Program-made: the position numbers and the translations under genes | Notes under the pieces: model-generated | Seen by the model: only the letters and a program-made list of their open reading frames with translations | Told to the model about the DNA's origin: nothing | Databases searched by the model: none | In this document: positions 1 through 13,136 of the stretch, in pieces | How positions within the stretch are numbered: the first letter of the stretch is position 1 | Layout of the letters: every line of letters begins with the position of its first letter | Origin: a virus | Lineage: Duplodnaviria; Heunggongvirae; Uroviricota; Caudoviricetes | Strand: one strand, 5' to 3' | IMG/VR virus record: IMGVR_UViG_2695420602_000002 | DNA length: 13,136 nt

Positions 1-1260
1 ATGAAACTTACCGATCTCACGGTACGAAATGCCAAGCCTGATCAGGTCAACAATAAGATTAAGAAACTGAGCGATGGAAACGGGCTATATCTCGCTGTCT
101 ACCCCAATGGGTCGAAGTACTGGCGCTTTCGTAAAGTGATTAACAGTAAAGAAACAACTCGGGCTTTAGGCATCTACCCGGCCATGACACTGGCAGAGGC
201 CAGAAGTGCCAGAGACTCGTATTTGCTTGAGTTATCCAAAGGGATTGATCCCTTGCACACCATAAAGCCTAAAATAACCTCATTTGAGGAAGTTTCCAGA
301 GAGTGGCATACCAGAAAACGTGGATGGAGTGAACCACACGCTAAAAAAGTCCTCAAAGATTTAGAAAATCATATATTCCCTGAAATAGGCAAAAGAGCAG
401 TTAATGAAATAACAACTCAGGATTTATTAACACCCCTTAGAAAAATGGAGGATAAAGGAATACTGGAAACCGCTTCGCGTATCAAACAACGCATGAATGC
501 GATCATGCGCTATGCTGTACAAAGTGGAATAATTAAATATAACCCAGCACAAGAACTGGATGGCGCTTTAGAAACAAATAAAACAAAACACCGCCCCGCC
601 CTTCCTCTTGAACGCTTACCGGAATTATTAGATAAGATTGAAAATTACCATACTCAGTCACACGGGCGGCTATTAACTCAATTAGCTGTAAGACTTAACC
701 TCTTAATTTTTATTCGCTCCAGTGAACTTCGTTTTGCTCGCTGGAATGAAATAGACCTTGATAAATCTCAGTGGATTATTCCAGCGCAACGAGAAGAAGT
801 TAAAGATGTAAGGTTTTCATACCGTGGTGCAAAAATGAAAACGCCTCATACGGTTCCTCTTGCCACACAAGCAATAGAAACTCTAAAGGCAATAAAGGTA
901 ATTTCAGGTGATGAGATATTTGTTTTCCCCGGCGACCACTATCAATCAAAACCGATGAGTGAGAATACAATAAATAAAGCGTTGCGTAATATGGGATATG
1001 ACACGCAATCAGACGTTTGTGGACATGGTTTCCGCGCTATGGCCTGTGCAGCCCTCACGGAGTCTGGAAAGTGGTCAAGAGAAGCAGTAGAGCGTCAGAT
1101 GAGCCACAAAGAAAGAAACTCCGTCAGGGCTGCATATGTCCATCAAGCCGAACATATGGAAGAACGACGCCTGATGTTGCAATGGTGGGGAGACTATCTT
1201 GAGGCCTGCCAAACAGCTTATATTCCACCTTATAAATTTGAATGGTCTTCGAAAAAATGA
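1..1260 (+). CDS. int: P4-type tyrosine integrase (site-specific recombinase, phage integrase family), 419 aa
   Basis: Full-length ORF from the track. N-terminus (MKLTDLTVRNAKP...DGNGLYL) and C-terminal motifs (GHGFRA, HMEERRLMLQWW) match the P4/CP4-type integrase family as recalled. Position next to a tRNA-type att is typical. Confidence 0.9.
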   Translation: MKLTDLTVRNAKPDQVNNKIKKLSDGNGLYLAVYPNGSKYWRFRKVINSKETTRALGIYPAMTLAEARSARDSYLLELSKGIDPLHTIKPKITSFEEVSREWHTRKRGWSEPHAKKVLKDLENHIFPEIGKRAVNEITTQDLLTPLRKMEDKGILETASRIKQRMNAIMRYAVQSGIIKYNPAQELDGALETNKTKHRPALPLERLPELLDKIENYHTQSHGRLLTQLAVRLNLLIFIRSSELRFARWNEIDLDKSQWIIPAQREEVKDVRFSYRGAKMKTPHTVPLATQAIETLKAIKVISGDEIFVFPGDHYQSKPMSENTINKALRNMGYDTQSDVCGHGFRAMACAALTESGKWSREAVERQMSHKERNSVRAAYVHQAEHMEERRLMLQWWGDYLEACQTAYIPPYKFEWSSKK

Positions 1261-1330
1261 TTCTGTGGCGTAGTCAACTTGTGGACACGCCAAAATTTTA
1301 TGCATATAAAACAATTAGATAAAACCGCCA

Positions 1331-1350
1331 AAAGACACAATGTGTCTTTT
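1331..1350 (+). terminator. Weak hairpin downstream of int (AAAGACACA / TGTGTCTTT) followed by a T/A-rich tract
   Basis: 9-nt inverted repeat read directly from the sequence, 70 bp after the int stop. The U-tract is poor, so this is tentative. Confidence 0.25.
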
Positions 1351-1792
1351 ATTAAATAACTTATTGATTTTATTATACAAATCAACCCTTATTCCATTTT
1401 GGAATTAGTGATATTAGTTTCATTCAAAATTTAGCACTAATTTATTGACGAACATCACATTTATAAAGAAAATCTTTATGTTTCCACTTCAATCAGTAGA
1501 CACCTCACCGTTAAATAGAATGACTTTACGATCTACAATAATACACTACCAATCACTATGATATTTTCAAACCGCTTCTAACCGCTTAGAGCTGCTTATA
1601 TTGGTTTGGATTGGGTTCCGAAATTCGATTCATATGAGGACTGAAAAGTCAAATCACATCAATAAGCACCAATTTTACAAAACATCTTACCTTTGATTAT
1701 GATTTCCCTGTCCCGTAAGCCACCGTAAGATCTCATATGATCCACGTTGGGTTGCAAAAAAATGAACGAGCAATATTGTATAGGTGGCTCTT

Positions 1793-2014
1793 ATGTCATT
1801 ACCAACATCATCTAATGAATATAAAACACAGAAACTTATTAGACTTCCAAAGGTTATTGAAATAACTGGAAAGTCAAGAACACGTATTTATGAAGATATG
1901 AAAGCTAACCGCTTCCCTAAAGCAATTAAAACAGGGTCACGTTCAGTCGCCTGGGTTGAACAAGAAATTGCTGAATGGATAGAGGATAAGAAGAAGCAAC
2001 GATTTCAAAACTGA
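1793..2014 (+). CDS. alpA: AlpA-family (prophage CP4-57 regulatory protein-like) HTH transcriptional regulator / excision activator, 73 aa
   Basis: Core LIRLPKVIEITGKSRTRIYEDM...SVAWVEQEIAEWIE closely parallels E. coli AlpA (ILRLPAVIQKTGMARATIYDWL...SVGWIEAEIDEWL, recalled). ATG at 1793 preferred over the GTG at 1784 because AGGTGG lies 5 nt upstream. Confidence 0.88.
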   Translation: MSLPTSSNEYKTQKLIRLPKVIEITGKSRTRIYEDMKANRFPKAIKTGSRSVAWVEQEIAEWIEDKKKQRFQN

Positions 2015-2035
2015 CCATTTATATTTTCAGTCAAT

Positions 2036-2070
2036 AAAAAACGCCTGCGTTTTGCCGAACGAGGCGTTTT
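2036..2070 (+). terminator. Rho-independent terminator after alpA
   Basis: Stem ACGCCT(2041-2046)/AGGCGT(2062-2067) with an inner CGTT/AACG stem, flanked by an A-tract upstream and TTTT downstream. It sits 22 bp after the alpA stop. Confidence 0.6.
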
Positions 2071-2195
2071 AACTGAGTTAATATCTTAACAGGAATCCAG
2101 CAATGCTTTACTTACCGGAACAACACAATTGTATACGTTTTCTTCTGGCGCTTAAAGCGTTTGACAACAGAAGAAAAAATATTCACCGCAGCCTA

Positions 2196-2225
2196 TTGAC
2201 GTCCCACAATGTACTGTCGTATCGT
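2196..2225 (+). promoter_or_regulatory. Candidate sigma70 promoter (TTGACG-N18-TATCGT) driving the leader / small RNA
   Basis: -35 TTGACG at 2196-2201 and -10 TATCGT at 2220-2225, read from sequence. The 18-nt spacer is one longer than optimal. Confidence 0.3.
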
Positions 2226-2231
2226 TTAAGC

Positions 2232-2310
2232 GTTGCCCCTCAATGGGCAATCGGGCGTGGAAACCCGTATCAGTACAAGGCGACATCAGACGCCGATTGC
2301 GTCTTTTTTA
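2232..2310 (+). ncRNA. Candidate small structured RNA / attenuator leader ending in an intrinsic terminator (possible analogue of the P4 immunity CI RNA region)
   Basis: Hairpin TTGCCC-ctcaat-GGGCAA (2233-2250), hairpin CGGG/CCCG (2252-2267), then a terminator hairpin. Lies between alpA and the early operon. No convincing protein in this stretch. Confidence 0.3.
2288..2310 (+). terminator. Rho-independent terminator (AGACGC-cgatt-GCGTCT followed by TTTTTT)
   Basis: Perfect 6-bp GC-rich stem, 5-nt loop and T6 tract read directly. It lies inside the 199-aa track ORF 2103..2702, arguing against that ORF being one gene. Confidence 0.55.
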
Positions 2311-2504
2311 TTGTCGTTAAATCAGTGCCACCATATTCAGCGGAGCAGATCCGCGCAGTATCAATGGTGGCTCTGGCAGGGCAGCTTTCGGGCTGGCCGG
2401 TCTCCTTGTACGCCGGTATTTCCACCCCTGTCAGTGTCACCACCAATCATGAGCGTGGAAACTCCGGTGGTGACTCCTTAATTAAGTACAAGGAGATCAT
2501 CATT

Positions 2505-2702
2505 ATGATGACAACCCCTGCCCCATTGCATCCCCAATTTGTTTGGCTTTTTCTCGCTGTGCGCCGTTCTGACGTGTCCGCACGTCCACACCGTGAAGAA
2601 GTCACCGCCTCAACCTATCAGGCCGCACGCCGCGTTATAGCGCGTGAATTTATCGCCTCTTTTGCCGGTCGTCTGCCGGTTCGCGAGGTGGCCCATGTTT
2701 AA
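2505..2702 (+). CDS. Hypothetical small protein, 65 aa (early operon gene 1)
   Basis: ATG at 2505 preceded by AAGGAG with a 9-nt spacer. C-terminus ...REVAHV is shared with the next gene. Stop overlaps the next start in ATGTTTAA. Confidence 0.5.
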   Translation: MMTTPAPLHPQFVWLFLAVRRSDVSARPHREEVTASTYQAARRVIAREFIASFAGRLPVREVAHV

Positions 2703-2949
2703 CCCCCTTGATAACCAAAAAGCCGCAACACTTAACCCGTTCCATGATAACCACTACGCGCCGCCAGCTTTCATCAAGCCAGGTACAAAAGTAACGGTTG
2801 AAATAGATTCGCGTGAAATGGAGATCGCCATTTTTGCCGCTTACGATTACGGCCTTGACGCTTTGAACGATAAAGGGCGGGACGTCCTGAACCGCTTAAT
2901 TGCTGAATTAAAAGATCGGATAACAGCTCGTGAGGTGGCTCATGTTTAA
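2695..2949 (+). CDS. Hypothetical small protein, 84 aa (early operon gene 2)
   Basis: Internal ATG at 2695 preceded by GAGGTGG. Overlaps the previous stop, suggesting translational coupling. C-terminus ...AREVAHV. Confidence 0.6.
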   Translation: MFNPLDNQKAATLNPFHDNHYAPPAFIKPGTKVTVEIDSREMEIAIFAAYDYGLDALNDKGRDVLNRLIAELKDRITAREVAHV

Positions 2950-3133
2950 ACTGCTTATCACCCTGATTAATCACGAAGCTGGCGACCGGCGCGAACTGGT
3001 TCACATTGGCCGCTATAAAACCCGCGAAGCTGCATGGAAAGACGCGCAGAAAATGGCGTATATCCATAAGAATGCCATCGGCACCGTAACGCATGAATGT
3101 ATTGTGAAAATTGCGGAGGCCGGAAATGTATAA
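2942..3133 (+). CDS. Hypothetical small protein, 63 aa (early operon gene 3; paralog of gene 4)
   Basis: ATG at 2942 preceded by GAGGTGG. Begins MFKLLIT..., similar to the next gene (MYKLFIT...). Stop overlaps the next start. Confidence 0.55.
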   Translation: MFKLLITLINHEAGDRRELVHIGRYKTREAAWKDAQKMAYIHKNAIGTVTHECIVKIAEAGNV

Positions 3134-3320
3134 ACTGTTCATTACCTGCCGTAACGTTATTACTGGCGAAATACAAAATTATCAAAGCACGCAGGAATAT
3201 AAATCATCCGTTAAGGCGGTGAAAGCAGCCTGTAAAATGGCCGATGTTATTACCTGTAACGGGAAATATGCCGATGATAATGAATACACCGTAACAGTCG
3301 GGAAGGTGAAACATGGCTAA
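3126..3320 (+). CDS. Hypothetical small protein, 64 aa (early operon gene 4; paralog of gene 3)
   Basis: ATG at 3126 overlaps the previous stop in ATGTATAA. Shares the M-[FY]-K-L-x-I-T start and a KMA motif with gene 3. Confidence 0.55.
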   Translation: MYKLFITCRNVITGEIQNYQSTQEYKSSVKAVKAACKMADVITCNGKYADDNEYTVTVGKVKHG

Positions 3321-3546
3321 TATCTTTCGCGGTAAAGTAACAAGGAATAAATCTTATCAGGTTTCTGGTTATGCGGTGACGCGTAAAGGTTATACGCGCA
3401 GTGCACAGGTGACGGTTGAGGCGCTTAATCGCGATGATGCAATAATCCGGGCTACGGCCCAGCTACGTTGGGAAGGATTAACGCATTTTAAAGCGCTAAA
3501 GGTGCTGGAAATAATCACGCCATTATTTATTAATCAGAGCCGATAA
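3313..3546 (+). CDS. Hypothetical small protein, 77 aa (early operon gene 5)
   Basis: ATG at 3313 overlaps the previous stop in ATGGCTAA. GGAAGGTG lies upstream. Confidence 0.55.
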   Translation: MANIFRGKVTRNKSYQVSGYAVTRKGYTRSAQVTVEALNRDDAIIRATAQLRWEGLTHFKALKVLEIITPLFINQSR

Positions 3547-3623
3547 CACGTATTTAATCTGAGTCAGTTTAAACCGAATTAATTTTCGGGGGATGCCTTC
3601 ATCCGTCGAAAGAGGACTATGCC

Positions 3624-3887
3624 ATGACAACAAGTAATCATATTCAGAGTGTTAATCCGTCTCACCTCAGTATTGAGAATTATCACAAACTGAATCGCGC
3701 GAGGAATGTCGCATTTCAGATGCATTTACATATTCGCCAGTGTGAAGCTAACGCGATGCCACTCTTATGGATACCGGATATTTTCAGTTATATCAGTGAA
3801 GATATTTCATCAGTACTACAGGAAGTTAAACGCCTGGGGATTTGTGACAAATATCTGGGACATGCTGTACAAGAAGACAAAGAGTGA
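3624..3887 (+). CDS. Hypothetical protein, 87 aa, immediately upstream of the primase (position analogous to P4 epsilon/orf151; function unknown)
   Basis: ATG at 3624 with AAGAGGA 7 nt upstream. The alternative-frame ORF 3706..3903 lacks an RBS. Confidence 0.55.
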   Translation: MTTSNHIQSVNPSHLSIENYHKLNRARNVAFQMHLHIRQCEANAMPLLWIPDIFSYISEDISSVLQEVKRLGICDKYLGHAVQEDKE

Positions 3888-3926
3888 AATAAAAGCGCCG
3901 TGATGAGCGGCGCTTAAGGATTTTAT

Positions 3927-6596
3927 ATGAACAGAAAAGATCTACGCCCCGAAATCATAAAACGACTGGTGCATGATTACCAGTTTAAAGAGCAGAACGG
4001 CTATCTGCGCTCAGGTATTTGCCCTGAATGTAACAAGAAAGAACTCTTTACCAGCATGGAAAATCCTTGGGTGCTGCGCTGTGGCCGGGAAAATAATTGC
4101 GGCGCTGATCTGTCGGTAAAATCGCTCTATCCTGAATTATTTAACTCATGGTCAGATCGCTATGAGAGCACGCCTGAGCAGCCTTTTGCCGCTGCGGAAG
4201 CCTATCTGAGAGAAGCCAGAGGGCTGGATACTACCTGCTTAAAGGGCTGCTATACGCAGGAAAGCTACCATAAGGGCGGCATGGGAAGCGCAACGGTTCG
4301 CTTTGCCCTGTCTGATGGTATCTGGTGGGAGCGGATTATCGACAAGCCAGAACGCTTTGATCGAAAGGCTAACTTCCACGGTAAGTACGCCGGTCACTGG
4401 TGGGTTCCGCCAGCGCTGGATCTGGCTAAAGTCAGTTGTATCTGGCTAACTGAGGGGATTTTTGACGCCATTAGCCTTTATCAGAACGGCACCCCTGCCG
4501 TTTCCATTATGACTGCCGGAAACTACCCGGAAGCCGCGCTTAAAGCGCTTGCTGAACAATTCCAGGGCAAAGAAAAGCCGTTTCTTGTCTGGGCGCTGGA
4601 CAATGGGAAAGCAGGGGAAACAGCCATACGTCGCCATGTGGCGCGGAGCCGTGAACAAGGCTGGAAAGCCGTTGCCGCACTTCCTTCACAGGGGAGCAAT
4701 AAAGCTGACTGGAACGATCTCCACCTTACCGGAAAGCTGACCAGACGACACCAGAAAGAGTACCGCTATTACGGCGATCTGTTGCTGGCGGAAAGCGCCC
4801 GAGATAAGGCGCTTCGGATGTTTGAACATAATGAACGCCCTGAGTTTCACTTCGAATACGGGAACTGCGTGTACTGGTTTAAGCTGGACATTGAGCGCCA
4901 TATGAAGGCCGTTGAGCGTATCCTTAACGATAAAAAAGTTAATGATGAACGTGAAGCCAGAAGTATTGCATTGAAAGAGTCTGGAGCAATTAAGGAAATA
5001 GCCAATTGTCACCCCGCACCGCTGTATTTTATGCGTTCAGAAGTTACAGACGAGTCCTGGTATTATTTTCGCATCGCCTTTCCAGGCAATACACCCGCAG
5101 TGAAAGACTCCTTTACCGCGGGGCAGATCTCTTCTGCGTCTGAGTTTAAAAAGCGTCTCCTCCATGTGGCAAAAGGTGCGCTCTATACCGGAACCAGCCA
5201 GCAGCTCGATGGTCTGATTAAAAAGGATCTGCCCCGGATCAAAGAGGTCAGGACGCAGGACTTTATTGGGTATAACAGGGACTGGCGGGCATGGGTATTC
5301 AATAAGCTGGCGATACATAACGGGAAGGTCTACTCCTTGAACAGCGAAGATTACTTTGAGATTGGTGGGATGAATATCAAGACACTGAGCCGATCCCCGT
5401 TAATCAATATCAATTCTGATGATAATTCGCTTTCGTCAGGCTGGGCCGATGATATCTGGACGGCTTTTGGTGAAAATGGCTATGTCGCGCTGGCATTCTG
5501 GCTGGGAACATTCTTCGTTGAACAGATACGCGAACAGCAGGCCAGCTTTCCCTTTCTGGAGATTATCGGTGAACCGGGAACAGGTAAATCCACGCTGATT
5601 GATTTTCTCTGGCGGCTCTGTGGCAGGGACAGCTATGAGGGAATTGACCCTTCAAAGGGTTCTGTTGCGGGCATTTATCGTAACTTCGCCCAGGTCTCAA
5701 ACCTTCCCGTCGTGCTGCTTGAAGGCGATCGCGCCCAAGACACGAAGAAGCTGCGCGGCTTTGACTTCGATGAGCTAAAACCGCTCTACAACGGGCGCGG
5801 ATTACGGGCGATTGGTGTTAAGACCAACAACAATGAAACCAGAGAGCCGCCATTCAGGGGCAGCATTGTCATCGCGCAGAATGCCACCGTTAACGCCTCA
5901 CCTGCGATACTGGAACGTATTATCCATGTGTTTACGGATAAACGCCGTCAGTCATCGCTGACCAGGGCGGCGGCTGAACGCCTTGAGCGTCTGCCGGTCG
6001 ATCAGGTATCTGGTTTTATGATCCGGGCGGTATGCAGGGAAAGCGCAGTATTGTCGATTATTCAGGAGGTGTATGAGGCCGAAAAAATCAGGCTGGAACA
6101 ACACTCTGAAATTCGTCATATCCGAATTGCCAAAAATCATGCCCAGATGATTGCATGTGTAAGGGCGCTGACCTGTGTTCTGGATATTCCCGCAGAACGC
6201 CTCGATCGCACCTGTGAACAGCTTACTGTGATGGCGGTGGAGCGGGTTAAATCGCTGGAAGCGGATATCCCTGTGGTTCGTGAGTTCTGGGATGCCTTTG
6301 ATTATCTGAATAGCCTGGAGCGTTTCGGCGTCAACCATTTTGGGAAAGAGAATCGCGACGAGATCGCCATTAACTTCCCTCACCTGATGCGTATAGCTGC
6401 TATGCAGCGTGTAAATATTCCCCCGGCGAAAGAAATTCAGGATTACCTGAAAAACGGGCGTATGCGGCCGTGTACGGGCCAGAAGACGGTAAGAAGTGAG
6501 GTTTCCAGACTGGCAAATCAGGGGCGTGGAGAGGCTGGCCCGAAAGAGCCTGAGCAGGTGAAATGCTGGATTTTTAAAGTGCCGGCCGCTCAGTAG
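3927..6596 (+). CDS. Bifunctional DNA primase-helicase (P4 alpha-like): N-terminal Zn-ribbon, TOPRIM-like region, C-terminal P-loop NTPase; 889 aa
   Basis: Cys cluster CPEC...RCGRENNCG near the N-terminus. TOPRIM-like IWLTEGIFDAISL and VWALDNGKAGE. Walker A GEPGTGKS and Walker B-like VVLLEGD. RBS AAGGA 8 nt upstream. Confidence 0.82.
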   Translation: MNRKDLRPEIIKRLVHDYQFKEQNGYLRSGICPECNKKELFTSMENPWVLRCGRENNCGADLSVKSLYPELFNSWSDRYESTPEQPFAAAEAYLREARGLDTTCLKGCYTQESYHKGGMGSATVRFALSDGIWWERIIDKPERFDRKANFHGKYAGHWWVPPALDLAKVSCIWLTEGIFDAISLYQNGTPAVSIMTAGNYPEAALKALAEQFQGKEKPFLVWALDNGKAGETAIRRHVARSREQGWKAVAALPSQGSNKADWNDLHLTGKLTRRHQKEYRYYGDLLLAESARDKALRMFEHNERPEFHFEYGNCVYWFKLDIERHMKAVERILNDKKVNDEREARSIALKESGAIKEIANCHPAPLYFMRSEVTDESWYYFRIAFPGNTPAVKDSFTAGQISSASEFKKRLLHVAKGALYTGTSQQLDGLIKKDLPRIKEVRTQDFIGYNRDWRAWVFNKLAIHNGKVYSLNSEDYFEIGGMNIKTLSRSPLININSDDNSLSSGWADDIWTAFGENGYVALAFWLGTFFVEQIREQQASFPFLEIIGEPGTGKSTLIDFLWRLCGRDSYEGIDPSKGSVAGIYRNFAQVSNLPVVLLEGDRAQDTKKLRGFDFDELKPLYNGRGLRAIGVKTNNNETREPPFRGSIVIAQNATVNASPAILERIIHVFTDKRRQSSLTRAAAERLERLPVDQVSGFMIRAVCRESAVLSIIQEVYEAEKIRLEQHSEIRHIRIAKNHAQMIACVRALTCVLDIPAERLDRTCEQLTVMAVERVKSLEADIPVVREFWDAFDYLNSLERFGVNHFGKENRDEIAINFPHLMRIAAMQRVNIPPAKEIQDYLKNGRMRPCTGQKTVRSEVSRLANQGRGEAGPKEPEQVKCWIFKVPAAQ

Positions 6597-6611
6597 CAGA
6601 GGAACAATAGT

Positions 6612-7592
6612 ATGACCATTAAAAAACGGGCTGACGGGCGTTATGAAGTCGATATTTATGCCAGAGGGCGCAGCGGTAAGCGCTTTCGCAGGATTTTTGA
6701 CAGAAAGCAGGAGGCAGCGCTCTTTGAACGGTATGTTATGGCGAATGCCGATAAAAAAGAGTGGTTGGGCGCCAGCACCGATCGGCGTACTCTCAGCGAG
6801 CTGCTAAACATCTGGTGGCTGCTGTATGGCCGGACGCTGGAGAACGGAAACGCCGAAAAACGACACCTAGATAAAACGATCAGAGCCCTGGGCAACCCGG
6901 CAGTTAACCGGCTGACTAAACGAATCATCGCGCAGCATCGCAGCGAGCGGCTGGATTCAGGGATCAGCACGGCCACCGTCAACCGTGATATATATCGCCT
7001 TTCGGGTATGTTCAGCGCCCTGATAAAACTGGATGAATTCAAGGCTGATAACCCCTGTAAAGGGCTGGAGCCATTGAGGGAGAAACCAGCAGCAATGACC
7101 TACCTTACTAAATCGGAAATCAGTCGATTATTGAATACCCTTACAGGTGACGATCGCCGTGTTGCTCTTTTGTGCCTCAGCACCGGCGCACGCTGGGGAG
7201 AAGGCAGCACACTGCGGGGAGAGCAGATTAACCACGGACGCGTAACTTTTCTTAAAACCAAAAACGGGAAGAGGCGCACGATCCCAATATCGGATGAACT
7301 GGAAAAAGAGATCAAAACCCGCGATTGCGGGCCGCTGTTCAGCGTTGACTATGAAGCCTTTTGCGGGCGGCTTAGGGAGGTTAAGCCGGACCTGCCGCGC
7401 GGGCAGGCTACGCATGTGCTTCGCCATACGTTTGCAAGCTGGTTCATGATGAACGGGGGCAATATTATCGCCTTACAACAAATTCTTGGTCACGCCAGTA
7501 TCCAGCAGACGATGGTTTATGCGCATGTTGCGCCTGACTATCTGCAACACGCCGTTTCACTCAATCCCCTTTCTGGCGGAATCAGCCTCTGA
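6612..7592 (+). CDS. Second tyrosine recombinase / integrase-family protein with an arm-type N-terminal domain, 326 aa
   Basis: C-terminal catalytic signature HVLRHTFAS ... LGHASIQQTMVYAHV (R, H-x-x-R, H, Y). GAGGAA RBS upstream. Starts 16 bp after the primase stop on the same strand. Confidence 0.78.
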   Translation: MTIKKRADGRYEVDIYARGRSGKRFRRIFDRKQEAALFERYVMANADKKEWLGASTDRRTLSELLNIWWLLYGRTLENGNAEKRHLDKTIRALGNPAVNRLTKRIIAQHRSERLDSGISTATVNRDIYRLSGMFSALIKLDEFKADNPCKGLEPLREKPAAMTYLTKSEISRLLNTLTGDDRRVALLCLSTGARWGEGSTLRGEQINHGRVTFLKTKNGKRRTIPISDELEKEIKTRDCGPLFSVDYEAFCGRLREVKPDLPRGQATHVLRHTFASWFMMNGGNIIALQQILGHASIQQTMVYAHVAPDYLQHAVSLNPLSGGISL

Positions 7593-7595
7593 ATG

Positions 7596-7620
7596 ACCGG
7601 CTGACGGGCCGGTTTACCCC
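7596..7620 (+). terminator. Possible terminator hairpin after the recombinase (ACCGGC-tgacgg-GCCGGT, then TT..CCCCTTT)
   Basis: 6-bp GC stem starting 4 bp after the stop codon. The U-tract is interrupted, so support is modest. Confidence 0.3.
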
Positions 7621-7888
7621 TTTCCCTCGTAGCGTAGATATATTCCCTTCGTTTTTAGCTGTTCTGCATTACGCCCTCATCGCCCGGATCACCGTCGTTT
7701 CTGACCGTTCTGCAGCACGGTTAAAAATGACTGTACTCGATGTATGGCCAGCACTGCCGTAAGTGGCAGTGTTTGCCGGAGTGGAGCCATTGCCGGACAT
7801 TTGGCGAAATGACAAAACATTTAACAGAAAAGAAGCCTTTTTTAAAAAAAAGCAGATTTTCCAGAATTTGAGGGGGGGGATCGGAAAC

Positions 7889-8150
7889 GGGTTACAAAAG
7901 TTACAAAGTAAAGATATAAATATATTATATTGATTTATATGTAATTTTCACCAACTTGGAAAAGTTACAACCGGGTTACGATCGGGTTACTCTGTAACCT
8001 TATCTAAAGTTACAACTTAGATATTTAACTGATTGATTTTATTGGGTGTAACTTTAATGGAACCTTTTGTAACCTCACAAAGGTTACAAATTTAATTAAT
8101 ATAAATCATTGAGTTAAGCATATTATTTCACCCCCGTAACCGTTGTAACC
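7889..8150. repeat. Iteron array in both orientations (core GGTTACAA / TTGTAACC) around an AT-rich stretch; putative origin of replication
   Basis: At least nine copies of the GTTAC(A) core. They include tandem GTTACAAA x2 (7891-7907), palindrome GGTTAC-tct-GTAACC (7985-7999), and 11-bp inverted copies GGTTACAAAAG (7890-7900) and CTTTTGTAACC (8064-8074). AT-rich segment at 7905-7950 and a G8 tract at 7872-7879. Confidence 0.5.
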
Positions 8151-8580
8151 GACTTCCGTACCTCCCCTCAGTTTTTCAGTAAAACAGCTCTTTTTCTGTT
8201 AACCCTTTTTTCACACTTCACTTTCAAATCAGCGTGCACCGAGGGCAATAAATCAACATTGTGCAACACGAAAACAGCGTGCATAACTGGCCCGGGCGCA
8301 GCCGGAGTTTGGCTCTTTTTAAGGTGAAAATGATCGCTGCAAAATCACCGCACAAATTTGCACGCTAATGCACAATTTTTTTGATGGTACTTTTGCCACT
8401 CCAGCCCAGACGGGGCACGGCTTTGGCCGGACTGCACATTTGCACAAAAAAGCGGGCTTTCTGCGTGCGGGCGAGGCGGGGGAACAAGCGCGCGCTGAGA
8501 GGTGAGACAGGATGGCATATCCTGATTATTCTCCGGCTTGATGTGATGCGTTTTATAGATGGGTAATGCAGGAAGGTGGA

Positions 8581-8614
8581 TAATGAAAACACCTCTCAGC
8601 GTGGCTCTGAGAGG
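8581..8614 (-). terminator. Intrinsic terminator-like hairpin on the minus strand (CCUCUCAG-loop-CUGAGAGG followed by UGUUUUC)
   Basis: 8-bp stem (plus strand 8592-8599 / 8607-8614) with a 7-nt loop. The U-rich tract exists only on the minus-strand transcript. About 170 bp downstream of the minus-strand RHH ORF. Confidence 0.4.
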
Positions 8615-8784
8615 CTTATATTGCATCTGGTAGTTGATCACATCTTTTTGTGTTAATGCATCAATTTTTTTGAAGGGAACGGCACCCATCAGGCTAGATC
8701 GTGAAGGATTCAAGGGCAGATCTGTACCATATGAGCGTATGCGGCTGGATGTGTAATACACCCGCTCGTACGGGCTGGGCGGGG

Positions 8785-8994
8785 TTATATTCGATGTTTC
8801 CGGCAGGAATCGATCTCAGGAACGGCTATTCGCCCGATCCCTTTAGCCAGCAGACCCGCACCGGCCAGTTCGATCAGGCAACGACAATAGCTCGCACCAC
8901 TTCGCTTGCTCATCGCCACTATGTACTGATCCAGTTCATTGGGGATCCTCAGTGATTTCAGCACCGACCTGTTATTTCTGGGTAATGTGGGCAT
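8785..8994 (-). CDS. Arc/MetJ-like ribbon-helix-helix DNA-binding protein candidate, 69 aa, divergent from the late-like operon
   Basis: Strong SD (AAGGAGGAA) 4 nt before the ATG. Predicted beta-strand/helix pattern RSVLKSLRIPNELDQYIVAMSKRSGASYCRCLIELAG parallels P22 Arc (FNLRWPREVLDLVRKVAEENGRSVNSEIYQRV, recalled). Codon usage is plausible. Confidence 0.45.
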   Translation of the reverse strand: MPTLPRNNRSVLKSLRIPNELDQYIVAMSKRSGASYCRCLIELAGAGLLAKGIGRIAVPEIDSCRKHRI

Positions 8995-9058
8995 AGTTCC
9001 TCCTTTGGCCTGTCTGCATTATCTGCGCAAACCGTCCGGGACGAATGATGCTTATAGG

Positions 9059-9076
9059 TGTAGTACACCCCTGACA
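9059..9076 (+). promoter_or_regulatory. TGT-N12-ACA dyad (P2/P4 late-promoter activator-site pattern) upstream of the 245-aa gene
   Basis: TGTagtacacccctgACA read directly, ~75-90 bp upstream of the ATG at 9150. Ogr/Delta-family activators bind such dyads around -55 (established). One chance match in ~150 bp is not negligible. Confidence 0.3.
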
Positions 9077-9149
9077 ACCTTAACGGTGCGACTGGATTTA
9101 TTTTTCCTGCAATCATTTTCCCATCGCAATAATCACAAGGTGCAGGACG

Positions 9150-9887
9150 ATGACACAAAACAACATGCAGGCATTACTCGTGAGTTACCAGCAGCAGAAA
9201 GAGCTATTTGACCGTGCCTATAAGTCTCTTTCAGACGAAGAGAAGGTGCTTGCCAACCTGAGCGAGACAAAGCGAAAAATAGAAGTGGAGTCAAACGCGG
9301 GCCATAGTGCCGGTGACTGGGGGCTTGCGTTGCTCAGGAACGGAGGCGTTGAAAGTGCGGAAACAGATGGTGCGGCACTGTCCGCAGCGCAGGTGATGGT
9401 AAAGCTTCAAAAAATCCAGGAGTTGATTGAATCCCAGAGCCTGACGGTGCTTGATCTACGGATTCAAACCGCAAGCCAGGCACGCCAGACGAAAGAGGCT
9501 TATTTTAAACTTTCGTCAGTGATTGCGGATTCTTTTCTCCAGTCTCTTAAAGACGACCTCAGAGCGCTGGTTGGTGAGCGATTGTCTGTCGTCATTGGGC
9601 TTTATTCTCTGGCAGGATTAAACACCAGTGATGCAGAAAGAATATTATCAGATGAATTTATGAAGTTACTTCGCGTTGACTCCAGAACGGTTGTACGTGA
9701 ATTATTGAGTGATGCTGACAGTAGTCTTTTCAGCGATCCTGTACTGGCATTTTTCCCCGGTGCATTGTCTGGCAGTATTAACCATGCGTTAAATAACAGT
9801 CCTTCGCCAATTCAGGAATCTAAAGCACGCTCTGATATGGATTATAAGAAGAGACTGGCGGCGGGTATTGAGCCATTCAGAAAATAG
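9150..9887 (+). CDS. Hypothetical coiled-coil-rich protein, 245 aa; possibly a Sid/Psu-like or scaffold-like capsid-associated protein (positional inference only)
   Basis: Good ORF with a Q/E/K/L-rich helical composition. Immediately upstream of the capsid-like gene and Ogr. Length similar to P4 Sid (244 aa, recalled), but no sequence match could be verified. Confidence 0.65.
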   Translation: MTQNNMQALLVSYQQQKELFDRAYKSLSDEEKVLANLSETKRKIEVESNAGHSAGDWGLALLRNGGVESAETDGAALSAAQVMVKLQKIQELIESQSLTVLDLRIQTASQARQTKEAYFKLSSVIADSFLQSLKDDLRALVGERLSVVIGLYSLAGLNTSDAERILSDEFMKLLRVDSRTVVRELLSDADSSLFSDPVLAFFPGALSGSINHALNNSPSPIQESKARSDMDYKKRLAAGIEPFRK

Positions 9888-9924
9888 TCTTGATTAAATT
9901 CATACCATCAATGGAGTTTTTTAT

Positions 9925-10962
9925 ATGAAAAACAGCACCAGAGAAAAATATGATGCATGGTGCTTATTGCAGGCATCACAAAATAAGCTGAACAGTTCAA
10001 AGCTGGATGGGATTTCCTTTTCACTTACACCATCTGCATCGCAAACTATTGTTGATAAGATGCAGGAAAGCGCAGATTTACTTAAACAGATAAATATTCT
10101 GGAAGTGGACGAGCAGGAAGAAGAGTCGATCGGGCTTACATCTGTACCGCTGTCCAGTACGAACAACTCAACGACAGAGGCACGCCAGCCCGTACAAGGT
10201 TGTACAGCAGAGACTGACCGATACCGTTGTGAGCAGGTGAATACTGATACCTATGTTTCTTATGAGAAACTGGATCAGTGGGCGGGCCTTGATAATTTCT
10301 TCGGGCATATGGAGAGCCAGATTTATCGCCGTCAGGCACTGGATGTAATACTGACTGGCATTTATGGCACTCACCATGCGGCTAAATCAGATATTACTGC
10401 TAACCCGTTGCTTCAGGATGTTAATACCGGCTGGTTAGAAAAGTGGCGGCGAAATGCCTCAGCCCGCGTGGTTAATGGTGTATCGGTCAGTCGCCGCAAT
10501 AACGCCAATATTATCGAGTCCAGCGGGGATTACGGTACTATTGACTCTCTGACGATGGAGGCATATCAGGAATTATTAGATCCGTGGCACACCGGGGATT
10601 CAGATCTTGTTGTTATTTGTAATCTCTCATTGATTACAGGAAAGTATTATCCCTTTGTTAATAATCTTGGAGTGACACCAAATAAAGAGTTGCTCGCTTT
10701 AGCATTACAAAATGAGAACCGTCAGATCGGAGGGCTTCCCGTTTGCCCAATTCCGTTCTTTCCTCAAAATGCGATGCTGGTTACTTCGCTTGATAATCTG
10801 TCTTTGTACTGGCAAACAGGAACACACCGCCGCAAAATCTCGGAAGAACCGGAATTTAACCGCGTCTCAACCTATGATTCGTGGAATAACGCCTATGTGG
10901 TCGAAGACTACGGCAAGGGATGCCTGATTGAAGGGATTATCTGGGGTAACGATCAGCGTTAA
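9925..10962 (+). CDS. P2 gpN-family major capsid protein homolog, 345 aa
   Basis: Segments match gpN as recalled from memory: SQTIVDKMQESADLLKQINI (gpN TQTLMNTMQESSDFLTRINI), YRCEQVNTDTYVSYEKLDQWA (gpN YECDQINFDFYIRYKTLDLWA), LLQDVNTGWLEKWR, GDSDLVVI, HRRKISEEPEFNRV...YVVEDYGKGCLIE. The function needs a search to confirm. Confidence 0.6.
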   Translation: MKNSTREKYDAWCLLQASQNKLNSSKLDGISFSLTPSASQTIVDKMQESADLLKQINILEVDEQEEESIGLTSVPLSSTNNSTTEARQPVQGCTAETDRYRCEQVNTDTYVSYEKLDQWAGLDNFFGHMESQIYRRQALDVILTGIYGTHHAAKSDITANPLLQDVNTGWLEKWRRNASARVVNGVSVSRRNNANIIESSGDYGTIDSLTMEAYQELLDPWHTGDSDLVVICNLSLITGKYYPFVNNLGVTPNKELLALALQNENRQIGGLPVCPIPFFPQNAMLVTSLDNLSLYWQTGTHRRKISEEPEFNRVSTYDSWNNAYVVEDYGKGCLIEGIIWGNDQR

Positions 10963-11030
10963 CCCGTCTCCGGTCTGGTTCAGTATGGTATTATTATTGC
11001 GATACTAACCAGACCAGAGGAGAAGCGCAT

Positions 11031-11264
11031 ATGGCTATGCGTTGCCCTCAATGCCATGCAACGGCGAAGACAAGAACCAGCGTTGAACTCAGCGACCTGG
11101 TAAGAAAAAGCTATCATCAGTGCCAGAACCTTAAGTGTGGCCTGACGTTTATCTCTATGACAGAGATTTACTGCACGCTTAACCGTCCCGATTTGCCATC
11201 ACATACCCTTGAAGCCCTTCCACCGGACAAGTTCCCGATCAGCCACCAGGAAAAAACGCTGTAA
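11031..11264 (+). CDS. ogr: Ogr/Delta-family zinc-finger late-gene transcriptional activator, 77 aa
   Basis: C5-x2-C8-x22-C31-x4-C36 spacing with the SYHQCQNLKCGLTF motif (P2 Ogr RYHQCQNVNCSATF, recalled). RBS GAGGAGAAG upstream. Confidence 0.85.
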   Translation: MAMRCPQCHATAKTRTSVELSDLVRKSYHQCQNLKCGLTFISMTEIYCTLNRPDLPSHTLEALPPDKFPISHQEKTL

Positions 11265-11271
11265 ATACCCA

Positions 11272-11300
11272 TGCAGCCCCTATCTATAGGGGTTGCAGTG
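11272..11300 (+). terminator. Hairpin after ogr (GCAGCCCCTAT / ATAGGGGTTGC, one G-U) with a weak U tail
   Basis: 11-12 bp stem starting 8 bp after the ogr stop. The tail GTGCTTTAACA has only a short U-run. Confidence 0.35.
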
Positions 11301-11352
11301 CTTTAACAGCGGTGATAGATATCGCTAATAACAGGCCAGTAGTACGCTATCA

Positions 11353-11374
11353 AACGGGTACAATAACGGGTACA
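11353..11374. repeat. Tandem direct repeat AACGGGTACA x2 (candidate integrase arm-type sites in the attR arm)
   Basis: Two perfect 10-bp copies 12 bp apart, about 60-80 bp from the tRNA-like core. An IHF-like site TATCAATAAGTTA lies at 11403-11415. Confidence 0.3.
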
Positions 11375-11428
11375 TCTAACAGCCAATAAAACTATAATCA
11401 ATAAATATCAATAAGTTAAATTAAAAGA

Positions 11429-11448
11429 CGATTCCTGCAGGGACACCA
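11429..11448 (+). other. attR core: 3'-terminal fragment of a tRNA gene (T-loop/T-stem/acceptor/CCA), most like tRNA-Arg argW
   Basis: CGATTCCTGCAGGGACACCA ends in ACCA with T-stem and acceptor 3' halves but no 5' half, so it is a repeat copy and not a gene. The recalled argW 3' end is GGTTCGATTCCTGCAGGGGACACCA. Confidence 0.55.
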
Positions 11449-11838
11449 GATACCCTTCAAACGAAATCTACCTTCACCCCGTAAAAGATAGGTTTGGCAG
11501 CACACTTGCCTTATATCTACTCATTTTTACTGCAACAGGTTGAAATCTCAGCACTGTCAGAAAGCGCTGATGACTAAACAGCCCTGGGCCGGGCGATGTA
11601 ACCATCACACAGAATCCTGATAGCGAAATATGGCGTGACTCGATACTTCACTCCGCAATGCATTCCTTGATGAATTCGCAGGACCGTGATACACGGGACA
11701 GGTCGCTGAATGACGACAATGTCCTGGAAATCAGCGAACCGCGCATCTGAAGTACATTTGAGCGACTGTACCAGAACATGAATGAGGCGTTTAGATTAGG
11801 TGATTATTAGCAGGGCTAAGCACTTTAGTATTATTATT

Positions 11839-11877
11839 TTCCGGTTGAGGGATAGGGAGATATCGACAACAACCGGA
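11839..11877 (-). terminator. 11-bp perfect inverted repeat (TTTTCCGGTTG ... CAACCGGAAAA) just downstream of cscB; candidate terminator or protein-binding site
   Basis: Perfect IR with a 17-nt spacer, 12 bp beyond the cscB stop, followed on the minus strand by an AU-rich tail. Confidence 0.3.
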
Positions 11878-11888
11878 AAAGTTTACGT

Positions 11889-13136
11889 CTATATTGCTGA
11901 AGGTACAGGCGTTTCCATAACTATTTGCTCGCGTTTTTTACTCAGGAAGAAAATGCCAAATAGCAACATCAGGCAGACAATACCCGAAATTGCGAAGAAA
12001 ACTGTCTGGTAGCCTGCGTGGTCAAAGAGTATCCCAGTCGGCGTTGAAAGCAGCACAATCCCAAGCGAACTGGCAATTTGAAAACCAATCAGAAAGATCG
12101 TCGACGACAGGCGCTTATCAAAATTTGCCACGCTGTATTTGAAGACGGATATGACACAAAGTGGAACCTCAATGGCATGTAACAGCTTCACTAATGAAAT
12201 AATCCAGGGGTTAACGAACAGCGCGCAGGAAAGGATACGCAACGCCATAATCACAACACCGATAAGTAATGCATTTTTTGGCCCTACCCGATTCACAAAG
12301 AAAGGAATAATCGCCATGCATAGCGCTTCGAGTACCACCTGGAATGAGTTGAGATAACCATACAGGCGCGTTCCTACATCGTGTGATTCGAATAAACCTG
12401 CATAAAAGACAGGAAAAAGTTGTTGATCAAAAATGTTATAGAAAGACCACGTCCCCACAATAAATATGACGAAAACCCAGAAGTTTCGATCCTTGAAAAC
12501 TGCGATAAAATCCTCTTTTTTTACCCCTCCCGCATCCGCCGCTACGCACTGGTGATCCTTATCTTTAAAACACATGTTGATCATCATAAATACAGCGCCA
12601 AATAGCGAGACCAACCAGAAGTTGATATGGGGACTGATACTAAAAAATATGCCGGCAAAGAACGCGCCAATAGCATAGCCAAAAGATCCCCAGGCGCGCG
12701 CTGTTCCATATTCGAAATGAAAATTTCGCGCCATTTTTTCGGTGAAACTGTCAAGCAAACCGCATCCCGCCAGATACCCCAGGCCAAAAAAGAGCGCCCC
12801 CAGAATTAGACCTACAGAAAAATTGCTTTGCAGTAACGGTTCATAAACGTAAATCATAAACGGTCCGGTCAAGACCAGGATGAAACTCATACACCAGATG
12901 AGCGGATTCTTCAGACCGAGTTTATCCTGAACGATGCCGTAGAACATCATAAATAGAATGCTGGTAAACTGGTTGACCGAATAAAGTGTACCTAATTCCG
13001 TCCCTGTCAACCCTAGATGTCCTTTCAGCCAAATAGCGTATAACGACCACCACAGCGACCAGGAAATAAAAAAGAGAAATGAGTAACTGGATGCAAAACG
13101 ATAGTACGCATTTCTGAATGGAATATTCAGTGCCAT
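11889..13136 (-). CDS. cscB: Sucrose:H+ symporter (LacY-family MFS oligosaccharide permease), 415 aa
   Basis: Full ORF whose start is the last base of the window. The sequence (MALNIPFRNAYYRFASSYSFLFF...) matches E. coli CscB as recalled and shows LacY-family motifs and multiple hydrophobic spans. Confidence 0.85.
   Translation of the reverse strand: MALNIPFRNAYYRFASSYSFLFFISWSLWWSLYAIWLKGHLGLTGTELGTLYSVNQFTSILFMMFYGIVQDKLGLKNPLIWCMSFILVLTGPFMIYVYEPLLQSNFSVGLILGALFFGLGYLAGCGLLDSFTEKMARNFHFEYGTARAWGSFGYAIGAFFAGIFFSISPHINFWLVSLFGAVFMMINMCFKDKDHQCVAADAGGVKKEDFIAVFKDRNFWVFVIFIVGTWSFYNIFDQQLFPVFYAGLFESHDVGTRLYGYLNSFQVVLEALCMAIIPFFVNRVGPKNALLIGVVIMALRILSCALFVNPWIISLVKLLHAIEVPLCVISVFKYSVANFDKRLSSTIFLIGFQIASSLGIVLLSTPTGILFDHAGYQTVFFAISGIVCLMLLFGIFFLSKKREQIVMETPVPSAI

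Follow-up and report, generated by a model that had tools for sequence, protein, structure and literature searches.

What kind of mobile element begins with a P4-type integrase gene, carries a P2-type capsid gene and ends at a tRNA-like repeat? The window (the whole stretch of viral DNA analysed, 13,136 nucleotides) holds such an arrangement at positions 1-11448. A first-pass annotation had described it as a compact satellite mixing P4-type and P2-type parts and had proposed a distinct or hybrid lineage. Judging from the genes and sites described below, we consider it probable that positions 1-11448 represent one integrated element, a phage satellite of P2-like (Peduoviridae) helpers with P4-type regulation and a capsid-building pair of its own.

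Sequence beyond the window confirmed the ends of the element. The same element is present in E. coli KCJ3K291, with 100.0% identity as reported over 1-11448 and one 1-nt length difference, and there the end of a tRNA-Arg(CCT) gene is followed after 178 bp by the ATG of int. The tRNA gene predicted upstream of int, with a 3' end matching 11429-11448, is thus found: the 3' end CGATTCCTGCAGGGGACGCCA recurs at the right end of the KCJ3K291 copy as CGATTCCTGCAGGGGACACCA (20/21 nt matching), which likewise confirms that attR is a tRNA fragment. The att repeat occurs a single time in the window, and none of 200 shuffles matched it, even with 3 mismatches allowed. Excision would yield about 11,627 bp, compared with 11,624 for P4. 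In a pattern search of the KCJ3K291 copy, the presumed integrase arm motif was located at four positions, all att-proximal (two at the right end, two between tRNA and int), in a layout similar to that of the annotated arm repeats of P4 attP. A further copy with a partial match (CGGGTACA) was spotted by eye just upstream of int.

Between these ends, the order is int, early operon, primase, second integrase gene (int2), origin, cos, late operon and attR (Table 1), and the genes listed by the first-pass annotation (int, AlpA, early operon, primase, second recombinase, capsid and Ogr) all lie where it had placed them. Its statement that the order is not that of P4 is borne out by the map of the P4 prophage. 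There, the late operon is situated on the same side as int and is directed towards it, while the early operon runs to the far end; in the element, int is followed by the early operon, and the late operon leads into attR. All ORFs of the element are intact, and searches of all of them (Pfam, PHROGs and others) found no portal, terminase, protease, connector or tail gene in 1-11448. Comparison of the whole element with P4 and with deposited phages and satellites detected no extended similarity at the nucleotide level, in keeping with a lineage of its own.

Table 1. Features of the element, in window coordinates
Feature	Position	Strand	Evidence or remark
P4-family tyrosine integrase, 419 aa, argW tRNA-Arg(CCT) site	1..1260	+	Pfam Arm-DNA-bind_3, Phage_int_M, Phage_integrase
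AlpA/Vis-type excisionase-regulator	1784..2014 (RefSeq annotated start 1793)	+	PF05930 at 8.8e-19
Icd-like/Ash-annotated ORF overlapping the immunity RNAs, counterpart of the P4 'cI' ORF	2103..2702	+	PF10554; phrog_6928 at 2e-51
isrK-like RNA element	2232..2309	+	Rfam RF01394, 57 bits vs gathering score 50
C4-family antisense RNA, P4-type CI immunity RNA	2360..2447	+	Rfam RF01695, 79 bits vs gathering score 45, full length
Four small overlapping early-operon ORFs (84, 63, 64, 77 aa)	2695..3546	+	RefSeq annotation; called in Logan contigs
Epsilon-like helper-derepression protein, 87 aa	3624..3887	+	PF25738 'Derepression' at 6e-20
Toprim primase with P-loop region, 889 aa, replication protein	3927..6596	+	Toprim_2, Toprim_3; phrog_1139 full length, 1082 bits
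Second tyrosine recombinase (int2), P2-like phage integrase type, 326 aa	6612..7592	+	Int_N and Phage_integrase
Iteron cluster with flanking A+T-rich DNA	7891..8149	.	GTTACAA repeats
P2/P4-type cos core GGCGAGGCGGGGGAACAAGCGCGCGC	8470..8495	+	First 12 nt identical to P2 and P4 cohesive ends
Small conserved protein, 69 aa, divergent from late operon	8785..8994	-	Homologues at same place in relatives
TGT-N12-ACA, Ogr/Delta activator-site motif of P2/P4 late promoters	9059..9076	+	Motif search
Sid-like protein, 245 aa	9150..9887	+	Apparent remote homologue of P4 external capsid-size scaffold
P2-family (gpN-like) major capsid protein, full length, 345 aa	9925..10962	+	PF05125 at 6e-99, positions 2-327 of 327
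Ogr/Delta zinc-finger late-gene activator, 77 aa, single domain like P2 Ogr	11031..11264	+	PF04606 at 1e-15
Two tandem arm-type repeats ACGGGTACA, presumed Int arm-binding sites of attP	11354..11374	+	Pattern search
attR core, copy of tRNA-Arg(CCT) 3' end	11429..11448	+	Repeat in window, one G fewer

Protein and RNA similarities identify the left arm as homologous to int, vis, cI and epsilon of P4. The integrase is 52% identical to P4 Int over 416 aa (E 9e-157) and adjoins tRNA-Arg, in agreement with its earlier assignment to the P4/tRNA type, and the AlpA/Vis protein is 32% identical to P4 orf88/Vis. The early operon spans 2103-3887. Within it, the isrK-like element is the counterpart of the leader preceding the P4 CI RNA, as P4 gives the same Rfam match just 5' of its CI RNA; RF01695 also matches the P4 cI locus (74.9 bits), and the C4 and isrK elements come in the same order as in P4. 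A sigma-70-like site (2196-2225) is positioned directly 5' of the isrK-like element. The ORF overlapping both RNAs is 50% identical to the P4 cI ORF, and its C-terminal part may be the sole translated portion. The four small ORFs that follow gave no family match in Pfam, PHROGs, NCBIfam or PADLOC, while the epsilon-like protein is 47% identical to P4 epsilon. The CI RNA and the epsilon homologue had been missed in the first reading, as had the Sid-like gene and the late promoter described below.

The earlier grouping of int, AlpA and primase as P4-type holds for the first two and fails for the third. Only the Toprim and P-loop patches of the primase align to P4 alpha (best E 0.007), and membership of the alpha family was therefore rejected; by its profile matches, the primase fills the same role as alpha with a different family (phrog_1139). 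Its dN/dS is 0.06. Downstream, int2 is 76.5% identical in DNA to the integrases of the P2-like phages SEN4/SEN5 and phiT5282H, its protein is 66% identical to the only integrase of a Pantoea element, and its dN/dS is 0.04. The stretch 7600-9150 is mostly non-coding. It had been labelled an origin and control region; it also holds a P2/P4-type cos that had been overlooked. All seven copies of GTTACAA in the window lie within the iteron cluster, in both orientations, where 1.8 would be expected in the whole window. The cluster comprises the repeat families D1, D2, I2 and I13, and in a Scandinavium relative the iteron stretch has been swapped together with the replicase; it is the probable replication origin.

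That a P2-type integrase gene sits in the middle raises the possibility of two tandem or fused elements moving independently, a P4-like island (int to primase) and a mini-P2 (int2 to ogr). Such an arrangement would also accommodate the Pantoea element, in which the right-hand module occurs without a P4-type arm, and the swapping of modules between relatives. However, the element holds no internal copy of the argW core, the left part is without cos, Sid and Ogr, the right part is without a replicase, and the iterons belonging with the primase are found to the right of int2. Moreover, the total length equals one P4-size packaging unit and the joint layout is shared with elements of Rahnella and Scandinavium and with diverged E. 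coli copies, with P4-type integrase (where reached), replicase, int2, Sid-like gene and capsid gene (where the contig continues; that of Scandinavium ends inside the Sid-like gene). Two independent elements are thus quite improbable, and we proceed with a single satellite.

The right arm, with int2, cos, capsid gene and ogr, is by the same kind of comparison homologous to P2-like phages, and the two arms together support the mixed composition first proposed. The cos core was matched in none of 200 shuffles and is unchanged in the diverged copies L028 and L015; a 160-nt region around it scored 88 against the joined P4 cos, compared with 47 +/- 6.6 for shuffles. Positions 8374-8483 are 71% identical to a non-coding stretch located 2.3 kb from the portal gene of a complete P2-like prophage, which is presumably where the cos of that prophage lies. 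The small protein encoded on the opposite strand has homologues at the same position in the elements of Pantoea and Rahnella and in L025 (E 1e-8 to 3e-10) and gave no family match in profile searches including NCBIfam; its residue pattern would fit a ribbon-helix-helix regulator, a possible role. The motif TGT-N12-ACA, the established activator site in P2 and P4, has two matches in the window, and the tabulated copy precedes the ATG start of the Sid-like gene by 91 nt. The corresponding distance is −90 in P4 sid and −90 to −95 in 8 of 9 family loci, the inner 12 nt being different.

Three genes, encoding the Sid-like protein, the gpN-like capsid protein and Ogr, constitute the late operon 3' of this motif. 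The first product appears to be a distant relative, with the Sid fold, of the capsid-shrinking Sid of P4. Its family does not extend to Psu (hhalign 2.5%), no ORF of the element resembles Psu, and the operon part that Psu holds in P4 is taken here by the capsid gene. Pairwise BLASTP against gpO gave no meaningful similarity (28% over 71 residues, E 0.005); the Sid-like gene is placed where P2 has gene O. The capsid protein matched the NCBIfam equivalog TIGR01551 with 236 bits (cut-off 220) and is 39% identical to P2 gpN, at most 49% identical to that of any deposited phage and 39-55% identical to P2-family capsid proteins, with a conserved N-arm and the whole gpN architecture kept. In a neighbour-joining tree, satellite capsid proteins form a clade of their own with long branches, apart from those of complete P2-like prophages, and the dN/dS of the capsid gene is 0.05-0.08. 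Ogr is 33% identical to the second half of P4 Delta.

The Sid-like family is rare, with only 12 representatives among 1.84 billion proteins, and in all loci that could be read through (the window, L028, L029, Rahnella L010, Pantoea L005-7, L025 and L034) its gene adjoins one for a P2-family capsid protein, the element being small and also encoding Ogr and an Int_N integrase. The pair is found again in small elements from Rahnella, Pantoea, Scandinavium and other bacteria, and in other genera the right-arm module is joined to different replication and immunity modules. The Pantoea element adjoins a complete P2/186-like prophage, its possible helper; no helper phage was identified in a host genome. 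The exact integrase sequence of the window was retrieved from 189 blocks of the assembly collection. Among the matches listed, the same gene set follows the integrase in 8/8 places and a yfdC-type gene precedes it in seven, another prophage lying between in the eighth.

Could the element instead be a decaying, immobile remnant, a P2-like prophage stripped of most genes beside P4-like debris? Its rarity in complete E. coli genomes (1 of 5,426) and the loss of nearly all virion genes would be explained in this way. By contrast, the intact ORFs, purifying selection on every module (dN/dS 0.04-0.17 between copies, with dS up to 0.5), the conservation of cos, promoter motif, iterons and att arms, an organisation kept across genera, and near-identical copies at the same site in many unrelated samples all argue against decay. 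We regard a remnant as highly improbable, the least credible of the alternatives considered here.

The most likely explanation is a satellite of P2-like helpers that would build small heads from its own capsid protein. With a P2-like helper present or infecting, epsilon would lift the repression of the helper, the Ogr proteins of helper and satellite would each activate the late promoters of the other, and the satellite would excise and then replicate from the iterons. Its capsid protein would assemble on the portal and the gpO scaffold/protease of the helper, with the Sid-like protein as an external cage restricting the shell to a small (T=4-size) form with room for 11.6 kb but not for the helper genome of about 33 kb. 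Cutting at cos and packaging would be done by the helper terminase, and the helper would also contribute the functions for head completion, tail and lysis. With a matched capsid protein of its own, size redirection would not depend on the capsid protein of the helper.

Alternatively, the capsid homologue of such a satellite might not be the sole builder of the shell, but rather co-assemble with or poison the helper gpN in the manner of Ccm of SaPIbov5, which provides the precedent (PMC6893505, PMC8569155). It could then occupy particular lattice positions and bias assembly towards small shells, or plainly block formation of helper heads. Mixed assembly is conceivable given that the whole gpN architecture including the N-arm is kept, and the long branches of the satellite clade would also agree with it. 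However, an apparent dedicated Sid homologue is encoded directly 5' and always paired with the capsid gene, suggesting that the Sid-like protein is the size determinant and the capsid protein its substrate, and an identity of 39-55% to phage capsid proteins is high for a specialised modifier, Ccm being 23% identical to the capsid protein of its helper. We thus judge a Ccm-like role unlikely, and favour a shell built from the satellite capsid protein.

In the relatives, a remnant of the N-terminal domain of terminase gpP is present where P2 has gene P, and the succession of cos, gene P remnant (in relatives), Sid-like gene at the gene O position, N and ogr represents a stripped P2 late region. 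On this reading, the element might belong to an undescribed satellite class whose members supply the helper with two co-evolving partners, a capsid protein of their own and the external scaffold that fits it, and might be a living intermediate in the origin of the sid-delta(-psu) hijacking module of P4, which would then stem from a P2-like phage and not from a plasmid-like ancestor; we put this forward tentatively, as a possibility short of even odds. If it is true, the helper would supply only portal, scaffold/protease, terminase and tail, and the satellite would be immune to 'sir'-type escape mutations in the helper capsid protein. The element offers a concrete test case for co-evolution of an external scaffold with its capsid substrate and for the origin of the hijacking module of P4. 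There is a consequence for detection as well. Of the SatelliteFinder core set (int, alpA, epsilon, alpha, sid, delta, psu), four of seven are clear P4 markers here (P4-type int, AlpA/Vis, epsilon and Delta/Ogr-type), alongside a CI-RNA (C4-type) immunity, while Psu and the alpha primase-helicase are both absent from the element; current satellite finders therefore probably miss such elements, and satellite censuses may undercount them.

Compared with known systems, the element is closest to P4, the textbook case of capsid piracy. Both have a tRNA-site integrase, Vis/AlpA, a CI RNA with an isrK-like leader, epsilon, a Delta/Ogr activator, a first late-operon gene (in the element, for an apparently Sid-fold protein) with TGT-N12-ACA at the same distance, a P2-type cos and a size of 11.6 kb. 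They differ in that the Ogr of the element is a single-domain protein of 77 aa as opposed to the 166-aa Delta, Psu is lacking, the primase is not alpha and Sid is represented by only a remote homologue. The P4-like family has been described as without packaging or virion proteins and as showing hardly any homology to phages (Moura de Sousa and Rocha, PMC8628076), whereas the element carries a virion gene, for the gpN-like capsid protein, and an extra P2-type integrase. With P2 and P2-like prophages, it shares the capsid family, Ogr, the Int_N-type integrase, the cos core, a late-promoter motif between divergent genes and ogr at the attR end. The P2 map likewise has ogr at that end. Unlike P2-like prophages, it is without portal Q, terminase P/M, scaffold/protease O, tail, lysis, C, Cox and gpA; in complete P2-like prophages with related capsid genes, portal, terminase, scaffold, tail, C/Cox and gpA are all present.

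Capsid-protein homologues are also encoded by other satellites. The Gram-negative PICIs PmCI172 and EcCICFT073 have Mu-like or lambdoid helpers, and neither an Ogr nor a P2-type cos is known from them. They are similar to the element as small islands of Gammaproteobacteria with integrase, AlpA and a capsid-protein homologue (PMC6893505), and are set apart by their descriptions: the helper of PmCI172 is described as a Mu-like myovirus, and no Sid-type protein was identified in PmCI172 (PMC6893505). Ccm of the cos-type staphylococcal island SaPIbov5 is a homologue of the helper capsid protein linked to small capsids (PMC5052747, PMC8569155); it enters them while the helper capsid protein is still needed (PMC6893505, PMC8569155). 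The element is similar in that it has a cos site and encodes a homologue of the major capsid protein of its presumed helpers, but Ccm works without an external scaffold and in an unrelated host and helper family, while in the element the capsid gene and the gene for an apparent Sid homologue form a pair. According to reviews, phages have no obviously Sid-like proteins, and the combination of P4-type control, an own P2-family capsid protein and an apparent Sid relative was not found described in the searchable literature. Finally, cf-PICIs encode a full head module of capsid protein, portal, protease, connectors and terminase subunit(s). The element resembles them in encoding its capsid protein and in presumably obtaining remaining parts from the helper, and differs in having only the capsid and Sid-like proteins and P4-type rather than PICI-type regulation. 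If it works as proposed, its capsid strategy would stand between that of P4, which steals everything, and that of cf-PICIs, which build the whole head.

Gene finding and family searches recovered every gene that the first-pass annotation had listed from the sequence, and the principal features are collected in the table. Past 11448 the window is ordinary E. coli chromosome, with a LacY/CscB-type permease gene on the minus strand. PADLOC found no defence systems in the element, and a defence-cargo reading was dropped for want of any match. Some assemblies annotate a minus-strand gene at 8345-8761, an ORF of 114-138 amino acids that crosses the cos core described below; it gave no family match, has no homologue in related elements and is probably spurious, not a gene.

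Features of the element and the basis of their assignment (window coordinates)
Feature	Position	Strand	Basis
Integrase, 419 aa	1-1260		Gene finding and family searches
AlpA	1784-2014		Gene finding and family searches
Block of small genes	up to 3887		Gene finding
Toprim primase, 889 aa	3927-6596		Family searches
Second tyrosine recombinase (int2), 326 aa	6612-7592		Family searches
Mostly non-coding stretch, ~1.5 kb	after int2
245-aa ORF, first of three genes after the non-coding stretch	9150-9887	+	No family match
P2-family major capsid protein	9925-10962	+	PF05125 (6e-99); exceeds cut-off of NCBIfam equivalog TIGR01551
Ogr/Delta zinc finger, third gene, after the capsid gene	11031-11264	+

Because the window begins at the int ATG, a tRNA scan found no tRNA in it, and the gene was located in a related genome instead. 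Among 5,426 complete E. coli genomes the element turned up in a single strain, KCJ3K291, with 100.0% reported identity over 1-11448 and one 1-nt length difference. There, tRNA-Arg(CCT) ends 178 bp upstream of int, and its last 21 nucleotides are repeated with one mismatch at the right end of the element, corresponding to window 11429-11448. The tRNA gene with a matching repeat predicted upstream of int is hence present, and the predicted attR is the exact site where the tRNA 3'-end repeat recurs. The repeat-to-repeat distance gives an excised circle of ~11,627 bp, compared with 11,624 bp for P4. A reading of this DNA as two independent elements in tandem is unlikely, given that the 11429-11448 att core occurs only once in the window. 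A pattern search gave four ACGGGTAYA copies in the element, each of them att-proximal: two precede attR (11354-11374) and two fall in the interval from the tRNA to int. This layout resembles that of the annotated attP arm repeats of P4; a further copy, a partial match directly upstream of int, was spotted by eye. The att core reads GGG in the window (11440-11442) and GGGG in KCJ3K291 (15440-15443 of that locus, L001).

The exact integrase sequence was found in 189 blocks of a public assembly collection. The same gene set follows it in all eight places shown, and a yfdC-type gene precedes it in seven, another prophage sitting between the two in the remaining one. With 189 such blocks and a single complete genome, the element is rare among finished genomes, yet no singleton. 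What follows the element in KCJ3K291 is not cscB but intS of the CPS-53/KpLE1 remnant (L001 15611-16768). In another assembly (L018 8383-9552) a further prophage, with an integrase and genes for P22_Cro, a Peptidase_S24 repressor and RdgC, separates the tRNA side from the element. These arrangements indicate that argW, the tRNA-Arg(CCT) site, is one of tandem stacking by several elements. In about 2,600 other E. coli genomes the similarity to the window begins only at 11352, 11393 or 11401, which takes it up to ~80 nucleotides inside the right end of the element, and a DUF4942 gene often adjoins it; other argW islands thus have attR-proximal sequence (within 11352-11448) in common with the element. 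A Logan contig, ERR9955051_142 (L003), is 11,631 nucleotides in length, equal to the element, with one end inside the att core and the first 112 nucleotides unreadable. It could be an excised or packaged form or a mere assembly-graph break, and its end overlap is unlike that of a simple circular unitig.

The left arm is P4-like except for the replicase. Identity to the P4 counterparts is 52% for Int and 32% for AlpA (against Vis/orf88), and an 87-aa ORF at 3624-3887 matches Pfam 'Derepression' with 47% identity to P4 epsilon. Rfam matches to an isrK-like element (2232-2309) and then a full-length C4-family RNA (2360-2447) occur in the order in which both are found in the P4 cI locus, which identifies the 2232-2447 stretch as the P4-type CI-RNA immunity region. 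An ORF at 2103-2702 overlaps these RNAs and shares 50% identity with the P4 'cI' ORF. Its Pfam Ash match (residues 50-146) covers the DNA of the isrK-like and C4 RNAs, and the Ash protein family may partly be the translation of a conserved RNA gene, like the old P4 'cI protein' ORF. The 'P4-type primase' of the first-pass annotation was right in role but wrong in family, since only Toprim and P-loop patches align to P4 alpha and the protein belongs to phrog_1139, a different family from alpha.

All seven window copies of GTTACAA lie inside 7891-8149, in both orientations around A+T-rich DNA, and we read this stretch as a putative origin. In a Scandinavium relative, it is swapped along with the replicase gene while the intervening int2 is retained. 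Further downstream, GGCGAGGCGGGGGAACAAGCGCGCGC at 8470 matches the first 12 nucleotides of the P2 and P4 cohesive ends and the GCGCGC continuation, a cos site that the earlier account of the control region had overlooked. A search with the exact P2 cos 19-mer, allowing up to three mismatches, found no match in the window because the window carries an extra G; the site was located by a 12-mer search and by alignment. Over the 160 nucleotides around the core, alignment to the joined P4 cos is well above that of shuffled sequences. The same 160 nucleotides also align to non-coding DNA of a complete P2-like prophage, 2.3 kb from its portal gene, where the cos of that prophage presumably lies. The core is identical among otherwise diverged copies, and through this site the element appears linked to P2-type terminase packaging. 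Directly after int2, non-coding window 7690-7786 is 77-88% identical to unannotated intergenic DNA of P2-like phages; it contains a hairpin (7746-7777), with direct repeats (7646-7673 and 7692-7719) beside it. The SW5 counterpart is flanked by a DNA methylase gene and by a small gene adjoining the replication endonuclease, that of phiT5282H adjoins tfaE, and in SI7 no annotated feature underlies the match. Candidate roles for this segment are a terminator, attP for int2 or part of a packaging region.

P2/P4 late promoters have TGT-N12-ACA as their activator-site motif. One of its two occurrences in the window is 91 nucleotides before the ATG of the 245-aa ORF, as against 90 nucleotides before sid in P4, and the motif lies at -90 to -95 in eight of the nine loci encoding relatives of the 245-aa protein, the inner 12 nucleotides varying. 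The other occurrence (1137-1154) sits inside int, far from any start codon, and was taken as chance, 2.6 being expected per window. A word-indexed search of 5.8 billion proteins returned only two close clusters for the 245-aa protein, and an exhaustive HMMER search of 1.84 billion proteins returned 12 representatives. Sid was its top PDB sequence match, a match that is not significant alone. When family profiles were compared, residues 6-133 aligned with Sid 10-135 (94.3% probability, E 1.1e-7), the coiled-coil stem of Sid (PMC7552001). An AlphaFold model from three near-identical sequences was unusable (pLDDT 50) and was superseded by a confident one from 14 sequences (pLDDT 87.5, pTM 0.73), with which Foldseek ranked Sid (7jw1) first among 350,542 chains (probability 1.00, TM 0.54/0.56 over 241 columns), followed by Psu, to which the family has no sequence signal. 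Given the profile match, the Foldseek rank, the near-equal length (Sid has 244 residues) and the position behind the same promoter motif, we accept the 245-aa protein as a probable remote Sid homologue, bearing in mind that long helical hairpins draw generic matches. A 'diverged internal scaffold' reading was dropped because the protein has no meaningful similarity to P2 gpO.

Over its whole length the capsid protein can be aligned to P2 gpN (39% identity), and the alignment takes in the N-arm residues that form helix alpha-0 (PMC7552001). The nearest deposited phage capsid proteins are those of SEN4/SEN5 (49% identity). In a neighbour-joining tree without support values, the small-element copies (the window, its 99% cluster, Rahnella, Pantoea and Logan L025) formed one long-branched clade, apart from copies verified in complete P2-like prophages. 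Comparing the window with two Logan variants (dS 0.18-0.5), dN/dS was 0.05-0.08 for the capsid gene, 0.07-0.12 for the Sid-like gene, 0.04 for int2, 0.06 for the primase and 0.05-0.17 for ogr. With such low values these five are working genes, not debris, and the range of 0.04-0.17 makes it unlikely that the element is a dead remnant.

Scans of species-representative genomes needed exact peptide patterns and are no census; the capsid-protein scan gave no match and the Sid-like-alignment scan found only Scandinavium and Pantoea. Pantoea stewartii carries a 186-type CI repressor, DUF2732, TraR, gpA and a 326-aa Int_N integrase (66% identity to int2), followed by a small minus-strand gene, a Sid-like gene (E 5e-19 to that of the window), a small ORF, a capsid gene and Ogr. 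Directly beside it, some strains have a complete P2/186-like prophage (13191-21050 in loci L006 and L007) whose integrase is 39% identical to that of the Pantoea element, making the two a candidate helper-satellite pair at one locus. In Rahnella the order starts with a P4-type integrase, an HTH protein, Ash, gpA and an Int_N integrase and continues with three minus-strand genes (one a 108-aa copy of the N-terminal Terminase_5 domain of gpP, the large terminase), a Sid-like gene, a small ORF, a capsid gene and Ogr. Such free-standing minus-strand Terminase_5 domains of 101-108 aa, found in Rahnella (L010 8332-8658) and L025 (249-554) and not in the window, are 29-36% identical to P2 gpP residues 3-89 and sit between cos and the Sid-like gene; they might redirect or block the helper terminase. 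The Scandinavium relative matches the window at 86% in the left arm and 90% from cos to the Sid-like gene, with a different replicase, and a further locus (L034) encodes an HTH protein, Ash, a DUF927-type primase, an Int_N integrase, Ogr, a Sid-like protein and a 420-aa capsid protein. The int2 DNA is 76.5% identical to integrases of the P2-like phages SEN4/SEN5 and phiT5282H. Together with these gene orders, this shows that int2, cos, the Sid-like gene, the capsid gene and Ogr form a module of P2-like descent, which is combined with differing immunity and replication modules among the relatives. In the window it is joined to a P4-type front end, bearing out the hybrid lineage initially proposed.

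A different satellite occupies the same argW site in E. coli STEC367 (NZ_CP041429; L033 75-10668), with the same cscB flank as window 11889-13136. It is ordered int, HTH protein, 291-aa protein, capsid protein, Icd-like ORF, 889-aa Toprim primase, Int_N integrase and Ogr. Its P2-family capsid protein is very divergent (24% identity to that of the window), and its 291-aa protein has no detectable relation to Sid or gpO. This gene set indicates more than one architecture for capsid-carrying P4-type satellites.

Comparison establishes the parts of the element and their homologies, and we infer that it is a satellite of P2-like helpers. Epsilon would derepress a resident helper, Ogr proteins would cross-activate the late promoters, Int and AlpA would excise the element, and replication would proceed from the iterons. 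Given that the Sid-like and capsid genes are paired in every readable locus, their proteins are suggested to act on each other. The satellite capsid protein would assemble on the helper portal and gpO beneath a Sid-like external cage, forming a small shell with room for 11.6 kb, and the helper terminase would package from cos. Chief among the rival readings is a Ccm-like role, in which the capsid homologue would co-assemble with or poison the helper capsid protein (PMC6893505, PMC8569155). As possibilities, int2 may serve a second integration site or multimer resolution.

Published accounts in the searchable literature describe P4-like elements as being without virion proteins and state that phages have no obviously Sid-like proteins. 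A P4-type satellite with a gpN homologue has no description in the searchable literature, in which subscription journals are thinly covered, so that an earlier description is possible. The element is not a cf-PICI, being without portal, protease, connectors and terminase, nor is it a P2-like prophage. Four of the seven markers that define P4-like satellites are clearly present in it, namely int, alpA, epsilon and delta; its Sid is remote and Psu and alpha are missing, and it departs both from the P4 gene order and from the description of such satellites as having no virion genes.

Follow-up and report, generated by a model that had tools for sequence, protein, structure and literature searches.

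In satellite phage P4, transcription ends prematurely at a Rho-dependent site called timm when the immunity factor CI is present. CI is an RNA, and it is overlapped by the eta reading frame (PMC10111431). In the published literature isrK is equated with P4 seqA and C4 with P4 CI (PMC10111431; PMC4825925), IsrK being a structural homologue of the P4 seqA RNA (PMC4825925), and the Rfam C4 and isrK profiles find relatives of CI and seqA (PMC10111431). Both CI and C4 are reported to be processed by RNase P (PMC5499578; PMC11143913), and c4 blocks translation around the ribosome-binding site (PMC12197685). Related modules are known from P1 and P7, where immI consists of a1 b1, c4, a2 b2, icd and ant, and from the Gifsy-1 isrK locus of Salmonella (IsrK, STnc1160/'orf45', anrP). 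From a single promoter the latter yields two RNA isoforms, one short and terminated and the other reading through, together with a processed downstream RNA complementary to IsrK, and the ribosome-binding site is sequestered in the read-through form (PMC4825925). IsrK is reported to bind Hfq and to act in trans on the longer, read-through form of its transcript (PMC4825925).

The DNA studied here, in the following called the window, is 13,136 nt long. Its region 2103-2702 very probably controls immunity in a P4-like satellite prophage and, as judged from sequence comparison, has for each of its parts a homologue in the promoter-seqA-cI-seqC-kil/eta region of P4. The satellite island comprises 11.6 kb, is integrated at a tRNA-Arg gene of E. 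coli KCJ3K291 and shows the gene order of P4, with int, alpA, the RNA region, an epsilon-like Derepression protein (PF25738) and a primase. The genes beyond kil are small ORFs of unknown kind, the epsilon-like protein and the primase, and none of these downstream genes showed an Ant, KilA or Bro domain. The primase (Toprim, 889 aa, ORF open) gave no match to P4 alpha at E<=1e-5. Because it is not an orthologue of P4 alpha, the element is P4-like in layout and not a close relative of P4. The island is a mosaic, which combines the non-P4 primase with a second integrase and a P2-type capsid gene.

P4 itself has the same parts in the same order and arrangement of spacing, an isrK-type match (60.8 bits) followed by a C4-type match (74.9 bits) and, directly after it, kil. 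In both elements the site lies between alpA/vis and an epsilon-like gene plus a primase, the latter of a different kind in the window, and in both an eta-type ORF of 199 codons (in P4 by its coordinates) runs in frame with kil and begins 5' of the internal promoter. The window differs from P4 in the spacer between isrK and C4 (50 versus 107 nt), in its primase and in the capsid gene of the island. The P1/P7 module was compared through the P1-like phage D6. As in the window, we found the same C4 fold, two flanking target pairs, a b2 that covers the ribosome-binding site of a gene of the Icd family, an upstream isrK-type hairpin pair with terminator, and the local CUCCUU...AAGGAG hairpin. However, ant follows icd in P1 immI, whereas no ant lies downstream in the window, where the operon contains satellite early and replication genes; D6 also lacks the long eta-type ORF that is present in the window. 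APSE-7 (LR794147.1) shares the adjacent isrK and C4, and its a'/b' regions are annotated 5' of the regulated gene, but in APSE-7 a BRO-family gene is found downstream and neither an Icd/kil gene nor an eta-type ORF. The isrK-C4 tandem is common to P4, D6 and APSE-7. The Gifsy-1 locus belongs to the same Rfam isrK family and can be likened to the window in its two RNA isoforms, its processed downstream RNA and its sequestered ribosome-binding site; its cargo, unlike that of the window, is an antirepressor, through which AntQ is expressed and the prophage induced. Moreover, activation by the short RNA has been demonstrated in Gifsy-1, while for the window the direction of regulation is taken by analogy.

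Table 1. Features of the immunity control region (positions refer to the window).
Feature	Position	Strand	Basis or remark
Long ORF of eta type (199 codons), same frame as kil	2103-2702	+	RefSeq WP_077822653.1
Sigma-70 promoter (predicted)	2196-2225	+	-35 TTGACG 2196-2201, -10 TATCGT 2220-2225, spacer 18 nt
isrK / P4 seqA-type leader RNA, ~78 nt	2232-2309	+	Rfam RF01394
isrK hairpin 1	2232-2251	+	fold
isrK hairpin 2	2252-2267	+	fold
a1, upstream a' target or decoy	2254-2264	+	in isrK hairpin 2 loop
b1, upstream b' target or decoy, GUACAAGG then CGA	2273-2283	+	complementarity
Intrinsic terminator	stem 2288-2304, U run to 2309	+	terminator scan
Upstream flank pairing with C4 5' arm (2364-2375)	2323-2334	+	alternative precursor helix
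C4 / P4 CI-type antisense RNA	2360-2447	+	Rfam RF01695
C4 closing stem	2365-2381 with 2426-2442	+	fold
C4 hairpin 1	2382-2395	+	fold
C4 hairpin 2	2396-2417	+	fold
b', C4 hairpin 2 loop, UCUCCUUGUAC, anti-Shine-Dalgarno	2401-2411	+	complementarity
a', single-stranded C4 junction, AUUUCCAC then CCC	2418-2428	+	complementarity
a2, downstream a' target, GCGUGGAAAC	2453-2462	+	exact direct repeat of 2255-2264
Downstream arm pairing with C4 3' arm (2436-2444)	2466-2474	+	alternative helix
Local hairpin CUCCUU (2474-2479) / AAGGAG (2490-2495)	2474-2495	+	predicted in folds
b2, main b' target, GUACAAGGAGA	2486-2496	+	complementarity
kil / Icd-like gene, 65 codons	2505-2702	+	NCBIfam NF033153

The original prediction had proposed RNA control of the P4 immunity type from a candidate promoter, two short hairpins, a terminator and several inverted repeats. 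All of these are present in the sequence at the positions given or a few bases off. The promoter on its own is at chance level (9/12 matches; 1 site found versus 1.0 expected). Its standing comes from the homologues, since the -35 TTG and the A2 and T6 of the -10 box are invariant in 79 homologous sequences and the geometry is constant in 79/79 of them, with a spacer of 18 nt and 6 nt from the -10 box to hairpin 1. We take this promoter to be the counterpart of the constitutive promoter inside eta that is called PLE in P4 papers. Transcription probably starts near 2232, where the Rfam isrK model begins too. The two hairpins and the terminator, which are joined by a single-stranded linker between hairpin 2 and the terminator, together make up a full-length isrK match (model positions 1-77/77) of 57 bits at a gathering score of 50. 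Across the relatives 95.7% of cells in this fold are standard pairs and seven pairs are compensatory, values that were reached in 0/500 shuffles, and the terminator helix is paired in 99.6% of cells. The isrK segment alone shows no unusual folding stability (z -1.3), so that the case for it is made by the covariance model and the covariation instead. The Rfam c4-a1b1 family (RF03163) stayed below threshold at 2219-2271 (31.7 bits, gathering score 46.7, E 5e-6), in DNA already covered by the isrK match; in P4 and APSE-7 this family is also just under threshold, with 44.1 and 45.8 bits.

Fifty nucleotides further downstream the search for C4/CI-type RNAs that the original prediction had suggested was positive as well. 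The C4 family matches with 79 bits (gathering score 45, E 1.6e-14) over model positions 1-87/87, and both families thus exceed their gathering scores in the order known from P4. The minimum-free-energy fold (-40.9 kcal/mol) is the family consensus of a closing stem enclosing two hairpins; with z -4.31 none of 200 shuffles folds as well, and the leader 2232-2520 as a whole folds with z -4.8. In 82 sequences 99.9% of cells of the C4 fold are paired, with nine compensatory pairs. Immediately 3' of the closing stem a CCA is found (2443-2445), which fits, as circumstantial evidence, with C4 being excised from a longer transcript and its 5' end being made by RNase P, as would be expected from its relatives.

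The two loops of C4 are complementary to sites on both of its sides. The b' loop matches b2 in 11/11 nt (predicted duplex -22.9 kcal/mol), and b2 contains the Shine-Dalgarno sequence AAGGAG, which lies 9 nt 5' of the ATG at 2505. For a', the downstream target a2 pairs at 2455-2461 (-17.5 kcal/mol); a 7-nt run to a' is found in 74/83 loci, 2-5 nt past the C4 end. Copies of both target sites are also present inside the isrK RNA. Here the a1 core GUGGAAA (2257-2263) is predicted to pair with a' at -18.9 kcal/mol, and a Watson-Crick run of 7 nt to a' occurs at isrK position 23 in 82/83 loci. The b1 site repeats b2 but has GGCG where the Shine-Dalgarno sequence in b2 reads GGAG; b' is 92% complementary to 2273-2284, and b1 is weaker than b2 (-17.4 kcal/mol). 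It is found at isrK position 42 in nearly all loci, where the runs average 7.4 nt within a locus versus 4.4 nt for cross-locus pairs. No further C4 targets beyond a1, b1, a2 and b2 were found elsewhere in the window; one b2-like site with one mismatch (3867-3877) is within chance expectation.

The loops vary strongly among the relatives, while the layout is constant: in 79/79 related loci with enough flank we found isrK, a gap of 50-107 nt, C4, 51-57 nt and an ATG. In total the 83 loci contain 32 b' variants, 15 a' variants and 50 combinations of them. Each of the 32 b' variants is matched by its own b1 and b2, and the 15 a' variants co-vary with both a1 and a2. At the fixed positions the complementarity runs have own-locus means of 7-8.5 nt, compared to 4.3-4.4 nt across loci. 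P4 carries another variant, with UAUCCUGUGAA as b' and UUCUCAC as a' core in place of UCUCCUUGUAC and UUUCCAC in the window. The whole C4 core is predicted to bind 2448-2510 with -38.8 kcal/mol, the best heterologous C4 with -26.3 kcal/mol and P4 CI weakly, with -18.5 kcal/mol. We tentatively suggest, at somewhat less than even probability, two things jointly: that the a'/b' pair is a two-part, freely recombining specificity code, and that the first ~134 codons of eta have no functional domain, their frame being kept free of stops for ribosomes that melt the RNA structures.

The inverted repeats of the original prediction fit into this picture differently than assumed. The antisense RNA is the three-helix fold at 2360-2447, and both repeats are alternative helices, which pair arms of C4 with its flanks. 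The first of them (GCCACCAT/ATGGTGGC) is present as arms of 12 nt (2323-2334/2364-2375) that are 92% complementary, and the segment carrying it (2318-2380) is predicted to form it in folds with z -4.35. Its conservation is partial: 73.6% of cells are paired across the relatives, in a spacer that aligns poorly. We therefore take the helix to be either weakly conserved or specific to certain lineages and did not retain it as a conserved element. The second repeat (GTCACCACC/GGTGGTGAC) is 100% complementary between 2436-2444 and 2466-2474 and well conserved as a helix (99.1% of cells paired, five compensatory pairs in 82 sequences); it places a2 in its loop. The pairing of TCCTT with the AAGGA of the ribosome-binding site, finally, does appear in minimum-free-energy folds, and this local hairpin can, in the folding model, sequester the Shine-Dalgarno sequence in cis. 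It is paired in 47% of cells in the 82 relatives, which makes it lineage-specific, and it was rejected as a conserved element. On sequence grounds it is the C4 loop with its 11/11 match, and not this hairpin, that counts as the relevant anti-Shine-Dalgarno element. The C4 fold, the 11-nt match of its loop to the Shine-Dalgarno sequence, the a/b target pairs and the Icd/kil identity were not part of the original prediction.

By analogy with the known systems the kil/Icd-like gene would be translated first among the early genes and would be the target of the regulation. The family model matches its product with 61 bits (aa 12-59), the product is 44% identical to the P4 kil region, and its substitutions by codon position (0.43/0.35/1.07) show a clear third-position excess. 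The kil RNA is rich in C and poor in G (C/G 1.5-1.9), and such stretches are found downstream of the blocked ribosome-binding site at 2472-2636 and 2697-2786. This composition is compatible with premature Rho-dependent termination before the replication genes, as it may occur by analogy with P4.

The RefSeq annotation presents the whole region as one 'Icd-like' CDS of 199 aa and lists no ncRNA. One could thus assume that the locus simply encodes an Icd-like or Ash-family protein and that the RNA matches and hairpins are by-products. Indeed, Pfam Phage_ASH matches the long ORF with 98 bits (aa 50-146), the frame is open in 67/82 homologous leaders, and in the 25 clusters with the ORF not a single stop is found even in the non-conserved spacers. 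However, the leader codons show substitution values of 0.59/0.585/0.523 and hence neither a third-position excess nor codon periodicity, in contrast to the kil part, and the Icd model NF033153 reaches aa 146-193 of the long ORF only. The RNA helices and the pairing of the loops with their targets are backed by covariation, leader lengths differ by non-multiples of three in 16/83 loci, and 11 loci that lack the long ORF keep both RNAs. In addition, the ORF begins 5' of the promoter, which thus lies inside it, and runs through isrK and C4, just as eta overlaps the CI RNA in P4 (PMC10111431). An exclusively protein-coding locus is already contradicted, was ruled out on codon-position entropy, and has in our opinion hardly any probability left. 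The original prediction had named a conserved coding signal across 2103-2504 as evidence against an RNA function; the frame is kept open there while the synonymous-site pattern is absent. This mixed outcome matches the known eta ORF of P4, and the RNA reading is not refuted by it.

An in-frame ATG 5' of the promoter exists in 63/83 loci. In the window the start of the eta-like ORF is organized differently from P4. Its ATG is found 88 nt past the alpA stop, with a terminator-like hairpin (2038-2070) in between, while in P4, as in about 35 other loci, it is coupled to the alpA/vis stop by an ATGA overlap (-4). The late-promoter motif of P2 and P4 is TGT-N12-ACA. Matches to this motif of the P2 Ogr/P4 Delta type number two in the window, which is chance level, and none is located 5' of alpA or of the eta start, so that no candidate for an override promoter was found by this motif.

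In the mechanism that we propose for immunity, RNA processing, Rho termination, the direction of regulation and the translational override are carried over from work on P4, P1 and Gifsy-1. The constitutive promoter would start transcription near 2232, and many transcripts would end at the terminator (2288-2309), giving a seqA/IsrK-type RNA of about 78 nt that displays a1 and b1. Transcripts that read through would contain the CI/C4-type RNA, which would be cut out, with its 5' end made by RNase P. Its b' and a' would then pair with b2 and a2 just 5' of kil, and pairing with a1 and b1 may also occur. Pairing at b2 would cover the Shine-Dalgarno sequence and prevent translation of kil, and the untranslated C-rich RNA would be terminated early, probably through Rho, ahead of the genes for the epsilon-like protein and the primase. 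The element would thereby be quiescent and possess immunity against a further element that has its specificity. Translation of the eta-like ORF would be limited to transcripts with a start farther upstream; ribosomes crossing the leader from the eta start would melt the RNA structures and override immunity.

The same pairings could also serve a switch of the Gifsy-1 IsrK type, in which the short RNA (2232-2309) binds the C4 segment or free C4 in trans via a1/b1 and turns kil on. The cassette would then be primarily a device for activating kil and the replication genes and not an immunity repressor. The short IsrK of Gifsy-1 does activate translation of its own read-through transcript at least 100-fold by downstream pairing (PMC4825925). 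In the window the complementarity of a1 and b1 with a' and b' amounts to a predicted -35.1 kcal/mol, and the fold of the full leader pairs a1/a' and b1/b' in cis with the Shine-Dalgarno sequence sequestered, which resembles the inactive 'structure A' (PMC4825925). Such a switch would not exclude immunity, because the same pairings serve both. As the main function we nevertheless regard it as rather unlikely. The b' loop matches b2 better than b1 (11 versus 8 nt; -22.9 versus -17.4 kcal/mol), and across the loci its runs are longer to b2 as well (8.5 versus 7.4 nt), so that C4 should bind the ribosome-binding site in preference to the decoy. For P4, which is closest in layout, seqA is moreover described as a target that termination requires (PMC10111431; PMC4825925). 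A further thought is that the cassette was inherited by a defective island and that its RNAs no longer regulate anything. The exact allele is found in only 1/5,426 complete E. coli genomes, the island is a mosaic with its foreign primase, second integrase and capsid gene, and the eta start is uncoupled from alpA. On the other side both RNAs score above gathering, b' still matches b2 in all 11 positions, the promoter invariants and the terminator are present, and the reading frames of kil, the small ORFs and the primase (889 aa) are uninterrupted; we consider a non-functional relic to be quite improbable.

If the immunity control region is read as proposed, its significance lies mainly in the annotation and typing of mobile elements. 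It adds no new biological principle, as RNA immunity in P4, P1 and Gifsy-1 is textbook knowledge for specialists. New is the specificity variant, which was previously unstudied, whereas the RNA-immunity system is already known and the kind of cassette is very common: homologous cassettes are found in 2,809/5,426 complete E. coli genomes. The a'/b' loops represent a readable immunity specificity, from which exclusion or de-repression between given satellites and prophages could be predicted. If the two-part code is true, such predictions of cross-immunity could extend over satellites, P1-like plasmids and lambdoid prophages, whose cassettes together occur in about half of the E. coli genomes. 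Likewise, if the stop-free reading of eta is true, Pfam Phage_ASH would be the translation of two RNA genes. We propose that the correct gene model consists of the promoter, a seqA/IsrK RNA, a CI/C4 RNA and the short kil gene. In databases eta-type ORFs are labelled 'Ash family', 'Icd-like' or 'transcriptional repressor', and among the homologous E. coli cassettes the 25 matches listed are all annotated as proteins (ash, Icd-like or Rha).

On sequence grounds, the region upstream of the Icd-family gene is best interpreted as an immunity cassette of the seqA/IsrK plus CI/C4 type of P4 and P1. The covariance-model search for families of the C4/P4 CI type found two full-length RNAs above the Rfam gathering score, isrK (RF01394; 57 bits against 50) and C4 antisense RNA (RF01695; 79 bits against 45), while a c4-a1b1 match overlapping isrK stayed below threshold. 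The same tandem occurs in P4, where the C4 match is the CI RNA, as well as in phage D6 (P1-like) and in APSE-7, for which isrK and C4 are already annotated as neighbours in the public record. Published work identifies isrK with the seqA RNA of P4, and C4 with its CI RNA (PMC10111431, PMC4825925). Of the 199 residues annotated as one protein, NF033153 matches only the C-terminal ones, which correspond to the 65-codon gene, and the P4 kil region is 44% identical to this gene. The original prediction of a P4-immunity-like leader is thus supported apart from details.

Features of the immunity region and the surrounding island (positions in the window)
Feature	Position	Remarks
Integrase gene	1-1260	
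AlpA-family regulator gene	1784-2014	
Terminator-like hairpin	2038-2070	flanked by A run and U run
Eta-like long ORF	2103-2702	199 codons, in frame with Icd-family gene
Candidate promoter	2196-2225	TTGACG-18-TATCGT
isrK RNA	2232-2309	
isrK hairpin 1	2232-2251	
isrK hairpin 2	2252-2267	
a1	2257-2263	GUGGAAA; loop of isrK hairpin 2; complementary to a'
b1	2273-2280	single-stranded linker of isrK RNA; 8-nt complementarity to b'
Intrinsic terminator	2288-2309	stem 2288-2304, T run to 2309
Upstream flank/C4 5' arm helix	2323-2334 / 2364-2375	
C4 RNA	2360-2447	
b'	2401-2411	UCUCCUUGUAC; loop of C4 hairpin 2
a'	2419-2425	core UUUCCAC; single-stranded junction of C4
C4 3' arm/downstream helix	2436-2444 / 2466-2474	
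a2	2453-2462	exact 10-nt repeat just 3' of C4; complementary to a'
Local anti-Shine-Dalgarno hairpin	2474-2479 / 2490-2495	CUCCUU/AAGGAG
b2	2486-2496	perfectly complementary to b' over 11 nt
Icd-family gene (kil)	2505-2702	ATG 2505; 65 codons; NF033153, 61 bits
'Derepression' protein gene	3624-3887	P4-epsilon-like
b2-like site	3867-3877	GTACAAGAAGA
Toprim primase gene	3927-6596	889 aa
Tyrosine-integrase-like gene	6612-7592	326 aa; Int_N and Phage_integrase
ORF	9150-9887	245 aa; product without known identity
P2-family major capsid gene	9925-10962	TIGR01551, 236 bits; phrog_70
ogr/Delta-like zinc-finger protein gene	11031-11264	

The predicted promoter, the two short hairpins behind it and the intrinsic terminator were all found. 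As a consensus match alone, the promoter is no better than chance. Across 79 homologues the -35 TTG and, in the -10 box, A2 and T6 do not vary, and the 18-nt spacer and the distance of 6 nt from the -10 box to hairpin 1 are constant, with diverging surroundings. This pattern fits a real promoter, the likely counterpart of the constitutive P4 promoter 'internal to eta' (PMC10111431). Stem and T run of the terminator are essentially invariant among the homologues.

Both b' and a' of C4 have one complementary site in the isrK RNA (b1, a1) and one downstream of C4 (b2, a2). The Shine-Dalgarno sequence AAGGAG lies inside b2, 9 nt ahead of the kil start codon. Predicted duplex energies are -22.9 (b2), -17.4 (b1), -17.5 (a2) and -18.9 kcal/mol (a1), and -38.8 kcal/mol for the whole C4 core with the downstream target. 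Apart from these four sites no C4 target beyond chance was found in the window. A copy of b2 with one mismatch (3867-3877), at the end of the epsilon-like gene and 50 nt 5' of the primase start, is within chance expectation (six sites with up to two mismatches found, 2.5 expected).

In RNA folding the C4 segment (z -4.3) and the whole leader (z -4.8) are far more stable than shuffled sequence. In an independent alignment made with MAFFT, 99.9% of cells form standard pairs of the C4 consensus fold, with nine compensatory pairs; for the isrK fold the figures are 95.7% and seven, among the seven a change from G-C to C-G in the stem of the terminator. The inverted repeats of the original prediction fared differently. 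The second one is a conserved alternative helix of the C4 3' arm (99.1% paired, five compensatory pairs), which excludes the C4 closing stem and has a2 in its loop. The first one, joining the upstream flank to the C4 5' arm, is present but only partly conserved (74%). The proposed TCCTT/AAGGA pairing can form, but is paired in only 47% across relatives and was rejected as a conserved element, although phage D6 has it in common with the window. In the predicted fold of the complete leader a1-a' and b1-b' are paired in cis, both flank helices are used and the Shine-Dalgarno sequence is sequestered. It resembles 'structure A', the translationally inactive form of the Gifsy-1 isrK read-through transcript demonstrated by experiment (PMC4825925).

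Scanning one genome per species with the Icd/kil alignment yielded 80 Enterobacterales loci, and the layout is kept in all 79 with enough flank: isrK (some 78 nt) precedes C4 (some 88 nt) with 50-107 nt between them, and the ATG comes 51-57 nt after C4. Among these loci 32 b' and 15 a' variants occur in 50 combinations. The longest Watson-Crick runs within the same locus average 7.4 (b1), 8.5 (b2), 7.0 (a1) and 6.8 nt (a2), at fixed positions relative to the layout, against 4.3-4.4 nt for the control of loops and targets from different loci. This covariation is direct comparative evidence that loops and targets pair between molecules and that specificity is encoded in two parts, which seem to recombine freely. 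In the Mangrovibacter yixingensis locus (L064, 41-328) a1 and b1 mismatch the C4 loops, a2 and b2 match them; the locus looks like a natural recombinant whose specificity differs between the upstream and the downstream side. Four other loci have the window a' as well. The window b' was found in no other locus of the 83-locus sample, so the allele can be regarded as a probable new specificity of a known system. For heterologous C4 cores, predicted binding to the window target is much weaker (-26.3 kcal/mol at best, -21 in the median, -18.5 for P4 CI), so that a distinct immunity specificity is to be expected.

With the pairings, folds, conservation and gene identities observed here, the P4/P1 mechanism is the best-supported reading of the region; processing, Rho involvement, direction of regulation and override would be as in the homologous systems. 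The internal promoter would give rise to a short terminated seqA/IsrK-type RNA and to read-through transcripts, from which the CI/C4-type RNA may be cut. RNase P excises CI and C4 RNAs (PMC5499578, PMC11143913), and in the window CCA follows directly 3' of the C4 closing stem. Pairing of b' and a' with b2 and a2 would block kil translation, and the untranslated RNA would be terminated ahead of the replication genes; the RNA downstream of the blocked site is rich in C and poor in G, with C/G ratios of 1.5-1.9 that reach 3.3 farther along. The main alternative puts the emphasis as in the Gifsy-1 model, with the short RNA as a possible trans-acting activator or decoy (PMC4825925). The same complementarities permit this role; however, b2 matches b' better than b1 does, in the window and across loci. 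Under the P4/P1 mechanism, the block might be overridden when the eta frame is translated on a transcript coming from upstream.

A coding signal across 2103-2504, which would speak against an RNA-based leader, was found only in part. The kil-phase frame has 53 stops over 82 distinct leaders, compared with 199-345 in the five other frames, and is fully open in 67 leaders. In the non-conserved spacer the 25 clusters carrying the long ORF have no frame-0 stop; over all 30 clusters the three frames have 6, 15 and 20 stops, the six in frame 0 all belonging to ORF-less lineages. However, entropy by codon position is without periodicity in the leader (0.59/0.585/0.523), whereas kil has the expected coding pattern (0.43/0.35/1.07). 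The frame thus appears to be kept open with its amino-acid sequence not under selection. This agrees with P4 eta, by coordinates an ORF of exactly the same length, which also starts upstream of the internal promoter, includes seqA and CI and ends as kil. The stretch matched by Phage_ASH (PF10554; 98 bits, aa 50-146 of the long ORF) and by PHROG 6928 'transcriptional repressor' coincides exactly with the translated RNA genes. The long RefSeq 'ash family protein' and 'Icd-like protein' entries match them as well (window 2103-2541).

In P4 and about 35 loci the eta ATG overlaps the alpA stop, whereas the window has 88 nt between the alpA stop and this ATG. Where these loci have alpA-eta translational coupling, the window has a stable hairpin (-16.7 kcal/mol, z -3.2) with the look of a bidirectional terminator. 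No late-promoter motif lies upstream of alpA or of the eta start; two matches to the TGT-N12-ACA motif are at chance level. D6, APSE-7 and a Pectobacterium/Dickeya/Brenneria group (L014-L023) have both RNAs and no long ORF, with stop codons a short way 5' of the icd ATG; override by translation would therefore not be universal.

The E. coli KCJ3K291 chromosome (NZ_CP054407.1) contains the window sequence at 100% identity, in an island of about 11.6 kb bounded by a tRNA-Arg gene and intS. The gene order agrees with satellite phage P4 (orf88/vis, 'cI' region, epsilon, orf151, orf106, alpha), with several small ORFs between the immunity region and the 'Derepression' protein gene. The Toprim primase has no P4 match at E<=1e-5, its best phage matches being Escherichia phage ESSI2_ev239 (56%) and Ralstonia and Pseudomonas phages (about 48%). 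By these comparisons it is not an orthologue of P4 alpha, and the island therefore seems mosaic in content and P4-like in layout. Directly 3' of the primase lies the second of two integrase-type genes. P4 itself is not known to have a capsid gene, so the satellite in the window appears to carry its own, of the P2 type. An ogr/Delta-like gene and a 245-aa ORF are found in the same part of the window.

Such systems are well known and very common: 2,809 of 5,426 complete E. coli genomes have homologous cassettes, on chromosomes and on plasmids, and one of these genomes has the window allele. The practical value lies in immunity specificity readable from the sequence and in gene annotation, because RefSeq gives the region as one 199-aa 'Icd-like' protein and no ncRNA. 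The 25 cassette matches listed from E. coli genomes are all annotated as protein, none as ncRNA. Phage D6 has a weaker second C4-like match (1026-1105 of locus L003; 40.2 bits, below the gathering score of 45) about 470 nt upstream of its main C4. A distant search also reported a second place matching the cassette in NZ_CP054407.1, and KCJ3K291 probably carries another C4-type immunity module.

Follow-up and report, generated by a model that had tools for sequence, protein, structure and literature searches.

A string of five overlapping small genes in the probable early operon of a P4-like phage satellite, with a duplicated gene junction

The CI RNA of satellite phage P4 pairs with two targets in its own operon, seqA upstream and seqC downstream, causing premature termination; isrK is a homolog of seqA (PMC4825925, PMC10111431). 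The P4 left operon is ordered PLE - seqA - CI RNA - seqC - 'cI ORF137' (Icd-like) - epsilon - orf151 - cnr - alpha. Genes overlap by 8 nt at the icd-epsilon (GTGCGTAA) and epsilon-orf151 (ATGTTTGA) junctions, and the tail of icd encodes the Shine-Dalgarno sequence of the next gene (GTGGAGGTGTCCCGTGCGTAA). An analogous arrangement is the immI operon of phages P1 and P7 (c4 - icd - ant1/2), in which the Icd protein of P1 is a reversible inhibitor of cell division; the details of icd-first, icd-dependent translation in immI were reportedly given by Citron & Schuster in 1990 and by Riedel et al. in 1993. Expression of ant under C4 control requires P1 icd, which also blocks cell division; icd is translated first, and the downstream genes depend on it (PMC8201110). 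In the isrK - orf45 - anrP segment of Gifsy-1 (Salmonella), a leader sRNA of the isrK type ends in a terminator, read-through enters coupled small ORFs with stop/start overlap, and a processed RNA lies downstream of isrK (PMC4825925).

The DNA analysed here (the window, a stretch of 13,136 nt) contains five overlapping ORFs at 2505-3546, at the positions given in the initial annotation, which had also described the element as a phage satellite and the genes as early. Both descriptions are supported. Pfam matches to Phage_integrase, Phage_AlpA, Derepression, Toprim and Ogr_Delta supply the P4-like core set of int, alpA/vis, epsilon, alpha primase and delta/ogr. In our view the five small genes probably form the coding portion nearest the promoter in an immunity-controlled early ('left') operon of such an element. 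An identical copy is carried by E. coli KCJ3K291, at tRNA-Arg. The following features, all on the plus strand, are referred to below.

2196-2225, plus strand: weak candidate sigma-70-like promoter (TTGACG-18-TATCGT), from a consensus scan only, 9/12 matches
2232-2309, plus strand: isrK/seqA-like leader RNA (Rfam RF01394, 57 bits against a gathering score of 50)
2360-2447, plus strand: C4/CI-type antisense immunity RNA (Rfam RF01695, 79 bits against 45)
2455-2496, plus strand: putative C4 target set 2, translation-initiation region of gene 1 (complementarity and covariation)
2505-2702, plus strand: gene 1, Icd-like, 65 aa
2681-2702, plus strand: junction copy 1, comprising the icd tail SREVAHV and stop, Shine-Dalgarno GAGGTG and the start of gene 2
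2695-2949, plus strand: gene 2, 84 aa, of a small family common to P2/186-like prophages; last seven codons apparently icd-derived
2928-2949, plus strand: junction copy 2, identical to the one junction that links icd with gene 3 where gene 2 is absent
2942-3133, plus strand: gene 3, 63 aa, predicted beta-beta-alpha-beta-beta fold
3126-3320, plus strand: gene 4, 64 aa, paralog of gene 3
3313-3546, plus strand: gene 5, 77 aa, small orphan family
3624-3887, plus strand: epsilon-like helper-derepression protein (Pfam PF25738, E 6e-20)
3927-6596, plus strand: alpha-type primase/helicase (Toprim domains; annotated in the related element L001)

As in P4, an immunity RNA, an Icd-like ORF, epsilon and alpha follow one another in the same order. 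Unlike P4, the window carries four extra, presumably coupled genes (genes 2-5) between icd and epsilon, and its epsilon gene does not overlap icd and is preceded by a 77-nt gap. No homolog of orf151 or cnr was noted. Besides a second integrase, the element has a complete major capsid gene of the P2 family; psu or sid could not be recognised by Pfam, and a 245-aa ORF at 9150-9887 had no Pfam match. P4 has P2-type phages as its helpers, which may or may not serve this element too. The arrangement is ordinary and carries orphan cargo, and the current picture of P4-like satellites is left unchanged by it.

Immunity-type RNAs and a string of overlapping genes

The candidate promoter lies just upstream of the first matched position of the isrK model, placing a putative start of transcription near 2232. 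The leader is closed by an intrinsic terminator (terminator scan: stem 2288-2304 followed by a T-run) and holds the first set of C4 targets, GTGGAAA at 2257-2263 and GTACAAGG at 2273-2280. The C4 match is full length (model positions 1-87 of 87), with a loop a' of TCTCCTTGTAC (2401-2411) and a single-stranded element b' of TTTCCAC (2419-2425). In the second target set GTGGAAA recurs at 2455-2461 and GTACAAGGAGA lies at 2486-2496, enclosing the Shine-Dalgarno sequence of gene 1 (AAGGAG, 2490-2495), from which the ATG at 2505 is separated by a rather long gap of 9 nt. The C4 loop is perfectly complementary to GTACAAGGAGA over 11 nt, and in a duplex scan with the loop region, for which ranking alone was used because absolute energies looked inflated, the target at 2486-2496 ranked first among 517 window positions; the second C4 element, of 7 nt, is complementary to GTGGAAA. 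Each target occurs on both sides of C4, with a single copy on each, and both C4 elements and all four targets co-vary in the elements L020, L004/L009 and L002. With loops and targets changing together from one element to the next, immunity would be element-specific.

The initial annotation had recognised no family for any of the five proteins. This holds for genes 2-5, which are uncharacterised (Pfam, NCBIfam and PHROGs gave nothing significant), but not for gene 1, which matches the NCBIfam Icd-like model NF033153 over all 48 profile positions (61.2 bits against a cut-off of 25, E 7e-17). Gene 1 is 44% identical to the C-terminal part of P4 'cI ORF137' and, like that homolog, stands directly behind the immunity RNA. 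By family match, it is a protein of the P4/P1 Icd type; its link to P1 icd consists of the name of the NCBIfam model and the icd of PY54 (36% identity), while tblastn at E<=1e-3 recovered no P1 record. Reference genomes carry a 199-aa 'Icd-like/Ash' ORF that overlies two RNA genes, and calls of this ORF are an annotation problem.

All four junctions of genes 1-5 show an 8-nt start/stop overlap (ATGnnTAA): ATGTTTAA at 2695-2702 and again at 2942-2949, ATGTATAA at 3126-3133 and ATGGCTAA at 3313-3320. Genes 2-5 each start 8 nt before the preceding stop, with their own Shine-Dalgarno sequence in the last codons of the upstream gene (common plan SD-N4-6-ATGnnTAA), an arrangement compatible with the translational coupling proposed earlier. 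Transcription would run from near 2232 through the leader with its terminator and into the C4/CI-type RNA, which is presumably cut out of the operon transcript. In the immune state this RNA would pair with its targets in the leader and over the Shine-Dalgarno sequence of gene 1, leaving gene 1 untranslated; with the starts of genes 2-5 presumably coupled to it, these genes should then stay silent too, and epsilon and alpha would probably be silenced through polarity. Upon infection or derepression the whole string would be translated as a unit. A promoter-like site at 3487-3515, found by scan, could give epsilon and alpha some independence.

The likeness to immI extends to an RNA of the C4 family by Rfam model, two complementary elements with two copies of each target, and a second target set at the icd ribosome-binding site. 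By analogy, the block works like immI; it is not an immI member, since none of genes 2-5 matches Ant (Pfam, PHROG or NCBIfam). In place of the missing Ant antirepressor, epsilon, further downstream, would be the functional analogue. The terminated isrK-type leader, the overlapping small ORFs and the presumably processed RNA all recall Gifsy-1. There, unlike here, IsrK acts in trans as an activator of translation, and an antirepressor followed by an antiterminator is produced. For the window, the evidence points to C4-type repression rather than IsrK-type activation.

Presence and absence of gene 2

The family of gene 2 comprises 16 clusters, whose alignment (A1) shows a conserved core, stopping at ...IT, followed by variable tails. 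Some homologs stand in a phage context (L014-16 and L021), and in P2/186-like prophages they are found between cox and fil. The tails in these prophages and in other satellites are unrelated (GR, GQGNYRGIL and GAGRG, each followed by the stop), and relatives outside the present lineage lack the REVAHV tail. A tblastn search of 50,697 phage records with gene 2 gave no match, and its profile found only two loci in the genome contigs collection. The predicted structure (AlphaFold2, pLDDT 64) consists of a disordered N-terminus and a C-terminal helical hairpin and is too uncertain for a fold search.

Many related satellites join icd straight to gene 3 by the very junction that stands behind gene 2 in the window. 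Elements of the form icd-g3-g4-g5 include Erwinia L004-7, L035, L070 and L052, and Klebsiella L082/83. Alignment A9 reveals a clean indel of 247 bp with the repeat at its boundaries. Gene 2 is variably present within two sub-lineages, L025 against L052 and the window against L035/L070. We read the likeness of genes 1 and 2 as a 22-nt fusion scar and not as the trace of a gene duplication. The 3' end of gene 2 would have been fused to the last seven codons of the icd that preceded gene 3, generating a duplicated 22-nt junction that thereafter marks a 247-bp presence/absence polymorphism. Gene 2 itself appears to be a mobile accessory early gene, which occurs also in the early operon of P2/186-like prophages.

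Alternatively, the five-gene form might be ancestral and the four-gene forms derived from it by repeated, precise deletion of gene 2 between the 22-nt repeats, through recombination or slippage. We regard this as doubtful, although direct repeats around 247 bp are a classic substrate for deletion, gene 2 comes and goes inside two sub-lineages (icd and genes 3, 4 and 5 of L025 and L052 being about 90-95% identical), and the gene 2 of L025 has diverged from the window copy (dS 0.97) as far as the flanking genes, against a recent transfer from any sampled donor. Ancestry of the five-gene form leaves the source of the icd tail on gene 2 unexplained, so that a fusion event is still required; moreover, four-gene or gene 3-only forms are spread over a larger and more distant set of hosts (Erwinia, Serratia, Klebsiella, metagenomes), and the two copies of the repeat drift independently. 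For single elements, on the other hand, repeat-mediated deletion would be as plausible as insertion in accounting for the 247-bp indel.

The fusion thus reconstructed invites comparison with mosaic gene exchange in phages. The gene 2 indel is likewise bounded exactly by gene junctions, and the neighbourhoods of gene 2 differ between satellites and P2-like phages. What sets the window apart is that the boundary consists of a duplicated coding tail with a start/stop overlap, by which translational coupling would be kept; we found no description of such a duplicated coupled-junction boundary in the literature consulted. A coupled operon could in this manner gain or lose a gene without breaking the coupling, through fusion of the newcomer to the closing codons of the gene before it. 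It is also conceivable, although we give it little credence, that the pair of junctions acts as portable homology arms, allowing the 247-bp gene 2 unit to be looped out and re-inserted precisely at the stop/start junction behind icd. The hints are that two sub-lineages vary at the identical site and that in unrelated E. coli satellites (L017-19) the tail of gene 2 (EARYA, GGAGGCGCGGTATGCATAA) is closer to the tail of their own icd (EARHV, GGAGGCGCGCCATGTTTAA) than to that of the window, so that junction copies cluster by element and not by position. If true, this would amount to integrase-free cassette exchange within a coupled operon, with reading frames, internal Shine-Dalgarno sequence and coupling all kept.

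Conservation of genes 3, 4 and 5

Genes 3 and 4 were correctly identified at the outset as tandem paralogs (hhalign 96%, E 3.5e-9; BLASTP 15/39 identical, E 1e-5). Their alignment (A8) is full-length and needs a single gap, M1, N10, Y25, A31, A35 and E52 being invariant, and their homology is seen again in the divergent element L002/3; gene 4 probably arose from gene 3 by tandem duplication. The gene 3 family comprises 24 clusters, all in Enterobacterales, and that of gene 4 comprises 12. The AlphaFold2 model of gene 3 has a pLDDT of 92.8; its Foldseek matches (E no better than 0.16 in the PDB and 0.005 in BFVD) were dismissed as non-specific, as were weak fold matches to two anti-CRISPR proteins. 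For gene 5 (family alignment A6), 13 matches at E<=1e-3 were obtained among 1.84 billion representatives; four of these are long proteins, dismissed as spurious, three of which could be scanned and proved to be FG-GAP, cadherin and HEAT repeat proteins. Kinship of gene 5 with genes 3 and 4, guessed from a similar order of secondary structure, was set aside, sequence support being absent. Profile searches of the PDB with the families returned chance or repeat-driven matches only (designed Kelch proteins in the case of gene 5).

The description of these genes as rapidly diversifying did not stand. In comparisons divergent enough to be informative, dN/dS is mostly 0.08-0.37 (0.14-0.33 for gene 1 and 0.08-0.25 for gene 2), and genes 2-5 are under purifying selection. 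Genes 3-5 are syntenic across several genera, between icd and the epsilon/alpha genes, and would represent a conserved, lineage-specific module kept always in that position. We propose that genes 2-5 encode small early effectors acting on host or helper. A separate and rather remote possibility is that genes 3-5 form a new module for exploiting the helper. That genes 2-5 are instead arms-race cargo for anti-defence or helper interference, and not a conserved early module, seems to us unlikely. They do encode small orphan proteins of a satellite, predicted to be expressed early, and gene 2 is mobile and lies in P2-like phages beside host-takeover genes of the fil type; yet the synteny and purifying selection of genes 3-5 in several genera are unlike fast-turnover cargo, and the variable defence hotspot of P4-like elements reportedly lies elsewhere, between psu and int (PMC9122126). 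A search of PADLOC-DB with all five proteins gave no match better than E 0.038, a result that is silent on the anti-defence half of the idea, PADLOC being without anti-defence models. In the reading favoured here, four uncharacterised small families, one of them (that of gene 2) common to P2-like phages and their satellites, come under a well-understood RNA immunity switch and hence should be easily tested.

The repeated gene junction

The near-identity first reported for the 21-mers at 2682-2702 and 2929-2949 was confirmed (19/21), and the full repeat is 22 nt long (2681-2702 and 2928-2949, 20/22 identical), with identity dropping to 30-50% beside it. When the block was codon-shuffled 300 times, 19/21 was never attained and the highest score, 18, came up in two shuffles, a result to be read in the light of 9 of the 21 nt (CATGTTTAA) being forced by downstream genes that both start M-F-[N/K], and of another 6 (GAGGTG) being Shine-Dalgarno sequence. 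The case for the repeat rests on the comparative data and not on the raw match. The exact 21-mer was not found in a collection of viral contigs. An 18-mer scan of metagenomes yielded 53 stretches, 47 of them without similarity to the proteins of the window; four belong to this element family, and a further two contain distant icd-like matches (35% identity).

Convergence, driven by Shine-Dalgarno spacing and by two downstream genes that both start with ATGTTTAA, is a very unlikely source of the repeat. It would draw on the 15 of 21 positions that are functionally constrained, on the SD-spacer-ATGnnTAA plan of all four junctions, and on the fact that homologs of gene 2 begin MFN even in phages and those of gene 3 begin MFK. 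Against this, junctions 3 and 4 are constrained in the same way yet differ in sequence (GGAGGCCGGAAATGTATAA and AAGGTGAAACATGGCTAA), junctions 1 and 2 match at unconstrained positions as well, save for two synonymous transitions, and the REVAHV tail is confined to this lineage among gene 2 relatives; junction 2, in addition, is identical to the junction by which icd meets gene 3 where gene 2 is missing, and the ends of the indel coincide with the repeat.

The earlier view of genes 1 and 2 as tandem paralogs, in which gene 2 would have diverged from a duplicated icd, leaving the junction as the best-conserved remnant, is extremely improbable and largely refuted: a single BLASTP comparison of the C-termini gave 12/27 identities (E 1e-4), but the similarity is limited to the junction-derived tail, DNA identity dropping sharply to background level at 22 nt from the stop, the Icd profile matches a gene 2 profile built from tail-less members with an hhalign probability of 0.1%, homologs elsewhere carry unrelated tails, and the predicted hairpin architecture of gene 2 argues against it. 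A true tandem duplication of icd, which lends the idea some precedent, does occur in the Klebsiella elements L008-10.

The satellite and its early gene string

The sequence features at 2505-3546 are real and now largely explained: their architecture is that of a known P4/P1 immunity-controlled early operon, joined by four added orphan genes. The element in the window is a P4-like phage satellite, with features in the following order.

Features of the window
1-1260, tyrosine integrase
1784-2014, AlpA-type regulator
2232-2309, isrK RNA (Rfam, 57 bits versus 50), an intrinsic terminator at its end
2360-2447, full-length C4 antisense RNA (Rfam, 79 bits versus 45)
2505-2702, plus strand, gene 1 (icd-like)
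2695-2949, plus strand, gene 2
2942-3133, plus strand, gene 3
3126-3320, plus strand, gene 4
3313-3546, plus strand, gene 5
3624-3887, epsilon-type "Derepression" protein (PF25738, E 6e-20)
3927-6596, Toprim primase, 889 aa
6612-7592, second tyrosine recombinase, Int_N type, 326 aa, directly 3' of the primase
Between second integrase and capsid gene, 245-aa ORF without family match
9925-10962, full-length P2-family major capsid gene (PF05125, E 6e-99)
11031-11264, Ogr/Delta zinc-finger gene, after the capsid gene
11889-13136, minus strand, LacY-family sugar permease at the window's right flank (PF01306, E 2e-192)

As the initial annotation had read them, the five small genes overlap, each stop with the next start; the overlap is 8 nt at all four junctions (in gene order ATGTTTAA, ATGTTTAA, ATGTATAA and ATGGCTAA). 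Shine-Dalgarno-like motifs precede the starts of genes 2 to 5 (GAGGTG, GAGGTG, GGAGG and AAGGTG, respectively), lying 4-6 nt 5' of the start within the final codons of the preceding gene. The same overlaps are kept for all five genes in elements from Salmonella, E. coli, Scandinavium and metagenomes, and P4 itself shows this style of short start/stop overlap at icd-epsilon (GTGCGTAA) and epsilon-orf151 (ATGTTTGA). All five genes are coding and under purifying selection, pairwise dN/dS being 0.08-0.37 in comparisons with sufficient divergence, a result at odds with their earlier description as rapidly diversifying. None of the five proteins matched PADLOC defence models.

Positions 2000-3950 occur at 100% identity, adjoining tRNA-Arg, in E. 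coli KCJ3K291, the sole genome among 5,426 complete E. coli genomes to carry most of this query; a human-gut metagenome contig (L029; L numbers denote retrieved loci related to the window) holds a further identical copy. The identical element in KCJ3K291 (L001) precedes intS and that of the window precedes the LacY-family permease; given these different right flanks, the same satellite resides in at least two genomic neighbourhoods. Pfam matching recognised neither psu nor sid at 9150-11264. The location of the capsid gene differs in relatives, being near alpA in L002, L011 and L017, and the position of the Int_N integrase after the primase is kept in nearly all related elements. Between a tRNA cluster and the gene 2 homolog, Rosenbergiella L021 has a tblastn match, 41% identical to this integrase, that is taken to be the integrase of that prophage. 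The 1.5 kb at 7600-9150 contain only short, unconvincing ORFs, including one of 138 aa (8345-8761) with no match in Pfam and a 69-aa hypothetical protein called by RefSeq (8785-8994, minus strand) with none in Pfam or PADLOC. In Scandinavium L020, gene 5 is cut off at residue 62 and no epsilon or alpha homolog was found ahead of the second integrase (5619-9014), so that this element appears rearranged or degraded.

Gene 1 and the upstream RNAs

Gene 1 scores 61 bits against the NCBIfam model NF033153, "host cell division inhibitor Icd-like" (cut-off 25), and shares 44% identity with the C-terminal portion of the P4 ORF once named "cI (AA 1-137)". PGAP/RefSeq calls instead a 199-aa "Icd-like" ORF at 2103-2702, residues 50-146 of which are covered by Pfam Phage_ASH; because that stretch corresponds to the isrK/C4 region, the N-terminal two thirds are most likely a shadow over RNA genes. 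Support for a start at 2505 comes from the SD-ATG at 2490-2507 and from L011 and L017, where icd is a standalone gene of 67 aa. The length of the icd-like ORF varies among related loci (75, 160, 196, 199 or 256 aa).

The isrK and C4 models of Rfam pick up relatives of P4 seqA and the P4 CI immunity RNA (PMC10111431, PMC4825925). The C4 hairpin loop, TCTCCTTGTAC, is the perfect complement of GTACAAGGAGA at 2486-2496, which includes the gene 1 Shine-Dalgarno, and is also complementary to a leader site, GTACAAGG, at 2273-2280; a second C4 element, TTTCCAC, has its complement GTGGAAA at both 2257-2263 and 2455-2461. The immunity RNA and its paired targets are arranged as described for c4-icd-ant of P1/P7 and for CI-seqA-seqC of P4. 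Both C4 elements and all four targets co-change in related elements: the first pair is TCCGATAAC with GTTATCGGA in L020, L004 and L009 and CTATCAC with GTGATAG in L002, and the second is TTCTCAC with GTGAGAA in L020 and CTGCTAA with TTAGCAG in L002. The L020 proteins are 89-94% identical to those of the window, yet comparison of the C4 regions (window 2360-2500, L020 4666-4810) reveals compensatory replacement of both elements (TCTCCTTGTAC by TCCGATAAC, TTTCCAC by TTCTCAC) and the four targets, which looks like a switch of immunity specificity between near-identical satellites.

By analogy with P1 and P4 immunity (PMC8201110, PMC4825925), a C4/CI-type RNA would, in the immune state, mask the ribosome-binding site of gene 1; coupled genes 2-5 would then also go untranslated, and transcription would probably end ahead of epsilon and alpha. 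Derepression would yield the whole gene string together. Gene 1 probably arrests cell division, like Icd of P1, and we propose that the products of genes 2-5 are small early proteins that act on the host or on a P2-type helper.

Genes 3 to 5

Of two tandem paralog pairs claimed initially, only genes 3 and 4 proved to be one. Their proteins match at E 1e-5 by BLASTP and at 96% (E 3.5e-9) by hhalign, with six invariant columns over a full-length alignment, and the relation was recovered again in the divergent Salmonella element L002/3. Some elements carry gene 3 without gene 4 (Klebsiella L008-10, Serratia symbiotica L080), which fits an origin of gene 4 by tandem duplication. The AlphaFold model of gene 3 is confident (pLDDT 92.8; strands 2-10, 15-25, 40-43 and 49-59, helix 28-38); fold searches returned generic alpha+beta matches only, with Foldseek E values of 0.005 at best. 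No relation to genes 3 and 4 was detected for gene 5, whose family is tiny: of 1.84 billion representatives, 9 are genuine members. Every retrieved context of genes 3-5 is a satellite, with icd upstream and, downstream, either an epsilon-like gene or a protein of 118-123 aa, and then alpha; genes 3-5 would be a conserved lineage-specific module.

The junction repeat and the origin of gene 2

The duplicated 21-bp junction reported initially was found at 2682-2702 and 2929-2949, with two differences, both synonymous; the block of identity extends to 22 nt (2681-2702 and 2928-2949) and falls to background in the flanks. Codon shuffles of the block never reached 19/21 (0/300). The match alone is nevertheless weaker evidence than it seems, because the M-F-[N/K] starts of genes 2 and 3 force CATGTTTAA and GAGGTG is a Shine-Dalgarno. 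The relatives are more informative. In Erwinia tracheiphila L004-7, Klebsiella L008-10 and L082/83 and metagenome contigs L035, L070 and L052, gene 3 comes immediately after icd, at a junction (...TTCGTGAGGTGGCTCATGTTTAAACTGCTTATCACC) identical to the second one of the window in L004-7, L035 and L070 and near-identical in the remainder. Alignment of elements with and without gene 2 leaves a single clean indel of 247 bp with the repeat at its edges.

The reading of genes 1 and 2 as paralogs was rejected: profiles of Icd and of gene 2 proteins lacking the icd-type tail compared at a probability of 0.1%. The family of gene 2 is a small one, with 16 clusters and 2 loci among 185,579 species-representative genomes, and the poor model of gene 2 (pLDDT 64) has a disordered N-terminus and a C-terminal helical hairpin. 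The conserved core of the family ends ...LKDxIT, with a tail that depends on context: AREVAHV only in five-gene elements (those with icd and genes 2-5), EARYA or GARYA in a group represented by E. coli satellites L017-19, GQGNYRGIL in Salmonella satellites, and GR* in P2/186-like prophages, where homologs lie in the early operon between cox and the DUF4761/fil pair (L014-16; Rosenbergiella L021). These unrelated profiles and separate contexts and tails argue that gene 2 is an independent early gene. The repeat is best read as a junction-fusion scar: the sequences indicate that gene 2 was fused at its 3' end, following ...ATAACAG, to the final 22 nt of an icd that preceded gene 3. The start of gene 2 itself, ATGTTTAAC (MFN, unchanged even in phages), supplies the icd stop. 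Gene 2 would be accessory and mobile, traded with phages of the helper type.

Presence of gene 2 varies inside two sub-lineages. It is found in the window, L022, L024 and L020 and is missing in L035 and L070 despite near-identical genes 3-5; in the second sub-lineage it is found in L025 and missing in L052, L082 and L083, icd and genes 3 and 4 being 89-95% identical between L025 and L052. The repeat copies drift independently among five-gene elements. Individual indels may reflect either insertion or precise repeat-mediated deletion, and gene 2 may also have moved by ordinary recombination within the adjoining icd and gene 3. Under a more novel and less probable reading, the duplicated junction would let gene 2 be gained and lost repeatedly, like a cassette. 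In L017-19 (4985-5249), gene 2 comes straight after a 67-aa icd and ahead of a gene that has no relation to gene 3. Here the gene 2 tail (EARYA, GGAGGCGCGGTATGCATAA) is identical at 15/21 positions to that of its own icd (EARHV, GGAGGCGCGCCATGTTTAA; shared GGAGGCGCG), versus 11/21 to the icd tail of the window, a short match that hints at a recurrent process. Klebsiella L008-L010, in contrast to genes 1 and 2 of the window, do show a genuine icd duplication: their two tandem icd-like frames (approximately 5628-6008 in L008/L009) share 43% and 71% identity with gene 1.

Follow-up and report, generated by a model that had tools for sequence, protein, structure and literature searches.

A second, P2-type integrase gene between the replication gene and the origin-like array of a P4-like phage satellite

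The satellite and its second integrase

What might a phage satellite that carries an integrase at its end do with a second one, placed between its replication gene and its origin-like repeats? The window analysed here (the whole stretch of 13,136 nucleotides from virus record IMGVR_UViG_2695420602_000002) raises this question with two neighbouring genes, one for an 889-aa primase-helicase and one for a tyrosine recombinase, here called int2 (Table 1); the span 3927-7592 given in an earlier note on this DNA covers both genes together. Relatives are denoted below by L numbers.

The element in the window is a P4-like phage satellite, inserted at argW by its P4-type integrase, int1. In E. coli KCJ3K291, which matches positions 1-11448 of the window at 100% with the match stopping at 11448, int1 adjoins the tRNA-Arg gene argW, and a tRNA-Arg gene is also found beside int1 in STEC367. 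All integrated copies that extend to the left element end have a P4-type integrase at that end, with a tRNA gene next to it wherever one was detected; int1 occupies the element end and int2 lies further inside in each integrated copy examined. A 12.2-kb circular form exists for one relative. The layout resembles that of P4 in its P4-type integrase, AlpA, Ash, epsilon-like protein, Ogr/Delta and P2-type cos, together with C4/isrK RNAs. Unlike canonical P4, the element possesses a primase of the Toprim_2/3 type and a P2-family capsid gene, while a PF03288-type alpha primase and Psu were not found among its proteins. The 245-aa protein in the Sid position matched no family in Pfam, NCBIfam or PHROG, and a GC hairpin lies within the 39-nt gap between the epsilon-like and primase genes. 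In the cos region, helper genome ends map to 8469/8470, the SEN4/SEN5 record ending exactly opposite position 8469, and GGCGAGGCGGGGG at 8470 resembles the P2 cohesive end. The SEN5 record was used for these ends; those of the phiT5282H record were rejected, as they are not cos ends.

Table 1. Features of the satellite, with positions in the window
Feature	Position	Strand	Basis or remarks
int1, P4-type integrase	1..1260	+	PF13356 (Arm-DNA-bind_3), PF22022 (Phage_int_M), PF00589 (Phage_integrase)
Epsilon-like derepression (anti-repressor) protein	3624..3887	+	Pfam PF25738 'Derepression', E 6e-20; upstream of primase
Toprim primase and initiator helicase fusion	3927..6596	+	889 aa; Toprim_2/3 (Pfam), PHROG 1139; likely GGTTACA reader
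Spacer, 15 nt	6597..6611	+	GAGGA ribosome-binding site; no terminator in scan
int2, integrase	6612..7592	+	326 aa
GC hairpin, weak terminator-like	7597..7615	+	CCGGC-N6-GCCGG then TTT, just 3' of int2
Conserved structured element, ~90 nt	7690..7780	+	Common to P2-like helper prophages
Replication-origin-like array	7873..8167		~12 GGTTAC/GTTACAA iterons, both orientations, around AT-rich DNA
cos (packaging) region	8341..8511		Similar to DNA beside P2-like prophage portal gene
Helper-exploitation module	9150..11264	+	245-aa protein, capsid homologue, Ogr/Delta zinc finger
P2-family major capsid homologue	9925..10962		PF05125, E 6e-99; NCBIfam TIGR01551 above cut-off
Ogr/Delta zinc finger	11031..11264		PF04606, E 1e-15
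attR core, right border	11429..11448	+	CGATTCCTGCAGGG, common to tRNA-Arg argW 3' end

int2 is almost certainly a genuine and intact tyrosine integrase of the P2/HP1 (arm-binding) family. Matches in Pfam (Int_N PF24624, E 1e-31, 110 bits against a cut-off of 27; Phage_integrase PF00589, E 1e-19, 71 bits against 27.1), in PHROG (PHROG 1 'integrase', E 1e-81) and in the PDB (P2 integrase 5c6k, E 9e-86 over residues 48-324; HP1 integrase 1aih, E 9e-43 over the catalytic domain) establish it as a real gene and rule out a chance open reading frame. Two statements of the earlier note, that this second tyrosine recombinase is catalytically complete and that its N-terminus is of the arm type, are borne out: the R-K-H-x-x-R-H-Y set is intact and aligned with that of P2 Int (R194 in GARWGE, K217, H268-x-x-R271, H294 and Y303), and residues 1-55, which also match PHROG 11531 and 22824, align gap-free with the arm-binding N-termini of P2-type integrases at 64-73% identity. 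The integrases of SEN4/SEN5 (Senquatrovirus) and phiT5282H (Novemvirus) have the same three-domain layout and catalytic residues and are 82-83% identical to int2 across all 326 aa; between int2 and SEN5 the identity falls to 73% in the predicted arm-binding domain, so the arm specificity of int2 may differ. The scores against curated NCBIfam models place int2 outside both the Xer family (72-85 bits for XerC/XerD/XerA and 38-85 overall with XerS, cut-offs 220-335) and the integron integrases (TIGR02249, 64.8 bits, cut-off 265; NF011946, 43.8 bits, cut-off 435). The suggestion of an Xer-like enzyme thus fails at family membership, and int2 is no decayed duplicate of the terminal integrase either, since the two are of different families and int2 shows purifying selection.

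int2 is an ordinary protein in an unusual context. In SEN4/SEN5 and phiT5282H, the int gene lies beside C/cox at the prophage border and is directly followed by attP, which comprises tandem TTGTCTACA arm sites, a core in the cpxP terminator and a second arm pair, whereas int2 is internal, follows the primase gene and has no attP. P2 Int (PDB 5c6k, 5dor) and HP1 Int (1aih) each serve a complete temperate phage as its only integrase and act, with IHF and Cox, on the attP of that phage; int2 is the second integrase of a satellite without a cognate site. The published core set of P4-like satellites includes one integrase, with extra integrases treated as neighbours and discarded (PMC8628076). In the literature searched, no P4-like satellite is described as having a second, P2-type integrase, and no satellite as having a helper-type integrase without a site for it.

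The primase-helicase, int2 and the downstream array

The TAG stop codon of the primase gene ends at 6596 and the ATG of int2 is at 6612. A scan of this 15-nt gap returned no terminator-like site and the gap holds a GAGGA ribosome-binding site, so int2 is probably co-transcribed with the primase gene; in relatives the gap is 2-21 nt. The recombinase gene was thus rightly described as directly following the primase-helicase gene and preceding the iterons, but the array does not directly follow int2, as it starts ~290 bp downstream. The hairpin immediately 3' of int2 was left uncalled by the terminator scan, and its stem is kept in relatives despite base changes. The 90-nt element further downstream has a fold z-score of -3.05 and is 84-85% identical to P2-like prophage DNA downstream of gene A and between U and G; an Rfam search gave no match within 6600-9150. 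Direct repeats at 7646-7673 and 7692-7719 were considered as arm sites and rejected, because the second copy lies in the 90-nt element, which occupies non-att positions in helpers, and the first is not conserved in L010.

The array itself is flanked by a G-run and a C-run. Nearly all copies of its two motifs, GGTTACA (6 copies versus 1.3 expected) and GTTACAA (7 versus 1.8), are at 7890-8150. It is kept in all relatives of the same primase lineage, with or without int2: L019 and L023, which have no int2, carry the same GGTTACA array directly 3' of the primase gene, and the iterons are unchanged among satellites whose int2 proteins are only 38-53% identical in the arm domains and 30-39% in the core-binding domains (also given as 38-51% for both). 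L026, which has another replicase, has different iterons (TGGGACA), placed before int2. The primase relatives L014-L016 (Alkalilimnicola, Natronospirillum and Marinobacterium) have neither int2 nor recognisable iterons and are uninformative. The AlphaFold model of the primase-helicase (mean pLDDT 84) matches SCCmec Cch (5dgk, E 2e-13), SaPIbov1 Rep (8tch, E 2e-10) and DnaG primase domains in Foldseek, so that the initiator-helicase fold of the SaPI pri-rep-ori module and of SCCmec Cch is predicted in the 889-aa protein and not in int2. SaPI iterons lie just 3' of the rep gene, as they do here for the 889-aa protein; the SaPI and SCCmec modules have no insertion between rep and ori, and int2 is such an insertion. 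The iterons belong to the primase-helicase rather than to the recombinase, and the primase-helicase is their likely reader. GGTTACA repeats were also tried as arm sites of int2 and rejected, as the array exists without int2 and does not follow the int2 type. GGTTACA is similar to the helper arm site GTCTACA, and its copies recur with a period of 10-11 bp.

int2 in related satellites and the search for its sites

Many related satellites also carry int2 downstream of their replication module. The gene is an accessory insertion that separates the replication gene from its origin; close relatives that lack it share the primase and the iterons. The slot holds at least three types of integrase (SEN5-like, P88-like and P88_4B11-like), each 75-87% identical to the integrase of a different real P2-like phage lineage: int2 of the window and L010 group with SEN5/T5282H (83-87%), those of L002 and L020 with P88_4B11 (79-82%) and that of L022 with P88 (81%), while int2 of L024 goes to SEN5 (75%), yet the L024 primase is 78% identical to that of L002. 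The int2 types are incongruent with the primase tree and switch independently of it. The window and L024, with the same int2 type, share no DNA after int2 until the origin flank; at the DNA level int2 (80%) is less conserved than the sequences on either side of it (83-87%), and int2 of L010 is a mosaic relative to SEN5, 92% identical in the core-binding domain and 73% in the arm domain. Judged from dN/dS values of 0.07 (window versus L010) and ~0.1 (among L010, L011 and L013), int2 is under purifying selection. The slot and the tight coupling to the primase gene persist where the primases share only 60% identity, and even where the replicase is a different one; the reading frame is unbroken in every free-living host examined and frameshifted in one decaying symbiont genome.

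Other parts of the satellites indicate the same helpers. Within the phage collection, the cos region of the window matches only SEN4/SEN5 and one Klebsiella record; by sequence similarity, cos and int2 of the window both indicate the same phages, SEN4/SEN5. The hok/mok cassette of L002 is common to the same Xuanwuvirus phages as the L002 int2. An E. coli-wide search with the L002 int2 did not separate the helper types. In KCJ3K291, the one complete genome with the exact satellite, no second P2-type int was detectable at the DNA level, which means that no cognate helper is resident there.

A scan for attP architecture detected none in six satellite loci (the window and five others) and recovered the helper controls in four of four cases. 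Neither blastn nor blastn-short matched helper attP regions to the satellite, the window holds no more copies of the helper arm motif TGTCTACA than chance predicts (5 versus 7.4 expected), none of them in tandem, and a core pattern search found no helper core sequence in the window. No scanned ORF matched PF10743, the Cox-like protein, whose gene is two genes from int in helper prophages. The borders of the element are accounted for by argW/int1 on the left and attR on the right, neither of them at int2. For dif/cer-type sites, no conserved candidate accompanies int2 in relatives, although short core-only sites might escape sequence analysis. A tandem TGTGGACA, identical to a P2-type arm site, is found right after the int1 stop codon in L002, L024 and L019, with a looser version at ~1268-1290 in the window. 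It was set aside as a site for int2: it follows the int1 module and not int2, as L020 shares the int2 of L002 but lacks the tandem. It is probably the int1 terminator, as it forms a hairpin that is followed by a T-run, although this explanation is not complete.

Possible roles of int2

An integrase of the arm-binding kind requires arm and core sites; as the satellite has neither, the sites available to int2 are those of the matching helper. We tentatively propose, as a possibility that falls short of being probable, that int2 acts in trans on the att sites of that helper. Upon activation of the satellite, int2 would be produced along with the epsilon anti-repressor and the primase; its targets would then be helper attL/attR or attP. 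The most likely effect would be to supply the integrase that a derepressed P2-like prophage is missing. In P2, Cox represses the Pc promoter, which drives C and int, and is also the directionality factor for excision (PMC3936717). Helper Cox would thus shut off the Int-encoding operon, yet would need Int for prophage excision; with int2, the helper could excise and amplify, to the benefit of the satellite. The co-expression layout, the absence of a cis attP and of Cox, insertion always via int1, purifying selection, the match of int2 types to helper lineages and the agreement of cos (window) and hok/mok (L002) on the same helpers are consistent with this proposal. Against it stand the lack of a resident cognate helper in KCJ3K291 and the diverged arm domain, whose specificity may differ from that of SEN5. 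Classical P4 exploits P2 without excision, so a function in trans would be dispensable, and some relatives do without int2. The match of types to helpers could also have arisen neutrally, through gene conversion among homologous int genes in co-infected cells. The fuller model, to which we give slightly less credence still, is that this satellite family carries an orphan helper integrase, exchanged to match helper lineages, which is expressed with the anti-repressor and primase and would excise a P2-like helper prophage that is derepressed but would not excise by itself, or would control its att recombination in some other way.

int2 might instead be a second integration module, as had been suggested, that inserts the satellite at another site, such as the helper attB by cpxP, through an unconventional or too-diverged attP. 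The protein fits, being the complete integrase of an integrating phage family, under purifying selection, with its nearest phage relatives in P2-like prophages inserted beside cpxP. The DNA does not: tandem arm sites, core and two-arm architecture are missing in all six satellites under a scan that recovered the helper attPs, no Cox-like factor is encoded, int2 is at an element end in none of the integrated copies examined, and the arm sites that in the helper overlap the 3' end of the gene are gone from the C-terminal tail of the L002 int2. We consider such a module unlikely.

Equally doubtful is multimer resolution, in which int2 would convert satellite multimers into monomeric circles for P2-type packaging, much as Xer/cer, Cre/lox and F ResD/rfsF act. 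XerC/XerD, Cre and F-plasmid ResD share with int2 the tyrosine-recombinase catalytic fold and a near-origin position. Resolvase genes are located near plasmid origins, all observed arrangements place int2 between replication module and cos, P2/P4 packaging prefers monomer circles, and a relative has a circular form. These resolvases, however, lack the arm-binding N-terminal domain that int2 keeps, int2 is outside the Xer family, and no dif/cer/lox-like site was found for it. No conserved site accompanies int2 even between the window and L024, and allele swaps without a co-swapped site would break a cis-acting system.

Of the same low probability is that int2 is a leftover of P2-like ancestry, an ogr-attP-int block minus attP, whose int stays intact mainly because co-infecting helpers have repeatedly gene-converted it, and now serves little or no purpose. 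The satellites have capsid, ogr, cos and also the primase family in common with P2-like phages, the L026 order int2-cos-ogr(-) mirrors the helper order int-attP-ogr(-), the domains of L010 int2 are mosaic, and int2 is missing from some relatives and frameshifted in the symbiont. On the other hand, dN/dS is ~0.1 among satellite copies only 4% apart at synonymous sites, the frame is intact in all free-living hosts examined, and the slot and primase coupling persist across diverged primases and a different replicase.

An orphan integrase could also bind helper att sites and thereby block or misdirect helper integration or excision; its targets would be those of our proposal, with the opposite sign. 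The same evidence for helper att sites as the only available substrates applies, and accessory genes of P4-like satellites are often anti-phage (PMC9122126, PMC13586616). A binding decoy needs no full catalytic set under purifying selection, though, and harm to helper lytic growth would also harm the satellite, which makes interference quite improbable. That int2 is an origin-recognition or replication-initiation factor binding the GGTTACA iterons, as the earlier note had considered, is suggested only by its position between the primase gene and the iterons and is almost certainly wrong, given the arrays of int2-less satellites, their invariance across int2 types, the different iterons that come with another replicase and the initiator-helicase fold modelled for the primase-helicase.

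Phage satellites are known to hijack the capsids, regulators and packaging of their helpers. If int2 acts on helper att sites, the moment at which a P2-like prophage leaves its chromosome could be set by the satellite, and such excision in trans or control of att sites would be a new way of helper manipulation by a satellite. It would help explain the mobilisation of non-inducible P2-like prophages and would supply natural integrase variants matched to known att sites. If int2 is instead an inherited remnant, it would be evidence that the capsid-encoding P4-like branch descends from a reduced P2-like phage. Either way, the practical result is that the iterons are assigned to the primase-helicase rather than to the recombinase.

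Identity and conservation of the internal integrase

The earlier note had placed a second, catalytically complete tyrosine recombinase (int2) between the primase-helicase gene and a repeat array, and this proved correct: R194, K217, H268, R271, H294 and Y303 are present, and the N-terminus, proposed there to be of arm type, can be aligned with P2-type integrases over their arm-binding domains. The gene begins, as described, directly behind the primase gene, 15 nt after its stop codon; the gap lacks a terminator-like site and int2 is preceded by a GAGGA ribosome-binding site. With the Pfam domains Int_N and Phage_integrase, PDB matches to the integrases of P2 (E 9e-86) and HP1 (E 9e-43) and full-length identities of 82-83% to the integrases that P2-like phages SEN4/SEN5 and phiT5282H encode, int2 is by sequence a phage integrase of the P2/HP1 family. 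A Xer-like identity, suggested previously, does not hold, given that the XerC, XerD, XerA and integron-integrase models yield 38-85 bits against cut-offs of 220-435. Members of the 83%-identical cluster occupy the position expected of a P2 integrase: they neighbour C and cox at the prophage border, in complete P2-like prophages that have inserted next to cpxP. The attP of these prophages, directly 3' of the int stop, runs from tandem TTGTCTACA arm sites through a core in the cpxP terminator to a second tandem arm pair. As a P2-family integrase, int2 is ordinary; the unusual part is its context.

Sequence comparison identifies that context as an approximately 11.4-kb phage satellite with a chromosomal flank. 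Positions 1-11448 match Escherichia coli KCJ3K291, the only complete genome with an identical satellite, at 100%; in that genome argW (tRNA-Arg) lies immediately left of the P4-type integrase gene int1. A 14-nt copy of the tRNA 3' end marks attR. Right of attR the window carries the sucrose (csc) locus with a gene for sucrose permease (oligosaccharide MFS transporter in the annotation), whereas KCJ3K291 carries the prophage integrase gene intS, so the window comes from another strain background and the argW site is able to hold tandem elements. The 'Icd-like'/Ash-family ORF overlaps strong Rfam matches to isrK (57 bits) and C4 antisense RNA (79 bits), and this is the region in which P4-like elements typically carry their immunity RNA. 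Where canonical P4 has the sid-delta-psu set, this satellite has a 245-aa protein, a capsid homologue and a short Ogr-like zinc finger, a trio also found in relatives in variable order. The major capsid protein homologue is the satellite's own, belongs to the P2 family and exceeds the NCBIfam cut-off; no Psu was found.

Features of the satellite in gene order, with positions in the window and in compared loci
Feature	Window	Other loci
int1, P4-type integrase	1-1260	
Tandem TGTGGACA copies	about 1268-1290	L002 2650-2668; L024 2730-2748; L019 2375-2393
AlpA		
Ash-family protein overlapping isrK and C4 antisense RNAs	2103-2702 (isrK 2232-2309; C4 2360-2447)	
Epsilon-like 'Derepression' protein		
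Toprim primase-helicase, 889 aa	3927-6596	L021 7001-9658
int2 recombinase, 326 aa	6612-7592 (+)	
Conserved element of about 90 nt	7690-7780	L006 3992-4081; L004 4555-4644; L007 19166-19232
Iteron array	about 7890-8150	
cos site		
245-aa protein, no family match	in 9150-11264	
P2-family major capsid homologue, 345 aa	in 9150-11264	
Ogr/Delta zinc finger	in 9150-11264	
Tandem int1 arm-type repeats	11353-11375	L001 about 5925-5990
tRNA 3' end copy (attR)	11429-11442	
Flank right of attR	11449-13136 (csc)	L001 17450 onward (intS)
hok/mok cassette		L002 11693-12121

A P2-type integrase gene follows the replication module in the Kluyvera, Izhakiella, metagenomic circle and Ca. Erwinia relatives (primases 87-92% identical), in L022 (69%), in L002 (the STEC367 satellite), L020, L024 and L030 (about 60%) and even in L026, whose replicase is unrelated. 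Its type is SEN5-like in the window and the L010 group of close relatives (83-87%) and in L024 (75%), P88_4B11/Chuche-like in L002 and L020 (79-82%) and P88-like in L022 (81%), with identities between types of just 47-54%; yet the L024 primase is 78% identical to that of L002, and from these alignments the integrase type is seen to switch independently of the primase tree. The domains are also mosaic, L010 int2 being 92% identical to the SEN5 integrase in the core-binding domain and 73% in the arm domain. Between the window and L010, DNA identity is 80% for int2, 87% for the primase gene and 83% for the downstream non-coding DNA. Substitution patterns indicate that int2 is under purifying selection, with dN/dS of 0.07 between the window and L010 and about 0.1 among copies with 4% divergence at synonymous sites, values similar to those of the primase; the only frameshifted int2 is that of Ca. 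Erwinia dacicola, a symbiont whose genome is decaying. That int2 is a remnant inherited from a P2-like ancestor is unlikely in a gene so constrained.

Iterons, replication protein and attachment sites

The repeat array reported earlier is real and far above chance, and four independent lines of evidence assign its GGTTACA iterons to the primase-helicase rather than to int2. Two satellites of the same primase family without int2, L019 from Salmonella (primase identity 65%) and L023 (60%), have the same array directly 3' of the primase gene, with the same flanks (a G-run, then CGGAAACGGGTTACAA), and the motif is constant in satellites whose int2 arm domains are 38-53% and core-binding domains 30-39% identical. 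L026, with a different replicase (DUF927), has different iterons (TGGGACAAC), placed before its int2, and its cos lies after int2. The AlphaFold model of the 889-aa protein (mean pLDDT 84) matches solved structures of the SCCmec Cch helicase (E 2e-13), the SaPIbov1 replication initiator (E 2e-10) and DnaG primase domains, so that the protein resembles a fusion of a primase with a self-loading initiator helicase. A recombinase recruited to origin recognition, one of the roles raised in the earlier note, is excluded by the array without int2, the constancy of the motif across divergent int2 proteins and the initiator-helicase match; int2 is therefore an insertion between a rep gene and its origin. 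In a complete Salmonella P2-like prophage (L021), the replication gene belongs to this Toprim primase-helicase family too (57% identical) and takes the place of the usual gene A protein; GGTTACA iterons were not detected in that prophage.

Searches of the satellite with helper attP regions by blastn, the helper arm motif and the helper core found nothing beyond chance, and a scan for P2 attP architecture (two tandem arm pairs sharing one motif and separated by 100-320 bp) found no attP in any of six satellite loci while recovering all four helper-phage attPs; nor does the satellite encode a Cox-like protein. The border gene is a P4-type integrase in every integrated copy examined, tandem arm-type repeats of int1 (ACGGGTACA) are visible near both satellite borders, and in a relative assembled as a 12.2-kb circle, which represents the excised form, the capsid gene and int1 lie on either side of the int1 junction. 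The intact catalytic residues of int2 would suit a cryptic second integration system for the satellite, but with these borders we consider such a system improbable.

The 12,723-bp metagenomic contig L011 is a terminally redundant copy of a close satellite relative (overlap 516 bp, unit 12,207 bp) and is thus circular or concatemeric; its 'Bacillota bacterium' MAG label is almost certainly a binning error. A single inserted T distinguishes the likely int1 arm-type sites from the origin iteron (ACGGGTTACA), a resemblance that is probably coincidental because satellites with other int1 types retain the same iterons. Directly 3' of the int1 stop, TGTGGACA occurs twice in tandem, with a period of 11 bp, inside a hairpin followed by a T-run; the copies have exactly the arm-site sequence of some P2-like integrases, follow the argW-type int1 module and not int2, and may be a coincidence, a terminator or a candidate P2-type integrase binding site.

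Links to helper phages and a proposed role for int2

The only matches to the window cos region in the phage collection are SEN4/SEN5 and a single Klebsiella record; the end of the SEN5 genome record falls exactly opposite window 8469, and SEN4/SEN5 are the same phages matched by int2. The hok/mok cassette of L002 is likewise common to the Xuanwuvirus phages that carry the nearest relatives of L002 int2. This toxin cassette is 86-89% identical to the one in Xuanwuvirus (P88-like) phages and about 82% to the one in Stx phages, which shows that the L002 satellite lineage and the phages presumed to be its helpers have exchanged DNA. An element of about 90 nt is conserved between satellites, where it lies just after int2, and P2-like helper prophages, where it follows gene A and also sits between genes U and G. 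Its predicted fold is stable (z -3.05), its base changes preserve the hairpin and it has no match in Rfam; a terminator, a small RNA and a boundary shared in cassette exchange are all conceivable.

Descriptions of P4-like satellites list one integrase and, where two were found, one was dropped as a neighbour (PMC8628076; PMC10085698). In contrast to the single integrase of published P4-like satellites, the window satellite has int1 and an internal P2-type int2 without a recognisable attP in cis, and the literature searched contained no description of a conserved, site-less, helper-type integrase in satellites.

Arm-binding integrases require arm and core DNA. As such DNA is absent from the satellite and present in the matching helper, action in trans on helper att sites is favoured. 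Multimer resolution, fitting for a recombinase gene beside a replication module, has little probability for a protein so far below the Xer cut-offs, and interference with the helper is very improbable. Action in trans has its own difficulties: KCJ3K291 is without a related resident integrase, the int2 arm domain differs from that of the helper at residues possibly contacting DNA, the match between int2 type and helper could arise by gene conversion alone, and classical P4 is not known to need helper excision. We nevertheless tentatively propose that int2 may act on the att sites of the helper in trans, most likely so that the helper is excised. In P2, the Pc operon, which encodes the repressor C and Int, is repressed by Cox, and Cox also directs excision (PMC3936717), so a derepressed prophage has Cox and little new Int. 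Helper-type Int produced from the satellite early operon, together with the epsilon anti-repressor and the primase, would supply what the derepressed helper prophage is short of.

Follow-up and report, generated by a model that had tools for sequence, protein, structure and literature searches.

The locus within a P4-like satellite

The DNA analysed here, a 13,136-base stretch that we refer to as the window, contains an approximately 11.5-kb prophage, a P4-like satellite. Positions 1-11448 are 99.98% identical to an element in Escherichia coli KCJ3K291, which is integrated at a tRNA-Arg gene and whose right end is marked by a repeat, 17 bp long, of the 3′ end of the tRNA; the repeat array described below is therefore internal to an integrated element. 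Reading from the left, the satellite encodes a P4-type integrase (1-1260), an AlpA-like helix-turn-helix protein (1784-2014), an Ash/Icd-like open reading frame (2103-2702) with matches to the C4 and isrK RNAs at 2219-2447, an Epsilon-like derepression protein (3624-3887) and a Toprim primase-helicase of 889 residues (3927-6596, plus strand). An intact P2-type integrase (6612-7592; E = 9e-86 to PDB 5c6k) begins 15 bp past the primase gene and is followed by a gene-free gap of 1.2 kb (7593-8784), which contains the array and, further to the right, a P2-type cos site, GGCGAGGCGGGGGAACAAGC (8470-8488), whose left flank (8340-8469) has its match at the right end of SEN4 and SEN5, both P2-like phages. 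Beyond the gap lie an open reading frame of 245 codons (9150-9887), a P2-family major capsid gene (9925-10962) and an Ogr/Delta zinc-finger gene (11031-11264).

The primase-helicase matches the phrog_1139 family over its full length and comprises an N-terminal Cys-rich motif, a Toprim primase domain, a Walker-A ATPase and a C-terminal helical region with a putative winged-helix-like domain. A database search (E <= 1e-20) returned 2,402 homologues from P4-like satellites of Enterobacterales and from P2-like phages of Escherichia, Ralstonia, Pseudomonas and other hosts; the P2-like phages ESSI2_ev239 and RSY1, as well as a set of Pseudomonas phages, carry a primase of the same family. When the PDB was searched with the primase, by sequence and by profile, the only matches were marginal ones to Toprim domains, and the matches listed for a model of its C-terminal region include no structure of P4 alpha.

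Thirteen repeats in both orientations

The pentamer GTTAC occurs 30 times on the two strands of the window, and 12 of these copies fall within 7891-8149. Seven of the cores are on the plus strand (starting at 7891, 7900, 7964, 7975, 7986, 8009 and 8083) and five on the minus strand (7994, 8048, 8069, 8136 and 8145). A thirteenth copy is degenerate (GGAAC, core 8060-8064), with an exact copy at the same place in relatives, and the consensus of the repeats extends to R-GTTAC-AA. At the rate observed in the rest of the window, 0.36 copies of GTTAC would be expected by chance in 261 bp (Poisson P(>=12) = 8e-15), and when the local 316-bp segment was simulated 20,000 times under a first-order Markov model, no simulated sequence had 12 copies, the maximum being 9. 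The heptamer GGTTACA is similarly concentrated, five of its six occurrences in the window being inside the array. The dense bidirectional array that the original prediction placed at 7840-8160 is therefore real, its estimate of at least nine copies being too low by comparison with the 12 exact cores and one degenerate copy; its extent holds for the core, and the unit as a whole is somewhat larger, with inverted repeats that reach 7820 and 8203.

The repeats fall into four clusters. The left outer pair (7890-7906, plus strand) consists of the direct copies GGTTACAA and AGTTACAA, set 9 bp apart, a spacing that is kept in every array found, and the right outer pair (8134-8150, minus strand) has the same 9-bp spacing and is inverted with respect to the left pair. 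Between them, the central-left cluster (7963-8015) contains three direct copies at 7963, 7974 and 7985, spaced 11 bp apart, followed by one inverted copy (7992-7999) and one further direct copy (8008-8015); the inverted copy completes the palindrome GGTTACTCTGTAACC (7985-7999), which had been noted at the outset as GGTTAC-tct-GTAACC and is present as described. The central-right cluster (8046-8089) is made up of an inverted copy (8046-8053), the degenerate copy, a second inverted copy (8067-8074) and a direct copy (8082-8089), the last of which helps to form a second palindrome, TTTGTAACCT-cacaa-AGGTTACAAA (8066-8090).

AT-rich spacers and boundary elements

Three AT-rich spacers separate these clusters, in agreement with the earlier description of strongly AT-rich DNA flanked by repeats: their AT content is 77-82%, against 54% for the whole window. 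The first (7908-7962; 82% AT) is a candidate unwinding region; it keeps its length (64 bp between the starts of the second and third iterons in most arrays) and varies in sequence. The central spacer (8017-8045; 79% AT) contains a predicted site for integration host factor (IHF) on the minus strand, the exact consensus AATCAATCAGTTA (8026-8038), and an exact or near consensus occurs at the matching position in eight of nine aligned arrays. The third spacer (8091-8134; 77% AT) includes a near-consensus IHF-like site (8104-8116). No DnaA box was detected in the array at one mismatch or fewer, and an Rfam scan gave no match in the array region.

The array is bounded on both sides by inverted repeats. 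A run of eight G residues (7872-7879), present as first reported, opens the left boundary element, in which it is followed by ATCGGAAACG (7872-7889 in all, plus strand); this element forms an inverted repeat with its counterpart on the right, GACTTCCGTACCTCCCC (8151-8167). Taken together with the outer iteron pairs, the boundary is a 32-nt imperfect inverted repeat, 7873-7904 against 8136-8167, that spans the G run, the CGGAA motif and the outer iteron pair. Further out, a second inverted repeat, TTAACAGAAAAGA, has its left arm TTTAACAGAAAAGAAG at 7820-7835 (plus strand) and its right arm CTCTTTTTCTGTTAAC at 8188-8203 (minus strand), and GCCTTTTTT/AAAAAAAAGC, reported initially as preceding the array, lies at 7835-7853.

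These boundary features recur in relatives. Ahead of the first iteron, every lineage compared apart from L087 has a run of five to nine G residues and then a CGGAAA-like motif, which in L088 reads CGCAAA; at the right boundary, a TT(T/G/C)C(C/G)G motif and, after it, a C-rich stretch are kept across lineages. The left arm of the outer repeat is conserved in the clade of the window and in L084, L086, L083 and L085, and is not conserved in L088, L089 or L091. Among close relatives, the G run differs mostly by substitutions at its 3′ end (G8-A, G7-TA, G9), with one true 1-bp indel (L013), and an identical G9 was found in assemblies from three different samples. This pattern, in which length ranges from 5 to 9 and varies mostly by substitution, lends no support to the suggestion that slippage at the run modulates activity. 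Nothing in the sequences points to phase variation, and we read the G run as a conserved boundary element, part of the boundary inverted repeat.

A fixed scaffold with a changing repeat

We collected about 21 arrays from relatives whose primases are 52-92% identical to that of the window. Most of them keep the 13-site layout downstream of the primase gene, with a recurring orientation pattern, where it could be fully read, of +++++-+---+-- and recurring start-to-start spacings of approximately 9, 64, 11, 11, 8, 15, 39, 12, 10, 14, 53 and 9 bp; local variants, such as one copy extra or missing, also occur. Six iteron types are found on this scaffold (GGTTACA, GGTTACT, CGTTACA, CCTTACA, GGTCACA and CATCACA), differing by lineage, largely grouped by primase clade and homogeneous inside each array. 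Homogeneous copies on a shared scaffold are as expected if the sites evolve together with one specific binding protein.

Conservation is concentrated in the repeats themselves. Among alignment columns from five close relatives, 96% of those in repeats and 69% of those in spacers are invariant (Fisher p = 4e-8), and in L010-L013, the closest relatives (primase 87-92% and integrase 86-87% identical), all 12 cores are invariant and the spacers vary. Homology with these relatives stops at about 8210, roughly 10 bp past the right arm of the outer inverted repeat, beyond which L010-L013 carry a replaced cos and capsid module, with a capsid protein only 42% identical.

The position of the array relative to the primase gene is likewise regular. 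In nine loci (L084, L086, L087, L089, L091 and L111-L114), the array starts 156-390 bp past the primase stop codon with nothing inserted; in the window, L010-L013, L083, L085, L088 and L098-L101, it starts about 1,290 bp past that codon, with the 1-kb integrase inserted between. A Salmonella locus (L084; primase 65% identical) has 13 copies of GGTTACA in the same layout 240 bp past the primase stop, and in a P2-like phage locus (L091) a complete CGTTACA array follows the primase gene, flanked by remnants of GGTTACA arrays. No array was detected within 3-4 kb of the gene in a P2-like sub-branch with the same primase (L090, ESSI2_ev239 and L102-L110), and none was detectable by k-mer counting at distant primase loci from GC-rich hosts (L014-L016; 42-48% identical). 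Of the genes at array-bearing loci, whether satellite or P2-like phage, only that for the primase-helicase is shared by all; taken with the comparisons below, this is why explanations based on the integrase or on packaging fail.

Alternative explanations for the array

The array could instead be an operator or promoter array for another regulator encoded by the element, AlpA/HTH_17 or Ogr/Delta, controlling transcription into the morphogenesis genes, with no origin at the locus. GTTACA resembles a −35 hexamer, a consensus scan places inward-facing promoter-like sites on the outer iterons (7900-7928, plus strand; 8149-8122, minus strand), and many iteron arrays also autoregulate. The promoter scan, however, yields four sites where 2.6 are expected from shuffled sequence, barely above that expectation, and the phage loci lack AlpA/HTH_17 and Ash, leaving the primase-helicase as the gene shared by every locus with an array. 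The combination of 13 sites, dyad boundaries and three AT-rich spacers is also more elaborate than known operators, and we consider a purely regulatory array quite improbable.

A second explanation, less probable still, makes the array a packaging accessory site beside cos, comparable to cosB of phage lambda and read by the small terminase of the helper. Lambda cosB has terminase-binding repeats and an IHF site; the array likewise contains a conserved IHF consensus match, cos (8470-8488) lies about 320 bp to its right and the distance is similar in L086, L088, L010 and L083. The two features nevertheless come apart in other lineages: neither L084 nor L087 yielded a cos-like sequence near the array, and in L091 defence-type genes follow the array, with no such sequence found in the 3.3 kb downstream. 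The window and L010 share an iteron and have unrelated cos flanks, whereas L010 and L083 share a cos type and have different iterons, so that iteron type follows primase clade and not cos type. The break in homology with the closest relatives, at about 8210, falls between the array and cos. Packaging as the principal function is thus very unlikely, although the array could conceivably serve a secondary packaging role, given the constant distance of about 320 bp to cos in several satellites.

Least probable of all is that the repeats are arm- or core-type sites of the adjacent P2-type tyrosine integrase, forming an attP-like or dimer-resolution site. The integrase (6612-7592) is intact, and its catalytic-domain motifs (Arg, His-x-x-Arg, His and Tyr) are conserved in alignment; it lies about 290 bp upstream of the array, and its gene probably shares a transcript with that of the primase. 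The attP of P2 sits just downstream of int. The array itself is intasome-like in its length of about 260 bp, its terminal repeat pairs and its IHF site, and TTTGTAACC-TCACAAA-GGTTACAAA resembles a core with a 7-bp spacer. Compared with the integrase of SEN5, moreover, the N-terminal arm-binding region is about 68% identical and the whole protein about 83%. Among 66 IMG/VR loci encoding related integrases, all were at most 83% identical and nearly all lay at contig ends, as expected for P2-like prophages.

Genuine attP sites of related integrases are built differently. In SEN5 and phiT5282H (integrases 82-83% identical) and in Wphi (65%), attP begins no more than 10 bp past the int stop codon and carries the repeats TGTCTACA or TGTCCACA, 11 bp apart and in the same orientation on both arms; nothing comparable to such arm repeats (TGTC(C/T)ACA, 11 bp apart) is present at 7593-7880 of the window. 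A P2-type attP thus shares with the array its place downstream of a P2-type int, a length of about 250 bp, repeat pairs at both ends and an IHF site, and differs from it in repeat sequence and in having same-orientation repeats 11 bp apart, as opposed to repeats 9 bp apart that are inverted between the two ends. Integrases of just 53% identity (window and L088) adjoin the same GGTTACA iteron. In L091, 5-6 kb separate the array from the integrase, which occupies its canonical position and is accompanied by arm repeats of its own, with the sequence GTCCACA (708-786). The array also persists without a P2-type integrase: six lineages (L084, L086, L087, L089, L115 and L119) have the array, including its palindromes, with no P2-type integrase match within 3-7 kb on each side of the primase gene. 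The caveat attached to the original prediction, that the repeats might be arm-type sites bound only by the recombinase, is at odds with this persistence, and the sequence comparisons largely refute the array as attP of the neighbouring integrase.

A candidate replication origin

We propose that 7820-8203 is the replication origin of this P4-like phage satellite, a reading to which we assign a probability of roughly 0.8. The array accompanies the primase-helicase gene with or without a nearby integrase or cos, and it follows that gene across lineages with a fixed architecture and a changing iteron, a pattern that argues for the iteron-type origin next to its replication genes that had been suggested. 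By the same comparisons, the primase-helicase is the presumed binder of the iterons and the proposed initiator.

In the mechanism that we envisage, the 13 iterons would be bound by the element's own 889-residue primase-helicase, probably through its C-terminal winged-helix-like domain. The outer iteron pairs, which face each other, could orient two helicase rings and so allow bidirectional loading. At the conserved central site, the DNA may be bent by IHF, and at least one of the three AT-rich spacers would melt. The Toprim domain would then prime theta replication, and cos (8470-8488) would subsequently be used for packaging by a P2-like helper phage.

The distribution of iterons also bears on how such origins change. 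In L091, remnants of GGTTACA arrays surround the CGTTACA array, and the primases of L091 and of the GGTTACA phage L112 are 96% identical; the remnants, together with primases of 95-96% identity beside different arrays, suggest that whole origin cassettes are replaced. The GGTTACA iteron is common to the satellite in the window and to the phage loci L112 and L113. It is conceivable, though we think it unlikely, that the origin is a point of parasitism or interference at the level of replication, at which the helper's primase would fire the satellite origin, or the satellite's primase or iterons would titrate those of the helper, with the resulting conflict driving iteron turnover and cassette replacement.

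Relation to known origins

One close functional parallel is phage P4, which requires two separate cis elements, ori and crr. In the GenBank annotation, crr comprises ten octamers, lying in both orientations within 300 bp immediately past the gene for the alpha primase-helicase, and ori contributes six more octamers. The likenesses are several: both elements are satellites of P2-like phages, both have repeats of about 8 bp in both orientations in a block of about 300 bp, sometimes 9-11 bp apart, and both have one multifunctional primase-helicase as presumed initiator, with crr, like the array, downstream of its gene. The P4 octamer TGTTCACC also resembles the TGTTACA variant of L089. The initiators, by contrast, are not detectable homologues, BLASTP against P4 alpha finding only 27 matched residues at the Walker-A motif (E = 0.007) and, in the Toprim domain, a weak match (E = 0.23). 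P4 has two clusters about 4.5 kb apart where the window has a single one, and crr is a tandem 120-bp duplication, unlike the array with its dyad boundaries. A weak cluster of GTAAC pentamers, enriched at 3086-3341, was considered as a second cluster analogous to crr and rejected: these copies are without the R...AA flanks, lie inside small open reading frames and show only partial conservation.

Iteron plasmid origins (pSC101, R6K, RK2, F and P1) resemble the array in having an element-specific initiator, repeated sites beside AT-rich DNA and, in some, IHF. Plasmid iterons, however, are 17-22 bp long, arranged in tandem in one orientation and read by Rep_3-type proteins together with DnaA boxes, whereas the sites in the window are 7-8 bp long, in both orientations and without a DnaA box, and the presumed initiator is itself a helicase. 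None of the ten largest open reading frame products of the window matches the Rep_3 family.

The origins of the Staphylococcus aureus pathogenicity islands (SaPIs), served by the self-loading helicases Rep or Pri-Rep, offer a second satellite parallel. In these origins, 6-12 short iterons lie immediately downstream of rep, oppositely oriented on the two flanks of an AT-rich centre, and the C-terminal winged-helix domain of Rep reads them (PMC9371898). The corresponding features are present here: short iterons downstream of a helicase gene, and AT-rich DNA between outer pairs oriented ++ and --. The SaPIs belong to another host phylum with other helper phages and show no sequence homology to the satellite, and they have one AT-rich centre as against the three spacers and four iteron clusters of the window. 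The array is further set apart by a spacing fixed across lineages, by its G-run/CGGAAA boundary repeats and by the conserved IHF consensus. By analogy, we would place the array functionally with satellite origins of the P4/SaPI type, outside the P4 ori/crr system, P2 attP sites and Rep_3 plasmid origins. The kind of origin is already known; a rigid 13-site scaffold with lineage-specific iterons is unusual, and searching the literature for GGTTACA iterons, or for an origin described in this satellite family, brought up nothing relevant.

Natural changes of iteron type

The array provides a candidate origin for phrog_1139, a widespread and uncharacterised primase-helicase family. In annotation, a repeat block of this kind would be entered as rep_origin, not as attP or as part of cos; the array gives no explanation for the presence of a P2-type integrase between the primase gene and the origin. 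The six iteron types on a fixed scaffold, some of them beside primases that are 90-96% identical, amount to natural specificity swaps and offer a convenient system for mapping how an origin is read by a self-loading helicase.

Two such swaps were compared, L100 against L088, L098, L099 and L101, and L091 and L114 against L112 and L113. In the first, the primases of L100 and L088 are 91% identical. In the second, primases of 95-96% identity adjoin either GGTTACA arrays (L112, L113) or CGTTACA arrays (L091, L114), which implies either that the first base matters little or that few residues set specificity; the first base of the heptamer may indeed be of little consequence. Sliding-window identity, regression on iteron type and a search for diagnostic substitutions found no primase segment that tracks iteron type. 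Substitutions in the two swaps cluster at primase residues 851-885, where substitutions private to control lineages cluster too, and the C-terminal 40 residues of the primase are hypervariable in specificity-swapped and control lineages alike.

Boundaries of the probable origin unit and arrays in other loci

The probable origin unit as a whole is enclosed by an outer inverted repeat, TTAACAGAAAAGA, the two arms of which lie at 7820–7835 and 8188–8203 of the window. This repeat is unchanged in the window and in the related primase loci L083, L084 and L086, across arrays that differ in their iterons, and is missing from L088, L089 and L091. Within the unit, the GTTACA of the outer iterons doubles as the −35-like hexamer of two promoter-like sites (7900–7928 on the plus strand and 8149–8122 on the minus strand), with −10-like boxes 16–17 bp further inward. 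Both sites point into the AT-rich spacers. They may activate the origin by transcription or serve autoregulation, but the promoter scan yields barely more than chance.

L091, a Providencia P2-like phage, carries a complete CGTTACA array with partial GGTTACA-type arrays on both sides (6760–6890 and 7400–7550), one corresponding to the right half, the other to a left part in compressed form, and these partial arrays have their own boundary, GGGG-TTCGGAAA. The arrangement suggests that a second origin cassette was inserted into an existing one or took its place. Repeat blocks are organized differently in two loci with more distant primases: L092 (Paraburkholderia) has CATCGTC/GACGATG inverted pairs at 7470–7740, downstream of the primase gene, while L135 has twelve GTAAC cores at 640–860, about 2.3 kb upstream of the primase gene, several of which form a run at 11–13 bp spacing.

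The P2-type integrase and the adjacent non-coding segment

An intact P2-type tyrosine integrase (6612–7592) begins 15 bp past the primase gene, retains the conserved motifs of the catalytic domain and is 82–83% identical to Int of the P2-like phages SEN5 and phiT5282H. It is the second integrase of the satellite, alongside a P4-type enzyme at the tRNA-Arg end, and its distribution is patchy, with some satellite lineages carrying it and others not. No P2-type attP with TGTC(C/T)ACA arms lies after the gene; helper excision and dimer resolution are possible roles of the protein.

Between this gene and the array lies a conserved non-coding segment (7690–7790) with matches to intergenic stretches of two P2-like phages, phiT5282H and SI7; L084, a Salmonella locus without the integrase, also has part of it. 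The segment contains a hairpin (7746–7777) that hints at a minus-strand RNA or terminator, since stem substitutions in relatives keep the pairing only as G–U on the minus strand.

Capsid, cos and putative immunity regions

The capsid module (9150–11264) encodes, in order, a 245-amino-acid protein, a major capsid protein and, 3′ of the latter, an Ogr/Delta zinc-finger protein. The satellite itself encodes a P2-family major capsid protein (345 amino acids), preceded by the 245-amino-acid protein, which has no family match and sits where P2 has its scaffold gene gpO. Neither a sid nor a psu homologue was detected. The module has been exchanged, as its identity is only 31–42% in relatives with a replication module that is 87–92% identical.

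In the cos region (8340–8500), a P2-type cos, GGCGAGGCGGGGGAACAAGC, at 8470–8488 lies downstream of TGCACAA/GTGCAC repeats (8340–8450). Relatives keep similar repeats, also where the sequence around them differs, and these may be terminase recognition elements. The close relative L011 has the cos region twice (207–359 and 12414–12552), once at each end of a 12.7-kb contig labelled as a Bacillota metagenome-assembled genome; this contig is probably an assembly, circular or concatemeric, of a complete enterobacterial-type satellite that was binned to the wrong genome.

At 2219–2447, within the annotated Ash/Icd-like open reading frame, Rfam gives strong matches to C4 antisense RNA (79 bits) and to isrK (57 bits); this stretch resembles an immunity region of the P4 CI-RNA type.

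Follow-up and report, generated by a model that had tools for sequence, protein, structure and literature searches.

A candidate bidirectional late promoter region with a shared Ogr/Delta-type site in a P4-like satellite

Genes and features around the divergent gap

The stretch of DNA analysed here, which we call the window, is 13,136 nucleotides long and contains, at 8995-9149, a 155-bp gap between two divergent genes. Within this gap lies TGTAGTACACCCCTGACA (9059-9076, centre 9067.5), a TGT-N12-ACA dyad that is proposed to be the site of an Ogr/Delta-type activator. An earlier note on this DNA had placed such a dyad here, in front of an operon made up of a 245-aa gene, a capsid gene and ogr; the match at 9059-9076 is exact, and the genes follow in that order from the ATG at 9150.

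The first gene of this rightward operon (9150-9887, plus strand) encodes a 245-aa protein with a Sid/Psu fold. It shares 27% identity with P4 Sid by BLASTP (E 0.004), the profile of its family aligns with P4 Sid in hhalign at a probability of 75% (E 2.6e-5), and the two best PDB folds for its AF2 model (pLDDT 87) are those of P4 Sid (7jw1_E, TM 0.56-0.58) and P4 Psu (3rx6). On the strength of these alignments and the model, the protein is a distant Sid relative. We also considered the gene as a homologue of the P2 GpO scaffold acquired together with PO, and comparison showed no relation. The second gene (9925-10962, plus strand) encodes a P2-family major capsid protein (Pfam PF05125, E 6e-99), a homologue of P2 GpN with 40% identity over the full length, and the third is ogr (11031-11264, plus strand), which encodes a 77-aa Ogr/Delta zinc-finger activator (Pfam PF04606, E 1e-15). 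This protein retains all four zinc-binding cysteines as CX2CX22CX4C and, in an alignment including P4 Delta, has RTS...YHQCQN in common with P2 Ogr; the element encodes, in other words, an Ogr of its own.

Capsid and ogr genes are separated by a 68-nt spacer (10963-11030, plus strand) with a very stable hairpin (-38.8 kcal/mol, z -4.9) that has no U tract and is 98.5% conserved in relatives. In its outer stem, UCUCC is paired to the ribosome-binding site of ogr, and the AUG is covered by a second hairpin, in the region reaching to 11045; the structure may control ogr translation or RNA processing. No intrinsic terminator was found between capsid and ogr, and a terminator-like hairpin ends the operon after ogr (11272-11297, plus strand), being replaced in L003 and L004 by a hairpin of different sequence in the same place, with compensating differences. 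Co-transcription of capsid and ogr is therefore plausible, and the expression of ogr from such a long transcript may be limited by the hairpin in the spacer.

Leftwards from the gap, and thus divergent from the Sid-like operon, lies a family-conserved 69-aa gene (8785-8994, minus strand). Its product gives sub-threshold Pfam matches to RHH_1, RHH_5, CopG, RelB and HicB, a PDB profile match to NikA (E 0.021), and a single-sequence AF2 model of two helices at low confidence (pLDDT 65); with these features it looks ribbon-helix-helix-like (RHH-like). The small divergent proteins of the family are homologous, and their alignment shows KSVLRxLRIPHELD...SYSxC in common.

The surrounding element

Upstream of these genes, the window encodes a 419-aa integrase (1-1260), an Ash/Icd-like ORF (2103-2702), an epsilon-like 'Derepression' protein (3624-3887) and an alpha-like primase (3927-6596). 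The Ash/Icd-like ORF encloses two RNAs detected with Rfam, isrK (2232-2309, 57 bits) and a C4 antisense RNA of the P4 CI type (2360-2447, 79 bits), such that 2232-2447 looks like a P4-type CI immunity RNA region. Closer to the gap, GGCGAGGCGGGG (8470-8481) reproduces the opening 12 bases of the 19-nt P2/P4 cohesive end, a partial match that sits in 15 nt in exact agreement with the cos region (8467-8481). Judged by this complement of integrase, alpha-type primase, epsilon/Ash, CI-type RNA, Sid, Ogr/Delta and P2-type cos, the element belongs to the P4-like satellites of P2-type phages; a psu gene was not recognised in it.

Directly after the primase gene lies a second tyrosine recombinase of 326 aa, with Int_N and Phage_integrase domains (6612-7592), which coexists with the 419-aa integrase at the left end. 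It occupies the same place in L004, L006, L008 and L017, and is found in rearranged contexts in L016 and L018. The 1.2 kb that follow (7593-8784) contain no convincing ORF and several terminator-like hairpins, for example at 8592-8614 and 8761-8783.

The dyad and its conservation

Late transcription of the P2 type depends on Ogr/Delta activators and on the alpha subunit of RNA polymerase (it is rpoA109-sensitive), and the dyad found here is also present in the late promoters of phages 186, PSP3 and phiR73. TGT-N12-ACA is quoted as the consensus for the P2 promoters PP, PO, PV and PF, and similar sequences are reported for phage Smp131, at four of its putative late promoters (PMC3931495). In the window, the arms of the dyad extend to GGTGT-N12-ACAAC (9057-9078), the arms of the family being GTTGT and ACAAC. 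A CRP site, which has the form TGT-N10-ACA, was rejected on spacing.

The bare pattern is not enriched, with two matches in the window vs 2.63 expected from shuffles, and by an arithmetic estimate the chance of a bare match landing in the 155-bp gap is about 0.03. PWM scans, trained on P2/P4 sites with or without those of the family, fail to distinguish the site from shuffled sequence; matrices built from known and family sites give it the top rank in the window, at a score that shuffles often equal. Pattern and PWM scans alone are non-significant because the motif has low information content; it is context, rather than the bare pattern, that lifts the dyad above chance.

Part of this context comes from the family to which the operon belongs. 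In an exhaustive HMMER search, relatives of the 245-aa protein were limited to 13 representative clusters, with identities of 21-34% except for the close cluster; a single-sequence search of genome contigs with the Sid-like protein gave no match, and a search with a five-sequence RHH alignment gave three loci and no new lineage. Nearly all family loci share one arrangement, in which a small divergent gene, a gap of 155-200 bp and a Sid-like gene are usually followed by a P2-family capsid gene, with an Ogr gene nearby. Of 11 independent lineages with less than 35% protein identity between them, eight have an exact dyad in the interval 70-125 bp before the Sid-like ATG, namely the window group, L008, L010, L012, L013, L016, L018 and P4 (binomial P = 2.6e-15, at a background of 1.4e-4 per position). 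One-mismatch dyads are present in L006 (together with L020 and L021) and in L017; L015, with no recognisable dyad, is the exception.

At closer range, the dyad is invariant in L003, L004 and L019, and the gap is 95-97% identical in these relatives vs 87-89% for the Sid-like coding sequence. Across four close relatives, all variable positions of the gap fall outside 9057-9080 and outside the two -10-like hexamers described below, an avoidance that, over some ten variable sites, is consistent with constraint and alone not significant.

Promoter geometry in both directions

The spacing of about -55 expected of this class of promoter was derived from the activator sites and start sites annotated in the P2 record. 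There, PO, PP and PV have the dyad centre at -55.5 and PF has it at about -57, and PP and PO have a single common site with starts 111 bp apart. The sites of P2 itself are inexact, reading TGT-N12-CCA at PO/PP and PF and TGT-N11-ACA at PV.

In the window, a rightward -10-like hexamer, AATCAT (9111-9116, plus strand), preceded by TG at 9108-9109, and a leftward one, GATAAT (9018-9023, minus strand, reading from 9023 to 9018), lie at 34-35 bp from the ends of the dyad. This would put the predicted rightward start near A9123, with the dyad centre at about -55.5, and the predicted leftward start near 9011, with the centre at about -56.5, leaving 112 bp between the two predicted starts on either side of a single dyad. 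The predicted 27-nt rightward leader retains the Shine-Dalgarno sequence AAGGTG, and the predicted 17-nt leftward leader contains AGGAGG ahead of the ATG at 8994. A sigma-70 consensus scan of 8995-9149 found no promoter, and by direct reading the best -35 candidates in the gap have at most 3/6 matches; the core promoter is weak, with no usable -35 and an imperfect -10.

The same phasing is repeated across the family. When 13 promoters, including P2 PO, PP and PF with their annotated starts, are aligned on the dyad, A occupies -11 in 12 of them and T occupies -7 in nine. Rightward hexamers with A2 and T6 cluster 34-35 bp beyond the dyad in all eight family lineages, other offsets mostly scoring 0-2. 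The leftward A2/T6 peak is equally sharp and its hexamers are better (GATAAT, GACAAT, TATCAT, AAAAAT), the offset being 34 in six of the eight lineages (A2, T6 and at least 4/6 matches), 35 in the window and 33 in L018.

Could the dyad, then, serve the leftward promoter of the 69-aa gene only, with the Sid-like/capsid operon being transcribed from some other promoter or by read-through? Such an arrangement would fit with leftward -10s that are much nearer consensus and just as sharply phased, whilst the rightward hexamers are weak, and a better hexamer, AATAAT, is available at 9128-9133. We nevertheless consider it unlikely. The rightward hexamers hold their offset of 34-35 bp in 8/8 lineages, and the geometry relative to the ATG matches that of P4 Psid, which has no leftward partner. 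Moreover, AATAAT is out of phase and is not kept in phase across the family, occurring in only two of the eight lineages, and a start downstream of it would shorten the leader to about 10 nt and lose the Shine-Dalgarno AAGGTG.

A promoter of the Ogr/Delta-dependent late type in the rightward direction, as the earlier note had suggested, is thus supported at the level of sequence by the phased and weak -10, the lack of a sigma-70 promoter, the Ogr gene and the conserved site. What that suggestion overlooked is the candidate leftward promoter, with its equally phased and better -10.

Comparison with P4 Psid and P2 PP/PO

The closest parallel is Psid, the promoter of the P4 sid-delta-psu operon, which likewise has an exact TGT-N12-ACA before a Sid-family gene. 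The distance between dyad and operon start, previously described as appropriate, matches that in P4: 82.5 bp separate the dyad centre from the ATG at 9150, vs 81.5 bp at Psid. At the same offset as AATCAT in the window, Psid has the weak -10 CACAAT. Both operons encode an Ogr-family activator, making a helper-responsive and self-activating logic possible.

There are also clear differences. Psid has a second dyad 38 bp downstream, at about -18, whereas no counterpart is present here. P4 Delta is a fused double Ogr encoded second in its operon, whereas the window has a single 77-aa Ogr, encoded third and behind a hairpin; the P4 operon ends in psu, whereas that of the window has a GpN-type capsid gene in its middle; and no divergent gene lies near Psid, unlike the 69-aa gene here. 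The P4 promoter PLL carries the same dyad, at 9133-9150 of the P4 record. In front of the left operon of the window, no PLL-like dyad with good flanks was found in 1261-1800, and elsewhere in the non-coding DNA neither a PLL-like dyad nor a second Delta-type site was found.

A second exact dyad does occur in L010, where TGTACAACACTCGCCACA (4949-4966) lies 43.5 bp before the Sid-like ATG. Its distance from the ATG is the same as that of the second Psid dyad, and it is 61 bp from the first dyad vs 38 bp in P4.

For the bidirectional arrangement, the precedent is P2 PP/PO, at which one activator site serves two divergent promoters, as is proposed in the window, with starts 111 and 112 bp apart, respectively. 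The rightward operons of P2 PO and of the window both include a GpN-family capsid gene. However, the PP/PO site is imperfect (TGT-N12-CCA) and that of the window is exact; P2 has terminase and portal genes leftward and the scaffold gene rightward, whereas the window has a small RHH-like regulator leftward and, unlike P2, no GpO homologue. To our knowledge, no overlapping palindrome is known at the PP/PO site of P2.

A palindrome overlapping the proposed activator site

The left half-site of the dyad is overlapped by a 13-bp palindrome, GGTGTAgTACACC (GGTGTA-g-TACACC), at about 9057-9069. A second copy, GTGTAaTACACCC (8751-8763), lies immediately beyond the 69-aa gene at its 3' end, so that the two copies of GTGTAnTACACCC in the window bracket the RHH-like gene. 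A copy placed past the 3' end of the small gene is also present in L012 (1982) and L017 (4600). Against an expectation of 0.63, the core GTANTAC was counted 12 times (P = 5e-12) in the gaps between genes of the window, L012, L013, L015 and L017, its copies lying across or next to the dyad, the spacer and the start region. Different repeats are found elsewhere in the family, such as ACTGTTATACA in L016 and L006. Where GTAWTAC palindromes are present, in five lineages, the small protein has S, T or C immediately ahead of LRIP; four of the five other lineages have A or G there, which may reflect covariation between protein and operator. We take GGTGTAgTACACC to be a probable operator of the small RHH-like protein.

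Given that the left half-site is part of another repeated motif in the window and in L012, some of the conservation described above may reflect that motif. Taken to its limit, this leads to a reading in which GGTGTAgTACACC is only an operator of the RHH-like protein and the downstream ACA is incidental. The strong enrichment of GTANTAC palindromes in the gaps of five lineages, the two copies of GTGTAnTACACCC in the window and the same overlap in L012 all speak for such a reading, which we regard as slightly less likely still than a dyad serving the leftward gene alone. Indeed, L008, L010, L013, L016 and L018 have an exact dyad with GTTGT/ACAAC arms and no overlapping palindrome, and a 13-bp palindrome leaves both the right arm ACAAC and the phased -10s unexplained. 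In addition, the functions of operator and activator site are compatible.

Discussion

As a sequence feature, the dyad is confirmed. That it arose by chance and has no function, as its two occurrences against 2.63 expected and the shuffles that equal the PWM top scores would allow, is very improbable in light of its positional conservation (P = 2.6e-15), its fixed phase to the -10s on both sides and its invariance in close relatives.

In our assessment, the gap at 8995-9149 is probably a late promoter region of this P4-like satellite that depends on an activator and works in both directions, organised around a shared Ogr/Delta-type site. We infer from sequence features that Ogr, supplied either by a P2-like helper or by the element's own gene (11031-11264), would bind the dyad at 9059-9076 and recruit RNA polymerase to both promoters, each having its start beyond a -10-like hexamer and lacking a usable -35. 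Rightward transcription would cover the Sid-like and GpN-like capsid genes and probably ogr, and leftward transcription the 69-aa RHH-like gene. Activation, the two start sites and co-transcription of ogr all belong to this inferred scheme, as does responsiveness to a helper. The RHH-like protein would bind the palindromes and, in the window, sitting on GGTGTAgTACACC, would probably compete with Ogr or damp both promoters.

If ogr is indeed co-transcribed with capsid, self-amplification of Ogr becomes a plausible candidate for feedback. Most relatives carry ogr at a place outside their Sid-like operon, and positive feedback is therefore not a feature of the family as a whole; it would be specific to a subgroup, as in P4.

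Could the gap be more than a promoter region? We tentatively put forward, as a possibility that we hold with some doubt, that it acts as the control centre of an undescribed, capsid-carrying branch of P4-like satellites: one Ogr site would work both ways, and the product of the RHH-like gene would bind palindromes overlapping both the Ogr site and the promoters, with activator and repressor thereby competing on the same 24 bp. If true, the capsid and Sid proteins of the satellite could be produced in a timed pulse, with the capsid-ogr hairpin adding control over ogr translation.

The promoter type itself is textbook P2/P4 biology, and no concept is changed by finding it here. What the analysis offers is a proposed regulatory map for a rare satellite family, consisting of two predicted starts, one activator site and one overlapping operator. 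If this map is right, the late switch of P2 and P4 has been kept to base-pair precision across satellites that share less than 35% protein identity, and the gap is a compact helper-sensing promoter that could be useful for finding satellites and for engineering P4-type transducing particles.

The novelty lies in the host element, a member of a rare branch of P4-like satellites with a GpN-type capsid gene of its own, whereas the mechanism is already known. P4 has no capsid gene, unlike the present satellite with its full-length P2 GpN-type gene, and no description of P4-like satellites with such a gene was found in the satellite literature searched. In the window this gene comes directly after the Sid/Psu-fold gene, and the pairing is seen again in most of the distant members of the family (L006, L013/14, L015, L016, L017 and L018).

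A search of a phage collection with the region returned nothing beyond a weak capsid match. Among 5426 complete E. coli genomes, the region was found once, in KCJ3K291, where a chromosomal island beside tRNA-Arg is 99.98% identical to positions 1-11448 of the window. Identity stops at 11448, and the window continues (11449-13136) with a gene on the minus strand for a 415-aa permease, which we take to resemble the CscB sucrose permease; KCJ3K291 has intS in its place. The same satellite therefore occurs in two different right-hand contexts. The RHH gene (97%), the dyad and the promoter gap are also shared with L019, that is, Scandinavium sp. UTDF21-P1B (NZ_JBFLVD010000017.1), and the element therefore moves between enterobacterial genera.

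Follow-up and report, generated by a model that had tools for sequence, protein, structure and literature searches.

The int-distal attachment junction of a probable P4-related satellite island at argW, with an arm-site and IHF-like layout shared across integrase lineages

Does the stretch from 11340 to 11448, which ends in the 3′ part of a tRNA, mark the end of an integrated element, and if so, what kind of element is it and where did it integrate? The window analyzed here is the whole 13,136-nt stretch of viral DNA recorded as IMGVR_UViG_2695420602_000002. A sequence-only reading of it had proposed an attR architecture made of tandem repeats, an IHF-like site and a tRNA fragment. From comparison with other genomes, we consider it very likely that 11340-11448 represents attR, in which the P arm and core form the int-distal half of the attachment site, and that the element is an 11.6-kb P4-related satellite island inserted at the 3′ end of argW. 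The argument starts with the core of the junction, which is the following feature.

11429-11448, plus strand: attR core, the displaced argW 3′ end CGATTCCTGCAGGGACACCA, corresponding to tRNA positions 56-76 with the G67-G70 run one G short

ARAGORN called no tRNA in the window and 11429-11448 is thus a fragment without a 5′ half. Aligned with the last 21 nt of tRNA-Arg(CCT), CGATTCCTGCAGGGACACCA matches apart from one missing G, since the argW 3′ end is CGATTCCTGCAGGGGACACCA (21 nt, GGGG) and the window core is one G shorter (GGG). The proposal that this is the 3′ part of a tRNA lacking its 5′ half, to be checked by alignment with the upstream tRNA, holds for the fragment and for the match, but not for an exact copy of the 3′ end, which is one G short. 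Among 5,426 complete E. coli genomes, only KCJ3K291 has the integrase of the window, and its island and that of the window differ by 1 base in 11,428. In that genome tRNA-Arg(CCT), which is argW, lies on the same strand as int and ends 178 bp 5′ of the int ATG, the start of int being position 1 of the window. The same attL, with the tRNA end 178 bp 5′ of int, was found in nine further assemblies with an identical integrase (10 of 10 copies read); the window itself contains attR only, and attL was read in these other assemblies of the same island rather than in the window's own strain. The intact tRNA-Arg(CCT) in all ten island copies bears out the earlier guess of an argW-like target.

The tRNA 3′ end is repeated directly at both ends of the island, with an intact tRNA on one side and a fragment lacking its 5′ part on the other, and the integrase gene (window 1-1260) adjoins one of the two junctions. 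In KCJ3K291, the last 21 nt of argW, CGATTCCTGCAGGGGACgCCA, recur at the far end of the island as CGATTCCTGCAGGGGACACCA; the 21-nt block CGATTCCTGCAGGGGAC(A/G)CCA stands at L004:13802, within tRNA-Arg(CCT), and again at L004:25429. The unoccupied site can also be found. In 1,415 complete E. coli genomes argW is directly joined to the flank that starts at 11449 (query, a synthetic argW plus window 11449 onward; coverage threshold ≥80%), and this synthetic empty site is 100% identical over 501 nt in several genomes. In strains with different islands at the argW locus, identity to the window starts exactly at the core, which fixes the right boundary at 11428/11429-11448. The sequence-only reading had set the right boundary of the island by the tRNA fragment and had proposed that the empty site be looked for in related strains; chromosomal identity does begin at the core, and island-free strains have argW abutting the flank. 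With the right end of this P4-related satellite at argW fixed, and with the arm motif and the 11-nt crossover interval given below, annotation of the island and the design of PCR assays for excision and attP become easier. The core-to-core distance, L004:13802-25449 (window -198 to 11449), is 11,627 bp, the P4 genome being 11,624 bp, and this unit length is consistent with packaging into P4-sized capsids.

The annotated features of the island and its chromosomal flank are listed below.

1-1260, plus strand: P4-family tyrosine integrase (PF13356 at residues 3-86, E 1.7e-22; PF22022; PF00589), predicted to bind arm sites and core
1793-2014, plus strand: AlpA/Vis-like small HTH protein (PF05930 Phage_AlpA, E 8e-19), candidate excision directionality factor
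2232-2309 and 2360-2447: isrK RNA and C4/CI antisense RNA (Rfam, 57 bits and 79 bits)
3927-6596: Toprim primase
6612-7592: second tyrosine recombinase (326 aa; PF24624 Int_N and PF00589), directly after the primase gene
9150-9887: 245-aa protein, with no match in Pfam or PHROG
9925-10962: full-length P2-family major capsid homologue (PF05125, E 6e-99; phrog_70)
11031-11264: Ogr/Delta zinc-finger activator
11449-13136: chromosomal flank, csc sucrose locus, with a cscB-type MFS transporter at 11889-13136 on the minus strand

The integrase has the three domains Arm-DNA-bind_3, Phage_int_M and catalytic. Much of the P4-like gene set is present (int, alpA, Toprim primase, Ogr/Delta and C4 RNA), together with a P2-family capsid gene; no match to Psu or Sid was found in the island. 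The capsid gene is placed between the gene for the 245-aa protein and that for the Ogr/Delta activator, and similar genes occur in the argW islands of PEC240 and A5. A short literature search found no description of capsid-encoding P4-like satellites. The PEC240 island also has a recombinase in the same place as the second one here, after the primase gene. The isrK and C4/CI RNAs, a P4-type RNA immunity module, sit within a region annotated elsewhere as an "Icd-like" ORF, and at Rfam gathering thresholds they are the sole hits (2232-2447), with none in 11340-11448. From P4 Vis and KplE1 TorI (PMC2951348), we infer a role in excision for the AlpA/Vis-like protein. To the right of the island, the flank from 11449 onward is 95-99% identical in 2,654 E. 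coli genomes, whichever island stands to its left.

Two other parts of the intergenic DNA were considered. A scan of 11000-11950 for promoters and terminators gave chance-level matches, and no terminator was called at the imperfect hairpin (11272-11297) that follows the ogr-like gene. Further upstream, GGTTACA/GTAAC repeats in both orientations cluster at 7890-8150 (5 of the 6 matches in the window, 1.27 expected) around a perfect IHF consensus at 8026-8038 on the minus strand, within a stretch of about 1.5 kb that has no convincing ORF. From its sequence, 7890-8150 resembles an origin of the iteron type or a cis-acting replication region, in the manner of P4 ori/crr.

Upstream of the core, the P arm carries two copies of AACGGGTACA, which were annotated as follows.

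11353-11364, plus strand: putative arm-type integrase site P1, AACGGGTACA plus AT, a 12-bp unit (perfect repeat, position matching relatives)
11365-11376, plus strand: putative arm-type integrase site P2, AACGGGTACA plus TC, a 12-bp unit (second perfect copy)

The two perfect 10-bp direct repeats noticed earlier are where they were said to be, at 11353-11362 and 11365-11374, 12 bp from start to start with a 2-bp spacer (AT). The 10-bp match is indeed perfect, although the better unit is a 12-bp period, as annotated in P4. Close direct repeats of this kind (≥10 nt, ≤30 bp apart) are rare in the 13-kb window, where the AACGGGTACA pair is one of only two. Could the repeats and the IHF match described below nevertheless have arisen by chance in an A+T-rich intergenic tail, leaving the tRNA fragment as the only meaningful element? 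Base composition gives this explanation some room, since the arm is 72% A+T and AACGGGTACA with 1 mismatch allowed reaches 2 matches in 26 of 200 window-wide shuffles. Against it, a perfect repeat of ≥10 nt with a period of 10-14 arose in only 0.15% of shuffles of the 100-bp arm. The wider motif CGGGTAYA occurs 8 times in the 29.7-kb KCJ3K291 locus where 0.86 are expected, and 5 of the 8 fall in the att arms: attR has two, both direct, and the DNA just 5′ of int, outside the window, has another direct pair and an inverted copy.

The same arrangement is found in islands with other motifs, as the positions of the copies in five lineages indicate.

Window island: attR copies 79 and 67 bp before tRNA position 62; attL copies at +117, +129 and +154 (inverted) after the core end; motif GGGTAYA
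PEC240: attR copies 78 and 67 bp before tRNA position 62; attL copies at +117, +129 and +154 (inverted); motif GGGTAYR
A5: attR copies 82 and 70 bp before tRNA position 62; attL copies at +115, +127 and +154 (inverted); motif GYGTATA
O26 island: attR copies 81 and 69 bp before tRNA position 62; attL copies at +127, +139 and +167 (inverted); motif GGGGCM
P4: copies 75 and 63 bp before the core start, and at +115, +127 and +155 (inverted); motif GGGGGCA; annotated attP arm repeats

Repeat number and orientation are thus common to five lineages with similar spacing and different motifs, which again speaks against chance. The GGGTACA core of P1 starts 79 bp before tRNA position 62, its equivalent 78-82 bp before that position in PEC240, A5 and O26 and 75 bp before the core start in P4; that of P2 starts at 67 bp, where the other argW lineages have 67-70 bp and P4 has 63 bp. 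The arm motif in KplE1-type junctions is GGGTAAAA, presumably the IntS arm site. The P4 attP layout (2+3 arm sites, one IHF site and an int promoter in the arm) appears to be kept at near base-pair spacing. That a near-identical att layout spans divergent integrases using different motifs and tRNAs adds little conceptually; the integrase lineage with the CGGGTAYA motif is without description in the literature searched, while the architecture itself is well known. As a separate observation, a TTCGAT/GTTCGAT element just 5′ of int separates the inverted arm site from the second direct one in the window-type island, PEC240, A5 and P4 (L004:13961-13967, L005:3533-3539, L006:5487-5493 and L008:878-883), the O26 counterpart being GGTCAAT; it might mark where the int 5′ UTR begins or serve as a site for another protein.

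Between the arm repeats and the core lies the third element of the junction.

11406-11418, plus strand: IHF-consensus element (H2-like), TATCAATAAGTTA, a perfect match to WATCAANNNNTTR

The IHF-consensus match reported in the sequence-only reading is therefore present and perfect. Matches to WATCAANNNNTTR number 3 in the window against 0.82 expected. In shuffles of the spacer, which is 81% A+T, a perfect match arose in 1.2%, and one with ≤1 mismatch in 20%, the latter being the remaining point in favor of chance. The match is suggestive when taken alone and gains its weight from positional conservation. The window, PEC240, A5, O26 and the KplE1-type attR all have a copy with 0-1 mismatch, in each case on the same strand and 29-30 bp ahead of tRNA position 62. 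The P4 copy lies 24 bp before the core start, and since the core of P4 begins earlier by 5 nt in tRNA numbering, its position is the same as in the other lineages. The spacer outside the element has diverged between islands. This conserved position in six lineages, P4 attP included, supports the earlier reading of an IHF site, and 11406-11418 is a probable one, equivalent to lambda H2. The remaining two IHF-consensus matches in the window, that at 8026 and one at 1357 in the A+T-rich spacer after int, were considered as att remnants and rejected, neither having a tRNA-like core. With an IHF-like element fixed in position in six lineages and repeats of the same number, orientation and spacing in five, the comparative data effectively refute chance, which we regard as barely credible as an account of the arm.

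Which protein would occupy the repeats is a closer question. The tandem AACGGGTACA copies might be sites of the AlpA/Vis-like directionality factor rather than of the integrase, in the manner of lambda Xis X1/X2 in the P arm. Excisionase sites are often tandem direct repeats spaced by about one turn of the helix, and the lambda Xis sites lie in the int-distal arm. In addition, the AlpA proteins of the window and PEC240 are 64% identical and the motif is common to both islands, as are integrase N-domains (residues 1-88) that are 81% identical, so this pair alone cannot separate Int sites from those of a directionality factor. Other comparisons favor the integrase. The motif is present in each arm, with one inverted copy located at the int ATG, which is the pattern of the annotated P4 arm repeats. 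The integrases of O26 and P4 are 67% identical over residues 1-88 and 40% elsewhere, and they have different tRNA targets and a GGGGCA-type motif in common; across the six lineages compared, the arm motif tracks the predicted N-terminal arm-binding domain of Int. Finally, in KplE1, TorI binds five sites in attL, whereas the sites over the int -10 box are IntS arm sites (PMC2951348, PMC3509656). Binding of the repeats by a directionality factor is thus quite improbable. Repeat layout, motif enrichment, the P4 match, the N-domain covariation and the KplE1 literature jointly favor integrase arm sites over excisionase sites, iterons and chance, and the tandem AACGGGTACA copies are best read as arm-type integrase sites, a reading that the sequence-only note had already offered and that P4 attP and four other lineages now support.

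Two island-specific markers narrow down where in the core the strands would be exchanged.

11435-11444, plus strand: inferred strand-exchange interval CTGCAGGGAC, tRNA positions 62-72

At the discriminator position 73, attL has the island-derived G and attR the host-derived A (10 of 10 copies each), so position 73 lies to the right of the exchange. The island-specific T of PEC240 at tRNA position 61 stays at attR, which places position 61 to the left. Provided that the PEC240 integrase (77% identical) cuts at the same positions, exchange would occur within CTGCAGGGGAC (tRNA 62-72; window 11435-11444), an 11-nt interval that falls within the 16-nt KplE1 core CTGCAGGGGACACCAT (PMC2951348). A side effect of this geometry concerns the tRNA. 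The island supplies an argW 3′ end with G instead of A at position 73 (L004:13818 and the same position in L018-L026; 10 of 10 copies), so that every lysogen expresses an A73G tRNA-Arg(CCU), which ARAGORN still calls as tRNA-Arg.

The missing G of the window core belongs to a polymorphism. In the G-run at attR (window 11441-11443; L009-L017, ~1905-1925), GGG is found in 6 of 10 island copies and GGGG in the other 4. The GGG form occurs next to cscB, some dsdC and one third flank, and with three island haplotypes; the GGG of the window is not a sequencing artefact. Every attL read is GGGG (L004:13802-13822 included), even on the same scaffold as a GGG attR (L009/L018), and the three other island types examined at the argW locus have GGGG at attR. 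In the window strain, attL and attR probably differ by 1 nt within the exchange interval, and if the G-run is in the overlap, this mismatch may lower excision. A tentative and rather doubtful explanation is that GGG/GGGG marks the integrase overlap: an attP allele one G shorter, with an overlap of about AGGGGAC (tRNA 66-72), would recombine with the 1-nt heterology tolerated, the heteroduplex would segregate, and lysogens with argW-GGG would be lost, their tRNA being broken. If true, the polymorphism would be a natural in vivo map of a P4-family crossover site, with tRNA function filtering the recombination products. Recurrent deletions that lock the island in place are a possible alternative cause.

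Taken further, this alternative would make the whole junction a decayed scar, in which the loss of 1 nt from the core G-run locked the island and the repeats and IHF match persist as relics. It accords with the GGG of the window core against the GGGG of argW at attL in all copies read, with the position of the G-run inside the inferred exchange interval, and with the negative search for an excised form, as a free attP junction (P arm, core and P′ arm, with either G-run length) had no match in the viral or metagenome contigs searched. The conservation of the island argues in the opposite direction. Ten copies, found in at least 5 right-hand contexts and in hosts of more than one genus, have a 100% conserved arm, implying recent mobility. 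The int gene is intact, and a copy in another strain differs from the island by 1 base in 11,428. The occurrence of GGG with three haplotypes and three flanks means that GGG copies seem to move or to arise repeatedly. We therefore hold a decayed scar to be unlikely and keep to the attR of an island that has recently been mobile.

Elements at argW are arranged in tandem, with cores in common. In KCJ3K291, the attR core of the island is also the attL core of an IntS (KplE1-type) element (L004:25429-25620), and in O26:H11 11368 a large Ag43 island has its degraded integrase directly next to the torI end of a lambdoid prophage (L007:22770-23060). One island copy lies beside a T6SS gene (ImpA_N/VasL; L013:1900-2000), where the tRNA-like block lacks the final CA and reads GGGGACAC|TTTG at its end; the copy may occupy a secondary site, or the junction in this host may differ. 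The unoccupied form of this T6SS-flanked copy had no match in E. coli genomes, and its host is accordingly not E. coli.

How would such a junction work? The comparisons above show where the junction lies, which tRNA is the target, that the site is empty in other strains, how the repeats are laid out and that they covary with the N-domain. P4, KplE1 and lambda suggest a mechanism to go with these observations, in which the binding of proteins, the bending of the DNA, the precise points of cleavage and autoregulation are predictions from those systems. The integrase would be heterobivalent, its catalytic domain acting on the core within CTGCAGGGGAC and its N-terminal domain holding the two tandem sites at 11353-11376 as well as the direct pair and the single inverted copy of the other arm. 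IHF at 11406-11418 would bend the spacer of about 50 bp and so allow one integrase to bridge an arm site and the core. Excision would then be recombination of attR with attL, probably aided by the AlpA/Vis-like protein, and would restore argW and free a circle of 11,627 bp. In the island of the window, the int-proximal direct copies overlap a TTGTCG-16-TATAAT promoter, and through these other-arm sites the integrase may repress its own gene.

Among known systems, P4 (leuX; X51522) is the closest in layout. Its integrase is 52% identical to that of the window with the same three domains, and its record X51522 has features named "attP arm sequence repeat", an annotation that follows Pierson and Kahn 1987. 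In both, the core is about 20 nt long and begins 20-21 nt short of the tRNA 3′ end; an IHF-like element precedes it by about 10 bp, and a tandem pair of 12-bp arm repeats stops about 53 bp ahead of it. On the int side, each has a second tandem pair and one inverted copy, lying before or over the int ATG and with TTCGAT between them. They also share the C4/CI immunity RNA, the Toprim primase, the Ogr/Delta-type activator and nearly the same unit length (11,624 vs 11,627 bp). P4 differs in its target and motif (leuX and GGGGGCA, against argW and CGGGTAYA for the window island) and is without the P2-family capsid gene and the second recombinase that the window island has.

KplE1 (CPS-53), HK620 and Sf6 use the same tRNA, argW, and the same core region CTGCAGGGGACACCAT as the window island. 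In KplE1 as here, int is transcribed away from the tRNA, its promoter is embedded in attL and arm sites lie over the -10 box. The KplE1-type attR has a tandem pair of GGGTAAAAT copies with a period of 12 bp, as well as an IHF-like element that precedes tRNA position 62 by 30 bp. IntS, however, is only 31-42% identical to the integrase of the window and its motif differs, and the directionality factor TorI is encoded at the far end of the KplE1 prophage, while the AlpA-like gene of the window island adjoins int. At argW, KplE1 needs IntS, IHF and TorI, and IHF is required in vitro for excision (PMC2951348). For P4, the part of that paper that cites Piazzolla et al. 2006 states that Int represses its own gene via DNA binding (PMC2951348).

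The likeness to lambda is one of overall plan. Lambda attP is laid out as P1, P2 / H1, H2 / core / H′, P′1-P′3. In common with the window island, for which the protein binding is predicted, it is served by a heterobivalent integrase, and both have five arm-type sites split 2+3 and an IHF site beside the core, with a tandem arm pair in the int-distal arm, which becomes attR. The lambda sites are without sequence relationship to those described here and differ in spacing and orientation, and the target of the window island is a tRNA 3′ end. In the regulation of int, the window island would follow the pattern of KplE1 and P4 rather than that of lambda.
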